Below are positions 1 through 63,289 of a DNA stretch of 63,289 bases, piece after piece. The translations under genes were made by a program, and so were the position numbers. The notes beneath the pieces are model-generated. The model searched no databases. It saw nothing but the letters and a program-made list of their open reading frames with translations, and had not been told where the DNA came from. The stretch's first letter is position 1, and each line of letters starts with the position of its first letter. Source of the DNA: Girardia tigrina (taxonomy: Eukaryota); contig MQRK01194420.1 in NCBI GenBank assembly GCA_001938485.1, positions 1 to 63,289 on the forward strand, given 5' to 3'.

Positions 1-240
1 GGGAACCGTTGACCAATCAGAAGCGTTGCCAAGGTGATCGCGACCGTTGCCAGGGGGCCCGGCGGCCAATCGGAAGCGTTGCCAAGGTGATCGCGACCGT
101 TGCCATGGTAACCGCGACCTTTGCTAAGGTGATCGAGACCGTTGCCATGGTAACCGTGACCTTTGCCATGGTAACCGCGACCGTTGCCATGGCAACCACG
201 GTAACTAGGTACGACCCCCCCCGGGGGGGGTGGTGGAGAA
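1..240. repeat. GC-rich ~21-bp tandem repeat (gttgccatggtaaccgcgacc-like), probably part of a DNA transposon/MITE; contains X-box-like palindromes
   Basis: Repeat units visible at about 18-207; GTTGCCATGGTAAC at 99-112 and 141-154, perfect GTTGCCATGGCAAC at 183-196. The ORFs here are repeat artefacts. Confidence 0.75.
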
Positions 241-559
241 CATACATTTTTCCCCTACTCCCCTTAGAAATTTCACCGACCCCTGCGAGAAATTCTTATC
301 TAGAGCATAAAACTCAAGAGATATGGAATTTAAAAAAATAAGAGAAGTTGTGCTACATCTGACGTTATTTTAAATTAAAATGAAAGTACATAATTATGAA
401 ACTTTGATGCAGCACTTATTAAATATTTTAATTATATTTCACGTATTGCATGGAGGCATCATCAAAATCTTACAAATAACATTAAAACGATTAATTCATT
501 GACTAAAATAAGATATATTTCAATACATAATTATACCACAGTGTTATATTTACCTTCAA

Positions 560-1010
560 AGCGATTCAAGCAGCTGTGCAAATGTCAGTTCAAATGTTTC
601 TAGCAAATGCAAAGCATTACAAAGCCGTATTTAACTCAGAAAAAGAGGATGACTTCAGGGCTATTTCTGGATGGTTGCGGCAATTTTATATATGACATAA
701 AATAAATTAATTTTACTTGAGCGGTGAAATTTTTAGTACAAGTAACCACGAAGCATAAGAATTTTTCCCAAGCTGTAATTAAAAAAAAGGAGAACTGATT
801 TTTAATACAGATAAAACCGGTTTGTATTATTACATGCTGTAATAACTTGATCGAACACTTTAAGAAAACTGCAGGTGATCGGAAAAATAATGTTATAGAG
901 GCACCATCCATATTTGTCGCGATACAAATGAGTCTTATTATTGTTTCATGTATTTGAAAGGCGAGAGGAATACCTGAATGACAAAATGGGTATTTAAGTC
1001 ATGGTTGAAC
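560..1010 (+). pseudogene. Decayed pogo/Tigger-type transposase remnant
   Basis: Translates to SGWL..F and IFNTDKTGLYY..L..RTL, resembling the FNADETGLF motif; many stops. Confidence 0.45.
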
Positions 1011-2409
1011 AACGCATTTGTGACCGACATAAAAATTTGAAGAGTGGGCCTTGATTCAGTTGTAATAGTAATAGAAGCATACAAGGACAAAAGGAATTAC
1101 TGTTATTATCCTAATAAATTTTTTATGGAGTGTTTTTCATAGAAAAGTACGTCTTTTGATTGAAGAGACGAATGACGATATTATTTGAAATTTTTGTGAA
1201 GAATATATATAATAATCTTATTTATTAATCCATATCAATATGAATTCATAAACATATTCATATAGTTAATAGAGTACAGTTACTCCTATAAACCCTGTAA
1301 CTTTTGTCAAATATTCGATAATACTCCCATAAAAATTAATAATCTTCTATCACAAAACCCAAGTTAACATAAAACTCTCCTTTGCAATATGTGATCTCAA
1401 TAAAATCACATAAACAAATGATTATATGTGAAAAAAAGGAAAAACCTTGAATTAAAACTATAAAATTTCGAATGTTGCAGGTAAACATTTTGAGTCTCTT
1501 TTATGTTGGAAAAGATTCAAGAACAAAAATTTAAGTCTAAATGAAAATTAAAAACTTGAAATGAGTGAATTTTAAAACGTTCACGATTTAAAAAAATGTA
1601 TTAATTTTGAATGTCCTTGCAAGATAATGAAAAAAAAATTTTCATGTCTTTTTATTTCTATTCATTTTTATATATGATTATGTCGTGGCATATTCTTAAA
1701 TGTTACATTCTCTTTTTATCTCTGGAAAATAAAATTATCAATTTGAGTGTAAGGCAGATTTGTTGTTAATTTTTTAATTTTCGAAAATAAGAAATTTGAT
1801 AAATTAAAAATTTCGAATTATAATCGAAATTAAAAAAAATATTGAAAAATAAAATTAAAAAAAGAAAATAAAAAATGAAAATTTGTTTAAATAACAAATT
1901 TAACCTTTTGTTGTTTTGAATAAATTTTGAAAGTCCTAATTTCTTTTTGATTTATAACGGAAGAGAATTCCAAACCTAACAGTGAGTATAAAAGTTGATC
2001 ATGAATTGCCATATAATCGAATGCCTCTTGTCACATTTTTTTAAAATGTTTTTTATAAAAAGGATATAAAAATAAAATTAAAAATTGTCAAATAAAAAGT
2101 CATACTAACAGATCTCATACCTTAAGCATTAGAAAATGTTACATATAAATTAAAATAATTTTCACGATTCCATAATATAAGTATGTTCGCCTAAAACTCT
2201 TCCACGTTGTTAGGATGTGACATCTACCGCTGCCATTTCTTTCTAAAGGTGTGCATCAAAAGTGCTAAGAGGACTCAAACATTAATTACAACATTTATTG
2301 CAATCACAATTTGGACCATCTTTATCAAAATCCGTAGTAGTGCTTTCACTCAGATTCATCGATCCAAGTTAAAAAAATTTCAAAGCTAAAAACTGAATTA
2401 ACTTTAACC

Positions 2410-2690
2410 AACATATTATTTTAAAAATATTTACTACAAATGTTATTGTTTAAAATTAATATTACCATTTATATATCTTAAAATATTAATTTGATTTAAT
2501 AATTTACAAATTTAAAAATAAAATTAATAAATCAGTTAAAATTTGCAATTATAATAAATTTAAAATAACTTTGAATAAATTTGTTTCAGATAATATGAGT
2601 TAAAATATTAATCAGCCATCTGGGTAGGAGAGACAGAACCCCAAATCAACACAAAACATTGAAACAAATCATTAAACATTCAAAATTTTA
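2410..2690 (-). mobile_element. Gypsy-type LTR fragment
   Basis: Shares the ctc(c/t)c(t)a(c/t)ccagatgg core (2616-2633) and flanks with the other LTR copies; boundaries approximate. Confidence 0.55.
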
Positions 2691-2789
2691 ATTGACTCTA
2701 CCGGGTAACATTTTAAAATATAAAAAAGAAATAACTGCTCCCAACTAAATTGAGTTACTACAGAATATGTAGGACAAGTTCAAATATCG

Positions 2790-3220
2790 GGCTAGTGTCA
2801 TTCTAGCGTCTGAGTGGGGTACATCAAATATGTCTTAAGTTGTTTTCTACTGAAACAAGCTTTGTTAGGAATTCTTCACGTTGATTAATAGCAGGGACAT
2901 TGACTACAAGTCATGTCATACTAACTGTTTGCTACATGTATCATGTAAACCTGTAATACTTGTCCCATGGTTGGTGACTAAACTGGCTTCATAACCCAGA
3001 GCAACCTGGGTAAAGAGTATGTGTGGACACCTCGTAGGATGAGAAACAAAACTTAGAAAAGGGTGGATGGGCTCTTTGGAATCAACGACCATTCATACCT
3101 GAAGAGGAGATTAGCGTCACCATGTTTCTTGCCAACTTAGACACTCAGAAATATGCAAAACCAAGCGATAAATGCTTACGCATAATTGTGTGCACCCACG
3201 GCCCAACAGTACCAAAAAAA
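2790..3220 (+). mobile_element. A-tailed non-coding structured repeat (SINE-like), copy 1
   Basis: Homologous to 15599-15845(-); ends in an A-run at 3214-3220; several hairpins; no ORF. 5' boundary approximate. Confidence 0.6.
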
Positions 3221-5619
3221 ATTAATTACACAAATTCCATCTTTTTTATTCTTTTAAATAAAAATTTTCAAAATTGAGACGGTATTGTCAAAAACAGTGC
3301 TTTTAAAAACAGTCAAAAATTGAAAAGTCTAAGCTCGTAATTGTAAAGACATTTTTACTTTAAATCTGAAAAATTTTGTAATTAATGAATTTTATACTTA
3401 TTAACTAAGGAACATCAATTATCTTAAGTTTTCTAAATAATTAATTTAGTGAATTCTGAATTAAATTAATTATTAATCGCTCTTAAATTTGGGATATTAA
3501 ATTAAAATAGGAAATAAATATTGACAAAAAACGTAAACAAATTTTGAAATTATTATTTAAGTTGTATATGGATTACTAATTAAATTAATTATACATTATT
3601 AAATTAAGTAAATTATTAATTTAACTATGTAAAAAATGGATTAAAAAATTTGCAAAAAAATTAAAAAATAATTTACTTTGTTTTGGGGTATAACCGTGGA
3701 GGTATTCCTTTTTAATCACTCTGAATTTCTATAATTTAGCAAAGCAATTTAATCAATTTTTTGATAATTAAAGATCGTATTTTCTTGATAAATTCGCCAA
3801 CGATCGATTTGGCCTTTAAAATTAATAGTTTATAAAAATATATTATTTTAAATGATGTACTTTTATTGCTTATTTGATAAATTAAAAATAATATTAAATA
3901 TTGAATTTCAAAAAAAAATTTACATAATTTTACAATTATTTTTATTCATATTAATATTTAATATAAAATGATTTATAGTAATTAAAATAATAAAGTAATA
4001 ATAATAATAATAATAATTTCAATACGTAAATAATGATTGTCATTTTGTCGAAGGAAAATGTCATTTTTAGTTTTTTGACTGTTTTAAAAAACGAAAAATG
4101 TTTTTTTTCAGTTTCATTACTAAAAATTACAAAATAAATAATTAATATTTTTTGTGTTTTGTTTAAAACAAAAAACTTTAATTTTCTTATTTTAATTACC
4201 TTATTTTTTTATTTTACGTCTGTTTGTCTCTTCAACACTAATTAGATTTATTGATTTTTAGTTTTTTAATTGATATGATATTTTTGTTAATATATTTAAC
4301 AAACATTTTAAAAATATTTTTTTTTCAATAAACATGTTTTTTTTGTATTTTGCTGTAACCATTACGTATATTAAGAAACAGAATATTTTATTATTCGTTC
4401 CGAATCAAAATACGAAATCATTTATTATTTTTTATAAAGTTATTTAGAATATAAAAATCTATAGTTAACATATAATAATAATACATCTCTCTTAAAGCTC
4501 AATCTTACAATCACGTTTTCAAATTCTTGAAGATTGTCATATTTCTTTCCAAAGATTATTAATTTTCGGCAATCACTACACTATTATATACAGTCATAAG
4601 GATTGGTTTCACCAAACATTCAAATTATATCCTTGTTTATAACTTCTTTGACAGTTTCAATCTCCTCTGTATTTTAAATCTATTTTAAATAATTCTCTTT
4701 TCATAAACTTAATTTTCAAAGTTAATGTTTACAATTCTATTTTCATAATTTATGTTCGGATCCTTTGAGTTTTCGTCTCTTGCTCTCACACCGTATCGAA
4801 TAATGATATGGGCGCTGGAGTGAGTGGAGAACTCCTGGGGATTTAAAATAAGAGTTTATATAATTTTAATATTAATTAACTTTGGTGAAGCCGTTTTTCC
4901 AGGTCTGGCGATTTTCTTTGTTAACTAAATGCTTGTAAGGAAATTTAAAAAAAATTAGTTTTTTATAGAAATTAAATTTTATTAATACTATAATTTAAAA
5001 TCAATTTAATCGAAAATTTATATTGGAATTTTTTATATTGGAATATTTAAACAAAAATTTAGTAATTTTTTTTGTTTTTTTTGTTTTATTAAATCTTTGT
5101 AATATTGCAAACAAAGATTGAAATTTAAAACACTGAGTTTTTGTTGACATATTGTTTTTCGTTTTTTATTTATGTTTTTATATTTCCTGTCTGTTATTAT
5201 TATTCTTATTTTTACATATTTTACATAAATAATTAATTGATTTTTTGAACTTTTCATTTTGCTTATTTTGATGTACATAAAAATTTTAAATGTTTTTTTC
5301 CATGGATTTTAAGGAAACATTTTAGTTAATTTAAAATAATTATAAAGATAAAGATAATCACAATAATTAGTAAATTTCCCGTCGTTGTTTAAACGAATCA
5401 CTTTAATCATCGGGAATTTCACACAGAAAGAAATCATAATTCTATTAGATTATTAGATTGAAAAAAAAGAAAATTTAATTGACTCTGGACTTTGATCCAA
5501 ATAATTTGAATATTTTCTTTGAGTATGTCATTGGATGATCGAATGAAAGTGCCTTTATTTGACTACTATAAATTAGTAAAGGCCATTACATTATTGTTTC
5601 GTAAAACAAAAGTATGCAG

Positions 5620-6232
5620 TTAAAATATTGTACATTCCTGTCTTTCAGCTCAAATTCGTAAATTTTTTCCTGGATATTTTTATATCTTCTGCTTTTGTGG
5701 AATTTCTCAGAGTCATTTCTATTCTTACTTCTCTATCTTCGATGGTGTTGGCGTACGCTAAATCTGAAAGTTCCTTTTTTCCTAGTTTTTCTCAACTAGT
5801 TTTTCCACTAGTTCTTCAATCTTTTTAAATACTTCTGATGGATTTTTATCCATGATTCTAATCTCTACAAGCTCCTTCATTATCTCTAAAATATTTTTTT
5901 TCTTTTGAGAATGCTCTTCTCATTCTTGTTTCCCAGCTGCCTCCTTGTGTCATCTCATATTTCTTTATCGCTTCTGGGGTCATGAATGCTGTAACTAATA
6001 TTGCTTTTCTTTCTTTCTTAAATCCAAAAATCTTTGAGTATCTCTCAAAGTTTATTAGGAATTCTTCTAATTTTACTTCTGACCCATCGAATATCTCCGG
6101 TCCCTTGATAATTGGTGTCATGTGGTCGTGTGTCGCCATATTAAGAACATTTAGACAAGTCTCGTTTGAAATTTTATTACAATCACATTTAGAGTCAATA
6201 CGACTCTCAGAAAGTCTTTCATCGTTTGTCAT
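5620..6232 (-). pseudogene. Gypsy gag 5' remnant whose ORF begins inside the LTR
   Basis: ORF 5858-6232 (PEIFDGSEVKLEEFLINFERY... is gag-like); frameshifted continuation to about 5620; follows an LTR end and PBS. Confidence 0.75.
6121..6138 (-). promoter_or_regulatory. Primer-binding site (TGGCGACACACGACC...)
   Basis: TGG-initiated sequence directly after the LTR end ...gttcttaata; cognate tRNA not determined. Confidence 0.65.
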
Positions 6233-6550
6233 CCTTCTAATTTATTTTCTTATTTCTCTTCTAATCATGATTATTTGAACAATTTTTCTAAGTCATATTT
6301 TTAAATATATCAAGTAATATTAATTAAAAATAATAAATTTTACCATTTCTCAATAAATCTCAAAATAATAAAAATGTCATAAAATTATTAAAAATACATT
6401 TAATTTAAATTTTACTAAAAAATATTAAACTTAATTTTAATTGTTAAATTAAAAATATGAACTTATAAAATGATTATTTTAATTATGTTCGAATAATCAA
6501 TCACTTTAAATTTAAATAAAAAATACCAATTTCCATCTGGAAGGGAGAGG
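6139..6550 (-). mobile_element. 5' LTR (5'-truncated) of a Gypsy element
   Basis: Homologous to the solo LTRs; ends ...aatgttcttaata, followed by PBS and gag. Confidence 0.8.
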
Positions 6551-6596
6551 TGCATGTTTAAGAAATTAAATATACAAATAAAAAATAAAAAAATAA

Positions 6597-7174
6597 GAAA
6601 CAAGATCATAGACCAAGAGGCCCTAAAGAAGAAGAGCCGGAAGGATTCAATTGTCATCTATGTCGAAAGAACTACAAGACCAAAGCATAGCTCATCAGAC
6701 AATTCAAAACAGCGCACAAATTTGAAGATGAACAATTAGTTCAAATTTTTCCGATAAGAACCAATCAGTCCAGACAATCAGAAGAAGGGAATCAACTACT
6801 GAACGCGATACCAGAAGACAACGTAACTCAAGTACCAATCGTCGAGCCGAATGCTGCTTCGATAGGAGAGTTCGAAGCGAGTCCTTTAGAAACCCATCTG
6901 GACTACCGCCTTACAGATCTAACTGTGAGAGTAACCTTCAGATGCCCGTTTCGCGGATGTGTAAAGTCCACGTATACAGCCAAAGGGATGCAGAATCATG
7001 GGACTACTATCCATGACTGGTCGTTTCTGACTGAATTGCCAAAGCGTGCGCGGAAGCGAAAGGCTGACGTCCCTGTAGGAGGCCTATCGGGGAGCTTATA
7101 GACTAATTTGGTTTGGGTGGACTATCTAAAGAGCCTATAGGCTTAATACCATTCTTGAAAGAGATGACAGGCCC
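6597..7174 (+). mobile_element. 3' end of a LINE encoding two C-terminal C2H2 zinc fingers (RTE-like), structured tail-less 3' end
   Basis: Frame reads FNCHLCRKNYKTKA*LIRQFKTAH ... FRCPFRGCVKSTYTAKGMQNHGTTIH...GGLSGSL* (stop 7099-7101); homologous to 32389-32857; both copies end in GGCCC. Confidence 0.7.
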
Positions 7175-8028
7175 AAAATAAATTTATTAAAGAAATTTAT
7201 TGTAACTTAAATTAGATTAAAAGACCTAAAAGATCGTTTTTTACAAATCTTTATCAATGAATTCTTTTGTTTAACTTCTTTTGAATAAATAACAAGAACA
7301 ATATAATATTAACTGTTGTAAGTAAAAATGCAAAGAATTTTCTAAATCCTCAAAAAAGAAAACTTTGGTAAAATTTGTCGTGAAATTTCGAAAGCATTTT
7401 AATTAGCTATTGATATTTATATTAGTATACTTCTTTTCATATTTTCAAGAATCAATCTTTTCATTATTCTCATGATCAGAAGTTTTCTGTTCCTTTTCAA
7501 GACTCAGATTTAAGTGACAATTCTGTGAATAATTTGCTAGTTATAAATATTTTATATATTATTAAAATATTTCAAATAACAAAAAAGTTTAATTAAATAA
7601 AATATTTAAATTTAAAAAATTATTATTCTTCAATCTTAACAAAGACTTTTTTGTTCGGATTGATTTTGACATGTCGAATCATTATGCCCGTTTTGTGTGT
7701 TGAATTGGATTGGCTAGACTTTGCCAGCCAATCAGAACACGTTGTGAATCAGTCTACAATCACAATTCAAATTTTGATTTTTGATTAACAAATTAGAGTC
7801 AACCTTGTTGAAAGGATTACTAAATTTAGAGTGAAATTAATTCGAAAAGTATTGTAAAATTTTGAAAGTAATTTAATTTAAACAATTGACGAAACTTTTA
7901 AGTTGTATATTTTAAAAAAAACGTTCCTACAAAATTTATTCAACTGATTTTGTGTTCGTTTGATAGATTGTACAAATTTTTAATTTAATATAGAACTGTT
8001 AGAAGGTTTTGAAATTATATTTTATTTC

Positions 8029-8592
8029 TGTGAGGAATATTTTTGAATGTTGTTTATTGTGTGTTGTTTTAGGATTGTGTTTCTCCCACCCAGATGGAAG
8101 ATTGATATTTTAAATATTTTTAAACGTCGGGTTGTTTAATCAATTATTAAAATTTAAATAATCACTTTAAAATTAAACTANNNNNNNNNNNNNNNNNNNN
8201 NNNNNNNNNNNNNNNNNNNNNNNNNNNNNNTTTTTAAACGTCGGGTTGTTTAATCAATTATTAAAATTTAAATAATCACTTTAAAATTAAACTAATATTT
8301 CATAAATAATATTTTAATAATATTTTCTTAAAATAAATAAAAATTATTTTTAAATTTAAAGTATAAATTATTTTTTCTAATAATTAAACTATAATTTAAA
8401 GTATAAATTATTTTTGTAATAATTAAATTGTAATTTAAATTTGTTTGAATAATAAGACGTTAAAGAATATTATTAAAGATTATCAATTAAGAACGATGAC
8501 GAGCTACGCAAATTTTACGGAGAATTGTTCTAGTGACAATTCAAATTGTGATATAAATAAATGTAAAGGAAACCCAATTAATGTTCTTAATA
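8029..8592 (+). mobile_element. Solo LTR, TG...TA termini, 5-bp TSD ATTTC
   Basis: tgtgaggaatat...gttcttaata flanked by atttc (8024-8028 and 8593-8597); spans an N gap. Confidence 0.9.
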
Positions 8593-8717
8593 ATTTCTTA
8601 ACCGCTTGAATAAAGACATTTTTTTAAGACTTACTTTTGATCTGATTAAAAACCAGTTGATGATTGATTGAAAATTCATCAATAAAAAGAATAATAACAA
8701 AATTTCGAAATATAATT

Positions 8718-8938
8718 TTTAGGAATATTTTTTAATGTTGTTTGTATGTTGTTTTAGAATTGTGTTTCACCAAACCAAAAGGAAGAATGAAATTTTAAAT
8801 ATTTTAAAACATCGGATTATTTAATCTATTTTAAAATTTAAATAACTAACTTTAAAATTAAATTAATATATTTAAAATACCTTTTAAAATAATTCAAATA
8901 ATTTTGTCATTTAAATTATAAATTATTTTGAAATCGAA
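8718..8938 (+). mobile_element. LTR fragment
   Basis: Homologous to the 5' half of the 8029 and 29609 LTRs. Confidence 0.65.
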
Positions 8939-8939
8939 T

Positions 8940-10410
8940 AGTACATAGTTCCCCATGCAATTTTTCTCTGATGTGTTTGAAAATCAGAAACAAGATATTA
9001 GAGCATGTGTAGATTTTCGGCAATTGAACCAAACAACGGTCACACCTGCATTTCCAATTCGAAATGTAGAGGAGATGCTGAACACACTAAATGGAGCAAA
9101 GTATTTTAGCACGATCAATTTGGGAAGCGCATACCATTAAGTAGAGCTGTAAAATGAATCAAAAATCAAAACAGTATGCTCAACTGTTTCAAGTGAATGC
9201 CGTTCGGAAATAAGAAGGCACTATTAATGTTCTAAAAACTAATAGTTAAAGTTTTGGCAGAATTAAACTGGTTAGAAGCAGTTGTATATTTGGATGATAT
9301 TCCGATTTTTGGGAAAGATAAAAAAGAATATATCAAACAAACTAACATCTATGTAGTAAAATAAAAGAATTTTGTCTAAAAAATAAACCTGGAGAAATGC
9401 CACTTCTCCATATTATTTTTTTAATATATTTATTCTTTCCACATAGCCCTTTCAATACTTTTGAATACTTAATAAATATTATTTTAATGATATTGATATT
9501 ATTACGAAGACAAAGCTTTTGGGATACGTAATCAGCAAAGATGAAATAGAAACAGATCAGACAAAATCAATTCTATAAGCAAGTTTCAGAACCCTTCGTG
9601 ACTTAAACACATAAGAAGTTTTTTGGGTTTAACAAACTATTACAAAAAAAAATTCTAAAAGACTACGCAAAGTATTCAAAAGTATTGGAAGGGCTATGTG
9701 GAAAGAATAAAGATAAAAAAATAATATGGACAGAAGAATGTAACGAGGCATTTTAGAAATTAAAGGAAAAATGATCAAAACACAAATTATGGTAGCCAGA
9801 TTTTGAAAATGAGTTCATATTGGATACAGACGCCAGTTTTCAAAATATTGGCGTGGTACTAACAAAGAAAGACATATATGGAAGAGAAAAGGTGATAGCA
9901 TATGGATTCCACAAAATGAACAAACACGATTTGGGATACTGTATTACTAGAAAGGAACTGCTGGCAATCAACTATTTTATACAACACTAAACACTATCTT
10001 TATGACAAAAAAATTATTAAAAACGGATCATAAATCCATCACATTTATGTTGACGAAAAAGAATCCAATAACTCCACAGTTTCAAACTTCGATAAATTTC
10101 CTTAGTGAGTTGGATATGACAATGGAATTCCGAAAAGACGAAAAACACTGTAACGCCGACGCAATGTAGAGAAATTTTCGTGAAATGTGTGTGCAATGCA
10201 CGTAGAAGTTAAGAAAGAAAAAATTAAAACAATAATCTTAGCCCTAGACGAAGAATCAAAAGAATTAAGATGGTAGTACGATAATTTCGAAATCCATGTC
10301 GATAGAGGAAAAATATTCAAATCAGCACTTTTTAAAGACACAATGAATAAATTTAAAGTTGAGATATTATATTCGAGTCCCTACCACCACAATACCAATG
10401 GGGTTATGAT
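8940..10410 (+). pseudogene. Decayed Gypsy pol (RT, RNase H, integrase remnants)
   Basis: RACVDFRQLN...AKYFSTINLGSAYH, VYLDDI, FILDTDAS, RKELLAI, TDHK and SPYHHNTNG motifs in order, with frameshifts and stops. Confidence 0.9.
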
Positions 10411-11084
10411 TGATGATAATTTAGAAAGGGTCGCAAGAATAAAAGCATGTTTTGTCGTGTCAAAATTAAGAGACTTGATAAAAGTAATTAGTAAAAAAAA
10501 TGACGCTTTATAAATCCTTATGTTTATTTATAAAATATATTGAAAATATAAAATAAAATTTAGTTTCTGGGAATAAATTTTTTAACACTTGCTTACAAAT
10601 AAACAATTTATTTTTATAGAAAATTTCGTTCTAAAAGTATATCAGACATATTTTAAATGGAAATTAATTGCACTAATTTAAAAAATAATTGAAACTATTG
10701 AATTATATTCTAAATAATATTTATTCAATTTATTATTATTTATTAGAATAAATCAGAAGTATAAATCGGTCGTTTAGCATTATAAGTATGGTATCTATTT
10801 TAAATTCATTTAAGGTTTCATCTTTAATTAACTTATGCTACATTTAGAATTCAGATTTATTAAAAAAAGTTAGAATATAACTGTATAAAATCAAGAATAT
10901 AGAGATTTACAAAAAATAATCAAATTAAAGATAGGAAGGTCATCCATAATCAATATTTTAAAAAGGATAAATAAATGGATAATAGCAAAGAAAAGGTTTA
11001 TGCAAATTTTTTATATTCTTTTTTATATTTTTTTTGTATTCATTAAATATTAGTGCATTAAAACATTAGAATCCGTGTTACCTT

Positions 11085-11335
11085 CCTCATTGTTGGTAGA
11101 AACACAAAGGGCTAGAAATCCTGTATGTGGATGTATGAAAAACTTTCAAAACCCAAACAAGTGAACTGGAAGGACCCGAGGTCATTAAGCTCCCTATTAG
11201 TTCCGTCGACAGGACCAAACGCGAAGGATTGAAGGTGTGAACCTGGAATGTGCGTGGACTAAACGACGAAAATACGCTATCTATAAAAGAAGCTCTGAAA
11301 AGAAAGAAAACAGAGGCATGTGTTAAGAACAGAGG
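11085..11335 (+). pseudogene. LINE 5' fragment encoding the start of an APE endonuclease
   Basis: GLKV*TWNVRGLND... is the typical AP-endonuclease N-terminal motif. Confidence 0.65.
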
Positions 11336-11339
11336 CTTG

Positions 11340-11813
11340 TGAAAACTCTCTCCCAATAATTTTTAAAATTCTTGCACAAAATCTTAAAATCATTTATGCT
11401 CATATTAAAAAAAAATTATTGCTTTTTTATAAGATATGAGTGATTATGCAATCACTTGCATAAGTCTAATTGAAAACTCTTAACAAATTAGTTGAGAGTG
11501 CTGTTTGAACATTGATATTTGGATCACATGATCTGATCAACAGTTCTTCACATGACACTCTCTCCCAATAATTTTTAAAATGAAGAGTAATATTGCTGAG
11601 CATAAAAAGACGTGAATATGTAAGCAATATTACTCTTCATTTTAAAAATTATTGGGAGAGAGTGTCATGTGAAGAACTGTTGATAAGATCATGTGATCCA
11701 AAAATCAATGTTCAAACAGCACTCTCAACTAATTTGTTAAAAGTTGTCGATTTGACTTACGCAAGTGTTTGCGTAATCACTCATATCTTATAAAAAGCAA
11801 TAAAAAATTTTTT
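11340..11813. mobile_element. Penelope-like element 3' fragments in fold-back arrangement
   Basis: Arms at about 11407-11597 and 11624-11813 are reverse complements; encode the GIY-YIG C-terminus HFKNYWERVSCEELLIRSCDPKINVQ. Confidence 0.85.
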
Positions 11814-13421
11814 CATTATAATAATTATTATTATTGCAAATTTTTATTCAAATCCAAGTTATAAATTATGAAAGTACTGCTATAAAGTATCTCTATTGAA
11901 TTTGGTAAATATTGACCAGGGACAATAATTTTTTGTGGTTTATTTGTTTCATTTTTTTGCGTACTCCGTTATAATGGGACAAAATTGTCAGTCTCTCAAA
12001 TTTTGTCATAATTGAACACGATTGTTCGTAAAGAAATTAGAAACGGTATTGTACACAATGGAAATGTTGTTGCAGAATTTTATATTTGAATGACATCTTT
12101 AAAAATTTTCAATGATCCCATTGACGATTCAATTTATTTCCCATTGTTTGTTGGGGTTGGAAAAAAACGTTTGAAAATATCATTAGTTTAATAATATACT
12201 TTTATGTAACAGTTTCCAAATGATATATATATATATATATATATACTCTATCGTTTTACAAATATTCTTTTAACTTTAAATTGTAAATAATTTTAATCTT
12301 AACCAGGTGAGAAAAGAATAAAAGGTTTTTATTTAGCATAAGAAAACATGTTTCAGTTATTGATTTACTTGACAAATAGATTGTTAGTCGTGTTTTTGCC
12401 ATTTCCCTTATCAGCAAGATCACAATTCATATATAACACAACAATTTTAAATTAAAAATATTAACGAATTTCTGTTTAATTTAATCATTTCGCCAAAATT
12501 CATTTATTAAATTTTTCTTTCAAATTAATTTTATAAAATTTAACTTCTAATTATAAAATATATTCGTAAATTATATTTTTAAAATTTTCTTTTATACACC
12601 TATTAAAAATATATTTCTTAAAACTATTATAAATTTCAGGGTGTTTAGTTTTTATTTTAAAATTCTTATTTTTAAACTTTTATTAATTATTTTCCTATAC
12701 ATCAATTGTTATTTATGTAAATTCTTTTTGGTTTTATATAATAATTTAATTTTTGCTTGTTTTTAAAAATTATTTTTAAGCTTTGAAGTTTAAAAAAGTA
12801 TTTGTATTTCTTTAATTTTTTTTAAATTTTCGAATTTAGAAAATCTTAAATTATAGTCTCCACATCTAACAAAAGTACATTTTTCATTGAACTAATAAAA
12901 TTTCAATATCACAAAAATCTTTCAATCTGCAATTTCCATTTGTATCCATTTAGCAGATATCGATAAATCATTCGCAAATTTAAATAATTTAGAATTAATC
13001 ATTACAGTATTCGCTACAAAACTCTTTTCATCTAACTCAAAATTTTGTACGTAATTTTTAAACAGAGTGCAGTTAAAGACGCGTCAAACAAACTTCGAGT
13101 GTCACAAATTTCTCATCTACAATCATCCTCGAGATCATCCGTTCAATCCGAAATCATGTTCCGAACTCAAAGAAGATTGTTCAAGTAGAGCTAATTTTCA
13201 AAACAAACTATTTCCCATTCATTGTATGTATGTATTTTAGTTATATTTTTATATTTATGTATATTTTTCAGTTGTTTTAAAGGTTTTATTGATTTTTATT
13301 TTTTGATTATTTCGATGAAATTTGAGAGGAAAACTTTAAAATGTGTATTTTTTAATAAGATTTAAAAATTAGATTAGAATTAGATTATTCTTGAAGATTT
13401 TCTTCTCTTTTATTTCGGAAT

Positions 13422-13923
13422 TATTAAGAAAATTAAGACAATTCTCATTTGAATTTTTATAACTACAACATTTGGAGTCATTACAACTTTGAGAAGATCT
13501 TTCACCGTTCGACATCATTCTAATTGGTTTCGCTATTTCTGTCTTTAATCATAATTATTCGAACAATTTTTCTAAATTTTTTAAAAAATACATAAATTTT
13601 AAAAATATTAATTAAAAATAATATTTTAAATCATTTCTAAATAAAATCACAAAATTATAAAAATATTATGAAATTATTAAATGAGTTTAATTTAAATCTC
13701 TTTAAATTTATTTAAATTTAATAAAATGCTTTTATTTTCTTAAAAAAATTATAATCTTAATTTAAATTGTTAATTTTAAAAAATAAAACTTATTATTTTA
13801 ATTATGTTCGAATAGTAAATCACTAAAAATTTAAAAAAAATACCAATTTCGATCCAACATACTTAAGTCAACATACAACATCAATAAATTCACACATTCA
13901 AACAATTTAAAATATTCCTCTCA
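13422..13923 (-). mobile_element. Solo LTR, TG...TA termini, 5-bp TSD GGAAT
   Basis: ggaat at 13417-13421 and 13924-13928; homologous to the LTR at 6139-6550. Confidence 0.9.
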
Positions 13924-15598
13924 GGAATATAGTAGAAAATTATTTTTAAGATAAATATAAATATAAATAATCTCTAATACAAATATAAATAAAAAAGATT
14001 AATATTTTTTAAAACACATTATGTGGTGTGATATGTTTCTTAAAATTTTGATTGCAGAAATTTCGTCCACAGGAAAATAAAGATTATTATTAATATATTT
14101 ATTAATATCAATAGATTTCTTTTGAAATAAAAAAGTTCCCAATATTTCATTTACAAAGGATTTTTTATCAATAAAAAAAATGGTATAAATGTACACAAAA
14201 AATAATAAATTACATTTCTCCAATCTTTGAGCAGAATTTACTGTGGTGGAGACACTGGTTCCTCAAAATTAAGAGTTAAAAACATCACCAAATTATTTGA
14301 GTTCTATTTTAATATCGTAACATAATTATATAGCGTTAACAACTGACATTATTACATATATAATCTAAGACACTGACACTGGCACCCTTTAAGTATGTAA
14401 CAATAACGCTAACAGTCAATACACCCATCAATATTTACAATGTAATTTACACGGTTTGCAGTGTTTGCTTACTACAGTTATATACAGATACAGCCTAAAA
14501 GGTAGGCCAAATTTGATGCGTCTAACAAATCTATATGTAACTATTTCATAATTTGTAATATTATTAATTTAATTTTATTTGTTTTGGATCTCATGAATTT
14601 CTCCCCCAAATAATCGAAAATTATTATGGATTATTTAATAACAAAACAAATTAAAAAAAATGGAAACTAATTCATTATTTCTAAATTTAAATTAAATCAA
14701 ATAATCCTCAGAGATTTTTAAGTTTTATTGATTCATCTAAAAAGTTTAAAAAATTATTATTTTCAGAAAAAAAATTATTTTTTAATCGAATAAAATTCTT
14801 TTAATTGTTTAAAGGAAAATGTTTTCTTACAGAATTTAACCGGAATTAAAACTAAAATTGAACAAATTAGAAAAAAAATAATGAATCCAAGTGTTCTTTT
14901 ATTTTTTGTTCTTTGTTGATTTTAATTCAGATACAAATCTAAACAAAATATTATTATTTATATTAAAATACAACAGAATTTTAATATAAATAATAAATAT
15001 TTAATATTAAATATTTTTTCCTCAACATAGAAGATTTGTGACATTGAAATAATTTGAATAAATTAAATTATAAATTATGGTCCACCTAACATCAATAAAA
15101 TGAAAAGAATTAATAAAAATTAATAAATTAATAATAAACTAATTATCTTTTATCTTGTCATATTTTTGATGGAAATTTGTACTTTTTAATGTAGAAATAA
15201 ATTCCTACTAAATAAAATTAAACTTTCTTAGAAAAAGTTTGGTCTTTTAATTTAAAATCAAACAATTTTAATTTTTTTCGATTTAAATTTTAGAAAATTG
15301 AAAGAAAATTAAATAAATACATCCTGTTAAAAATTTTTTAAAAAAAATACCATTTGCACTGTTTAAACAAATAAAATCCCATAGAAATTATCTTGTCGAA
15401 TATCGACTTTCAGAAAGAATTTAAAAGAATTAAATGATAAAGAAATTAAAAATCGGAGATATTTTTTACTCTTTATCATTTAAATCAATTGCGACAAAAA
15501 TTAATTAAATTAAAAACTATCAACTAAGCCGATTTGAGAGAAAAAAATAATAAAAAGGCATTCTGTATAATTAAATGATAATTAAAACTTTCTTAGTG

Positions 15599-15845
15599 TT
15601 TTTTTGAACCGTAGCCGTTCGGCCATTATTCACAATTATGCGCAAGCCTTATATTTTTGAGTGTCTCAGTAGGCAGAAACTTGTGGCGCTTATTTCTTCT
15701 CCAGGTATGGATAGTCGTTGGCTCCAAGGTGGTCATCCATCCTTTGACAGTTTTTGTTTTTCATCCTGTTTGGTTCCCATATAACTCTTCATCCAGGTTG
15801 AAGGAACGGGTTAAGTCCCCAACCATATAAGTACTACCACTGTCG
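15599..15845 (-). mobile_element. A-tailed structured repeat (SINE-like), copy 2
   Basis: Reverse complement aligns to about 2960-3220; A-run tail. Confidence 0.6.
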
Positions 15846-16049
15846 TTTGTAACTTAATTTTGGAGATCTGATGGGATCCGGTGTAACGATCCGTGGTCTC
15901 TGACTATTTTTATTGTTATAGTTTATTAATTATTAAGTTTTTATAAAATATCTTTCATTTGTCAAAAAATTAACAAATATAAAATACATTTTTGTTACAT
16001 TGATCGATTCCAAATGTTCAAAGAATTATATCTTCTTATTCAATTATAT

Positions 16050-16460
16050 CCTTGCGTGTTGGTTTGGAATAACAGTAATGTCTAGACGAAGGCTTTTCTC
16101 CTTTTATTACGGGCTTCTTGTGCAACAATATTTATTTTTTAATATTTGTTATTAATTTTCGGGTCTTTGTCAGGGAAATCAGTGTGAACAAAACCATGCA
16201 ATTTCCAGAAAATTGTCATTATTGCCTCTTGCCGCTAAAAGAATCAACTTTGTAACGCCAGAGAGCTCAATTCTCTTAAGAGTCTTCTCGAATGTAGTAG
16301 GATAGTAGTGTTTTGTCTAAAGACCCGATATTATCCAGGAATCGAGTATCCATTAAAGCATGAATGTTTAGCTTCACTTGACCGCACTTAAGTCACTTCT
16401 CACAAATAACCGCGTTGAGAAAGAAAGCTAAACATTAGGTTTGTGTCTATGCTGCGTACA
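16050..16460 (+). ncRNA. Candidate structured RNA module, unidentified
   Basis: Perfect stems 16159-16168/16319-16328 and 16363-16374/16425-16436 enclose multibranch hairpins. Confidence 0.35.
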
Positions 16461-17239
16461 TATTTAAATATAATATGTATTCAATTTTTGTTTAAGTGTA
16501 ATTAAATTTTAGGGTCAGATTTCTTACATCAAAAGAAGAAAAAAGTTTTTTAAGATATGAATGAAAGATGAGTGACTAACACCATAGAATATTAATCTAG
16601 AAAGATTTGCTCGTACTTATTAACAAGAAATATATGCTTTACATACTGTTAAAATATTATAGAACTGCTTTCTAAAAAGTAAGAGTTTATTATTATTTGC
16701 TACGATATGATTAAAATCGAACAAAACAAAATAATTAAAAATCGTGCTTTAAATTAAAACAAAAAATAAGAAAAGTCAAACTCGAACATATTTACAGTCC
16801 TAAATATTTTAGACAAAGAGTAATAAAAATAATACAAGAAATTAGAAGAACATTGAATGAATGAACAAAAATCTGCAATTTGAAATAGCATACAAATAAA
16901 TATTTAAAAAACTAGATCATAATATTGTTTAAAAAATTCCGTAGAAATATTGAAAAAATTAATAATTATCTTCCTATTTTAATAATTTATGTGTAAATAA
17001 TTAAGGGAGTTTATAATCAAGAAAGAAGTTAAAAATAAAATAGTCGGAAAATAATCAAAATAAAATACATTTCAAAAAATAGCTAAGTATTATAAAAAAT
17101 ATATTTAAAAAAATGCGGTGCATGGCTTTTGGACGCTGGAACGTTTGGACGCTAGGATGTTTGGATGTGAATATTATATTATTATTATCAGAAGCTGATA
17201 TTTTAATTAAAAATTATTTAATTAATTATTAATTAGTTA

Positions 17240-17810
17240 TAAGATAGAGTGAGTGGATCTCTATCTTCCATAAACCAAATAAATTAATAAACACAAAATA
17301 ATCTGAAAAAATTTATTGTTTAGAATGATCAAGATAAGATTGTTTAGAGATTGTTGGTACTAGTGATTGAAATAAATAGATTGTTTTCCGGAGTCCCATA
17401 TCAGTAATAAGTATATTTCTGTACCAGTAAAAATGTGTTAACTGAAATTATCAACATGAGATTTGCTGAACAAATGTTGATTCCATGTTTAGACCGCTAC
17501 TAAACATTCATCGGGTGAAACTCACTATGCGAGTGGTTTAGGTGTCGGTAGTTTGATGGAAATTCGTCGGCGTGAGTGCCATGTGAGACGAATTTTCAGT
17601 ACCGACTAAACCTGAAAACCCGATAAATGAGTAGTGATCCGGTTGGATGCGTCGCAGCTAATGTTATGGAAATCGATTTGTTGATTTTCTCCACGTGATA
17701 AAATTCTGCTGACATTGACTGGTACCATATACTTACGTACTAGTTTGGGACGGTAGAAATCTATTATGTGATCGCATTGTGATACATGTAACAACAAATA
17801 TAAACATAAC
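17240..17810 (+). ncRNA. Candidate structured RNA module, unidentified
   Basis: Nested stems 17510-17516/17618-17624, 17544-17550/17600-17606, 17559-17568/17587-17596 and 17717-17725/17737-17745; G-U pairs favour the + strand. Confidence 0.45.
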
Positions 17811-18276
17811 ATTGTCGTGCTTCAAACAAAACATACTCACTAGTTACAGGAAATGAAAGACTGATTAATAAAATCAAATTCTAGATAAAAGTTACACACA
17901 AAAATGCAAATTATCGGTATTACAGTTAAAAAATAATCATAATAAACCATGGCTTATGATATTTGGGAGGTAGACAAACGATACATTGATAGTTATGGTA
18001 TAACTGGACGTCACCACAATGTATTCCGATGACAGAAATGCCAAGATAAATTAGAATTCCTTCTTTGTATTTGACGAGTTCTGGCGGATTGTGTCCAGTT
18101 ATGCGAACCAATTTCATCCAATACAGCACTAATGCAATCCGAATCTGAGAATCTTCAACATTGTATTTCGAACAAAAAACATATCGTCTCCAATGAGGTA
18201 TATTTGAATTTCAAGAAATTACCTCCGCCAATTGATAGAAATATTAAATAATCAATTATAAAAAATTGATTAATTA

Positions 18277-18318
<42 letters not shown>

Positions 18319-18368
18319 NNNNNNNNNNNNNNNNNNNNNNNNNNNNNNNNNNNNNNNNNNNNNNNNNN

Positions 18369-18790
18369 ATTTGAATGTAAACATTTATTGACAACACAAA
18401 CAGATTCTTCACAACAATTTTCAGAGGTCATCTTTCTTTGATTGATATAGTTTTTGTTTAAGTATTCAAATCTAAAAAAACAATGAAGGGGAAAGTTTTT
18501 AATATTAATTTTTAATTTCTTAAATTTTATTGGATAAAAAGGCATTACGTAATTTTTTTTAAATGAACATTAATTTTTAAAAAATATTAAATTTAATAAG
18601 TTAAAATCGTTTACTAAAAATATTATTAAAATTCATAATTATAAAACTTTAATTAATTAGTACTCAAAATTAATATCATTAGATTTAAACAATTAATCAA
18701 TAAACATATCAATCCCATCTGAGTAGGAGAGTCACAAATCAAAACAGCATACAAACAACAAACTTACAACATTCCAAATTATCGCTCACA
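18369..18790 (-). mobile_element. LTR (3' end lost in N gap), same family as 57649-58102
   Basis: Closely similar to 57649-58102; starts tgtgag on the minus strand; encodes MTSENCCEESVCVVNKCLHSN. Confidence 0.85.
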
Positions 18791-19572
18791 GTTATGATAT
18801 TTGGAAACTGTTATTTTTTTGACTTCAGTAATTTTACTGTTTTTTTTGTAATTATGTTTTTACTATATCATTATTATAAAGTGATAAATTTTCATTTTAA
18901 AATTTTTAATTTTAATAAATGATCAATTTATTTTAAAATTGTTCATTTAAATGTCATTTATATTAGTTTTTGTTTTGTTATTACATAAGGAAACTGATAT
19001 TTTTAGATTTCAATAAAAGTAAGTATTATTTTTATTTTTTGGAAGATTTAAGAAACATAGTAAAATTGAATTATATTTTCAGTTTTTATAAAATGTAAAT
19101 AATAATTAATAAAAATAATTAAATAAATAAATAAAACACACAAATCAAAGCTTATTTTGTAATATACCGGAGTTTTCCGAATAAAAGCCTCTACAAATAT
19201 ATATAAATATTATTATTATTTTGAGACAAAAACCAAGAGACTTCATAAAAATTGATGCCAACGTTGATACTAATGATGAACTCATTGTGACTCTTTTTCT
19301 GAATGTACGGGAGTTTTCCATATTAAATGATTATTTATTAAAATTAAAAATAGTAAATTTCAAATTTATCACCTTCTATTAATTACAAAGTTAAAAACCA
19401 AAACAAATTAAAATAATGTTTAATTTTACTTGAATTACAAATTATTCAATAAAAATAAAATATTATTTACTTTTAATTAATTCTAAAAATAAGTTTCCCT
19501 ATATAATAACAAAACTATAAACTAATATAAATGATAATTAAATTAACAATTTTAAAATTAAATGATCATTTA

Positions 19573-20060
19573 TTAGGGTCACGACGAGACTCTCGGTCGG
19601 TATCATTGTGTCTAAGGATGCTGTCATATTATGGAATGTGATGTTATAATTATGCAGTTGTTAAAGTAAAATTTACTGTGATTAAAACGAGTGTTCTCTA
19701 AAAGTGTTAATGACTAACATGATTTTAATAATTATTACAGTAAATTTGTGCCGATGAGCTGAAATATCCTATTGGAAGATAGGACATCTAAAATCTTTCT
19801 TCTTGGACCGTTCTATGGTAAATGAGACTTGCTAACGGACTCTAATAAAAACCTCTAAAGATCCGGCCAGACTCATAGCGACATAGATTAAGAAATGGCT
19901 AGCCTAGTATGAGTGTATTTGCGGAAACACTCACTTACTTTCTACGGGCTGTCGCAATAAGGGAAAAATATGTACGGCCTGTTGACTTTTTTAATAACTG
20001 TAATGGTCAATAACATCACTGATGCATCTTTGTAAAAGATGAAAGATCAAATTGACTGTA
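19573..20060 (+). ncRNA. Candidate structured RNA module, unidentified
   Basis: Stems 19596-19603/19748-19755, 19669-19680/19736-19747 and 19878-19883/19950-19955; GGAA-tetraloop hairpin 19767-19784. Confidence 0.4.
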
Positions 20061-20811
20061 ATTAAATGTAATGAAAATTAAAACATTAATCATTTTATTT
20101 CTGTTTTCAACATCATCGACGCGTCTTGGAATAAAATATAATAAACCGTATAGATACGTTTAAAGTGGATGCTTTGCGACACGAGGTATTCGAGTCTTCT
20201 ATTAAATGTTGTTTGCCAAATTAAATCAATAAAAGTTAGAATCTGTAAATTAAATCAGTTAGAATATAGATATTAGATCTGAAATTATAAATCTTACTGA
20301 CATAATTGTCACAAGAGCAAAGTTAGCTTAACTGGCCCTAAGCATGTGTAGGTCTAGAACCAGGTAGGCCTTCATCACTTATCACTGTTTTCAGGGACAA
20401 GGGGGTAAGAGGTAATTTTAAGATGTTGTATAACGAATTTTAATCAAGTTGGGAAAGGCCCATAAGTTTTACAATTTATTTAAAAAATCCAACATTAAGC
20501 TAATTACTTACTTGTGTTCGTTACTAATTACTTATTTATTGATAGTTAATGACTACAAAACTCTGTGAAATTTTATTAAAGCTGTTAGGGCCCTATAGAT
20601 AACTGATAATAAAACTATAATAATAAAATAAAAAAAATAAATAAAATATAATTCATTTAAAAAACTATTATTATTATTATTATTAGTAGTATCATTATTG
20701 ATTTATTATTATCAGTTATTAATAAAATAACTATTATTAATTATGAGTATAATTTTTATTATTATTATTTACATTAATTTTATTATTATTACTATTATTA
20801 AAATTCCGTTT

Positions 20812-20889
20812 TGGTGAGTATTTCCTCCTTCCACTGGGATCCATTCATTGAGGGGGTGCTCCTGTTTCGGTTGGATAGGCCCGTCACCG
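20812..20889 (+). ncRNA. Small structured GC-rich island in (TAT)n-rich DNA
   Basis: 12-bp stem 20816-20827/20850-20861 with four G-U pairs, plus a second G-U-rich hairpin. Confidence 0.35.
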
Positions 20890-21134
20890 TTAATAATGTT
20901 ATTAATTAATTATATAATTACAAATTTATTATTATTGATTTATTGTTAAATTAATATTATTATTAATTTATTATTACTATTTAATTATTATTTTATTACT
21001 ACCATTATTCTTATTCTTATTAATATTATTATTTTAAAATTATATTAATATTATTAATTATTAAAATATAAAAAAGTACTTTTTAAAAATAAAATGAAAA
21101 TCCAAAAAAAAAAATAAAATGAAAATCCAAAACT

Positions 21135-21340
21135 CTACCTGGTCGATTGTCAGTTGGCTAACCCAATTGATTTATCACTCGTTCAGGTTAAATGTTTCTT
21201 AAATTGATTTGGAGAAGGATTTTTCAAAGTAATGGCAATCTGACAAGAGTACTTTTGATAAAGAAGGCGCGCTGTCAGATCTGCCAAAGCCAATAATAAT
21301 TTATGAGCCGAAAGGCTCCGTTTGAAAAAAATAATAATAA
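21135..21340 (+). ncRNA. Structured module ending in a GAAA-tetraloop hairpin and an A/(TAA)n tail (possible retroelement 3' end)
   Basis: Stem 21233-21245/21273-21286; GAGCC-GAAA-GGCTC at 21305-21318; aaaaaaataataataa follows. Confidence 0.4.
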
Positions 21341-21342
21341 TA

Positions 21343-22466
21343 CGTGGTGCGCTCAAAAAGTAGTGAGCCTAACATAGAAATAATATTTTGTTTCCAATGA
21401 ATTTTTTTTCTTAACAAGTAAGTTATTAAGGTAATATTTGTGATATTTGTTTTAATCTATTATTTGTGTTTAGATTAGAGAGCGCATAAATTCAAAAGAG
21501 TCATTGGAAAACCTAGGCCATGCAGGTAGGCCACGTGAAATTGGTGAAGATATAGCGAAAAAACTCAAGAAAATCGTGCAGTTTGAGTGACGAATTACCA
21601 CCAGAGAACTGACAATGCAATTAAGTGCCAGCACAGGTACCATACAATCACTGCTTGCGGAAACTGGAATTAGTAAATTGTGTTCACACTACGTGCCACG
21701 GTTTTTAACAGCAGACATGAAGGATCGACGCTTGATGTGTTGCCAGGAAAACTTAAACCTCTATGAAGGTATTGGAGACCGCTTCTTACAGAATATTATG
21801 ACAATGGTTGAAACACCATCTGCGCTTTATGTCTCAAAATCAAGACGTGAGTCTCAAGAATGGAAGCTGCCAAGGGATGGGTGTTCGAAGAAGATGCGAT
21901 CATCAACCTCTCAGAAAAAAGCTCTCATGCTCACCACCGTTTCGGATGCAAATGGAATGATTGCTGATTTTGCGGAAGCTGCTGTTCGTATCAACAGTGA
22001 ATACTACTCCCGGCTCGTGCTACAGGCCAGAAAGCTGAGAAAGAAGAGCAGAGTTTGTGAGTTATATTATTTGCATGACAATGCACCCATCCATACAAGT
22101 GGGTTGTCAATGTCATCAATTGATGGTTGTGGCCTCATCCTGCTCTCACACCCTCCATACAGCCCGGATCTGGCGCCATCCGATTATCATCTCTTCAATC
22201 ACCTCAAGCGAGCTCTCAGGGGTCAATATTTTGCTACGAAAGAAGACTTGAAGGACGTAGTATGAAATTTCTTGGCTCAACAGCCACCGAAATTCTTCGA
22301 AAAAGCCTTTCAGGACCTTGTTGTGAGCTGGAAAAAATGTGTTGGTGTGAATGGAGATTTCTTTGAGAAATGATACCTTTATAACTTGATTGTTATGAAA
22401 AATAAATTTCATTGGAATCGGATTATTATTTTTACGTTAGGTTCACTACTTATTGAGCGCACCACG
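21343..22466 (+). mobile_element. Mariner (DD34D) element, defective
   Basis: TIRs cgtggtgcgctcaa(a/t)aagtagtga, TA TSDs; ORF 21615-22265 with HDNAPIH-34-D (YSPDLAPSDYHLF); first catalytic Asp lost; internal deletion. Confidence 0.95.
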
Positions 22467-23588
22467 TAAATTGAATAAATATAATTTTATTAAATTGAAA
22501 AAAATATAATTCCTTAATTTTACTTTTATTTTAATATAAATATTAAAATTTATTTTGGGTATAAATGCCCACACAATTAAATTTTGCAGTAGAAATTTTA
22601 AAAGGAGAAATTTTTAGAGAAGTTTTAAAAGTGAAATTTGTTAAAGGAGAATTAAAGGAATTTTTTAAAACAAAATTTAGAAGAGAATTTAGAAAAAGAA
22701 ATAAATTTGAAATCGAAATAAAATTTAAATTATTAATCAATTATATTGTGTCGAACTCAAAGGTCTGTCAAACTCTCAACGCAAATCCTCATTATAGTGT
22801 ATTTCAAGTCATTCAATTGTTGTTGTTCATATTGTTGTCGTTTAATTCATTCAATCATTTGAAAAACTTATTAAGATCACTACTTAATAAGATAATCAAT
22901 TTATTTTTAATCAATCAAATTTGAAAAATTGTTGGAAGAATTTTCTGATTTATTTGGAGTCAGAGAATTAGTTATATCAAATTCGGTGTTTAAAATTAAA
23001 GAAAAACAAATACCAAACAAAGCAATAGATTTATGTATTTTACATTATTTTTTGAAATTAAATTTCTTTCAATAATTTAATGAAAAGTATTTTTTTAACA
23101 TTTCATTTACCTATCATTTATAATTTCTTATTTGATAAAAGTGATATGCATCATTTAAATTGTATTTTAAACAGACAAACATTAATATCAAATAAATATA
23201 AATTAATTATTTTTTAAAAATTTCGATAATATCTATGGCAAACGACACTAATTTGCTTTAAAAAACATTTGTAATTAAATAAATCATTTTCCCATGAAAT
23301 TTGTCTTTTGCAATTTTGAAAGAAATTTATTTCCTTAAAAAAAATGTAATTTAAAAAAAACTTAAGTTTTCTGTAATTAAAATAGACAAATTATTATTTT
23401 AAATATTTTTGAAATTACGAAAAAATAAAGTTTTTTTAATAAACAATAATAGTAATTAAAAAACAACAGATATTATATGAAAATAATAAGTAGGATATAT
23501 TTCTAAAACTTTCAATTAAAACTATTTGAAATGACTGAATAATAAAGAATATATAAAAAAATTTTGAACTGATTTTTTTAAATTTTTT

Positions 23589-23627
23589 TGGAATTAATTT
23601 TGGTGGATTACCCGTCATCATCAGACT
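23589..23627 (-). ncRNA. Degenerate minimal hammerhead ribozyme of an old Penelope copy
   Basis: CTGATGA-T-gacggg... retained; stem II and GAAA are damaged. Confidence 0.5.
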
Positions 23628-23889
23628 TAATTAACATTAGTGTTTGAAACTTTTATTTGATGATAAGCGTTGATTGTGTATGTGAGAAATATTTAAAATT
23701 GTATGAATGGGTGAATGTATTAATGCTGAATGTTGATGGTGATTCTAAGAATGGCGATTCTCCGACCTAGATGAAAATCGGTATATTTTTATATTCACAA
23801 TGAATGACTATTAGAATATAATTAAAATAATATTTTGATAAGTTTATATTTTTAAAATTAACAATAAAATTAAGATCAATAAAATTAAA

Positions 23890-24880
23890 TCTGGATCTTT
23901 TTGGTTGAATGAAAATCTCTTGGTTACGAGACTGGAATTTATAGGAAGCAAACGTATACAGGTTTATATACTTCACCGGACAGTTTTTGTGAACTTAATT
24001 ATAAAAGAAACATGATTAAAGGTTTAATTTATCGCTCTTGGTCGTTGTCTTCCACTTTTGTTAAATCTGTAGAAAGTGTTAATAAAGTAAGTTCTTTGTT
24101 AAATCAGAATGGTTATTCTAAATCTTTTCTAGAAAAATTAATAAAGGAAACAGTAGATAAAATACTTTTGAAAGATTTTTCGAAAAATCAGAGTTTGGCT
24201 TCTCCTGATGGATCTAAGAGAGAAATCGAAGGATCATTAGATATTAATAATATGTCTAAATATTGTTTAATTGTACCTTATTATGAAGGATTTAAAAACT
24301 TTAAAAATGCATTGTTAAAAGCAACTAACAAAGAAAAAATTAAAAATCACGATTCAAAAAAAATTAAAAATATGTTCAGTAATAAATCTATTATACCTTT
24401 AACATTTTGTTCTGATATTGTTTATGAATATAAATGTAATGGGTGCGATGCCACATACATTGGAGAGACTGCCCGTCATCTCTGTAAACGAATTCAAGAA
24501 CATGGTCGAAAAGAGAGTAAGAGTAATATTGCAGAACAAAGGAAAGAATGTAAACGTGATGATAATTTTGATAATTTCAAAATTCTGTGTAAGCATTTTG
24601 GCAGTTATTTGGAGAGAGTGTCGTGTGAAGCATTGTTAATTAGGTTACGTTGCCCTAAAATCAATGTTCAATCGGCAGTCTCAACCAGCTTATTGAGAAT
24701 TTTTGATTAGCTTGATTTCATGCAATCGATTACACAATCATCATTTTTGTATTTATATACAGGTGAATTGATTATTAATTAGTGACGTGAAGATGACGGT
24801 AGATCCGTCGAAATATATTGTCTAGAAATATATTTTTTAATGGATGAGTGTTGTTATTAATAAAATTAAGGTTTAATATT
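23890..24880 (+). mobile_element. 5'-truncated Penelope-like retroelement (RT thumb + GIY-YIG endonuclease)
   Basis: TGIYRKQTYTGLY thumb motif; ORF 24012-24710 with IVYEYKCNGCDATYIGETARHLCKRIQEH; hammerhead in the 3' region. Confidence 0.92.
24784..24822 (+). ncRNA. Minimal type I hammerhead ribozyme (core C>G change)
   Basis: GAC-GTGAAGA-T-GACGG-tagat-CCGTC-GAAA-TATA-TT-GTC. Confidence 0.7.
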
Positions 24881-25192
24881 TTTTTTAAATAAAGAAAAGC
24901 ATTTAATTAGATATAAATAAAACTAATAAAATTTAAATTAAATTCATTTTTTAACAATTTTATAAAATTTTTATTATTTTTTGATTTTATAAAGAAATGG
25001 TTAAAATTATTTTTTTTAATTAATATTTTTAGAAAATTTGTTCGAAAAATCATGATTAAAAATAAAAATTAGAAAACCCAATAGTGCAATGTCAAAAGTT
25101 GAACGATCTTCCCAGAAGATGTGATGACTCTAAATGTGATATTAATAAAAATACAAATGAAAATTGTCTCAATGTTCTTCACAATGTAACTA

Positions 25193-26518
25193 TTGGGTTG
25201 TTGCATAAGTTCCAGCCGTTTTTTAAACATTTATTTTCAAAGAAATCAAAGAATTTTAACAACCAAAATAATGACTCAGTTAATTTATTTAATGAAATCA
25301 TAAAATTTTAACACTTCAATCAATTATGTACTCTCCTTCATTTTTCAATACTTCTTCCCATCTTTCCACCAGTTTGTTGATTCCATTTCGCCAGAAATCC
25401 TTAGGTCGAGTCTCGAAGAAGTTGTTGAGTCTGATCAAGATGATCCTGATTTTCGAAGCTAAGACCCCTCATTTCATTTGAAAGGCAGCGGAAGAGATGG
25501 TAATCCGTCGGGGCGAGGTCTGGGGAATAGGGAGGATGTTGTAGGACCTCCCAACCGAGCTCTTGGAGTGCCATCTTGACAGTTTTGCGGTGTGTGGTCG
25601 AACATTGTCATGGAGGAGGATCACCTGGCCTTGTCGATCTGGTCTTTTTTGTTGAATTGCATCCTTGACGCGATGCAATTGGGCTTTATAGAGATTCTTT
25701 TCTACTGTCATGTTCTTTCCAAGCATTTCCCAGTAGATTAGACATTCCCAATCCCACAATACACAAATCATTGTCTTCATCGGGTATAGGTCTTTCTTGA
25801 TCCTGGGTTTAGGCTTCTCTCCAGGACTCACCCACTTTTTCCTTTGCTTCATATTCACATAGAGACACCATTTCTCGTCTCCAATGACGATTCTGTATAA
25901 GAAACGTTGCCTGTGACCATGGGTTCCTTGGTGTCGAGCGAGAATTTGAGCAGCAATGAAAAGCCGCTTATCCTTCTATTTTTGGGTGAGTTCGTGCGGG
26001 ATCCAAGCTCCAAGTTTTTGAGTGAAACTCAACAACTGAAGATTGCGTGAAATTGTTGCAAAATCAAAATTCATCTTTTCGGCCAATTCTCTGCATGTCT
26101 GGCGGCCATCTTCCTTCAAAAGATCCCCGAGTTGGTCCTCGTCCATCTCGTCTGGTCTTCCGGAACGAGGAGCGTTGTTGAGGTCGAAATTATCGTGTTT
26201 GAACCTGGAAAACCAATTCCGAGCAGTTCACTGAGCTATAGTGTCCTTTCCATATACGGCAAAAATATCTCTGGTAGCTTCACTCGCTTTTTGACCTCGA
26301 TTAAAAGTTAAAAGAAGGAGGTGTCAAAAATTCGATTTTTTGTCGACTTGACAATCCATTTGACGGTTCTAAAAAAGACAAAAAAATAATATAGGCACTT
26401 TAATCTTGTATATCATATCACGAGCTTTCTAATGGTATATAACACTTCGCTAAACATCAAAAAGTCTTTGTAGAACAAATAGTTTCATGTAACGGCGGGA
26501 ACTTATGCAACAACCCAA
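25193..26518 (-). mobile_element. Full-length mariner, defective
   Basis: TIR ttgggttgttgcataagttcc, TA TSDs; frameshifted transposase at about 25316-26359 (WIPHEL, GDEKW, HDNVRPH, YSPDLAP). Confidence 0.95.
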
Positions 26519-26529
26519 TAATTATGACA

Positions 26530-26680
26530 TTTAGGTTCTATTTGAAAATATTTAACAGATGTTGATTATGAAGCTTGAATAATTATTTTCGGATCTATTG
26601 AACTTTTTAATGAGGCATCATATATTACTCATTCCCCATAATTTTAAAATCGATTAATTAAAATCATTTGAGTTAAAATC
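26530..26680 (-). pseudogene. Old Penelope GIY-YIG C-terminal remnant
   Basis: Reverse strand resembles FKNY.ERV..EA.L...DPKI..Q...LL.IF of the other copies. Confidence 0.5.
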
Positions 26681-26800
26681 ATTTTCTTCAATTTTCTTTT
26701 TATATCATCAATCTGAAATTTGATATTTTGCCAAAAAGAAGAATTTAAGAAAATTAAATAATTACGGATAGCGATATCAATGCTAAAAAATGTGTATGTG

Positions 26801-28485
26801 TGTGAGGAATATTTTCAGAAGTTCTTTATTGTATAACATACAATGTAACTTTATTTTCTTTTTGTTGAATAAATATCCAAAACCGATGGATTGAAGTTAT
26901 TTTTTATGAAATGGTAAAAATGTATTTTTTTGTGATTTTTTAGTGACCCATAAGGTTTGTCCAAATGCTCCTAAATACCGATAAAAGTTGTTACTCAACA
27001 TATGTTGTTTATTATTAACGATCACGATTACATAAGACATTAAGTAGGACCTAATATTATATATTGTGTAATACACCAAACAGTAGACATGTAAATTTCG
27101 TCATACTAAATCTCCCCCTTTCTCTATAACATTGATTAATCTTTCAGGTATCGAAAAAGCCAAATTTTGTAAGGTATTTAAATCAATTCCACTCCAAATC
27201 TTTAAAATACTATTTTTAAGATCAGATTTTGATATATATTGCTTGTTTGCTGCGTATAAACGACTAACAATGAGGCCCATACATTTTCCATTGGATATAA
27301 ATCTGGAGACTTTGCTGCCCAATCCATAATGTCGATGTTATTTCTATTCAAAAATTCTTTGGTTTTAATTGCGCGATGAGGTGGCGCATTATCATGTTGA
27401 TATAAGAAGTCTTCATTGGCACGTGTAATTAAAGGTACAATATGTTCCCAGAGGAGTTCTATGTATCGCGCTGAATTTAGAGTTCCTTCAATAACATCTA
27501 TCATTTTCTCCCCAGTGCCTGTAAAAGCAGCCCAAATCATCAAACCACCACCAGCACTATGTCGTCGCATTCTTGTATATTCCCCAGACTGCTTTCTATG
27601 TGTATTCATCCATCTTTTAGAAAGACCATCTGATCCATCTATAGAAAATTTCTTTTCATCCGACCATATAATATTAAGCCAATTTGGAGGGTTCAAAAGA
27701 AGATTTTTACATATAGCCACCCGGTTCTTTTTGTGTAATTTTGTTAAGTATATTTTCGGATTAATATATGAATATTCAACATCTTCATTGTCATTCAAAA
27801 TTCGATGAACATGGCTCTTACTAATAGAAATACCAACGCTATTAGTCATTGAAGATGCAATTTTTCGGCAACTTTTAAAATCTGAATCTTTAGATGTAGT
27901 GGACATGTCGATAATTGTTCGTCGACTTCTCTCCGAGATTCTTCTAGGTCGTCCAGTTGGTTTTTTTCTATCATAATTATCCGGATTGTGAAGAAATCTG
28001 AATATCGTCTTTCGACAGACAGATTTTTGAAAACGTTCATTAAATAATATGGTTATTTCAGTGATGGAAGTTCTAGACTTCTCGAATTCCTCATATTTTA
28101 ATGTTAAAAACATTTTTTTTTCTTCCTGGAACTTGTTTTATCGATTCATTCTAAAATGGACAAATCTTAAGAGACATAGCTAAAAAATTAAAACTTACTT
28201 CAAATACCAATAATTAAAATAATTTTCAAATATGTGCTTTAAAAGAATATATTTAAACAAATGAAAAGTGATACAAATAATAATTTCTTGACAGATATTA
28301 TTTTACTTTGAAATATTGAAAAATATTAAAGTGGACAAACCTTTAGGGACGGACTATATGTTGTTTTTAGGATTGTGTCTCTCCCACTCAGGTGATTGAT
28401 TGATTATTTTTTAATTATTTTGTAATTTAAATTGTGAATTAAATGGTAATTTAGATTTTTTCGAATAATTAGAGATTAAGAAATA
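26801..28485 (+). mobile_element. LTR fragment interrupted by Tc1
   Basis: tgtgaggaatat at 26801; LTR sequence resumes at about 28357 (tgttgtttttaggattgtgtctctcccactcag). Confidence 0.75.
26834..28356 (-). mobile_element. Tc1-like (DD34E) transposon
   Basis: ORF 27202-28113 with WSDEKKF and QHDNAPPH-34-E (SPDLYPMENVW); terminal motif aaggtttgtcca at about 26952 and inverted at about 28332-28344; inserted at TA. Confidence 0.92.
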
Positions 28486-28489
28486 GTGT

Positions 28490-28860
28490 GAAGGGAGCGA
28501 AGATACGGTATGACCGTGTCTCCGACCACTTAATTTCGTAGAATCCGTGAGGATCCAGGCACTTGATAGACCCGTTTATTGTTGGCGATGGGGGTCACTG
28601 TACAGTCTTCGGGAAGGATGATGACCGCCAGATGGGCGGTAGCACTCGATGACCGCGGAATAGCTGGTCACAGTCGACGAGTCGTCAGATCCACTGGGGC
28701 GTCCGAACCAAGAAGGTTGGGCCGCATGATTATCATGCTTGTGCTCTAACTCCTTAGAAGCTCCGCCGGATCGGGGTAGTACCGAACTCGTCTTGTGATA
28801 TTGCGTGTGCCCCACCGAATCAGAAACCATGAGGGAACGGCCAGTTCGATTCAACATTGT
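28490..28860 (+). other. GC-rich, hairpin-dense non-coding insert (probable retroelement UTR or SINE)
   Basis: About ten consecutive hairpins, e.g. agatacggt-atg-accgtgtct, atcc-gtga-ggat, accgcc-agatg-ggcggt; sharp GC boundary; no credible ORF. Confidence 0.5.
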
Positions 28861-29608
28861 TGATTGATCATTGAAATCAAAAATGGCAAATAATAAAGAA
28901 AAATCCTTTGTTAACATTTATTATTTATCAAACGTACACATTTTCGAATTTTTTCCATCGTTCGTAATTTCATTTCATTTATTTAACTTTGTGCTTCTTA
29001 CACATAAAAAATTTTGTTCATTTTTTCATTTAATTTTATTGATGGGCCCTTCAAATAGAATTTTATTTTATCAAGAACGATTTCTAGCTACGAAAGTTTT
29101 ATGGAGAATCGTACTGGAGAATATTCGAGTTTCGAAGTGAATGTACTGAAAATTACATAAGTGTTTTTAATCCCTTACTATTTGAATACGCCGTAATCCT
29201 TCAACAAAGGCGAACTTCAGACACTTTTGTTTAGTGATGGTATAACCCGATCTAGTTTCGAAGGGAAACCACATAGATATATGTTCAACTAGCTAACAAA
29301 GGTTACCTTTGACACATGTCACAAAACATAGTACATATTTATCACTTGCGATATATTTTTCTCAATATTCGATAGCTAAATAAATTTTAATTATCAATTA
29401 AATTAAATAAATTGATTAGAAAATATAAGGTAAAAAATAAAAAAATAAAAATATAAGGTAAAATTTTTATAAAGTCAAATCATTGGCCGTGTCCCAAATT
29501 TTAAGTAGAATAAGTTGCGACTTTTAATTTATGATTCAATCATAAACTTAATCTACGACATTTAAAAGTAAAATACCAAAATTCTTCAGCAATTTATACT
29601 ATTGTAAT

Positions 29609-31112
29609 TGTGAGGAATATTTTTATTGGTGCTTATTGTATGTTCTTTGGAATGTTGTTTTAGAATTGTGGTTCTTCCATCCAGATGGAAGATTGTTATT
29701 TTAAATATTTTAAAACGTCAAATTATTTCAATTTTAAAATTTAAATAACTAAATATAAAATGAAATTAATATATTGGGTGGGCCAAAAAGTCATTGCGTT
29801 TTTGAGTACGTCCTAATAAAAAGCTTGAAAATATAAAACGATGTGATAAAATTTTAATTCAATTATATATTCTGTCACCATAATTTTCAGACTATGTTTA
29901 TACAAAATATTAATTGATTTTGTTTTAATTTATTACTTTACCGTTGATTCGAAAAATTTCATCTGAAAGATGCACCACGCTCCGGTCTACCAGTTGAAGT
30001 TGATGGCGACAAAATAACAGCACTGATCAAATCTAATCCACATATGACGACAAGAGAAGTTGCAGAGACTCTGGAAATATCAAAATCAAGTGTTGGAAGT
30101 CATTTAAAGAGACTTGGATTCGTCAGTAAACTCGATATGTAGTTACCACATGAACTGAAAGAAATTCATTTGGTGAAACGTATAGACATTTGCGATTCCC
30201 TTTTGAAGCGAGAACAAAGTAATCCATTTTCGAAGCGCTTGATTACGGGTGACGAAAAGTGGATTGTTTACAACAATGTGGAACGCCGAAAATCATGGAC
30301 AAAACGCGGTGAGCCTGCCAAAACGATCTCAAAAGCAGAAATTCACCAAAAGAAGGTTATGCTTTCCATCTGGTAGGATTTTAAAGGAATTGTGTTTTCT
30401 GAACTCCTTTCGAGGAATGAAACCATCAATTCAGACAGATATTGTGGTCAGCTGAGAAATTGGCTCATTCAATTCAACATGAACGTCTTGAATTAGCAAA
30501 TCGAAAAGGAGTTGTAATTCAGCATGATAACGCAAGACCGCATACAAGTTTGACTACTCGCTAGAAACTCTTATCACTGGGTTGGGAGGTTTTGCCGCAC
30601 CAACCGTATTCTCCATTTTTGGCCCCATCGGATTTTCACTTATTTAGATCACTGCAGAATTCCTTAAACAGAAAAACATTCGCCAGTGATGATGACATCA
30701 AATCGTTCTTAGACGGCTTTTTTGCTGACAAAGGCAAAGGTTTTTATGAATCAGGAATAATGAAGCTACGGAAAAGGTGGAAGAAAGTGATTGAAAATAA
30801 TGGACAGTATATCGTGTAAAAATATTTGTGCATCCATGTCATTTTTTGATAATAAATATTTTAGTAAAAAACGCAATGACTTTTTGGCCAACCCAATATA
30901 TATATATTTTATTTATATATTTTATTTCAATTATAAATTATTTTGAAATCGAATTTTAAATAAATGGTAATTTAAATGTGTTTGAATAATAAGACGTTTA
31001 GAAATAGAATCAAATTTATCAATCAAGAACAATGGCCAGCTACGAAATTTTTGCGGCCATTCGAATTGTGATATCAATAAATGTATTGAAAATCCAATTA
31101 GTGTTCTTAATA
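29609..31112 (+). mobile_element. Solo LTR, TG...TA termini, 5-bp TSD GTAAT, interrupted by mariner
   Basis: gtaat at 29604-29608 and 31113-31117. Confidence 0.9.
29774..30896 (+). mobile_element. Mariner, defective
   Basis: TIR ttgggt(g/t)ggccaaaaagtcattgcgtttt, TA TSDs; ITGDEKW, QHDNARPH and YSPFLAPSDFHLF motifs with stops. Confidence 0.95.
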
Positions 31113-32121
31113 GTAATAAATGTTCTTTCTGGAGACTTGAACAAAAAATATGTGAAAACGAAATTAACTGTTTATTATTAAATAAAAATTAGGTGTCAAA
31201 TTTTTAATAAATATAAAATTCTGTTTGTAAATAATTCAATAAAGCTAAAGAGAATATATTCCCAAAAAATAATCAAATAATATATTTATTACCACAGCCT
31301 ATGTCTAGGTTTTGGGTTCTATTTTTAAAATATTGTTTTAATTATTATATTTTAAACAACTGTAAAATATAGATACAAATTGAAAATTTGTTTATCGTAA
31401 TAAATAAAAATGAATAAAAACCAAAAATTATATTGATAACACTGAAATGAGATCAGCTATACAAAATGTAAACATGTCACTTCTCCTTAGAAGACAAGAA
31501 ATAATGTTTATTAAAACATTAAATTTAAAAATTAAAAAAAATAGTTGTTTGAATTATCTCATAAAGACCCCTTTAATAGTGCATATGGCCTGTATCTTCA
31601 TTAATATGAATAACGACAGGGAACAAGTATCTCTTAATGAGGCAATATGGACCGGGGATATTCCGGTCATTTGGGGTTGGCAAACAGCAGTTATATGTTT
31701 TGTGATTAAGATCGACTATTCTCTGACATTTGTCAGTTTTGGTAATTTGATGATTTATTTTAATTAAACTTAATTATTTTTTGTATTTATAATTGAGATA
31801 ATTACCTCATGTATTGCTGAATCGTAAAGGTTTACTCTATAGGATAATAGTAATCAACTTATTTCTTCGTTGAAAATATATCATTAATGTAATTTTAACG
31901 AACTTTAATCATTTATTATTTAGTAATCTTTAACATGAAGCTTTTTTCTTTTTAAAAGATCTTTATTATATTGTGTTACCATAAAGATATGATAATAATC
32001 TTGGTTAATTTTAAATTTTGATCAGATCTCCAATATGAAAACAATATCAAAACTATTTTCCAGTTCCAAATTCTTTTAAAAATCCTGAAAATCTTCTACT
32101 TGACGTCCTTAATTTCATGAT

Positions 32122-32350
32122 TGAGAGGAATATTTTCAATTCGGAATGTTGAAATTCGTATTTGGAAATGTTTCTCCTCTCCATATACAAAATTAGTATT
32201 TTTGATGGTCATAATGATTAATTGTTCAAGTTTGATAAGACACGTAAAAATTTAAACAAAAAATGGATAATATCAATTTTATTAAAGTAAAAAGAATGGT
32301 CATCAAAATAATATTCGTTTAAATATTGAGAATTAAAATATTGTATTAAC
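32122..32350 (+). mobile_element. LTR 5' fragment
   Basis: tgagaggaatattt start and a degenerate ttctcc core. Confidence 0.5.
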
Positions 32351-32356
32351 AACGTA

Positions 32357-33680
32357 CGTGGTGTACCAAATAAGTACTTAGACTAGGTTGATCTACCGGG
32401 ATCATAAATTGGAGGAGACAGAAGAAATTGGAGAACCGACAATGACACCAGCGCAAATCAGTACAACCACAGAAGAAAGAGTCGTAGAAAACCTCAACAT
32501 TTCAGGCAACCAGATTCAATCCATGACGGACCCCCCCCGACTATCTCGACGGCGGTGGAAGAAGCGATAGCTACTGAAGAAACACATCTGACTTTTAGGA
32601 TTGCAGATCTAACTGCAAGGGGGGAGTTCAGATGTCCCTTTCGCGGCTGTACAGCCAATACAGCCAAAGGTATGCAGAACCATGGCTATACAACCCATGG
32701 GTGGTCGTTTCTCACAGGGAAGCCGAAAAGATCTCGGAGACCGAAACTTTCCGACCCCGTAGGAGGCCTATCCGGGGGCTGCTAGTGATTCTTTAGTTTG
32801 GGTGGACCCTCTAAAGAGCCTAGAGGCTCAATACCATTCGAAAGAGATGGGAGGCCCACTTAGACTAGGTAAAAAAAATTACTTAATAAAATTTACAGAA
32901 TAGGTATTTAAAATTAGAAATATCTAGAAAAGAAATAGGGGATTTGCTTTCTAAGCTACTTATGTACTTTAAAAGTTTGCTTTTTTCATTATTTCGTCAA
33001 TACATGTCAGATAACATTGATATAGTAGGTGTTACAAAGGTTTTGTTTTTGCAGAAATCTAACAGCCAAGAAATTATTACTCAACTGATGAACGTTTACA
33101 AGAGTGAGCACTCATAAAAACAACCATTTGAAAGTTAATTTTAGATGATAAAAGTAGGTACACTAGTTATCTTGATTTAAAAAAGCCTGGGAAACCAAAG
33201 ACAGTTGAAAGTAAGAAAAATAAAATACTGCAAAGATCAGACAGACTCATGGTAAAAAGAGACGTTGCACCACGTCTAAATATGTTCAAAGGTATTTAGC
33301 ATTATTGCAGTTTGAGTATATCAGAAAGATTTTGAAATCTTTGATAAACTTTGTTATGTCTTTCTGAAAAAAAATCAGACATCTCTGAGACTATTAATAC
33401 TTGAAACTAAATTCTAATCATTCAAATTGAAGATGTCTAGGAGGAAGCAATCACTGTAAGTGTGAACTGAATAATCCCAAAAGAAATGCCTGATGCTCAC
33501 AATATTGTTAGGTTTTCTTTAAGTTTATTGAACTAAATAGATGTCAAAATCAACTCTGATTATTTTAAACAGCTGAGAAAGAAAGCACAGAAATCAAGGA
33601 AAACTGAACTAATGATATTGCATGACAATAACCGAATCCACACATCTTACCTGAGCACAGCAACAATTGATTAATGTCTT
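32357..33680 (+). mobile_element. Highly decayed mariner related to the 21343 family
   Basis: TA-cgtggtgtaccaaataagtac terminus; LHDNNRIHT at about 33618. Confidence 0.6.
32389..32857 (+). mobile_element. 5'-truncated C2H2-finger LINE copy with 13-bp TSD
   Basis: TSD acttagactaggt at 32376-32388 and 32858-32870; FRCPFRGC...MQNHGYTTH; no poly(A). Confidence 0.85.
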
Positions 33681-35130
33681 AAGCAAACCCTATTTTTTCC
33701 CCTGAGACTGACCGGTGGTAGTTGAGACGCAGTTGTGTCGTGGCTCGGAAATTTGTATCTGGTCCTTTTATAAAATTCAGATTGACCATCATTTATATGT
33801 TATTAATGTTCAATTCAAATCAATTAAGACTCAAATTTCAGTCTAAAAAAGAATCAGAACAAGATGTAATCTAAATATATTTGTACAGATTTGTATTCAA
33901 ATCAAAATATCATTCAATCAGAAAAAATAAAATATTCAAATGCGTAAATGAAATTAAGACTTAAATTCGTTTGATTCAAGCATCATTTTCTATAATAAGT
34001 TCTTCCAAAATTGTTCATTTAAAATAAGCAATATTCAATTATTTTTGCCAAACCATTTTTTAATGTAATTATTTTTTAAACCTTTTAATAATTAAATATC
34101 ATTACATATACACGCATAAATATATATATATNNNNNNNNNNNNNNNNNNNNNNNNNNNNNNNNNNNNNNNNNNNNNNNNNNNNNNNNNNNNNNNNNNNNN
34201 NNNNNNNNNNNNNNNNNNNNNNNNNNNNNNNNNNNNNNNNNNNNNNNNNNNNNNNNNNNNNNNNNNNNNNNNNNNNNNNNNNNNNNNNNNNNNNNNNNNN
34301 NNNNNNNNNNNNNNNNNNGAGATAAATCATTATTTCCGCACTAGAATTACTGAACATACTCAATCGAATAGAAACAGTTCAATTTTGAGCCATATTAAAA
34401 AGTTTCAGGGTAATTATATTGATTATAATATAGATTTTAAATTAATTAAAAATAATTTTGAGACGATTATAGTCGAAGCATTGTTAATTTAGCACATAAA
34501 CAATGCATAAACGAGCAAGGTGATTCATTCTATCAAATTAATGTTTTTCAATAATATTTTATTATATAAATAAAAAAATACTTTTAAAGTTTTTTAATCA
34601 TATGTAAAAGTTTTGTTATTCCAATACAATAAATATTTTTATGTCACAATTCTCTTCTTTCCATTATTATTATTTATGTCTACACAGACTCCCTTTTCCA
34701 GATAATGCCTCGAAGGTCTTTTGATCTCTATAATTTAACATAATTGCTCTTGAAAATTCTATTTTTTATTGTATTTTCGTTTCGTTCATTTTATCTTGTT
34801 TTATTGTTGTAGACATTTTCTTTTTTTTGCTTTAGTCGCTAAATATTCTTTCCTCTAAAACGATTAAAATTTTTCCTTTTCAGATGTGAAATGAAATATC
34901 TTATTTTAATTATATTTTTTAATAGGATGTCTCTTCAATTGAAATTAAAAAAAGTTTAATTTTTAAAATTGAAATTATGTAATGTTTAAATATTGTAAAA
35001 TTTTATTTTCTTTCTCAATATTAAAATATAATATTATTATTCACTTTTCATTAAATATTTTAGATAGGATTTTAGAGAGGTGACATAAAATTTTGAATTT
35101 TAATATTTAAGGGAATTTTAAAATATTTAA

Positions 35131-35760
35131 CCCTTCGCAACTCAATATCATAAAAAAACATAAATATTGTGTGAAACAGTAGCTTTTTGTAAATAATGAA
35201 ACACGTATTTTTTTGTTTTTATTTATTTTTAACATAAACATATAAAAATATAATTCAATTTGACAGAACTGTCACAAAGATACATTTCTTTGATACAACA
35301 ATATTTCAATTTATTTTATATAACTAATTAAATAAAATTCAAAATAATCAGTCAGACATTTCAGTCAAATTGCATCAATGAGATTTCGGATTGTTTTGAG
35401 TTTGATGGGAAGGTTAAAATTGAGTTGATTGTATTGAGTGTGAGAAATTTCATCTCAAAGATTAGCTTTTGGTGTGCTATTAGTTGTCATCTATATCATA
35501 TGTCTCCGTTACCTTGTAAAGTACGGAACGACAGAGAAAACATATCGTTTTCTCAAATGGCAATTGATAGCTGCCAATGGTTGGTTTGCGAGAATGAGAT
35601 TGATTGCATTTAGTGAAATAAAGTTATTTTCATCCAATAATTTATTGGATAAATTTTATTTATTTTCGGCAAGTTTCCATATAGTGTACCTGTTTGGTAC
35701 ATTTTGTGACCTGATGATGGGATTTTTAATATCTCGAAACGCGTCGTCTTGTTTTTATCC
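35131..35760. mobile_element. Possible piggyBac remnant
   Basis: TTAA-CCCTT terminus at 35127-35135; weak transposase-like residues on the minus strand. Confidence 0.3.
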
Positions 35761-36570
35761 CTAATATATATATATATATATATATATATCTTTAAAGGGT
35801 CCGTTTAAACTAAAAAGTATTTTCCTAATAGTCCTTTTACAAAACTCTGAGTCATTCACTCTTGACCTCTCTTCGACATTACCGTTAGAAACTAGTGACG
35901 ATGGACATTACATGTTTGACTAACCACATCGTTGAATGTATTATATAGCTACATAAATTACACTTAATCGTTGCTTTTACATGTGTTTTTACATTTATGT
36001 ATTTGTCTCCAACATTTCTGTCTCAGTGTCTGTGAAATTGGTCGAATTGAATTTGGATTGTATTGTGTTTGACTGGCTTCCTCTGCTCATCTGGATTTTC
36101 ATGTTGATCCATTTCTATTGGAATATCTTTGTCTCTTAGCATGTGGTCGTTTCTATATTATATGTTATATATTGTAGATATTGTATTTATCATATATTAA
36201 GAATATAATATTTTTAATACTTATCCACGATAATTTAATTTAAATAAAATTATTAAGAGTTAGTTAAAATTTTCAATTCACTGAATAATTTAATTTTTTT
36301 AATTTAGAAAAGTTTGCAAAAAGTAAATAAATAAGTAAGAGAAAAACAGAGTTTAAAATCTAAAAAATCTAAAAGTTGATATATTTAGTAGAAATTTTTA
36401 AAATAAGAACTTAGAAAGAAATATTAAAATAAATGAAGGTTAATGCGTAAATTTATAATATCAAGCTACTGCAAAATTATTTTTAAGAAATTAAATAGTT
36501 TTTTACAAATTAATTTAAAAATTAGAAGTTTATATATATGAAAAAATTAATTTTATGACACTTAGAATAT

Positions 36571-36771
36571 ATGGACGACACCCCGCTCCTGACCATGAAC
36601 GAGCTGCACCGCTGATTGGCCATCATCCGCCGCCAGCCTGACCNNNNNNNNNNNNNNNNGTCAACTACCTCGTCGGAGTGTACGTGTCGCTGCGCCGGGA
36701 ATCCAAGCAAGGGGGGCGCGCGTCCAAGGACACCACCTACACGTGCGCCCGCACGCTCCTCGGACTTCTCC
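36571..36771 (+). pseudogene. MCM7: GC-rich fragment of an MCM7-like helicase gene
   Basis: Translates as ...PLLTMNELHR*LAIIRRQP [gap] VNYLVGVYVSLRRESKQGGRASKDTTYTCARTLLGLL, matching from memory the MCM7 region around DYI..AYVEMRRE...KDATYTSARTLLAILR. Confidence 0.75.
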
Positions 36772-37215
36772 CACCCAGATGGAAAATTGATATTTTAGAT
36801 ATTCACGATAGATAATTATTCGAGTATAATTTACATTTTAAAGTACAGCATAAAATATTTAAAAACATTATAAATATTAAATCTTTTCAAATTTTCATAT
36901 TAAAATTTAAATAAAATAAATAGTTTTAACTAAGTTTTGAATTAAATAAATGTTCTTTCTTTCCATAAAATAATTTTTAAATAAAATTAATATGTAAATA
37001 AAATTGATACTAAAATTACAAAATTTGAACTTTAAAAACAAAATCTGAAAATAATGAAACATTTGTTCGAATAATTGTTTATTAACAAACATTAACTAAA
37101 AGTTATCAATTTAGAACGATGTCGAATTACGAAAGTTTTGCTGAGAGTTGTCCAAAAGACAATTCTGATTGTATTGAAAATAAAAGTTCGAAAACCCATG
37201 TTGGTGTTCTTAATA
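36766..37215 (+). mobile_element. LTR (5' end missing), same family as 45159-45709
   Basis: ttctcccacccagatgg...ggtgttcttaata. Confidence 0.85.
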
Positions 37216-39259
37216 CTGATGATGATCAAAATATATAAAATAATATTTTTTTAAAATTTACTTTTGTAAATATCTCTTCAAATAATATCAAATTATAAAA
37301 TAATATCAAATATCAAACAAATTATTCATCAGAAGAATTAAAAATTAAATTATTTAAATCAAATATAAAAACAAAAACATATGCGTCTTATTTGATTTAA
37401 TAAAAGACAAATCTAAGGAAAAAAGTAGTCCCATTTTTATCCATATCTCAAGATAATTACATCTGATTTTTGTCTCGAATCTAATCAAACCTGGGATACA
37501 AAAAGTAAATCACCAGTCAAGCATGGCAGATATATATGGAATCATAATTGAGTAAATTAAAAAAAGCTCATAACCAAAGTATAAATATTTTAATGTAAAG
37601 AACCTTTTTCTTTATACAATGCTTAAAATCACGAATTTTCAAGTTATCATATTGGTGTTTAATGATATTTTAATTTTAAAATTATTAAAATATGATTTTT
37701 TATTAAATATATCGACTAAAATTTTTTTTCTATTTTTAATCTATATTAAAAATTATTAAAAAAATGCAAAATATTTAAGTAATACTATTAAACAAATATT
37801 TACACAAAGTTCAATCTGAGAGTAATTATTTCCATTTAAGTAATATTACATTAATTAAAATACATTTTTAACACTCAAGAGATATTAATATTTGTTTTAA
37901 TGTATAATGACTAGCTTTATGTATTGAAGTGTAAATATCTTTACAAAATGTCAGGGGATATAAATGGAAATTATCATTCATCAAATAATTTAAAAACAAT
38001 ATTTGCTAACAATGAATTCAAAAATTATTTTTTATTTTTAATAAAATTTGCACCAATAATTTTAAGATAAATGATAAGATAATTAGTTGTATAAAGCACA
38101 AAACAAATAGTGAAGAAAAATATACAGATATAATAATAACGTTTAAATGAGCGAAGATATAATGGTATTCTTCTTATTTTTGTTTAAACTTAAACTTTTA
38201 AAATTCATTTTCTATTTTTCTTCCCGATTCCTGAGTAACCCAAAGAACCGAACGGGGGTTGAAGAAGTGTTTAAGGAAAATCAATGAAGGAGCTCGAATT
38301 CGGTGTACCGGGCCCATTGAGATATGATTTTATTTAGAATCAGAATAATTATTTTTTATAATTTCAGATTATTTTTTTATTAAAATATTCAAACGTTCCA
38401 ATTCAAAATTATATTTTGAATCGTCTTTTTCTTAAATTAAAAAAAACATACAACACTATTTTACTTCAAAATATATAAAAAATATATTCAGACTTATATA
38501 GACTTTTACTTCAATTCCATCAATCAGTTTTCAAACAACCCCTCCGCACCTGAGAAATAATCTAAATTATCAAAATAAATTGAGCGACAAAATAATATTG
38601 TCTTATAGAGTGATAAATTCACAATAAATCGTGACAATCGTTCTATCTTTTTCTACAATTTGAAATAATGAAAAACTTTAATTTGCAATCAATATAGAAT
38701 CAAGATAAATAAATCGTGGTAATTCAATAAAAAATTAAATTCGAACGAGAAGAAACAGTATTTTTTAAATCGGCAAATAAAATCAGAATATAATTTTTAA
38801 TTCAGGTAACAAATCGATTGTCTTTCTCCAAAACAATACAAGACAATAATTGGCTGGGCCAATCAGAGCGAGTTTTCAAATTTTCTCTCACTCGATTCGA
38901 CATTTTTCAGTTACACACATTTTCAACAAACAAAGAAACCATGGAAGCAAAAAGACAAACACATCAAGTCACAATGACTCATTATTTGAATATCCCCTTG
39001 GTTCATTTTTAAATGAACAACAATCATGTTCCAAATATTGAAATCGATTCAAAGCGAGGCAGATCAAAATTAACAATAATTGTCATTCAACGTTGATCTT
39101 TAATTTGAATTTGAGTTTTGAGATAAATGTTTCATCTTGTGGATGATGAGTTGGAAATAAATATAAATAGCAATGGATACTTATCTTTTTATTAAGTGTA
39201 TAACTTAGTTTTTTGGATTTTTTGCAGAACAGACAAGTTTATTTATATGACATAATAAG

Positions 39260-40050
39260 GCTTATTCTTATCAAAATATTTTCCATCGTTAATTATGACT
39301 TTCGACCATCTTTCAGGCAAATTATGAATTCCATCGAAAAAAAAGTTTTGGTCTTTTGATGCGATCCATTGTTTTAGCCATTTTTTTATATGTTACTGGT
39401 TTCTGAAGTGCTGGTCCCGAAGAGCGCTCTGCATTGATCGGAACAGATGATAATCTGATGGGGCACAATCTGGTAAATAGGCAGCACGCGGTAGAATTTC
39501 CCATTTAAGTGCTTCCAACGTGTTTTCTACTTGTTTCGCGACATGTGGCCGAGCATTTTCATGGAGCAAAATCACTGTGTGCTGTTTGTTAGATGGAATA
39601 GTACGTTTTTCCTTCAATGCATCGTTCAATTTCATTAACTGTTGTTGGTAACGTTCTGCATTAACAGTTTCATTCGAATTCAGCAGCTCATAGTACAGTA
39701 TACCTTTCTGATCCCACCAAATGCACAACATAACCTTGCTTCCATGAATGTTTCTTTTTACTGTTGACGTGGACGGTTCGCCGGGATGAACCCACGATTT
39801 CTTGCTTTTAGAGTTAACATAATAAATCCATTTTTCATCTCCAGTCACCATAATATGCAAAAACGACCATCTTCGTTGTCTTGTAAGCAATGAATTGAAT
39901 ATCAGTAATCGACTTTCAATGTTGGCTTGATTCAATTCATGTGGTATCCATTTTCCTTCTTTTTGAATCATTTTCATAGCATGTAGACGTTTACTTATGG
40001 CTGCTTGAATAACATTTAACTGTTTTGCAAGCTCTGGGATCTTATTATTT
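39260..40050 (-). mobile_element. Truncated mariner transposase
   Basis: ORF 39393-40073: WIPHEL, VTGDEKW, LLHENARPH, YLPDCAPSDYHLF. Confidence 0.9.
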
Positions 40051-40424
40051 CTACTGCGCACCTCTACTACCACCGTCCGGTCTTCGAGAAAACTTCATGA
40101 GTAGGCGGAACAATATTTATTGTTAATATTATTCTTATATTCATCATTATCAATAAAGTGTTAGTTAGATCATTCTACAATAGTTTACAATAAATCGTCC
40201 AACTTTTTTCATATGTATTCAGATTCTTCATAATCACACAAAAAGACCGATTATATTAAATGACTTATAAAGAATTACTATAAATAAATGACTGATTATA
40301 TTACATTCACTTTCAACTATGAAAGCCACATTTAAATGTAACTTAAATTGATGTTACAAACACAACTAAAAATTTGTATTTTCTTTCTATTTAAAAATTG
40401 TAATTGCGTTAAATTGGTTTTTTT

Positions 40425-40681
40425 CAGGGCTGCGGAGTCGGAGTCGGAGTTTACGGATTTTTGTGGACGTTGGAGTCGAAGGTTCAGTTGAAGTCAGAGT
40501 TGGAGTCTAAGTTTGAGTAGTGAAACTCGACTCCGAACAAAATAATAAAAAATATTATAAATTGACCTAAAAAGGAGTCGTAGTTGCAGTTGGAGTCGAA
40601 GGCTGAATCGAAGTTTGAGTCGGACATTTTAAAAATACAGGAGTTGGAGTGGAGCAGTTTTAGTCCGACTCCGCAGCCCTG
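40425..40681. mobile_element. hAT-type MITE with GGAGTC repeats
   Basis: Perfect TIR CAGGGCTGCGGAGTCGG; T-rich ~8-bp flanks. Confidence 0.85.
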
Positions 40682-41912
40682 TTTTTTTTTCAGGAAGTAG
40701 TAACTCGTTATTTTAGACATTTGAATTTTTCATATCTAATTATTGATATATAATTTAATTTAATATTTTAATTTAAAAAAAATTAAGAAACTTGATTAAA
40801 ATTAAGAAATAAGGTTGTAAATACACCTCGAAAATATATTTTCCAGTTGAAATTTAATCAAATCAAAGTTGAGGAACCCATTTTTTTATATGTTTTATTT
40901 AGATTTAACATCTATTTAAATCTATAAAAAAGATTTAGCTGAAAAAAGTGAACAATCATAGTGTTTTTTATCGATATTTTTATAATTTGCAAAAGGAATA
41001 TTGTGGATAAGAGTATAAACGGATGAATGGAATAAAACACAGACGCGGGGATCTGAATGGGTCACATAGACGAGTTTTATGAGATCAAAGCTTTTGACAA
41101 AAAGAAAGTGATTCAAAATATTCAAGATAAAGTGCAGGATAAAGACATCGTTAAATCAACAAGGAAAAAAACCACAATACACAGAGAATAAACAATAACA
41201 AAAATAAATAATTATTTATTCTTTTGAATTAAAGAAAAGAAAATATTTTTTTAATTTTTAATTAGAATTTCCATTCCATCAGAGATAATTTGAACAAGTA
41301 CCAATATGATATTCTAATTTATATTAACCCGGTCTTCATAAATCACGACCCGTTTGATGATAAAATCGTATGGGATAATTACCCGGTTTAAATCTAATCG
41401 CTGGGTCTCTAATCTAATTAACAAAAGCAATCAAAAAAAATAAAGAGTATTCGTTTTTTTCCCTTATGAAATTGATGTTTGACCACTTAGAAAATATTTA
41501 ATGTTCTGTTTTTATGTCACAAATACAAATGAAAATTTATTATTTTATTATATTTATTTATATTTGGATTTTTTTTGTTTTCAATGAATAATTTATTTCC
41601 TTTGAGAATTTGAAAAAAAAATTGAAAATCATAAATCATTTTCAGACATGTTAACTCTTTAAACCAGATTTTATTCAATACTAAAAATAATAAAAGCCGG
41701 CCGAACTCAAATTTTAAAAATCGTTTTTATTTGGAATTTTGTTACAACAATTTAAAATTAACTGCGTAGAAAAAAAAAGAAAAAATAATTATATTTTATT
41801 GAATTTTTTTTTCGTTTTTTAAAACAAATTTAATTAATTTTCTAAAACATATCAAAAAATTACAGAAATTTAAGAAATTAAAAAATCATTTTCAAGTTTT
41901 GCGATTCATTTA

Positions 41913-42012
41913 TTGGGTGTACAACTAATTAGTTTCGTATTTTTTTGTTAAAAAACCATTTATTTAAGTATAAAAGTGAAAAAAATACGAAATTAATTAG
42001 TTGTACACCTAA
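41913..42012. mobile_element. 100-bp mariner-derived mini-MITE
   Basis: ~35-bp inverted repeats tt(g/a)ggtgtacaactaatta, TA TSDs. Confidence 0.85.
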
Positions 42013-42689
42013 TACAAATTATTTTTAAAATAAATAAATATAAATACTTATTGAAATAAAAAAAATAAAAATGATAGAAAATTGCATTATTTTATTAATT
42101 ATAAATAATAAATATGATTACACAAATTTCTGTTTAATTTATATTGTAATTATGTTTTAATTAAATATAAAATCTACAAAAACACAAATTAGAAAATGGA
42201 AATATTTTCTTTAAACACCGTTTAAAAAATTTGCAAAATAAATTATTTAAGTCAAAAATTAAATCATCTTAAATGAGTTGATAAATGTGTAAATATTAGA
42301 AAGATAATTTTCAAAACAAATTATTATCATTTTTTGTAATTTAATGAAGTGCAAATAGAACAAAAATAATTTATTTCAATATTATTAATTAAAAATTTAA
42401 TTTAAAGTGAAAATAGTAAAAATTTTAATTTTCAACTAAAAACAATAATTCCATGATATATTTAAAAAATATACAACAGTATTTTTATTAAATCTCCATG
42501 TCAGCCATGTAAATATCACCAACAACTTTACTTTGTATTTTCGCAACAAAGTTCGTGCGCATTCCTGGAGTCCATCAATTCCTCAAGAGCACAAAGACGA
42601 TACTGTAACACTTTTAGTTTGATCGTAAGATTTCAAATAATAAACATTTCTATAATATTAAATTTAATAAGTAGCTTAATATAATTTAA

Positions 42690-43688
42690 CCCTTTCCAAC
42701 CCATTGTTGCTGTGAAGGATTCATGTGAAAAGCTCATTCTTTAAATTTTTGAATAAATAATTTTTATAAATAATATTTGAAATAAGTAAATATTTAAAAT
42801 CAAATTTTAAATCAAAAAAATATATATATAAATACAAGGATAAAATAAGTTGTAATAATTTTAAAAGATATTCTAAATAGTTTTGTAAAAAAAATTTATT
42901 TAAGTATTTTATCATTAACGTATCGTAATAATAATAAAATTTGTAAATTACTGTAAAATACTATAAATTATTTTTTGGTATTTAAATTGTATGGTATTTA
43001 AAATAATTGTAGATAAAAATGTTTTTAAATATTAATAATAAAATTTTTAATATTGAAAAAAATAAAATGTTAAAATCTTTATTAATTACAAATGTTTCAC
43101 AAAAAAAAGAGTAATAACATTAAACTAATTCTAAAATAATAAAAAATCATTAAAGTTTATTTAGTAAAAATATGACAACAAAATTTTGTTGGTTTTAATT
43201 TAAAAATAAGGAATGTAAATTTTCAAATAAATAGAATTAAATTTTAAATCACTTATCAGTTATTTATATTTATAATTTCATAATTTTATATAAGAATCTG
43301 GTCATAAAGAAAACGATAGAAAAGTTCCTCTACAAATTTTTTTTATTAAAAACAACAATTTTTATTACAACAAAAATTGTTAACTAAAAATTGTTTGAAT
43401 AATTGTTAATTGTGTTATTAATAAATTTTTGGTGTTAATGAATTCTAATATTGATCAAGAACCCAACAATTGCCATATGGCAACATATTTGAAAAATTAA
43501 ATTACAGTTATCTCTTTTACCCAATTTAAATTTTACACATAGTAATAGTTTCTAAAAAGTCTAATAGATGACACTACATATATATTAGAATGTAAAAAAG
43601 CGCGATTTTCACTTGTTTCTTAGTAATTTATATCAACATTGTAATATTTAAATCAACATTCAAGAATAATAATTTGGGCTGGAAAGTG
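42690..43688. mobile_element. Non-autonomous piggyBac-like element
   Basis: TTAA-ccctttccaaccca ... tgggctggaaagtg-TTAA (12/14 TIR match). Confidence 0.6.
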
Positions 43689-43907
43689 TTAAATAAAAAA
43701 TAAATGTAAAATTAAAAAACGAATTAAAGATTTCTAAATTAAGAAATAAAGAAAATTTATCGAAAAAATTTCGAAGAATTTAACTCGAAAGATTTGAATT
43801 GATAGAGACGTTATTTTATATTGAAAACATCGATTTGAAATCCTTAAAAGTTTTAATCGAAAAAAAAAGAATTATCATCTTTATTAAAATCAATTCTTCA
43901 TTACAAT

Positions 43908-44288
43908 CAATGGGCCCAGAATACCGACATTGAGAATGAACCGCTGCGCGATGAAACTACCTCAGTCCGATTCTCGGGATGACCTGAGGGTCAGGCGGAA
44001 TACTCAGGCATAATGGAGATATTTATCTTTAAAGTAGAATCCGGAGAATAGGAAGAGAGACCAAGTATAGAATTCCAAATAAAGAATATGAATGTACTAT
44101 GTCTATTAGGCACGGGAGCACGAGTCAACGAAAATAAATCAGAAGTACTGAGAAATAGGGTAAATATCAAGATAAAAGAAACAAAAAGGCGTATAGATTG
44201 TTTTAACGACTCGAGACTTGACAATTATGGAAGGGTACAACTAAAGATTAAGATTGAAAAAAAATACAGAAAACAGTATTTTTTGTGA
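43908..44288 (+). pseudogene. Gypsy aspartic protease remnant
   Basis: RPSIEFQIKNMNVLCLLGTGARVN (LLDTGA with D>G). Confidence 0.7.
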
Positions 44289-45024
44289 TAAAAAATTTAA
44301 ACCCGAAATGATTAAAGTGACAAATTGTGGGGGGAAAATTTTCCAGATCCCTTCAAAACATTTTTATTTAAAAGATTAACTTAATGATTTTTATTTTACA
44401 AATTTAAACTTGATCGAATCAATAGTTTCATTCAAAGTTTTACCTAAGAAATATTTCAATAACTTTTATTTTACAAACTTTTATTTAATAAATTTCAAAA
44501 ATTTAATTTATAGTAAAGCAAAATTTATTTTTAATTTTTTTTATTTTTAGAGTTCTAAAGAGAAAAATATGAATTTTAACAAAGTGAATAAAGTTAAAGA
44601 TTAAAAAGAAATTAATTATTATATAGCTAATAAGGATTAAAAATCATTGTAATAAAAAATATATAAAATCTTTGGTTATCAAGAGGATCTGAAAAAGTTT
44701 AATTTGGCTATCAATAATCCAAAAATCCCTATTTTAAATATAAATTTTGGAATTTCAGATTTTCAATCCCCATTGCAATTGTCAATCCAAAACTTTTAAA
44801 TAAACTAATCCTAAAAAAATAATCCCGAAAATTTAGCAAATCGTTTTGTCTTATCTAAGTCATTTGCTAACATAACGTAAGCTGAAATAATTTATATTTG
44901 TTAAATAATACTTTGACTGTCTCTCCCTCTTTCATTTTCCCTCTTTTTACCTTGATTCCATGGATGACAAACTTGTATAACTTAATTGGGTTTGATTTTT
45001 GGAATATGAAAATTCTTTTTTGAT

Positions 45025-45063
45025 GATTTGACGATGACGGTTATAACATCAAAATTAAATGTC
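45025..45063 (+). ncRNA. Degenerate hammerhead relic (61433 family)
   Basis: gat-TTGACGA-T-gacggt-tat-aacatc-AAAA-TTAA-AT-GTC. Confidence 0.4.
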
Positions 45064-45158
45064 TTTCATAATAAATATTTTATAAGTTAATTGTTTGACT
45101 TTGCTTGGTCTTTTTAATTATTTGAAACATTATTATTGTAATAATTTCAAATATTCCT

Positions 45159-45709
45159 TATTAAGAACACCAACATGGCTTTTCAAACTTTTATTTTCAT
45201 TACAATCTGAATTGTCTTTTGGACAACTCTCAGCGAAACTCTCGTCTTTCGACATCGTTCTAAATTGATAATTTTTTATTAATGTTTTTTAATAAACAAT
45301 TATTCGAACAAATTTTTCATTATTTTCTGATTTTATTTTTAAAATTCAATTTTGTAGTTTTAGTATTAATTTTTATTTACATATTAATTTTATTTAAGAA
45401 TTATTTTATGTAAAGAAATAATATTTAATTAATTCAAAACTTAGTTAAAACTATTTATTTTATTTAAATTTTAATATGAAGATTTGAAAAGATTTAATAT
45501 TTTTAATGTTTTTAAATATCTTATGTTGTACTTTAAAATATAAATTAAAATTTAAATTATATAAATTATACTCGAATAATTATTTATTGCGAACATCTAA
45601 AATATCAATTTTCCATCTGGGTGGGAGAAACACATTTCCAAATACTAAACTCAACATACAAAATTCAACAAACCAATTTCAACATACCAAATTTAAAATA
45701 TTCCTCACA
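45159..45709 (-). mobile_element. Solo LTR, TG...TA termini, 5-bp TSD TTCCT
   Basis: ttcct at 45154-45158 and 45710-45714. Confidence 0.92.
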
Positions 45710-46275
45710 TTCCTGAAAACATTTATTGATTCCTCATTTGATTTAAGATTTCTATGATGAAAAATAAAATTCAAAACCAATTATAATAATTTATTTTATA
45801 ATTACCGTGATAAGGAAAACTAACAATTAATAATCCTTAGTTTTGTTTAAAGGCACGGGAGAACTTCAAAATCGTATATTTGTGGATTTCTAAGCTTGGG
45901 TGTTTTTTTCCATAGTCAATCAATGGTCTGTTAATAAATATTATTCCTCGACCGTGCCTTCACCCTCCGCTTGAGTCCTCATCATTATTTGAGTTCTTTT
46001 GCGAATCGACTGATCGACACATTTGATATACCTGCCACTCGCGATGGACTCAAGCATCGATATTGTTGTAATCGTGTCTAGTTTGTTCGTGCTGTCTTAT
46101 GAAACCATATTCAATGCCGATTTAGTTACTCTTTGCCGATTTTTTGATCATGAAATTTATCTTTTTACAAATAAATTTTGTTAATAACACGATAAATCAA
46201 AGTTTTATTTTTAATTCCTTCAAAATATTCTTAAAAAAACAATCACTGATGCACTAAAAAATCACAATTAATATA

Positions 46276-48327
46276 TTTAATTTAATTTAATCGCACCGCT
46301 TAGGTGTAGATATATCTAATGCAAAGCATCGACATTTGCATGAAGATGACTCGATAACTGACTAGTGGCTTGTGCCTCTGCCTTCACTTCGTCACGGCGA
46401 AGAGTTACACTCTCTTGCAGGGTGGAACTAGGGGTTTTTGACTGCGTGTTGTTAAGCAGTGCCGTCTATGATGATTTCCTCATTGGAAATGTATAGAAGG
46501 TGTAGGCTGAAGTTCGTGGCGCATATTTCAATGTTTCGTTTTGCGACTCTTGTGGCGTATGTTTTAACTTAATCGTCATTCCATCCAATGGCGTGAAGGA
46601 GGGAATTGTTGTTTGTATGCCATCTTCCTAGACTTCCTATGACGAACAGGAAAATTGTGACTTCGTCCCTATTGTGATGACGTTCTAGGAGATCCATTTA
46701 AACATCAAGGTAGTGGTCGCAGGCTCTTGTGTCTGCGTCCCAGGGGATTTCTACTTCGATTATCCATGCGTTGGGTCCAAGGTTGACGTAGATGTCCATG
46801 ATTTTCCATTTGCCGTCCGGGAGGGTGTGTGATCTTTTGGTGAAGACGGTGTCGTCGCCGAATCTTTTGCGTAAGAACTTAGCTAGGTCGTATTTAATCT
46901 TGTTATGTTTGGACCTGGCGAAATCGATGGACTGGTTACATCCATTGATTATTTGGCTGGAGGTTTCTGGGTGCTTTCCACATTTTCTGCAGAGGTTGGT
47001 GATTTTTGTGTAGAAAAGGTGGCTGTGGTAATTGCAAGAGAGGAGATCTAGTCGGGCTTTGAGGATTAAGTACCAGCCTTCAAAGTGATCCATCCTCTCA
47101 TGATTGACTTGTTTAGGTTTTCGTTGCTGATGCATACGTCGAAGGTGTCTGTTAGTCTCTTATCTTGAAGTAATATGAGTCTGTGGGCTTGGTTTATGTA
47201 GTTGAACTAGATAGAGGAGATTGCAGCTTCGTTGGAGGCGTTGACGAAAGCTGTTTTTTTGCCAAAAGGATGGATAGGTTCAATCTATTGCTGCCAGCTA
47301 CCCAGTTGAGTTTTACGTCGATATTTAGTTACTTTTTCAACATGCTTCTGGCGATAGTGAATTTGGACCATTGGCATGTCGCTTTGTTGTATGATTTTGG
47401 TTCGTTACTATTTAGATTGAGGAAGATGTTTGGAATGTCGGTTGGTTGGTCATGATATGAGTAGAATTTGCAGAAGTTGGCAAAAACAGCTTCTTTTAGT
47501 TTAGGGTCTTTAGAGTTGGCGAGACGATAAATGTACATGATTGATTGGACTGCATATTCATCTTCTATTCTTTTGAGTCCAGCTTCTACTTCGGCTGTTG
47601 TGGTGTAAAAGAAGTGGTCGCTGGTGTTGAGAGGAATTTTCATAAATTTCTGTACTTGCGTTCTAATTCTGATGTCGAAGGCGAGGGCTTAGTCTTTGTT
47701 GCTGGAGAAATTTTTCATTGAGATTTTGTTAGACCAGAGGTGGAAAGGTAGTTTGGTGTGTAAGAAAAGTTTGTATGCGATGAATTTCTGTCTGGAATGT
47801 AGGTCGGATTTTTCGACTTTCTTTAGACAGTCGAGCATTTCATCGAATTTGGATCTCGGATTCATGTATTGATTGTGGTTGACTGGGGATCCAAGGAATT
47901 TGATCGGATTTTTGTTGTTGACAAATGGAATCGGGGGAGCCGTTAATGGAGAATTTGTTGTGGCGATTTTTGCTGATTGCCGGTACAGTTAAGAATTCAC
48001 ATTTAGCTGGTTGGAGGTGGAGATCTGGTTTCTCAGCAAGTGAGGATGTAACATTTATCATGCTCTGTAGGTTATGTTGATTGTTTGCGTTTATGTAAAT
48101 GCAAAAGAGATGTGATGATAACGCGAATTCTTGTTTGATCCTTTATTGATCTTTATAGTGCCAATGTTTCTGCCTTCGATTTGTACATCGGTAGTGTTGC
48201 CTTTGTAGAATCTTCTCAGGAGGTTTAGAAGCTTCGGTTCGATACCTAAATGATGCATTATTCTGAAGAGTAAGTTGTGCTGGATGCCTCCGCAGGCATC
48301 TTTGATATCTCCGAAGAAGAAAAAGGC
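46276..48327 (-). mobile_element. 5'-truncated RLE-type non-LTR retrotransposon (R2/NeSL-like group)
   Basis: RT remnant (F.DIKDA..GIQH), CRKCGKHPETSSQIINGC knuckle, SKHNKI, MDI...IIEVEIPWD endonuclease motifs, structured 3' UTR and (TTAAA)n tail. Confidence 0.85.
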
Positions 48328-49135
48328 CTGTATTCTACAAGGCAACCGCTGACCGATATCTCGACTGCAGCTACCACATGTGGTCAATATACTTTCGAGG
48401 TAACAGAACTCGCCCAACCCATTCTATGAATTTGTCACCACACAACACTTGTGATATTCAAAGTTCCCGAGTCATCAGTTAGGCACATGACTTTAGTCTT
48501 AGATGCACTAATAGTCAACCCGAATTCTGAAAATATGCTTCGAAATATATTCAATTTTTGACAATCACGATCAATATCAGAGTCTAGGATTCATAGCTCA
48601 TCCGCATAAGCAAATCTATTGACTTGATATTCGTCAGCATGCTCGTCGATCAGGGTAATTCATCCCCCGAATTCTTTCAGTATCGCCGTTTTGATAACTT
48701 CATCGAAGACCAAGTTAAAAAGACAAGGTCCCATCACACATCCCTGTCTGACACATCTTTCCGTGAGAAACTCACAATCCCCTATAGAGGCATGGATTTC
48801 CTCGATCAGGTAGAGAATCTTGTCGGCCAAGCCGAATCTTTTCAGGCAGTCCCACAGAACTTCACATGGGACACTATCGAATGCCTTTTCCAAATCAATG
48901 AATATCACAAATACCTTCTGATACTTATATCGAACTTCTTTCTGTATCCAACTGAGTATATTTATAGCTTGCATAGAACCTCTTTTCGGCCGAAAACCAA
49001 ACTGCCAAGGGTCTAACCTTTCTTTCATCAACGGCGCAATTCTATTTACAATTATTCGTGCAAAAACTTTGCCGGTGACTTCCAAGAGGATCCCTCTATA
49101 ATTATTCGGATCAGACCTTGCACCCTTTTACTCTG
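48328..49135 (-). pseudogene. RTE-like LINE reverse transcriptase fragment
   Basis: KGARSDPNNYRGI.LLEVTGKVFARI, QFGFRPKRGS, FIDLEKAFDSV, VRQGCVMGPCLFN, AYAD, FCYLESIL. Confidence 0.9.
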
Positions 49136-49169
49136 AAGAGTGCTACCACTTTTGCACTCATCTAAGCCT

Positions 49170-49408
49170 AACATTAGTTTTTAAAATATATTAAATTCAA
49201 CAAGTTAAATAGTTTACTAAAAATATTATTAAAATTTATAATTATAAAAATTTTAATTAATTAGTATTTAAATATTAATCTCATTAAATTAATTGCATTA
49301 AATTCAAATAATCAATCAATAACATATCAATCCGATCTGAGTAGAAGAGTCAAAAGTCTAAACAGCATACAAACAACAAACTTACAAAATTCAGAATATT
49401 CCCTCAAA
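49170..49408 (-). mobile_element. LTR 5' fragment (18369/57649 family)
   Basis: Homologous sequence including atctgagtag(a/g)agagtca. Confidence 0.75.
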
Positions 49409-51004
49409 TCGCTTATAGAGTTGAGCCGGCTCACTGCAACATTATCCTGTGGAAGGGCGCTGCTATGGACCCCAGTGCTCTGATACCCCTCATCAAAACA
49501 TAACTACTGTATCTTATTAAATCCCCTTTTCAGAAAATGCACCATTAGTTTCCATTGATAATCATCTCACTGATAATCAAGATATTTTACAAAATCAAGG
49601 TTTTTAAAAAAATTTGTGATTTTTTTTCATTTTAAAATGTTACTATTGATTAAGACATGACATTTAACATTGTTTTTCTTTGTTTTTACGTTTACAAGTC
49701 TTTTAGGCTACATTAAAAATCTTATAAAACACGTTGAGAAGGTTTAAAAAATTGTAGTAAATATCACTATCAACATTTTCAAAAACTATTATCTTCTTTA
49801 TAGACTCTCTTTTTTTAACATTTTGAGTTTCATGTTAACCAGAATTCAAGCATTGCTTATTGTTATTAATGTTTTATAATAAACTCACATTTCATCCTTC
49901 TGTTACTATGTGCCCCCAAAAAGTTTTTTACAAATTACTAATCTGTTTTCTTCTTGCTTTTCTCCTCGCAATCAATTTGATATTTCCTTTTTTCGTTTTT
50001 ACAATAGAATGAATTATTATTTAGAATTAGAATATATCCATTTAGGGGCACATTCTGCTAACGTGCAAGGAAGAATATGATCCCGAGAGTATTTATATAA
50101 AATTTACAGTTTATAACTGATATATTTTTTTTTTTTTTCAGTATCTCAGGCAAATAATTTTTGATATTTTATAGATAAATATTTGATTATATTTTCCAAT
50201 AAAAGCAAAAAGATTTTCTAAAGATCGCAATTTTGAATTTATATTTCTTTCTTTTGAAATATCTCTTTGAGAAAATTTCTTGTCATTTATATTATTTCTT
50301 TGTGTTTTTGTTTTATAAAATAGATTATTAAATATAACAAATTCAAACAATACAATTCATTATTTTGAAAAATACTATTTGGATTTACAAAAGAAATAAT
50401 ACAATTGCATTATTAAATACGAACTTGTAATTTTCTAAATTATTAAAACAATTGTTTTATTTCTATTAAAATTTGTCTATTTAAATAATTTCTTAATATT
50501 TTACTTATATTTGTTAAAAAAGGATTATGAAAGAAACATTAATGAAATACACAATCTTTTTAATAGTGCCTGCAGAAGTATTACAAGTTTCTCTTTTATT
50601 AATTTATGTAAAAATTTTAATTAAATATTTATGCCGATTTTATGTACATTTTAATGAGAAAAATAATGAATATGTCTTTTTTATATTAATTTAAATAGTT
50701 TTAATGCTTTTTGAGTTTTTATAGTTTAGAATAATGATTAGAATTGTAGTTACTTCATTTTAACATATAGTTTATTGTACTATATTTTTATTATTATATT
50801 ATTTATAATTATAATATAAAAATGATTGAAATTTGTAGAGATACACATGGGTCATAACTCATTTTTGAATTTTTAATTAAATAATATATTTATTTATACT
50901 TATGATACATACCTTGAAATCTGCCTTAAAAAACCCCTCTGCTTATAAGACACCATCTTAAATTTTAATGCAAAAAATAGGAGTTATAAATTTTCAGAGT
51001 ATAC

Positions 51005-51207
51005 GAATTATTTAATGAATTTTAAAATTTAAATAACCAACTTTAAAATTAAATTTATTTAAATCATAAGACGTTAAAAAATATAATTATAAATTTATCA
51101 ATCAGGAACGATGACTAGCTACGCAAGTTTTGTGGAGAATTGCCATAGTTAAAATTCAAGTTGTGATATCAATCAGTGTATTTAAAATTAAATTTGTGTT
51201 CTTAATA
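51005..51207 (+). mobile_element. LTR 3' fragment
   Basis: gaacgATGactagctacgca...gtgttcttaata. Confidence 0.75.
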
Positions 51208-52982
51208 ATCACAAATCTTTGAAAATTGAAAATTGTTTTAATTAATTAATTTTAATTTTTTTAATTAATTAATTTTTTAATTAATTTTTTTTAATTAATT
51301 TTCTCGTTTACAACATTTTTGAGTATTCGGTGTAAAAGACCCCCTTAAGTTAGGTCACCGCCTATAATCGGGTTAAGGTACTTGTGTTTTCATGTACCAT
51401 GGCTCACATGTCACACTCCTGAAAGTTAACGTTTAATTAATAATAATATTTTTGGAGGCTTGGTATTTTTGTTATTATTAAATGTCATTAAGATTAAATG
51501 TCTTCAGATTAAATGTCAGGAATAAACTGTACACGTATTAAATATTTCCAGATTAAGTGTCCCCGAACCAAAAAAATCCTTATAGCGATTAATAAAAGTA
51601 TATTACATTATGTGTAGATTTCAGAAGTTACAAAATTATACAATTCAATTTTAAATTTTAATATGAAACTGGCATTCATCAATGTAATTTATTTTAATAT
51701 ATTTCCGAATATCAAAAAACTATTTCAGCCTACTCAATACTCTCATTACCACTCTTGAACCACAGACGAGTTGTTTTATTTACTGGATATTTATTATGTA
51801 TTTTGTATATATTGGTTGATTCCTTCAACTTTACTCCTTTCCATTTTTTTGTTTTATCGGTGTTACTGGTTAAATTGATTAATTAAAATTATTTATTTAA
51901 AATTTGTTATCATTATTTTGTGTGGAGTTATTATATGAGCTTAGGAAGCTCTTTAAAGTACTTAGCATCATCAGTCAACTAAATTAGCTACTTTTGTAAA
52001 TATAACGAATTTGATTCTTCTCCTTTTTATTAGTGATATTTGATCTTTTGTAATATTTTTCAGTTAATTGTTTTTGGTTATTTAGTCATAATATTTTTTT
52101 ACTTATTTTAAATTGAATTATTTATTTATAAGATTCAAGAAAAGGAAAATCTCAATTTTTTTGATATACTAGTGTTCATAATAAAAATTTTATATATTCA
52201 ATTATTATTTAGGGAATTTCAAAACAAATTAAATGTTAAATCGGCAAACACAATCAAAAAATTTAAATTTTAACAAATTTGGAGTATTTTATTTTCGGAA
52301 TGAATCTTCTCCTGACATTCTTGTTAACAAAAAACGTCTACCACTTAAAGTAAAATCAAAAAATAATCTAATACTGATCTTCTTATACAAAATATTGTCT
52401 TTATTTTTAATTTTTTAGTGTTAAAAAATTAATACTTAAGTTTCAAAAAATAGTACAAAATTGAATAACTATTAAAAAATTTTTTAATATTATTATAAAA
52501 ATAATTCCAAAACGTAGAATAAAATAATATATTTATATAATTTTTTATTATTTAAAAATATTTTGAATTTTTAAAAATATTTTCTTAAAAACAAAATATT
52601 AACATTCTATTTATAAAACGGATTTGGCTCCATTTAAATTTTTTACTTTAGTTTTTTACCACAAATATACATTGAATTTTTTTTAGACATCCAGACATTT
52701 TCCGCTTATTTATAGGGTTTTTTAATCTCTTTTTTGAAACATTTTCAATTAATAATATTTATTTTAATAATATTAATTTAATTATTAAATTCGATGTATT
52801 TGTTGGCTGTGTTTTGTCGTGATACCTTAAAAATAATATGTAAGCAAGATATAAAATGTCTATTTATTATTGTAGTTTTTTTAATTATCCTTTAAAATTA
52901 CAATTGATTTTTTAATAAACTTGAAAAAAGATGGCAATTTTTTATTATAAACAAATAAACACCATTTAAAAATATATTTTAG

Positions 52983-53021
52983 GATAAAATATTTCGACGG
53001 TTTAACCGTCATCATCAGATC
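52983..53021 (-). ncRNA. Minimal type I hammerhead ribozyme
   Basis: GAT-CTGATGA-T-GACGGT-taa-ACCGTC-GAAA-TATT-TT-ATC; intact catalytic core. Confidence 0.8.
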
Positions 53022-53524
53022 ACTGATTATGTTCTTTTTTATTGCTTTTATATAAGAAATGAATGATTATACAATCACTAACGTAAGTTTAATCGAAAAC
53101 TCTTAACAAATTAGTTGAGAGTGCTGTTTGAACATTGATTCTTGGAGTACATGATCTTATCAACAATGCTTCACATTACACTCTCTCCCAATAATTTTTA
53201 AAATGCTTGCACAAAATCTTAAAATCATTTATGCTCATATTACATTTACACGTTTTTTTATGCTCAGCAATATTACTCTTTCCCCATTTTTGACTGTGTT
53301 CTTGGACTCGTTTGTAGAGATGACGGGCAGTCTCTCCGATGTATGTGGCATTGCACCCATTACATATATATTGATAAACAATGTCCGAACACAATCCTAA
53401 AGGAGTATGTGATTTATTGCAATATATATTCTCAACTTTAAATGATTGAGAGATAATTTTTAAATTTAAAATGTTATCTGTTGATTTCAAGATCGAATTC
53501 TTGAGGTGTTTAAAACCCTCGGAG

Positions 53525-53946
53525 CAGGCGCGTAGCAAGGGGGAGATGATTGGCTGGATTTCCACCCAATGATAAAATGCCCTAAAAATTGTTTAAAAAA
53601 ATTATTACGAAAAACAAAACTTAGAGGAACGGGACCTCTCGTTTTCCCCAAATTAAAATCCAATTGGGCGTTCCCATTTTAATCCACGTTTTCGGCCCTA
53701 CTAGCAAGGCTAAAAACAAAGATTAATATAGAAACCCTTGATTGGATTTTAATCGGGGAGAAAAAAGGAGGTCCGAGGAACGTTTAAGGAGCTTAAGGAT
53801 CGTTTAAGTTTAGAGGGTTAAAATCGGGAGACACCCCCACCCCTGAAAAAATTAAAACCTAATTAGCCACCCCAATTATATTTAAGATTGCTAGATCTTT
53901 CAGGAATTTTTTTCCACCCCCCTCTGCAATCCTGGCTACGCCGCTG
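53525..53946. mobile_element. hAT-type MITE with 8-bp TSD CCTCGGAG
   Basis: TSD at 53517-53524 and 53947-53954; imperfect TIR cag(gc/cg)gcgtagc(a/c)agg. Confidence 0.9.
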
Positions 53947-54759
53947 CCTCGGAGTAAGGTAAGCTTAGAGTTTACCAAGGTGTAAAGCAGTTTTCAATGT
54001 TTAAACTATTAATTTTTTCATTTTTGTTTTTTTTTGGTTAAACCGTAGAAATATATTATCCTAAAAGATTTTTTAATATATTAATATTTTAATAATTTAG
54101 TAAATAAGAACTATTATTATTATATTTATTTTTATTTATAAGTTTTCGGGGTAAAATGTGTGGTGATAACAGATTAAAGAATTGCTCCTCAAACGGTACT
54201 GGTCATAGGGATAGAACTGGTGCTAGTAAAAAAATATATAATATTATTTATTTATAAAAATAATAAATGTGTCAACAAGAAGACACCACAGAAACCAATC
54301 ATTTTTTTAATTTGAGGAGTCGGCAGTATTCTTTTCTTTTAATTTCTAAATAAATAAAAAGAAAACAAATCACCAAACATAATTTATTCATGGATTTCTG
54401 AAATTAAGTTTGTGGGAAGTAGAAAGTGCTTCATTACATTAAAACAAATTTAATTCCACATTAATTCTATAATACAGTCTATAAACTTCTCTTTTAAGAC
54501 TTCATAAATTTTATTGAGGTTTTCCTTCTAATTTCTGTTTATGTAGAACTAAGATTCCTTAAAATAATTTGAGGAAATTTTAAATTATAAAAATAATTAA
54601 GATAGAGTACTAATATTAAAGCTCTGCAAAACAAACTGTAAATTCATGTAAACAAGATACTCAGTGTCTTTTTTTACGAGGTTTAAAAGTTTAAATAATT
54701 ATATATTTTTATTAATTTATGAAATTTATATAGGGTAATGAAAGATATCAATTGATTAC

Positions 54760-55000
54760 AGTTATCTTATGATATGTTTCAAGACCATAATGAGGAAAGA
54801 ATTGTTGGGAATATATTCATTTTGTCAACATTTAAATCATTATTTTTATGAAAAAGGATTTAGGCTGAGAACAGACTACAAAGCGATTACATTAATGTGG
54901 AAAACAAAGAAAATTAATAACCGCGCCATTTCAGACACAGTTAAACAACTTATTAAGTTTAGATATACAACTAGAATACCGGAATAGAATCGAACATTCG
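54760..55000 (+). pseudogene. Gypsy RNase H remnant
   Basis: RKELLGIYSFCQHLNHYFYEKGFRLRTDYKAI. Confidence 0.75.
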
Positions 55001-55599
55001 AATGAAGATTTAGTATGGTGAAACACGTATGATGCATGTAGACAATGCCTGATGGTATTTGAAGAAGCGAAAGTACAGAAGATCAAACCTCGAACGATAA
55101 ACCTATGACAGATCCAAATGTCAAGGATCTAATACAAACTGTATTCAACAGATTTTGCTTTATCTGACGACGATCTATTTCTAAACCTGAAAACAAGTTT
55201 TTTACTCACCAAGAAGCAATTGATGCTGTTGATTTTTTTTTAAAAACCTCAATAAAGGTCGTCATAAAAATAAAATGTATAAGAAATTGTTTCAGAAAGA
55301 GAATAATTATATTAAAAAATTAAATTTCTAGATATTATTGAATTAGTTATGAGTTAGTTATTATTTTATAATAAATAAATTTTCTGATTTTTTCAACGGA
55401 TGGAAATTCATTCTATCCATAGTTTTTTTCATATTTTAAATAATAAAAATTTCTTTGAAAATCTTTTTTTCTTTGAAACCGGTAACATATAGGTTACAGA
55501 AAAATTTCAACATCAATGAAAATGATATTTTTAGTGTCCTGGTGTTAAAGGGTAAAAATCAAGAAAAAATCATCTACTCCTTTGAGTTTGTTCTGATAT

Positions 55600-56060
55600 G
55601 GTTTATCAGTATACGTGTAATGGGTGCAATGCCACATACATCGGAGAGACTGCCCGTCATCTCTGCAAACGAGTGCAAGAAAATGCTTTAACATAAGAAA
55701 GACTAATAATGATGAACAAAGGGAAACTTGGGAATGTGACTTGAGTAAAATTATTTTCAAAATTCTGGGCAAACATTTTAAAAACTTTTAGAAGAGTGTT
55801 GTGTCTAGCTTTGTTAATAAGGTTTCTTGATCCTAAAATAAATATTAAAATGGCACTCTCAACCAATTTTTTAAGAGTTTTTGATATATTATACGCAACA
55901 GATTGCATAATCGTCAATTCCATATATATATAAGCCATTAAAAAGCTAAAAATGAGTGATCTGAAGATAACGGTAAACCGGCAAAATATATTATCATAAA
56001 AAATTTATTTCGAAATGGCGAATCTTTTTTTTTATAAAAAATGCCATTAATTTTTTAATT
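55600..56060 (+). mobile_element. Penelope-like 3' fragment with degenerate hammerhead (55958-55995)
   Basis: VYQYTCNGCNATYIGETARHLCKRVQE; GAT-CTGAAGA-T...AAAA-TATA-TT-ATC. Confidence 0.85.
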
Positions 56061-56205
56061 TATTCACAAAAATCAAGTAACCAGAAAAATATTGAAAATA
56101 CTTTCACCACAAATATTTTTCCCTCAAAAATATACAATAAAAATTCTGATTTTACTTTTAATCCGCGATTTTAATTGAATATTTAATTATTAAAATAATG
56201 CTACT

Positions 56206-56619
56206 TAATAACGGATAACATCAAATAGTAGGTGGACATGAAATAGTAGGTGTAATGAAGTTTTCAAAAAATTTTCCACCTACTATTAAAATAGTAGGTG
56301 GAATCAAATAGTAGGTGTATCGNNNNNNNNNNNNNNNNNNNNNNNNNNNNNNNNNNNNNNNNNNNNNNNNNNNNNNNNNNNNNNNNNNNNNNNNNNNNNN
56401 NNNNNNNNNNNNNNNNNNNNNNNNNNNNNNNNNNNNNNNNNNNNNNNNNNNNNNNNNNNNNNNNNNNNNNNNNNNNNNNNNNNNNNNNNNNNNNNNNNNN
56501 NNNNNCAAAACAAAAGCACCAAATAGTAGGTGTAAACCAATATTGGGCGCCTTTTCAATTTTTTTTCCACCTACTATTAAAATAGTAGGTGTCCTACTAT
56601 TTCATGTTATCCGTTATTA
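56206..56619. mobile_element. MITE with aaatagtaggtg repeats, spans an N gap
   Basis: TIR taataacggataacat(c/g)aaatagtagg. Confidence 0.75.
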
Positions 56620-57188
56620 TTATTTTAAAAAGCAATTTTCTTCCATAATTGAAAATTCTTTTATTTTCACAAAAAAATAAATAAATCAAAGTAAACGTAA
56701 AATTAAAAAGAAAAAAAAATCGAAATAATTTTTGTTGAAAGAAAAAAAACTGCGTAAAATAGAAATGATATCAATAATTAAATTTTTAATTATTTATTAT
56801 TTTAGAAATTAATTGAAAGAAAAAAAATGATAAATAAAAGATTTTTAACATAATTGTTCATTAAAACTACAAAAGTTTTTCTTTCAAACAGAAAATGCCA
56901 ATAAAATCCATTGAAAAAAAATGAAATTATTTATATTTTTTGTAAAGCCTAAAACTGATTGGCATATTGAAAATATTGAACAGTAAATGTTGCTTTTTTT
57001 GTAAAAAAAGAACCTAAAACCGGTGGATAAAGAACAAATAGTGTATTGATTTACGATAATCACACAATTGTTGGAAAATTCATAAGTCTGTCAACTGTAA
57101 TTTACATCATAATCTAAATTGTTTTTTTTTCTTTTTTCTTTGTTTTTTCCTATAAACATATGCAGAATCCCCCCAGTTTACTCGGAAA

Positions 57189-57565
57189 CTAAATGCGACT
57201 CGACTCAAAATTCGATGTGACTGTAAGTGAATCATTATTGACATTTGCTGTCTTGCCAGACTGATAATCTTGAGGAATGCAAGAATTGCTATTAAGCAAA
57301 GTATTGTATTGTTGGGAATTCAAAATTGAAGTTTGAGAATCATTGCAATTGTCAAATAATGGATGTAGGTTTTCTATTGAATTAGATGATGTTTTTGACG
57401 GATTACAAATAGAACTGTTTCGTCCGGATTGTACAACAGAGTCTTCAGGAAGTATATAACAAGGACAATGGTTGATTGTATGTGGAAGTGTTCCACGGGA
57501 TCGAGATCTCAAACGCCCATTATTAATTCCACGGTTTTGATATGGCATTGTTGTATAAAGTCTAT
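57189..57565 (-). CDS. Terminal coding exon of host gene (protocadherin-like cytoplasmic tail)
   Basis: tttag acceptor at 57566-57567; phase 1 matches the upstream donor; open frame (N)RLYTTMPYQ...FESSRI to TAG; Ser/Asn-rich, not TE-like. Confidence 0.75.
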
Positions 57566-57648
57566 CTAAATTAGATCTTTATTATTTTAAAGAAACTTTA
57601 TTATTAGACATATTTAAATATGTAAATAAAATAGAAATTATTAAAATT

Positions 57649-58102
57649 TATTAGTAACAACATCAAAATTTGAATGCAAACATTTATTTACAACACAAAC
57701 ATTTTCTTCACAACAATTTTCAGTGGTCATCTTTCTTTGATTAATATAGTTTTTGATTAAATATTTAAATATGAAAAAACAATGAATGGGAAAGTTTTTA
57801 ATATTAATATTTAATTTCTTAAATTTTATTGGATGACAAGGCATTACGTAATTTTTTTAAATGAACATTAATTTTTAAAATATATTAAATTTACTAAGTT
57901 AAAATCGTTAACTGAAAATATTATTAAAATTCATAATTATCAAACTTTAATTAATTAGTACTTAAAATTAATATCATTAAATTAATTTCATTAGATTCAA
58001 ATAATTAATCAAATAACATATCAATCCCGTCTGAGTAGGAGAGTCACAAATCAAAACAGCATACAAACAACAAACTTACAACATTCACAATTATCCCTCA
58101 CA
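57649..58102 (-). mobile_element. Solo LTR in the last intron of the host gene
   Basis: tgtgaggg...gttactaata; encodes MTTENCCEENVCVVNKCLHSNFDVVTN; TSD not clean. Confidence 0.85.
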
Positions 58103-60114
58103 GTTATATTATTATAAGAAGTCGATAAACGGTGACGTACAAATTCATTGACATCTACTCTGATACACTGATGGTATATAGCCCTTGTATAAAATATTAC
58201 AGCCATCTGATCAACACAACTGTCCTATACCTAAACGTTTGAAGAGGTACTTTATCAATATGCGTATATTGTGTTGATTGCTGTTTTGAAACTAGATCGA
58301 AACTGCAGATTCAAGATTCATCTGTACTGAAGGACATAGCATAATTAAAATCTCGACCATCGTGAGGTACTAATTATTCTAGCCGCTTTATATTCATAAG
58401 TATGTCTACGTTGCATGCAGTAACAACGACAAGGGTAATAAAATCATTTATTGGGATTTTTAAATTTGCGACCATTTGGTTTAATGTATATTTATTGATG
58501 TAATATTTCTTTTTGAATAAAATAAATAATATTCATTTTATCTAAACAAATTAATATTGAAAATTATCTACAGGTTACTATTACAACATTAATTTATAAT
58601 TAATTATTGTGCTATTACATTTCTTCTTCTTTAACCAAGAACAAGTCTAAAGATAATCTCTCCGTCGAAAATTGATCCTATAATTTATCATATGGATAAA
58701 CTGTTTAGTATATACAGAAGCAATTTATTTTCTTTCATCTTCTATTATGACATGCTTAATTTAAAAGGAAATAAAATCAAAACAATCTCATTAATCTTCG
58801 TTATTATCTAGGTGAAAGAAAAACAAATTATTTCGAATTTATTAAAACAATAAAACTCATATTTCTTTGTCATCAAATCAAAGAGTTTTATAAATAGCGA
58901 TAAATTAAGAAGATAAATATTAAATCTTTTTTCTCCCTTATTGGATTTATTTTACAAATACCTCTATTTTCATAGGATTTTAATTCTTTTCATTATACAG
59001 AAATTTTATTTAATTACAAATTAATTAAATACTAAGATTGGGGCACTAGACTTTTGATGATTTTCATCTCAAAATAGTCTTTAAGTTGTTTTTTAAGTTT
59101 TAATCAAGGTTATTTGCATAATAATATGTGATACATAATATGTAACCACTCTTTGCTATCCTTCAGGCAGCTTGTCAATACACCTAGCTAAGACTATTTC
59201 ATTGTAGGGGTTAAAAGATTCAGCAACTGCCATGAAGACAAATTCAAAATCTTTTCCTGAAAGATTATTTTAAAACTATCGCAATATATAGATCTCAATT
59301 ATATGTATTTTTGAACATCCAAATGCCTGATTGTCTTTTTCACTAGTTCAAGAATTTAAAGTTAAAGCTTCAGGAATAAGTATTGACGAGAGAATATAAC
59401 AAAATACAAAATTCGCTTTAAAAGGTACTAATAATTGCTGTCGAAAAATGCGTCTAACCGTTCTGTGTCCAAACAGCTACCTCGGTTTTTCTTTTCATTA
59501 ATATTGGCTGATTTTCCTCAATTGTATAATAGATATTTACATGTATGCTTTTGTTAAAGTGGCGCGTATTATTTTCAACCTCTTCTATCCAATATGAAAC
59601 AGACCATTACCTTGGTTTCATGAAAATTTTGAATAATCTAGGCTATTATTTCAGGTTTACAGTATATTTATATTTATTTATATTAGGCTTATAAGGTATA
59701 GGTTTTCTAAAAACGGCTCCATGATGTATCTAGTAAGAGACGAACAAATTCTCTTAAGGTACAATAAATTTTTTTCTTAAAGTGGAATTCAATAATCTGT
59801 TCAGTTGAAAGAGGAAGGTCAAGGTTTTTACTATTGCTGAAGTAGTATTTGTGTGTAATTCTTCGACATTGGTCTCACAATATAACTATTATCATTTATG
59901 ACAGATCTCCTTTAAGAATGAACTCTCTGGAAAAAGTATACAGATTATTTCTGGCAGTACCAGGAATTTACGACTTCACTTCCAAACATTGCAGATAAAT
60001 TTTAACAATATGATGAATTAGTCTAACTGAATAAAATGAATGTTTTATTTAAGTGGTATACAATTTATATTTAAATTTAACTAAATAATGTAAACTTAAG
60101 TATTAATTTTTTAC

Positions 60115-60373
60115 TTTTTCCATTATTATCAAAACTATTGTGAGGACCTAATAAAGGTATTTGATGAAGGCCATTATCATCTTCACTTCCTCCTTTTCCA
60201 GAATCAGCACTATCATCATCCATTTCGTTTGATCTTCCAACAGATCCGGTGGAAGTCATATCACAACAATTGGAGTTTGGAGTTCTGACTAAATTCATTT
60301 GAGAGTTGCCCAATGCAGCACAACTACGCATACAGCCGGAGGATACGGTGGCCATTGTCGGGTAATAGCAATT
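60115..60373 (-). CDS. Penultimate coding exon, protocadherin-like (CM1-like motif)
   Basis: attag acceptor, GT donor at 60114-60113; NCYYPTMATVSSG...DDDSADSGKGGSEDD resembles the delta-protocadherin DSG(K/H)GDS motif; identity rests on this motif only. Confidence 0.7.
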
Positions 60374-61432
60374 CTAATAAATAAAATACAAATAAAACAG
60401 ATTTTGGAAATTTTAATTATTTATTTCATCACTTTGTAATTAAACTATTGACCACAAAAAATTATTTTGAAAAAAAACAACACTTTGAAATTTTAGTTAA
60501 TAGGAAAATGGTTTTTTCTTTTATTTTTGTAATAAAGTAGCAATAATTAGTATATATTAGTAAACGTAAATGTTTTATTTAAAAACATTTTCACAAATTT
60601 TTAAGTTAAATAATATAATATAATATAATATAATATAATATAATATTATATTATTTAATATAATATGTAAATATTTTATTTATTTTTTATATATTTTAGG
60701 TACTTCATTCGTGAATTCATGTCTTAAATTAATAATTTGAGTAATTATCAGAAATTTTCATAAAGGAAGAAAAAAATTCTTTTCCTCTTTATAAAAGGTG
60801 TTTTATTTCAATTCAATTTGTAACAAGTATTTTGTTGAACATATTTATCAAATTATCACGTATAAAAATTAATTGGTTTTGTTTTGATGCTTTATTGTTT
60901 AAAATTACATTCTCTAATAATTATGGTTTTAATTTTCTTTTATTCATACATAATTTAGATTTCTTCTGCATCTTTTACAATTAATATTTTTTCTTTTTTT
61001 TCATTTAATAAGTTTTATATTTAGTAATGTAAGTGGCGTTTATACCACTTTCATTATTATCAAATTCTGAAGTCATAATTTAACACCACAAATTTTATTA
61101 ATATCAACAATTCACATATTTAAACAAATTTCTTGTTAATTCAATTATTTCGCCCAAAATTAATTCATTAAATTCTTTCGATTAAATTGTGAAAATTTAC
61201 GAGAATTAAACATTAAAAATAATTTTACATATTTTACAAAAAAATTTACAAAATCTAAACCTTAAAATAAGATAACATTTTTTTACAAAAAATTTTACAA
61301 AATTTAAAATGTAAATTAATTTTACATTCTTACGACACTTTATCATAAAAACTAATTATTCAAAAAATAAAAAAATAATGGCAAATTATATTTAAAAACA
61401 AAAACACGCCATTTGTTAAATTTATTTTTTAT

Positions 61433-61471
61433 GACAATTAATTTCGACGGTATAACCGTCATCGTCAGGTC
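61433..61471 (-). ncRNA. Minimal type I hammerhead ribozyme, intact
   Basis: GAC-CTGACGA-T-GACGGT-tat-ACCGTC-GAAA-TTAA-TT-GTC; palindromic stem III. Confidence 0.85.
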
Positions 61472-61982
61472 TCAAGAAAGAAATGAATTTTAAATCTGGT
61501 GTTATAAGCAAGCAGTGATTATGTCATCAATGGATTATTATGTCATCTAAACACGCTTAATAGGGTTTTCGAGAGACCCGTTTGCACATTAATCTTAGGA
61601 TCTAAAGATCTAATATAAAGTGCTTCACAGGCCACCCTCTCCCAATAGTTTTTAAAACGAGAACACAGAATTTTAAAATCATTTATGTTTATGTTTTCAT
61701 TCAACTTACAACCCTTTCTGTGTTCTGCAATATTACTCCCACCTACATTCCGACCATGTTCTTGGATTATCTTACAAAGATGACGAGATGTCTCTCCAAT
61801 GTATGTGGCATTACACCCATTACATGTAAATTTATATACGAGATCCGAACATAATCCAAATGGGTAATCCAAACGGGTCTCTCGAAAACCCTATTAAGCG
61901 TGTTTAGATGACATAATAATACATTGATGACATAATCACTGCTTGCCTATATAAGCAAATTTAAAATTCATTTCTTTCTTGA

Positions 61983-62021
61983 GACCTAACGATGACGGTT
62001 ATACCGTCGAAATTAATTGTC
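61983..62021 (+). ncRNA. Inverted hammerhead copy with a core G>A change
   Basis: GAC-CTAACGA-T-GACGGT-tat-ACCGTC-GAAA-TTAA-TT-GTC. Confidence 0.7.
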
Positions 62022-63010
62022 GTAAAAAATAAATTTAACAAATGGCGTGTTTTTGTTTTTTAAAAACTAATTAATTTAAATTTACAATAAACCCTTTTAT
62101 CAAAAAATTATTTCTTAAAATATTAATCCCTTAATTATTTATTTTAAAATTTATTTAAACTTATTCTCTAACTTTTATTAAAATATATTAATTGTTATTA
62201 ATGTAAACATATTTTAAATAAGTATTTATTTTTCATATTTTGACTCTACATTTTAATTTTTTAATTTATTTTTTTTTAATTTTCAAATTAAAAAAATAAT
62301 AAAGTATTTTGGCGAAACTTAAAACTAACCCCTCATAAATATGATTTCTTCACATTTTTAAAAAAATATCTTTTACTCTGAAACTCGAAATTCGAAAATT
62401 GAAAATGACTTATTTGTATCACAAAATTAAAATCAGTGATTTATTTATTAAATTATATCAATATAATGCTAATAATTATAATTGGAAAATATTATATTTC
62501 GAATCATATTTTGCTTTTCCTTTTTAAAAATAGGATAATTATTATTAATTATATTATTATTTTTTGTTTCCTATCTCCAGATTATCCCAAAGACGGAACT
62601 GGGGTAGCAGAGACATGGCGTTTAGGAATTTCGTGCGGGCCCATTTTTATTCAAATTGTTGGCTCATAGAATAATTTTCTTTAACGTATATTGCTGAAAG
62701 TTGTATAAAACATGGAAAACGTTGTGTATAAATGATTGTGTATGTTGTTATTTTTTTATTATTTTTATTATAGGCATTCATTGGATCTGTCGATCATTTT
62801 ATTTTTTGTTGCCATAAAGCCACAATCATTAATAAAAAATTAATTATAGTCAACAAGTCTATGTATAACATCAAGTTGCTAGTGACTATAATTAATAATA
62901 AAATTCAAAATTTGATTTTCAAAAAAAGTCAATTCACAAATAACATTAATTTTTAAATATTAAACTAGATCATAGTTTATTTTTACAATAAATATTTTTT
63001 TTGTTTGATA

Positions 63011-63289
63011 TTAGGTTGTTCGATATGAAACGGGTCAAACCTTACATTTCAATCGCGTATAACTTAACTTTGAACTATCGTATGAAAATAAATAAGGTAT
63101 TTCTTGACATATATATTATTCTTCTTTAAAATTCAATTATTTAATTTCAAATATATTGAATAGTTTCTTTTCAACAAACAATCAAACAGCGCAATGGAAA
63201 TCAGTGAAATCAGAATTTTAATGAAATATGAGTTCCACCGTGGAGCCACAACACATCAGGCAGTTGGAAATATCAACAGTGTGTATCCT
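63011..63289 (+). mobile_element. 5' end of a mariner element (runs off the window)
   Basis: TA-ttaggttgttcgatatgaa terminus; ATG at 63194, MEISEIRILMKYEFHRGATTHQAVGNINSVYP. Confidence 0.85.

Follow-up and report, generated by a model that had tools for sequence, protein, structure and literature searches.

The window analysed here, a stretch of 63,289 nucleotides of Girardia tigrina DNA (contig MQRK01194420.1), holds a group of nested inverted repeats at positions 17480-17810 that an earlier note, made from the letters alone, had read as one compact RNA domain with several helices and two UGAAA motifs. We asked whether such an RNA exists, to what it belongs and on which strand it would be read. 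The window has about 25% G+C and carries broken frames of the Tc1/mariner transposase, reverse transcriptase and GIY-YIG types, and is therefore repeat-rich eukaryotic DNA. Results showed that the stretch is part of the repeated LTR of a TRIM-like element, not a stand-alone RNA or gene, and that this LTR, which belongs to an oversized element of that kind, contains a real covarying RNA-type fold, hereafter called the rod (Table 1).

Table 1. Features of the window, with positions counted from its first letter and the strand on which each feature is read.
Feature	Position	Strand	Basis or detail
Family A solo LTR, ~1.1 kb, from a non-autonomous LTR retrotransposon	17246..18318	-	copies, shared extent, sister-copy ends
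AATAAA, putative poly(A) signal	17312..17317	-	sequence; U/GU-rich stretch after AATAAA
TA-rich LTR start region, putative U3/promoter side	18280..18318	-	complete copies have a TA tract immediately within the LTR start
Three-way-junction rod	17499..17635	-	z -7.26, conservation peak, covariation
Closing stem P1a/P1	17505..17629	-	17505-17508 with 17626-17629; 17510-17516 with 17618-17624
Side hairpin P2	17521..17533	-	5 bp, 3-nt loop
Long arm	17535..17612	-	P3 17535-17540/17607-17612; P4 17544-17550/17600-17606
Long arm, distal part		-	P5 17558-17568/17587-17597; apical P6 17569-17571/17578-17580
First TGAAA (UUUCA in sense RNA), junction strand	17516..17520	+	not conserved
Second TGAAA (UUUCA in sense RNA), junction strand	17613..17617	+	not conserved
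Two further hairpins (17668-17689, 17692-17770)	17645..17790	+	family-A-only plus-strand fold
Broken Tc1/mariner, RT and GIY-YIG frames	21591-22262, 25472-25975, 27205-28137, 39396-40094, 48663-49127, 53179-53592		

A search of the 1.43-Gb genome returned 40 scored LTR copies with 94-98% identity, and a 20-mer taken from the rod has at least 542 exact genomic copies, the control having 0. The LTR interval of Table 1 is the extent common to the copies; in the window's own copy the U5 end is ~15 nt short, and the U3 end is missing or masked by the N run at 18319-18368. Complete copies are ~1.0-1.3 kb long with TG...CA ends. Among the eight sister copies with both ends intact, six are flanked by a perfect 5-bp target-site duplication (TSD), one matches in 4 of 5 letters and one is mismatched; these eight TSD-tested LTRs measure 1,022-1,327 bp, and that of locus L028 measures at least 1,163 bp. 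In L006, L010 and L020 the LTR is lengthened by ~700 bp of additional sequence, placed between window positions 17924 and 18069, and L002/L288 and L004 (also the left ends of L001 and L003) are without the last ~12-16 nt of the U5 end. The target duplications of L004 (~65 bp) and L002 (~95 bp) are not of 5 bp, as if one end alone had integrated normally.

The primer site adjoins the left end of the LTR on the minus strand, as seen in 35 genomic matches to the LTR end joined with this site, while a primer site on the plus side of the LTR gave 0 matches; a polypurine-tract flank is common to 5 of 30 LTR right ends. Because of the positions of primer site and polypurine tract, the element sense is the window's minus strand. 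In L095 the primer site is 18 nt long and complementary to a genomic tRNA-Leu(CAG) (tRNA match in L172). At 9 of the 30 loci with LTR end and primer site the next LTR start is reached 145-164 nt further on, and L028 consists of a rod-bearing LTR, 160 bp and a second rod-bearing LTR, with both outer ends cut by contig ends. This LTR-160 bp-LTR unit measures ~2.3-2.4 kb and its interior is short and non-coding; among the retrieved loci, no complete two-LTR copy with TSD was seen. In element sense the AATAAA lies ~190 nt downstream of the rod; in L015, which is a complete copy, 85 nt separate it from the LTR end. We also observed an LTR with 8-18 nt of primer site joined directly to foreign DNA (L095, L101-L103, L091, L092, L097, L107, L111, L115); these junctions resemble integrated plus-strand strong-stop products.

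The element is likely of the Ty3/Gypsy type, a label that rests on the ends, the primer, the tract and weak Gag/protease matches, because no RT-bearing helper was found. With ta-TRIM of taeniid cestodes, as described in passages of PMC4558846, it shares two LTRs, a short non-coding interior, a primer site and a polypurine tract, as well as a tRNA-Leu primer, many solo LTRs with TSDs, tandem units and the need for a helper. On the contrary, the TRIM limit of 1,000 bp given in a part of PMC10886601 is exceeded here by the ~1.1-kb LTR and by the whole unit, the TSDs of ta-TRIM are mostly of 4 bp and not 5 bp, and the same passages of PMC4558846 describe no ~140-nt covarying LTR fold such as the one present here.

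All the inverted-repeat arms listed in the earlier note were recovered, that is ATCGGGT (17510) with ACCCGAT (17618), GGTTTAG (17535) with CTAAACC (17606), GTCGGTA (17544) with TACCGAC (17600) and the arm pair GAAATTCGTC (17559) with GACGAATTTT (17587). The arms nest as proposed, but the second and third helices share C17606 and cannot both be of 7 bp; likewise, the junction is indeed multi-helix, but the 5-bp hairpin P2 had been overlooked and makes it three-way. The proposal of a compact structure is supported, since the fold lies far below its shuffles and its pairing is under selection. The interval 17480-17810 has a folding z of -6.28 on plus and -5.18 on minus (0 of 100 shuffles as good), and the rod alone -7.26 on minus and -5.76 on plus (0 of 200 shuffles as good). 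As for the two more long hairpins described after the rod, 17645-17810 does fold on the plus strand (z -3.14, versus +0.11 on minus), but this plus-only fold is lost in the two related LTR families, B and C, presented below (mean z on plus -0.2 and +0.1), where the short hairpin is partly retained. The last ~130 nt of the interval are thus not conserved. The rod itself is a G+C-richer conserved island found in some LTR families only; our model R1 gives the window's rod 191 bits, a match that is by construction. In L256, whose LTR is without a rod, LTR positions 501-650 have a sense-strand fold of their own near the LTR end (z about -5.8); among seven rod-less LTRs, one had a segment with z -5.8 and the others none better than -2.9 (15 shuffles each).

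We then compared the rod across LTR families. Searches with diverged LTRs gave three families, A, B and C, with 51, 22 and 17 rods; 8 of 98 rod rows had been dropped as truncated or nested (L020, L042, L063, L115, L128, L140, L145, L156), the alignment A1 holds 65 of the remaining 90, and the identity profile and the z of the downstream hairpins used 81. Between-family identity is 75-82%. Compared with the window, B and C reach their highest identity, 0.69-0.88, over 17480-17660 and have 0.3-0.6 over most of the rest, and the clades B+C and C were recovered from flanking sequence alone with support 1.0 and 0.99. Double-sided changes between families affect 5 of 43 pairs (17510/17624, 17523/17531, 17537/17610, 17545/17605 and 17568/17587; null mean 0.58, p=1.5e-4); at 17510/17624, for example, family A has A-T where B and C have mostly G-C. 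Pairing is broken in 3 family states (17549/17601 in both B and C, 17569/17580 in C), against a null mean of 16.3. In the 65-row alignment 90.2% of cells pair, versus 29-44% in slid controls, and 103 cells have double changes, versus 18-32 in controls (shuffles 32), while the count of pairs with any double change was not above shuffles (38/500). Because there are only three families, the double changes amount to about five events. Within B and C, paired sites have decayed about as fast as unpaired ones (0.09-0.10 versus 0.07-0.08), which fits dead copies of once-selected masters. These data support that the pairing of the rod has been kept by compensatory mutations and that a compact multi-helix structure is under selection. 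A by-eye check of the rod alignments revealed no covarying pseudoknot or xrRNA-type loop pairings.

T-loop motifs are UGNRA-type loops, and the reading of the two UGAAA as T-loops did not survive the comparison. TGAAA is present at 17516 and 17613, but T17516 is the closing base of the first helix, and the plus strand of the window holds 217 occurrences of the word, or 3.4 per kb. Homologues keep the pairing and lose the UGAAA positions: the first is found in 43/51 copies of A, 0/22 of B and 0/17 of C, and the second in 24/51, 1/22 and 0/17. Two of the three families thus lack the motifs for the most part, and because the element RNA is the minus strand the motifs read UUUCA in it. Readings as RNase P, a group II intron or another large T-loop RNA fail as well, with no Rfam match and no conservation of UGAAA.

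We also asked on which strand the fold is likely to act. One P2 pair is C-G in A, U-G in B and U-A in C when read on minus, with mismatches on plus, and the neighbouring P2 pair is G-U in A and G-C in B and C on minus, with a mismatch on plus. The mean z is lower on minus in each family (minus/plus, A -7.5/-6.0, B -3.8/-2.6, C -3.6/-1.9). On the other hand, the energies from alignment folding hardly differ (-72.2 plus, -73.0 minus), the raw energy of the rod is lower on plus, and the downstream hairpins, although lost in B and C, fold on plus only. The pair polarity for minus rests on two wobble pairs, and one pair points to plus, an apical one that in family C is a wobble on plus only. Minus is therefore the likelier functional strand, with modest support and short of proof. 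Seven of 10 public runs hold a small share of LTR words (4-16%), and pieces of the LTR are covered by contigs from 7 of 8 public runs, a single one being on record as RNA and the others guessed; these contigs carry no strand, start or level and therefore provide no evidence of expression.

Rfam gave no match at gathering score over the whole window, and relaxed searches, with E up to 10 (17000-18300) or 5 (L155, L139, L028), gave weak unrelated matches only. Homologues were absent from metagenome contigs (0) and viral contigs (0), and 18 short matches elsewhere all failed model R1 (0/47 sources). Literature searches, at the level of their listings, revealed no description of such a fold, and the repeat family may already be catalogued (Repbase/Dfam).

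What could the rod do for the element? Cis-acting stems of retroviruses and retrotransposons (packaging and dimer signals, TAR, CTE/RTE) are structure-conserved parts of untranslated genomic RNA. The rod is likewise conserved in structure, but it lies wholly inside the LTR and is absent from sister families. As both pairing and loops are conserved, it fits a protein-binding signal, and we propose that it is a cis-acting signal of this kind in the element's own minus-strand RNA, a reading that we hold to be about evenly balanced between right and wrong. The LTR would be transcribed by Pol II from its TA-rich start to the AATAAA (17317-17312), which would place the rod towards the 3' end of the RNA, ~190 nt ahead of the tail; a long R would put it at the 5' end as well. 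Gag and Pol would be supplied in trans by a helper element, and the rod would raise the odds of the non-coding RNA surviving, leaving the nucleus, being packaged and being reverse-transcribed from tRNA-Leu; the signal may be of the packaging, export or stability type. Selection would have acted on the active master copies, and the scattered solo copies, the window's included, look like decaying relics. Passages of Koziol et al. (PMC4558846) suggest that TRIMs may owe their specificity to a packaging signal of which only the structure is conserved and which is difficult to detect.

In related elements that have this primer site and tract in common with the rod LTRs, the rod was found in 0 of 29 loci of ~1.7-kb single-frame elements and in 1 of 37 loci of gag-pro-only elements, where the single match is a nested insertion into a rod LTR, and many of these rod-less loci may not span whole LTRs. 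Its absence from sister elements is the chief argument against the proposed signal; the group as a whole does not need the rod, which is therefore a family-specific aid and not a core part. The 160-bp interior is also found behind rod-less LTR ends, and it could itself carry a packaging signal.

There are two other readings. One of them places the rod close to the ENEs, stability elements; here the U-rich junction strands would hold the poly(A) tail by forming a triple helix with it. ENEs (KSHV PAN, Evade) are, in the parts of PMC12501189 and PMC13541005 at hand, U-rich internal loops near 3' ends that occur in LTR elements and raise Evade mobility, and the rod, near the 3' end of its retroelement RNA, resembles them in having U-rich strands adjacent to G-C pairs. 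In sense RNA, U-rich junction strands lie on either side of a G-C-rich stem, ~190 nt upstream of the poly(A) signal, and in family A 4 U on the 5' side (37/51) and 3 U on the 3' side (40/51) stand next to G-C pairs. However, the 3' U run is not kept from one family to the next, being reduced to 2 in B (15/22) and to 0-1 free U in C, so the pattern of U runs on both strands with G-C flanks is marginal in A and lost in B and C; the loop of the rod is a three-way junction and not a two-sided internal loop, and no ENE was matched in Rfam. We consider a clamp of this type unlikely. The other reading, for which we would leave somewhat more room although it too is on the improbable side, is that the fold acts as DNA or antisense (single-stranded cDNA in reverse transcription, cruciform or antisense RNA), or that the paired changes came from template switching between the arms, with no selection. 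The lower plus-strand energy and the plus-only downstream hairpins speak for it, and three unrelated LTR elements inserted at the same stem-base site in family C copies hint at a DNA-level feature. On the contrary, bulges, loops and junction persist with no drift to a perfect palindrome, the P2 series C-G, U-G, U-A works on minus only, and the conservation peak comprises the whole 180 nt, loops included.

The hammerhead core is CUGANGA, and it is present in 0 of the 90 rods on plus and somewhere on minus in 5 of 90. This bears on the ribozyme-like role suggested earlier, according to which the rod would be a self-cleaving ribozyme and the element, by analogy, an animal LTR retrozyme travelling as circular RNA. 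The layout is retrozyme-like: the retrozymes described in passages of PMC4918200 are also non-autonomous and Ty3/Gypsy-dependent, with a structured RNA in each LTR, primer site, tract, and solo, single and tandem forms. Their LTRs, however, are of 330 bp, the reverse of the long LTR and short interior found here, and they use tRNA-Met and a hammerhead, versus tRNA-Leu and no hammerhead core. In family A the plus-strand junction is loosely hammerhead-like, with GAAA before a short hairpin and CUGA after the long arm, but the GAAA-stem motif is present in 41/51 A copies and in 0/39 of B and C, this reading falls on the antisense strand, no Rfam ribozyme appeared at E up to 10 or 5, and no covarying pseudoknots were seen by eye. 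With neither a Rfam match nor an intact hammerhead core, self-cleavage seems highly improbable. A captured piece of unrecognised host non-coding RNA, or of a Pol III promoter, is also very unlikely in our opinion. Such captures are known in TRIM LTRs, according to passages of PMC10886601, where Cassandra, Helenus and Ajax (TRIMp3) are likewise non-autonomous LTR elements with an RNA-like module in the LTR, and the presence of the rod as a G+C-richer island in only some LTR families would agree with it. Those elements differ by their tRNA/5S similarity and Pol III boxes, and Helenus and Ajax, as the same passages have it, conserve promoter boxes and not structure; here it is pairing that is conserved, and the AATAAA suggests Pol II. 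Moreover, no tRNA was predicted (ARAGORN, 0/6 loci), Rfam matched no 5S, SRP or other RNA, and no non-LTR source copy was seen in searches of the genome by sequence. The least credible proposal is an IRES or a large RNA organised by T-loops, to which we give almost no weight: the multi-helix fold is stable and a Gag-like frame follows related LTR ends in two copies (L106, L108), but UGAAA is unconserved and antisense, neither the solo LTR nor the 160-bp unit is coding or has a reading frame after the rod, and what follows the rod is a putative poly(A) signal.

The preferred reading, a protein-binding signal in cis, calls for a helper, and we looked for it among the sister elements that share the primer site and the tract. 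These contain Gag-like CHCC frames, with weak protease/DUF7041 matches below Pfam cut-offs. The protease query led to gag-pro-only elements and the query with the L106 frame to ~1.7-kb single-frame elements, and neither revealed an autonomous helper with RT and integrase tied to the LTR ends; the pol frames of L084 and L086 were set aside as helper candidates, being neighbours not joined to the LTR. The 160-bp interior seems derived from the ~1.7-kb single-frame elements (95% over 85 nt). Each interior is found behind many unrelated LTR ends, which suggests frequent LTR swapping.

The tRNA-Leu primer site, the tract and the start of the LTR are common to a large pol-less group (L198, L206, L208, L210; L241-L269; L216-L240), with interiors that are gag-protease-only (~3.5-4 kb), single-frame of ~1.7 kb, or of 160 bp; the single-frame interiors show a coiled coil, a CHCC motif and a GPY/F-like tail. 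In family C, three different LTR elements (in L140, L145 and L103/L121) have inserted independently at the equivalent of 17620-17624, the base of the closing stem, with 5-bp duplications in L140 and L145, and a fourth LTR insertion into the same pentamer was found in family A (L063), in P4 (window 17602-17606). A structure- or sequence-driven hotspot is possible. L118 carries an intron-less open frame of 418 residues (6804-8057, minus) that by eye resembles a membrane fatty-acid hydroxylase or alkylglycerol monooxygenase.

We see a slim chance that the rod represents a retroelement RNA device of a new class, which would either cleave itself through an unrecognised fold or clamp poly(A) through the three-way junction. 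If this were true, the self-cleaving version would lead to a circular-RNA "LTR retrozyme" of an animal-type genome, and the rod, as a swappable LTR module, would have let one family spread to hundreds of copies. For genome scans the locus carries a caution, as a strong fold present in hundreds of copies is part of a repeat and has to be read on the element's strand. How helper machinery chooses the RNA of protein-less LTR elements is an open point, for which the ~140-nt covarying fold offers a handle; the three families provide natural variants of it and the sister families without a rod provide controls, and the question of the signal is therefore directly testable.
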